Shown here in pieces: positions 1-5,935 of a stretch of 5,935 nucleotides of DNA. The stretch's first letter is position 1. Each line of letters opens with the position of its first letter. Source of the DNA: a virus; IMG/VR virus record IMGVR_UViG_3300029570_000106, positions 1-5,935 of that record. One strand, written 5' to 3'. Both the position numbers and the translations under genes were made by a program. The notes under the pieces were generated by a model. That model was not told the origin of the DNA. It worked only from the letters and a program-made list of their open reading frames with translations, and ran no database searches.

Positions 1-79
1 ATTTTTTTTCTTCAGTGTCTTCATTAACTAATACTACGATGTACCTTTTCATAATTTTTAACTTTTTTGGGTTATTATT
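1..79. repeat. Left copy of the 79-nt terminal direct repeat (identical to 5857-5935). This is the circularisation overlap, not a biological LTR.
   Basis: Base-by-base identity with 5857-5935 (attttttttcttcagtgtcttcattaactaatactacgatgtaccttttcataatttttaacttttttgggttattatt). The repeat runs to both window edges, so its true length is not bounded by the window. Confidence 0.9.
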
Positions 80-145
80 TTTAATTGACGCTTCAAATGT
101 ATGGAAAGATTTTCAATAAAACCAAATTTTATGGCTTTTTTGAAT

Positions 146-158
146 GTTGTTATAACAT
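146..158. promoter_or_regulatory. Perfect palindrome TGTTATAACA containing an extended -10-like box (TGnTATAAC) readable on both strands
   Basis: The + strand reads gttgttataacatc. On the minus strand the box points toward the small-ORF/VP1 gene string, about 190 nt upstream of the first ORF across the circular junction. No good -35 is present (CGGAAC). Confidence 0.3.
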
Positions 159-261
159 CTATTAACTAGATGTTCCGACTATTATATATTTATTAACAAT
201 ATATACAATAGTTCCTTTATTTTTCTTTTGAATTTACTATTGCATCGTAGTCGGTAGTATT

Positions 262-437
262 ATCAGCATGCGCGGCGTGTGAGCGCGTCTCAGGCAACAG
301 GACGTGACAGCGTCCCTTAGCGACTAGCTCCTTGATATCGGCAAAGCCGCATTCCACGCTCGAAGAGTGGGAACACTCGTGTTCTTATCCTGTTATTGAA
401 GGAACCTGCCCGTCTGTTCTTCTAGAGAGGTCCTTCC
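262..437. other. GC-rich, hairpin-dense non-coding island. It is a candidate single-strand (complementary-strand) origin or a structured ncRNA.
   Basis: By my count, 261-440 is about 54% GC and 271-380 about 60%, against about 13% GC in 181-240 and roughly a third genome-wide. Stop codons occur in all six frames. Stem-loops on the + strand are: 270-288 (gcgcg/cgcgt), 300-315 (ggacg-tgacag-cgtcc), 339-349 (cggc-aaa-gccg), 365-378 (gagtg-GGAA-cactc) and 398-436 (gaagga(a)cct ... agg-tccttc, about 9 bp with a bulge). It lies immediately 3' of the rep stop codon (438-440). Confidence 0.5.
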
Positions 438-1547
438 CTATATACCCCTATTCCATTCTTCAAGAGTATTTTGAGGTTTTGTAGTAAATCTGGATAACCA
501 TTCGGATTCATCAAATTCTTTTATTGGCTCTATTTTTAATTCTTTGTATTTGTTATTGTATTTATTTTTTGCTGCTATCCAATCGTAAAGGTCTTGGTCT
601 TTTTTGGAGGATTTTTTGCGTTTCATTTTGGATACAGCTAACCTTTGTTTTTCGAGCCTATTAATGTATTTCGCTTCTTCCCACTCGTTAGGATTGTCTC
701 CGTGTATTTGTTGACATCTTTGTTGATAATATTTTAAGGTTTCTTTGTATAATATCTCGTTGTTAATGTCTATTTTTTCGCCCATAACATATACTTCTCC
801 TTTGTTTAATTTTTGTATCCATAATAATTCTCTTTCTTTTTCTGTATATATTTTATTTCGATAATATATTGGTAGATTTATTTTTGCTCCATTTTTACAT
901 CTGTAGGTTTCTTTTGTCTCTTCGCCTTTGTATTTGTTATTTTTTGCATCTGTTCTTGTCGTGTATTGGCTTCCTATTCCTGCACTGCATAATACCTTCC
1001 CTGTAAAGGTTGGGTGCTTTTCGTCTTTCTTGTACATATATTTTGTAATGTAATTTATTGTCTTTTCTGTTACGTATTGACCTATAAATATAAATCCATA
1101 TTTCCAAGTTTCCCGTACTAACGACTCTAAACCTACACCCCATAAGATACCGTGGATATGTATCCTCTCCGTATCGTTCCCACCAAGTTCCGTAATGCAC
1201 CAATGCTTTATTGATTTTTTTGTAATTTTTCTTACTCTCTCTAACCATAATCTCATGGCTTGTGTAGCTACATTGTTGTCTCCTTTTATATTGTATTTTT
1301 TTTCTATACTTTTGTACCATTTATTTTCTAATGTTAGTGTTATAAATATTGCATTTGGGTTACTCCTTAATTCTTCTTCCATTCTTACTAGCCACCCTCT
1401 TGCCTTTTGCTTTCGGCATTCATAACATTTTCCACAGGCTGCTGTTACATACTTTAGTCTTTCATCTGGACATTTAGGAGGTGTCCCACCATTTTTTTTG
1501 TTTGGTAGGTATTTTCGGTTTAATATTAACTTCGGATATAAACACAT
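438..1547 (-). CDS. VP4: Rolling-circle replication initiation protein (Microviridae VP4 / gpA-like Rep), 369 aa
   Basis: The ORF carries the three RCR initiator motifs in canonical order: FITLTL (motif I), HIHGILWG (HuH motif II) and YITKYMYKK (motif III with two Tyr spaced Y-x-x-K-Y, as in phiX174 gpA). A strong SD, AGGAGGT, lies 5 nt before the ATG (+ strand cctcct at 1554-1559). The start overlaps the VP2 stop as TAATG. An N-terminal CX11CX2CX2C cluster is present. Confidence 0.9.
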   Translation of the reverse strand: MCLYPKLILNRKYLPNKKNGGTPPKCPDERLKYVTAACGKCYECRKQKARGWLVRMEEELRSNPNAIFITLTLENKWYKSIEKKYNIKGDNNVATQAMRLWLERVRKITKKSIKHWCITELGGNDTERIHIHGILWGVGLESLVRETWKYGFIFIGQYVTEKTINYITKYMYKKDEKHPTFTGKVLCSAGIGSQYTTRTDAKNNKYKGEETKETYRCKNGAKINLPIYYRNKIYTEKERELLWIQKLNKGEVYVMGEKIDINNEILYKETLKYYQQRCQQIHGDNPNEWEEAKYINRLEKQRLAVSKMKRKKSSKKDQDLYDWIAAKNKYNNKYKELKIEPIKEFDESEWLSRFTTKPQNTLEEWNRGI

Positions 1548-2584
1548 TACTTACCTCCTCTTGCTGCCATTCTTGTTGCCAATCCTCCTAGTCCTAATAC
1601 TACATCTAGAAGTTGTTGCTGTTGTTCTAGTGTTAGCTTTTTCCCCGATATTTCAATATCATTAAGTATCTTTTTTGCTTCATTTTCCATTCTTTCGCGG
1701 TCTATTTCAATCATTTGTCCGCTTTGTTGTAATTTGTTCCATTGTTGTGCTATACTTTGCCAATCTTGCATTACCTTATCTGTGATTGCTTCTGCTTGTT
1801 GATTATTTAGTCTTATTTGGCTGTTTCCTACTAGTATACTGTTCATTAGTGCTTTCACTGACATTTCCGCTTCTTTTACTTTTGAATCCATAACCCTCCT
1901 TTTTAATTCGTTGTCGAGGTCTATCCCTTTCATTTCTAAATCCATTTTATCAATGCTCTTATTTATTTGGTCAATTTCGTATCCTATTTTTGCATTTTGT
2001 CCTGATGCTAATTTTGCACTTGCCTCTTGCATGTCTGCCGCTGCTTCTTTAAATCTTTTGTCTGCCCAAATTAATATATTTCTATCTTTTTCATTCTTTG
2101 TTTGACTGATTAGGTTTTCAATGCTTGTTTTTGCTAGTTCTGTGTCCACTCCTGCGGTTTTATTGGCTTCTGCTGTATTTTTGGCTGCCTGCGACTCGTT
2201 AAGTTTGATTTGGCTCGCTAAATTGGCTAATTGGAGCCCCATTTCTTGTCCTCTGTATTGCATCTCTATACTTCTATCGCTCGGTTGACTTGTCCCTTGT
2301 CCTTGCGCTCCGCTAATTGTTCCTCCTCCTGCTCCTGCTTGACCGTACATTAGTCCTGGACTTAGATTTGCTTTTTTCATTTGTTCTACTTGTGCTGCAT
2401 AATTTGTTTTTTGCCACATTTCGTAGGCTCTTTTTTGAGCCGCATCTGCACTCTGTTCGTTATACTTGTGTTGTAGCCCCATTAGATATTCTTGATTTTC
2501 CATTTGTTTCTCTTGGGAATTCATTCCGAACAATCCTCCTAAAAATCCGCTAGCTATTCCCATTCCTATATTCTTTGTATCCAT
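1547..2584 (-). CDS. VP2: Minor capsid / DNA pilot protein (Microviridae VP2-like), 345 aa
   Basis: It has a Gly-rich hydrophobic N-terminus (GMGIASGFLGGLFGM). The body is long, Gln/Ala/Lys-rich, low-complexity and predicted coiled-coil. There is a GAGGGT stretch. It sits between the capsid and Rep genes and is coupled to Rep by TAATG. This composition and placement are typical of gokushovirus-type VP2/H pilot proteins. The start codon has no clear SD, so the exact start is uncertain. Confidence 0.7.
   Translation of the reverse strand: MDTKNIGMGIASGFLGGLFGMNSQEKQMENQEYLMGLQHKYNEQSADAAQKRAYEMWQKTNYAAQVEQMKKANLSPGLMYGQAGAGGGTISGAQGQGTSQPSDRSIEMQYRGQEMGLQLANLASQIKLNESQAAKNTAEANKTAGVDTELAKTSIENLISQTKNEKDRNILIWADKRFKEAAADMQEASAKLASGQNAKIGYEIDQINKSIDKMDLEMKGIDLDNELKRRVMDSKVKEAEMSVKALMNSILVGNSQIRLNNQQAEAITDKVMQDWQSIAQQWNKLQQSGQMIEIDRERMENEAKKILNDIEISGKKLTLEQQQQLLDVVLGLGGLATRMAARGGK
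1553..1559 (-). promoter_or_regulatory. Shine-Dalgarno (AGGAGGT) for rep, embedded in the last codons of VP2
   Basis: It is seen directly, with a 5-nt spacer to the ATG at 1547. Confidence 0.7.
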
Positions 2585-2678
2585 AATTATTTACTTTTTC
2601 GTTGTTTTTTTTAAAAACTTTCTTCATATTACTTGATATATAATGCTACGTGCGTACTTTTTGAGTTTTAATAGTAAA

Positions 2679-2694
2679 GGAGGTTTACACCTCC
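2679..2694 (-). terminator. Stem-loop GGAGGU-GUAA-ACCUCC (GNRA tetraloop in mRNA sense) followed by UUUACUAUU. This is a weak intrinsic-terminator or mRNA-processing candidate in the 157-nt gap between the 104-aa ORF and VP2.
   Basis: A perfect 6-bp stem is seen directly (+ strand ggaggtttacacctcc). The downstream U-tract is short and interrupted, so terminator function is uncertain. Confidence 0.3.
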
Positions 2695-2741
2695 CTTACT
2701 CAAAGTATTCATTTTCACCATGTGGCGACTTGGGTTTCCCA

Positions 2742-3056
2742 TTAATTTTCGCCGGGCGACCCGCCCTCTATTTTATCTGGAACGTCTTCTGCAAATGTTC
2801 CCGGTTTTTCCATATTTTTAGTTTCCCAGTTTTTGTTGACTTGGTCCATTGCTGTTAATGCTATATCCCATTTATCCGTTCGTATGTTATATGCTGGTAT
2901 AACTCCGTCTTTTCGTTCTGTGTAGATTATTGGCGCACCGTCTTCTATCGGTTCTCTATTTTCTACTACTCTTGCTACTTTTTCTTCAATGAATTCACCT
3001 TCATATGTTTCCACGGGATTCATACAGGTTGTATGATTTAATTTTCTGTATTTCAT
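2742..3056 (-). CDS. Hypothetical acidic protein, 104 aa. It may be a scaffolding-type protein by position and charge only.
   Basis: This is an intact ORF in the only gap between VP1 and VP2 on the coding strand. It is Glu/Asp-rich with no TM segment. I recognise no motif. The start has no obvious SD, and an alternative start at Met12 is possible. Its 3' end overlaps a GC-rich hairpin. Confidence 0.45.
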   Translation of the reverse strand: MKYRKLNHTTCMNPVETYEGEFIEEKVARVVENREPIEDGAPIIYTERKDGVIPAYNIRTDKWDIALTAMDQVNKNWETKNMEKPGTFAEDVPDKIEGGSPGEN

Positions 3057-3060
3057 AATT

Positions 3061-5004
3061 TTATAAATTTGGTATTACTTTTGCACTCATCATTCTTCTT
3101 GCCTTCCAATCCACTCCGATTTGTACCCAGAAATTCATCGCATCTAGACTTTCATCTGCAAAGATGTAATTGTATTTTGTTGGGTCTATATAGGTTGTTA
3201 GGTCTTTAATTACAGATTGATTGAGCGTTCCTGTTTCGCTGTTGATTTCATAGTTTCTATTAAGCACCATGAATTCTTCACTCTGTCCACTTGCGAAGTT
3301 TCCATGAGTTCTATTGTAGTTGCTCATATAGTCAATCCATGCTGGTTGTTTTCCTGCACTGAATTTAGTTATTAATTTCTTTGGTGACCCTATAAATGTA
3401 TCCCACCATGCCATTTTTGATGTGATTAAATCTTGAAATCCAATAGCATCTAAAGCTGGCTTGTGTAGGTCGTTCATTGTTTGTAGTGACCTATCCCATT
3501 TTGTTCCTTGCGAATAATCAACTCTTGGCGTGATTGATACGATTCCAATGATATAACTTGGTTCTTCTACTTTGATTTTTAAGTATCCACCTTTTTTATT
3601 ATATGCTAATTTTCCGCGTCCGGCTAAACTTCCTAGTGGTTCATCTTCTGATGCACTTTGGCTAATTACTTCTTGAAATACAATTTCATCTGACATTCCA
3701 CCCATATATACAGGTGTTTCTGCTCTTTCGATATAATTTGACGTATATACTGTTTCAATCCAGTCTCTGTAAGAACCTCCGGATACCGCAATACGATTCA
3801 TCATGTTGTATACTTTCTGAGCTAGATTTAATGCATCAATTGTAAATGAACCATTTGTCACACTTACTGCTGTAATTTCACTGATTCCATTTTCTCCGTC
3901 AATCCATTCTGTATTAATCCAGTTGTTGAATAAATCTGATTGATAGGTTTTTACGCATAGTCCACATTGAGGAAATGTTGTATTAAGACTCCCGTTCGTT
4001 CTTTGGCCTAACATTGTAAAGAATCCCATAGCGGATGTCATTAAATCGTATGGTGTATTTGTTGGTGCTTGTAAAATTTTTTCTCTTATTAAGTCAATTT
4101 CAGTAGGTTTAAATGTTGATAATTTTCCACCTCCTACTCCTATTGTTGACTCGATTTTATAAATATAATATGACCTTTTTTCTATTGTCACGTCCGCGAT
4201 ATTACCATTTAACCCGGTACTTCCCATGTCTTCAAGTTTTACTTTTGCCATTCCGCCACGGGATTTAACGTATACTACAATTTGGTTAAGTGGATCCGAT
4301 AATCCTTCTGTTATAATTTTTACGGTTTTTCCAACACCTGCTATCTCATTTATATTATTGGGATTATATACCTTTTCGTCAATGGTAACTCCTGTAATAT
4401 CTGTATTAGGTACGATATAATATGCATCTTCTTCTTGTAGATTTGCATAATAATTTTTGAATATATCGTAATACATCAATTCTGGCATGCATTGTGATGC
4501 TATTTTATACGTATTTACTGTTTCTGGGTATATTCTTCCTTCTCCGTTAAATCCTAGATAACTTCTTAGGCAACTTGGATTTACTTGCCTGTTGTTTATG
4601 TCACCTCCTATTGTTGTTGATGGATTGTCTGCTGTTTTGTCGTAAACAACACCCAATACTGGAAATTTTACTTTCGACATATCTAATCCAATCCCTAATT
4701 TATTGTTGTGTAACTGAGCGTTATATAATCTTATCGGACAGTCGAATACATCTAATTGTAATTTGAACGAACCGAACAATGGTCCTACTGTTGGATGCGT
4801 TAACACATTTGCGTTGAGTTGTATTTCATGGACATCTCCCGGTAGCGCTAATTCACATAAGAATGGTACTAATGTACCTGGACTTTGCGTATTTCTCCAT
4901 ACATAACTTAAATCATGAGTTGACCTATTATAAGTTCTCATGTCTACTTGCATTTTTTTCCCACCTCCTAGGGTGTTTTTTCCGATACTTCTTGTTAGAC
5001 TCAT
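3061..5004 (-). CDS. VP1: Major capsid protein (Microviridae VP1 / F-like). The maximal ORF is 647 aa. The probable true start is Met18, which would give coordinates 3061..4953 and about 630 aa.
   Basis: It is the largest ORF. The N-terminal region (NRSTHDLS ... LVPFLCELALPGD) matches the conserved N-terminus of gokushovirus-type VP1. The ATG at 4953-4951 is preceded by TAGGAGGTGG with an 8-nt spacer (+ strand cctcct at 4964-4969). The upstream ATG at 5004 has only a weak GAGA and overlaps the preceding ORF stop as ATGA. Confidence 0.92.
   Translation of the reverse strand: MSLTRSIGKNTLGGGKKMQVDMRTYNRSTHDLSYVWRNTQSPGTLVPFLCELALPGDVHEIQLNANVLTHPTVGPLFGSFKLQLDVFDCPIRLYNAQLHNNKLGIGLDMSKVKFPVLGVVYDKTADNPSTTIGGDINNRQVNPSCLRSYLGFNGEGRIYPETVNTYKIASQCMPELMYYDIFKNYYANLQEEDAYYIVPNTDITGVTIDEKVYNPNNINEIAGVGKTVKIITEGLSDPLNQIVVYVKSRGGMAKVKLEDMGSTGLNGNIADVTIEKRSYYIYKIESTIGVGGGKLSTFKPTEIDLIREKILQAPTNTPYDLMTSAMGFFTMLGQRTNGSLNTTFPQCGLCVKTYQSDLFNNWINTEWIDGENGISEITAVSVTNGSFTIDALNLAQKVYNMMNRIAVSGGSYRDWIETVYTSNYIERAETPVYMGGMSDEIVFQEVISQSASEDEPLGSLAGRGKLAYNKKGGYLKIKVEEPSYIIGIVSITPRVDYSQGTKWDRSLQTMNDLHKPALDAIGFQDLITSKMAWWDTFIGSPKKLITKFSAGKQPAWIDYMSNYNRTHGNFASGQSEEFMVLNRNYEINSETGTLNQSVIKDLTTYIDPTKYNYIFADESLDAMNFWVQIGVDWKARRMMSAKVIPNL
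4963..4970 (-). promoter_or_regulatory. Shine-Dalgarno (TAGGAGGTGG) for the probable VP1 start at 4953
   Basis: It is seen directly, with an 8-nt spacer to the ATG. Confidence 0.7.
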
Positions 5005-5291
5005 TTTCTCTTATTTTTATTGTTAGACATTTTTTCTTTCATTGCATTTTCTGTAATGCTGCATATTAGTGCTGCTATTAGTTCCCATGGTTTTTTTTCG
5101 ATATATTCTTTTACTTGTTCTTCACTTGTAAATAATTCTTTGCTGGCTAATTTATCTCCAATCATAATTACCCATTCTGTTCTTTCTTCATTTACTACTT
5201 GTGCTCTAAATACATTTTCCCATTTAAATCCAGTTTCTACGATTTCTTCTTGAAGCTTTAATACTTGTTCTCTGAATTCTTTTTGTTCCAT
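5001..5291 (-). CDS. Hypothetical small protein, 96 aa, with a basic C-terminal tail. It may be a DNA-binding/packaging protein, judged only by its position directly upstream of VP1.
   Basis: The ORF is coupled to VP1 through an ATGA overlap. Its C-terminus (KEKMSNNKNKRK) is Lys/Arg-rich. It shares a KEYI(E/F)KK(P)W motif and an identical 14-nt string with the 76-aa ORF. Confidence 0.5.
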   Translation of the reverse strand: MEQKEFREQVLKLQEEIVETGFKWENVFRAQVVNEERTEWVIMIGDKLASKELFTSEEQVKEYIEKKPWELIAALICSITENAMKEKMSNNKNKRK

Positions 5292-5295
5292 TTTT

Positions 5296-5502
5296 TTAAA
5301 AATTTTTTGGGTTAATATTAATATTTGTACTATCTACACTACTAGTTGTAGTTTGTTCAGTTTTTTGACTGCTATTTGAGTTATTTTTTAAAATACTCAT
5401 ACTCATTGTACAACTTTGAACTGTTAGTGCAGTAATAATTCCTATCACAAATGTTGCGATTAACTTAATAATCTCAATCCATTGATTGCTTGTAATTTTC
5501 AT
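5296..5502 (-). CDS. Hypothetical small membrane protein, 68 aa (single N-terminal TM helix plus a Ser/Thr/Asn-rich tail)
   Basis: It has a hydrophobic segment (IEIIKLIATFVIGIITALTV) followed by QSC and then a polar low-complexity tail. Its start lies 1 nt after the 76-aa ORF stop (TAA-C-ATG), and its stop lies 4 nt before the 96-aa ORF start. Confidence 0.45.
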   Translation of the reverse strand: MKITSNQWIEIIKLIATFVIGIITALTVQSCTMSMSILKNNSNSSQKTEQTTTSSVDSTNININPKNF

Positions 5503-5503
5503 G

Positions 5504-5734
5504 TTACCAAAGTTTTAATTGCTTTTTTTCAAATAATTCTCTTTGTTCTTCCCTTAAATCATAGGTTATTCTTGTGAGTATTTTCCCATTCCATTTTTTG
5601 AAGATATATTCTTTTAGAATTACATCTTCTTGCACTTCCATGGCTTTTAATTCTTCACCTTCGGACATTGTCCGAAAGTGAATTTTTATGAATTTCTGCC
5701 ATTGATTGCATTTCCCTTTTTCGCTGATATACAT
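5504..5734 (-). CDS. Hypothetical small protein, 76 aa. An internal start at Met23 (5668) is possible.
   Basis: This is the first ORF of the co-directional gene string. It has no clear SD. A 10-nt direct repeat flanks its ATG, and a perfect 17-nt palindrome covers Met23. Its C-terminal half resembles part of the 96-aa ORF. Confidence 0.4.
   Translation of the reverse strand: MYISEKGKCNQWQKFIKIHFRTMSEGEELKAMEVQEDVILKEYIFKKWNGKILTRITYDLREEQRELFEKKQLKLW
5660..5676. repeat. Perfect 17-nt palindrome TTCGGACA-N-TGTCCGAA (8-bp arms) centred on the internal ATG (Met23) of the 76-aa ORF
   Basis: It is seen directly: 5660-5676 reads ttcggacattgtccgaa. Confidence 0.8.
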
Positions 5735-5756
5735 TTTAATTAAAGTTCGCTGATAG
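5720..5756. repeat. Two copies of the 10-nt direct repeat TTCGCTGATA (5720-5729 and 5746-5755) bracketing the first ORF's start codon. Nearby, AACTTCG occurs twice (5807-5813 and 5824-5830).
   Basis: Both are seen directly in the sequence. Confidence 0.6.
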
Positions 5757-5856
5757 ATTTGATGTATATATTATTCTTGGAAGCAGCTTTAATTTTGCGA
5801 ACATATAACTTCGCTCTTTTGTAAACTTCGTCGAATGTTGCTTTGAACACATACGC

Positions 5857-5935
5857 ATTTTTTTTCTTCAGTGTCTTCATTAACTAATACTACGATGTAC
5901 CTTTTCATAATTTTTAACTTTTTTGGGTTATTATT
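5857..5935. repeat. Right copy of the terminal direct repeat (identical to 1-79).
   Basis: Identical to 1-79 at an offset of 5856. Confidence 0.9.

What the first reader, a model, noticed from the sequence alone, without database searches (positions are those of the whole stretch)
262..437. Sharply GC-rich, multi-hairpin non-coding island immediately 3' of rep
In a genome of roughly one-third GC, this 175-nt segment is about 54% GC, with a core near 60%. It has stops in all six frames. It contains at least five stem-loops with GC-rich stems (270-288, 300-315, 339-349, 365-378 with a GGAA/UUCC tetraloop, and a long bulged hairpin at 398-436 that abuts the rep stop codon). In AT-rich genomes such islands almost always mark structured nucleic acid rather than protein. 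For a ssDNA phage the obvious candidate is the complementary-strand origin. phiX174 and G4 carry their PriA/DnaG-recognised hairpin origins in an intergenic region, filamentous phages and RCR plasmids use RNA-polymerase- or primase-recognised ssDNA hairpins (sso), and no such element has been defined for gokusho-type microviruses. The alternatives are a structured ncRNA, or a stable 3' end or processing signal for the polycistronic mRNA. The hairpin that follows rep has no U-tract, so it is not a classical intrinsic terminator.
Basis: partly seen in the sequence, partly recalled or inferred. Interest (0 to 1): 0.8.

Follow-up and report, generated by a model that had tools for sequence, protein, structure and literature searches.

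The report
Portable hairpin DNA cassette in microviruses
The GC-rich island is a real, conserved, multi-hairpin single-stranded-DNA element that gut microviruses swap between unrelated lineages; it always sits on the T-rich strand (probably the packaged one), which in this virus is, surprisingly, the strand opposite to all the genes, and it most likely starts synthesis of the second DNA strand.

Summary
In detail: window 262-437 is 55% GC (core 59%) in a 34% GC, 5856-nt circular microvirus genome, with stops in all six frames. Folding energy is no better than shuffles on either strand, yet comparison is decisive. More than 200 microvirus contigs carry the element, and 24 base pairs in five helices show 99.3% pairing with 15 doubly compensated pairs. 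No Rfam, tRNA, plasmid or bacterial-genome match exists. The element occurs in two unrelated microvirus lineages with opposite gene orientation. It has moved between them at least 7 times and always lies on the T-rich strand, which is also the strand that folds (36 G·T versus 2 A·C cells). In the window's lineage that strand is antisense to every gene: four-fold sites are 64% A on the coding strand, the mirror of phiX174, Chp2, SpV4 and lineage B. A separate phiX-origin-like motif (ACTTGATAT…GCGTAC, window 2631-2657) lies on the same T-rich strand. The island is patchy in both lineages, and its nick-site-like core (CCTTGATATCG) mutates independently of that motif, so it is not the Rep origin. 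It implies a probably negative-sense microvirus lineage.

The parts
247..261 (+). 5' flank motif GTAGTCGGTAGTATT (conserved TAGTCGG). In lineage B it reads TTGATAGTCGG, a near-repeat of the core.
   Evidence: Alignments; context listing.
270..286 (+). Helix H1 (270-273 pairs with 283-286; loop GGCGTGTGA). It is shortened or absent in the 'Dulem-218-type' variants.
   Evidence: 2 of 4 pairs have double compensatory changes and 100% of cells are paired.
300..315 (+). Helix H2 (300-305 pairs with 310-315).
   Evidence: 5 of 6 pairs are doubly compensated (GGACG/CGTCC, GGAGCTT/AAGCTCC, GAGGGC/GCCCTC).
318..328 (+). TAGCGA (CS-6-like hexamer, 318-323) and mini-helix H3 (320-321 pairs with 327-328).
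   Evidence: both pairs are compensated (GC/GC to AC/GT and GT/AC).. TAGCG[AT] is present in 25 of 31 variants.
330..340 (+). Single-stranded core CCTTGATATCG. It contains the 8-mer CTTGATAT that is identical to the phiX174 Rep nick site. A sub-clade has CC[A/T]TAGTATCG instead.
339..349 (+). Helix H4 (339-342 pairs with 346-349; 3-nt loop).
   Evidence: the third pair varies GC/CG/AU.
352..373 (+). Helix H5 with conserved bulged A356 (352-355 and 357-360 pair with 366-373). It includes the G358·T368 wobble.
   Evidence: In four lineage-B variants it is replaced by an unrelated hairpin, TCGC-TTTA-GCGA.
399..435 (+). 3'-domain hairpin H6 (399-403 and 405-407 pair with 428-435). The interior is variable and the closing stem AGGNN/NNCCT is conserved.
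436..446 (+). Conserved 3' terminal motif CCCTATATACC (TATATA / TAAAAT / TATACA in the variants). It overlaps the rep stop codon.
438..1547 (-). Rep (VP4) gene, 369 aa. Its last codons overlap the element.
   Evidence: PF23343, E=9e-12.
2631..2657 (+). 'Site 2', ACTTGATATATAATGCTACGTGCGTAC: a phiX-origin-like motif (nick-site 9-mer, AT-rich spacer, GCGTAC). It is the probable Rep (viral-strand) origin, lies on the same T-rich strand as the island, and is needed to interpret the island.

Best explanation
The island (about 247-447) is a single-stranded-DNA structural cassette that folds on the window + strand into six short GC-rich hairpins joined by conserved unpaired linkers. It is not specific to one virus. 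The same cassette is exchanged among gut microviruses of two unrelated lineages, and it is always installed on the T-rich strand. That strand also carries the phiX-like Rep nick motif, so it is most probably the strand that is nicked, displaced and packaged. The most likely function is a single-strand (complementary-strand) origin. When the virion strand enters the cell, or is displaced during rolling-circle replication, the AT-rich remainder is coated by SSB. The GC hairpins stay folded and recruit a host priming enzyme (RNA polymerase or primase) to start the second strand. In the window's lineage the strand so made is the coding strand, meaning the virion DNA would be negative-sense. Shown here: the structure and its covariation; which strand folds; the strand lock; horizontal exchange; absence from host genomes and plasmids; patchy distribution; and independence from the phiX-like origin motif. 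Inferred: that the T-rich strand is the packaged one, and that the element primes DNA synthesis.
For: Structure: 24 pairs in 5 helices, 99.3% of cells paired versus 83.7% in shuffles (0/500) and 31-46% in slid controls; 15 pairs have double compensatory changes, and the 3' hairpin has a conserved closing stem. Folding strand: in helices 2-5 of 92 distinct copies there are 36 G·T versus 2 A·C cells (24 versus 2 in lineage A). Strand lock: the island is on the T-rich strand in 64/64 IMG/VR contigs, 79/80 metagenome contigs and all model hits in protein-selected relatives, although genes are antisense to it in lineage A and sense in lineage B. Exchange: at least 7 A-to-B or B-to-A switches on the island tree, with up to 93% identity across lineages whose capsid and Rep show no tblastn similarity. 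Accessory cassette behaviour: the island is absent from many capsid relatives in both lineages, and more distant relatives carry a different GC-hairpin island on the T-rich strand. Packaged-strand inference: four-fold sites on the coding strand are A .64/T .14 in lineage A versus T .67/A .13 in lineage B, and T .52-.65 in phiX174, Chp2 and SpV4. ssDNA phages favour NNT through C-to-T pressure on the single strand (PMC3278643). The phiX-ori-like site 2 is on the T-rich strand in 57 lineage-A contigs and on the other strand in none. Not the Rep origin: the core switches GA to AG while site 2 stays identical. Match to sso behaviour: sso elements are functional only on the displaced strand, non-reversible, flexible in position, about 160 nt, structured and host-limiting (PMC5703833). 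Not host-derived: all 33 genome hits match only the search seed, at 23 bits or less, and there is no plasmid hit.
Against: No priming activity or host factor is demonstrated. The ssoA hallmark RSB is absent, and the CS-6-like TAGCGA is a chance-level hexamer. Folding energy is not better than shuffles. The excess of G·T over A·C could partly reflect C-to-T mutation bias on that strand rather than selection. The nick-site look-alike in the core is unexplained by a pure sso model. The polarity inference rests on composition and motif orientation, not on virion DNA. The isolated phage phiMH2K also has an A-rich annotated coding strand, so such composition may not prove polarity. If each transfer occurs by a polarity-preserving mechanism, such as Rep-mediated joining of viral strands, the strand lock would not by itself prove a strand-specific function.
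Confidence: 0.45

Rival explanations
1. The island is part of the Rep-dependent machinery: a viral-strand origin, a secondary initiation or termination site, or a cassette that spreads because Rep cuts and rejoins at its CTTGATAT core (a Rep-mobilised element), with the hairpins presenting the nick site as single-stranded DNA.
For: The core shares the 8-mer CTTGATAT with the annotated phiX174 nick site CAACTTG|ATATT. It is on the same strand as site 2. It sits in an unpaired linker between helices. Lineage B has a second near-copy, TTGATAGTCGG, about 75 nt upstream. The second island family is flanked by direct repeats of CTGATAGTATT. Joining of viral strands by Rep would automatically preserve polarity in every transfer.
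Against: A whole sub-clade has CC[A/T]TAGTATCG, which destroys the G|A step, while its site 2 is identical to that of genomes with the CTTGATAT core. The island is absent from many relatives in both lineages. The nick-like motif is followed by a GC hairpin, not the AT-rich spacer of phiX and site 2. Two active same-sense nick sites 2.3 and 3.5 kb apart would resolve the genome into sub-genomic circles (established knowledge of rolling-circle replicons). Near-identical islands serve lineages whose Rep proteins are unrelated at tblastn level.
Confidence: 0.2
2. The island is a structured RNA: an independently transcribed non-coding RNA, or an mRNA 3'-end, stability or processing element.
For: Covariation and G·U-type wobbles are what a structured RNA shows. 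In lineage B the folding strand is the sense strand, so it would be part of the polycistronic transcript.
Against: In the window and the rest of lineage A the folding strand is antisense to every gene. On the sense transcript the wobbles become A·C mismatches. No promoter precedes and no terminator follows the island on the + strand beyond shuffle expectation. No Rfam family matches at E<=10 and there is no tRNA or tmRNA. Orientation follows DNA-strand composition, not gene direction, through at least 7 transfers.
Confidence: 0.12
3. It serves another single-stranded-DNA function of the virion strand: a hairpin promoter that lets RNA polymerase transcribe directly from incoming ssDNA (Frpo-like), a packaging or condensation signal, or a decoy against host defence.
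For: The same strand-lock and folding-strand evidence applies. In lineage A the island lies just upstream, in the mRNA sense, of the whole gene array, and the virion strand would be the template strand. A -10-like hexamer (TATATA, TAAAAT or TATACA) is conserved at the 3' edge.
Against: In lineage B any RNA started there would be antisense to the genes, so a transcriptional role cannot be general. Microvirus packaging is coupled to Rep-driven synthesis and needs no separate signal in phiX174 (established knowledge). There is no direct evidence for any of these roles.
Confidence: 0.15
4. It is an artefact or passenger: an assembly chimera, host or vector insertion, or decaying junk.
For: One palindromic assembly is centred on the island (L165), which shows that the hairpins can provoke artefacts.
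Against: The island is present in more than 200 independent contigs from many studies. Compensatory evolution implies purifying selection. There is no copy in 185,579 species genomes beyond seed-only chance matches, and none in plasmids.
Confidence: 0.02

Closest known systems
Single-strand origins (ssoA, ssoU, ssoT, ssoW) of rolling-circle plasmids
   Same: About 160-200 nt, non-coding and extensively folded as single-stranded DNA. Functional on one strand only. Variable position relative to rep. Shuffled as cassettes among replicons with unrelated Rep. Different sso types substitute for one another (PMC5703833). All these behaviours are seen here.
   Different: There is no sequence similarity to any plasmid and RSB is absent. 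The architecture is six short hairpins rather than one long imperfect palindrome. The carrier is a phage. It contains a Rep-nick-site-like core. Priming has not been tested.
Complementary-strand origins of phiX174 (PriA/n' site) and G4 (primase-recognised hairpins), and the M13 minus origin
   Same: Intergenic hairpins on the packaged strand of an ssDNA phage that recruit host priming enzymes (established knowledge). Several short hairpins, as in G4.
   Different: The covariance model finds nothing in phiX174, Chp2, SpV4 or phiMH2K (9.5 bits or less). The hosts are unknown gut bacteria. The cassette is horizontally exchanged and dispensable in relatives.
phiX174 gene A protein origin (CAACTTG|ATATTAATAAC...) and the pC194-type CTTGATA nick site
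   Same: The island core shares CTTGATAT. Site 2 (2631-2657) shares ACTTGATAT plus an AT-rich spacer, and relatives share up to ACTTGATATTAA.
   Different: The island core is followed by a GC hairpin, varies to TAGTAT, and is not universal. Site 2, not the island, behaves like the origin. The pC194 comparison rests on my own knowledge and was not tested.
Frpo-type single-stranded DNA promoters of conjugative plasmids
   Same: Folded ssDNA that recruits RNA polymerase on an incoming single strand (my own knowledge). This would suit a negative-sense virion strand.
   Different: Frpo is one long hairpin that rebuilds -35 and -10 boxes, and no such arrangement is evident here. This was not tested.

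Membership tests
Plasmid-type single-strand origin (sso), generic | Functional on one strand only, with orientation fixed relative to the displaced or nicked strand | tested here: met
   The island is always on the T-rich strand, which also bears the phiX-like nick motif: 64/64, 79/80, and all model hits. This holds through at least 7 inter-lineage transfers. This is orientation conservation, not a functional assay.
Plasmid-type single-strand origin (sso), generic | About 150-300 nt, non-coding, with conserved intrastrand secondary structure | tested here: met
   About 185 nt with stops in six frames. 24 covarying pairs plus the 3' hairpin. G·T versus A·C of 36:2 identifies the folding strand.
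Plasmid-type single-strand origin (sso), generic | Cassette-like: flexible position, shared by replicons with unrelated Rep, replaceable by other types | tested here: met
   The island lies after rep (lineage A), after the pilot gene (lineage B) or after the capsid gene (rat microvirus). It is patchy in both lineages. A second island family occurs in relatives.
Plasmid-type single-strand origin (sso), generic | Directs host-enzyme priming of complementary-strand synthesis | not testable with these tools
   Needs an in vivo or in vitro ssDNA-to-dsDNA conversion assay.
ssoA subtype | RSB consensus (TTATGCCGAGAAAATTT; PMC4598088) | tested here: not met
   No match with up to 3 mismatches anywhere in the window.
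ssoA subtype | CS-6 (TAGCGT/A) in a terminal loop | tested here: inconclusive
   TAGCGA lies at 318-323, and TAGCG[AT] is present in 25 of 31 variants just 5' of the core. However, the hexamer occurs at chance frequency in the window, and it spans the flank and stem of a 2-bp helix rather than the loop of a long hairpin.
phiX174-type viral-strand (Rep) origin | Conserved nick-site key sequence (CAACTTG|ATA) | tested here: inconclusive
   The 8-mer CTTGATAT is shared, but a sub-clade has TAGTAT at the same place.
phiX174-type viral-strand (Rep) origin | AT-rich spacer and right-hand recognition block after the nick site | tested here: not met
   The island core runs straight into GC helix H4. 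By contrast, site 2 has the AT-rich spacer and a conserved GCGTAC.
phiX174-type viral-strand (Rep) origin | Essential, so present once in every genome of the lineage and co-evolving with Rep | tested here: not met
   The island is absent from many capsid relatives of both lineages. The same island serves unrelated Reps. The core changes while site 2 does not.
Known RNA families (Rfam 15), tRNA/tmRNA | Match to a curated covariance model or to tRNA/tmRNA structure | tested here: not met
   No hit in the island at E<=10. ARAGORN finds none.
Intrinsic transcription terminator | GC-rich hairpin followed by a U/T tract downstream of a gene | tested here: not met
   No terminator-like site on the minus (sense) strand after rep. 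The one weak + strand site lies inside the island.
Host-derived attachment site (attP / dif-like) | Sequence identity to a site in host chromosomes | tested here: not met
   The core pattern gives only seed-level chance hits in 185,579 species genomes. Only the exact core pattern was scanned.

The most novel reading that the evidence does not exclude
The window belongs to a large, abundant lineage of animal-gut microviruses whose virions package the strand complementary to all their genes (negative-sense ssDNA phages, unreported for Microviridae). The GC island is a portable 'second-strand ignition' cassette that is traded between negative-sense and ordinary positive-sense microviruses, always keeping its orientation on the packaged strand. 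In the negative-sense viruses the same folded DNA might also let host RNA polymerase begin making sense RNA directly on the incoming strand.
Probability: 0.35. Interest if true: 0.9.

Novelty: new variant of a known kind. Interest (0 to 1): 0.8.

Why it matters
Outside phiX174, G4 and their close kin, nobody knows where microviruses start either DNA strand, although these phages dominate many gut viromes. This work supplies two concrete, testable elements for one large uncultured lineage: a phiX-like Rep origin candidate (2631-2657) and a conserved, covarying hairpin cassette that behaves like a plasmid sso. The cassette's strict strand lock also exposed a lineage-wide mirror-image codon bias (NNA instead of NNT). 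The simplest explanation is that these viruses package the non-coding strand. Roux et al. 2012 reported only one complementary-strand ORF in the whole family. If confirmed, this changes how metagenomic microvirus genomes should be oriented and annotated. It gives a sequence-only marker of virion polarity, and it shows that replication modules are exchanged between microviruses that share no detectable protein similarity. It is also a caution about method: a shuffle z-score would have dismissed an element with overwhelming covariation support.

Tried and rejected
1. Free-energy z-scores (RNA and DNA parameters, both strands) were uninformative, ranging from -0.64 to +0.80.
2. tRNA/tmRNA and Rfam searches found nothing in the island.
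3. RNAalifold on the raw 69-sequence MAFFT alignment found only 10 pairs, because the variable stems were misaligned. A cleaner 31-sequence subset was needed.
4. Per-segment RNAfold wobble counts were noisy, because the bulged A creates spurious G·T pairs on the reverse strand. They were replaced by counts on the model-based alignment.
5. I considered whether the island is the Rep origin, because of CTTGATAT. This was largely rejected after finding site 2, the GA-to-AG core variants and the patchy distribution.
6. Host-derived sequence, attP or dif was rejected. The 33 genome hits are seed-only, which fits the roughly 17 matches I estimated by hand for chance (18 fixed bases in 2×596 Gb), and none scores above 23 bits.
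7. Similarity to plasmid sso cassettes: no blastn match and no RSB.
8. A short ORF under the island (annotated as a hypothetical protein in OP549868) was rejected. There are stops in all frames, and the stem indels are not multiples of three.
9. The Brentlinger phiMH2K paper, which could settle that phage's virion polarity, is not held.
10. Literature searches found no prior description of the element, of a microvirus sso outside the phiX/G4 group, or of negative-sense microviruses.

Full report
**Context.** The window is a complete circular microvirus genome of 5856 nt with a 79-nt terminal assembly repeat. All recognisable genes are on the minus strand: Rep/VP4 438-1547 (PF23343), a 345-aa pilot-like protein 1547-2584, the major capsid VP1 3061-5004 (PF02305), and several small ORFs. 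The finding concerns the non-coding stretch next to the rep stop codon.

**1. The observation.** It is accurate.
- Positions 262-437 are 55.1% GC and 262-380 are 58.8%, against 34.3% for the genome. This is 3.9 sd above the mean 176-nt window, and no other window exceeds 49%.
- All six frames contain stops.
As RNA the minus strand gives z=-0.10 and the plus strand +0.80. As DNA they give +0.18 and -0.64.
- There is no tRNA or tmRNA and no Rfam match at E<=10.
- No promoter or terminator signal exceeds shuffle expectation.

**2. Comparative evidence shows a real structured element.**
- blastn found the central 115 nt at 80-88% identity in other gut microviruses, although the rest of those genomes is about 67% identical at best.
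- A scan for the conserved core found 64 IMG/VR contigs, nearly all about 6 kb.
- A clean 31-sequence alignment gives 24 base pairs in five helices. 99.3% of cells are paired, against 83.7% in column shuffles (0 of 500 reach the observed value) and 31-46% when partners are slid by 1-3 columns.
- 15 pairs show changes on both sides, and the covariation score is 0.479 against 0.178.
- In window coordinates the parts are:

| Part | Coordinates |
|---|---|
| H1 | 270-273 / 283-286 |
| H2 | 300-305 / 310-315 |
| H3 (2-bp mini-helix, both pairs compensated) | 320-321 / 327-328 |
| Unpaired core CCTTGATATCG | 330-340 |
| H4 | 339-342 / 346-349 |
| H5 (conserved bulged A356) | 352-360 / 366-373 |
| H6 (variable hairpin, conserved closing stem) | 399-407 / 428-435 |
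| Conserved 3' motif CCCTATATACC, overlapping the rep stop | 436-446 |

  H6 and the 3' motif are.
The GGAA-loop hairpin 365-378 is not, because those bases belong to H5.

**3. It is not host, plasmid or artefact.** The 33 hits of the core pattern in 185,579 bacterial and archaeal species genomes match only the 20-nt seed, at 23 bits or less with the covariance model. I estimated by hand about 17 chance matches for that pattern (18 fixed bases in 2×596 Gb). No plasmid in PLSDB is similar. The model finds nothing in phiX174, Chp2, SpV4 or phiMH2K.

**4. The key surprise is orientation.**
- In contigs related to the window (lineage A), the element lies just after rep with its 'window +' form antisense to all genes.
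- In a second lineage (B, for example Dulem virus 245), whose capsid and Rep show no tblastn similarity to the window's, the same form lies after the pilot-protein gene and is sense to the genes. In a rat microvirus it follows the capsid gene.
- The element's strand is always the T-rich strand: 64 of 64 IMG/VR contigs (A .21/T .43 in lineage A; A .26/T .37 in lineage B) and 79 of 80 metagenome contigs. The one exception is a 1.5-kb fragment with A≈T.
- At four-fold degenerate sites the two lineages are mirror images on their coding strands. Lineage A has A .636/T .142 (n=48). Lineage B has T .671/A .132 (n=16).
- Relatives found through their proteins rather than through the motif behave the same way. 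All 53 capsid relatives of the window have A-rich coding strands (A .43-.78). All 71 capsid relatives of lineage B have T-rich ones (T .53-.76).
- For calibration, the coding strands of phiX174, Chp2 and SpV4 (for phiX174 this is known to be the virion strand) have T .63.52 and .65 at such sites. Cardinale and Duffy attribute the NNT preference of ssDNA phages to C-to-T pressure on the single strand (PMC3278643).
- A simple additive model of the whole-genome skews (-0.35 and -0.17) gives a packaged-strand T-bias of about 0.26 and a coding A-bias of about 0.09, provided lineage A packages the non-coding strand (inference).

**5. An independent pointer to the same strand.**
- The island's core shares the 8-mer CTTGATAT with the annotated phiX174 origin, CAACTTG|ATATT.
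- The window also has a second CTTGATAT on the + strand, at 2631-2657 in the VP2-upstream intergenic region: ACTTGATATATAATGCTACGTGCGTAC.
- This 'site 2' consists of the nick-site 9-mer, an AT-rich spacer and a conserved GCGTAC. In some relatives it reads ACTTGATATTAA, exactly as in phiX.
- It occurs on the T-rich strand in 57 lineage-A contigs and never on the coding strand. It is present in relatives that lack the island.
- I therefore take site 2 to be the probable Rep (viral-strand) origin. Together with the skew, this means the nicked, displaced and packaged strand is probably the window + strand, so this lineage would be negative-sense.
- Roux et al. state that, apart from one ORF, no complementary-strand genes had been reported in Microviridae (PMC3394797). 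Kirchberger et al. do not discuss origins or skew. All database relatives are uncultured, so virion polarity has not been tested.
- Caveat: the isolated phage phiMH2K also has an A-rich annotated coding strand, with CTTGATA only on the antisense strand. Either it shares the inversion, or such composition does not prove polarity. The original paper was not available.

**6. What the island is not.** It is not the Rep origin.
- The covariance model found it in 14 more capsid relatives in which the core reads CC[A/T]TAGTATCG, a GA-to-AG swap that removes the G|A step. The site 2 of these genomes is identical to that of genomes with the CTTGATAT core.
- The island is missing from many relatives in lineage A and from 53 of 71 in lineage B.
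- Near-identical islands (up to 93%) serve lineages with unrelated Rep proteins.
- Its nick-like motif is followed by a GC helix rather than an AT-rich spacer.
- Two active same-sense nick sites would also cut the genome into 2.3- and 3.5-kb circles (established knowledge of rolling-circle replicons).

**7. What it most likely is.**
- Which strand folds: in helices 2-5 of 92 distinct copies aligned to the model there are 36 G·T cells and 2 A·C cells (24 versus 2 within lineage A). So the T-rich strand is the folded one in both lineages. On the sense transcript of lineage A these positions would be mismatches. C-to-T bias on that strand may contribute to the asymmetry.
- Horizontal exchange: a neighbour-joining tree of 116 distinct islands from contigs of at least 4.5 kb needs at least 7 switches between lineages A and B. 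Every one kept the element on the T-rich strand, which has probability about 0.008 if orientation were free.
- Replaceable cassettes: relatives without this island often have another GC-rich (56-62%) non-coding island. One recurrent second family has its own compensated hairpins on the T-rich strand and is flanked by CTGATAGTATT repeats.
- Strand-locked, structured, about 180 nt, flexible in position, exchangeable between replicons with unrelated Rep, and replaceable by other types: this is how plasmid single-strand origins behave. [quoted passage not shown]
- I therefore favour a single-strand (complementary-strand) origin, with confidence about 0.45. By sequence it is not an ssoA. RSB is absent. 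The CS-6-like TAGCG[A/T] next to the core is present in 25 of 31 variants but is only a chance-level hexamer.

**8. Rivals.**
- A Rep-related role, or Rep-mediated mobility, would explain the nick-site look-alike, its near-repeat TTGATAGTCGG in lineage B and the polarity-preserving transfers. It is weakened by section 6 (confidence 0.2).
- A structured RNA fits the covariation. But it requires antisense transcription without a visible promoter in lineage A, and it does not explain why orientation follows DNA-strand composition (0.12).
- Other ssDNA functions, such as a hairpin promoter on the incoming template strand, packaging or anti-defence, are not excluded (0.15).
- Artefact or host insertion is excluded.

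**9. Verdict.** The element is a new family, absent from Rfam and the literature searched, of a known functional kind. Its analysis uncovered a probable lineage-wide inversion of virion polarity, which is the more surprising result and is directly testable.

Noticed in passing
window 2631-2657 (+): A phiX174-origin-like motif, ACTTGATATATAATGCTACGTGCGTAC (nick-site 9-mer, AT-rich spacer, GCGTAC), in the intergenic region upstream of VP2. It is conserved on the T-rich strand in 57 lineage-A contigs and never on the coding strand. It is the probable Rep origin.
   Followed up: yes
whole window, and loci L006-L069, L104-L156, L161-L240: The coding strand of this whole lineage is extremely A-rich at four-fold sites (A about .64, T about .14). 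This is the mirror image of phiX174, Chp2, SpV4 and lineage B, and it implies that the virion probably packages the non-coding strand.
   Followed up: yes
L160 (Bdellovibrio phage phiMH2K, NC_002643): This isolated gokushovirus also has an A-rich annotated coding strand (four-fold A .47, T .24; genome T .19), and CTTGATA occurs only on its antisense strand. Either it shares the inverted polarity or the composition argument has exceptions.
   Followed up: partly
L132:3513-3762, L133:5665-6080, L135:1274-1632, L140:4625-4877, L148-L153 (reverse strand): A second, unrelated family of GC-rich hairpin islands on the T-rich strand of more distant capsid relatives. It has its own compensated stems, an internal GCGTAC and flanking direct repeats of CTGATAGTATT.
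   Followed up: partly
lineage-B contigs, e.g. L016:~500, L008 (T-rich orientation) ~891: A conserved CGTAATCTTGATAT[T/A]TC[T/C]GA on the T-rich (sense) strand inside the capsid gene in 15 of 16 lineage-B contigs. It may be that lineage's Rep origin, or simply a conserved peptide.
   Followed up: partly
L173 (piece of 18.4-kb contig OGMW01001653.1) and L210 (10.1 kb): About 4-4.5 kb of lineage-A microvirus sequence is joined to sequence of clearly different composition and gene orientation. This is a possible provirus or an assembly chimera.
   Followed up: no
L165 (10,494 nt): A perfectly palindromic assembly with the island at its centre. It is probably a template-switch or assembly artefact provoked by the hairpins.
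   Followed up: no
window 2676-2700 (+): A strong hairpin, AAAGGAGGTTTACACCTCCCTT, lies 20 nt 3' of site 2. It gives only sub-threshold Rfam hits (RT-18, Spy1786666). It could be a terminator for the upstream ORF or part of the origin region.
   Followed up: no
window 247-261 (+); lineage-B islands about 75 nt 5' of the core: The 5' flank motif TAGTCGG (TTGATAGTCGG in lineage B) is a near direct repeat of the core TTGATATCGG. It is a possible footprint of Rep-mediated cassette insertion.
   Followed up: partly
L002 (OP549868.1) 1183-1425: GenBank annotates an 80-aa hypothetical protein across the island in this relative. The covariation pattern, the indels and the stops in other copies indicate that this ORF call is spurious.
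   Followed up: partly
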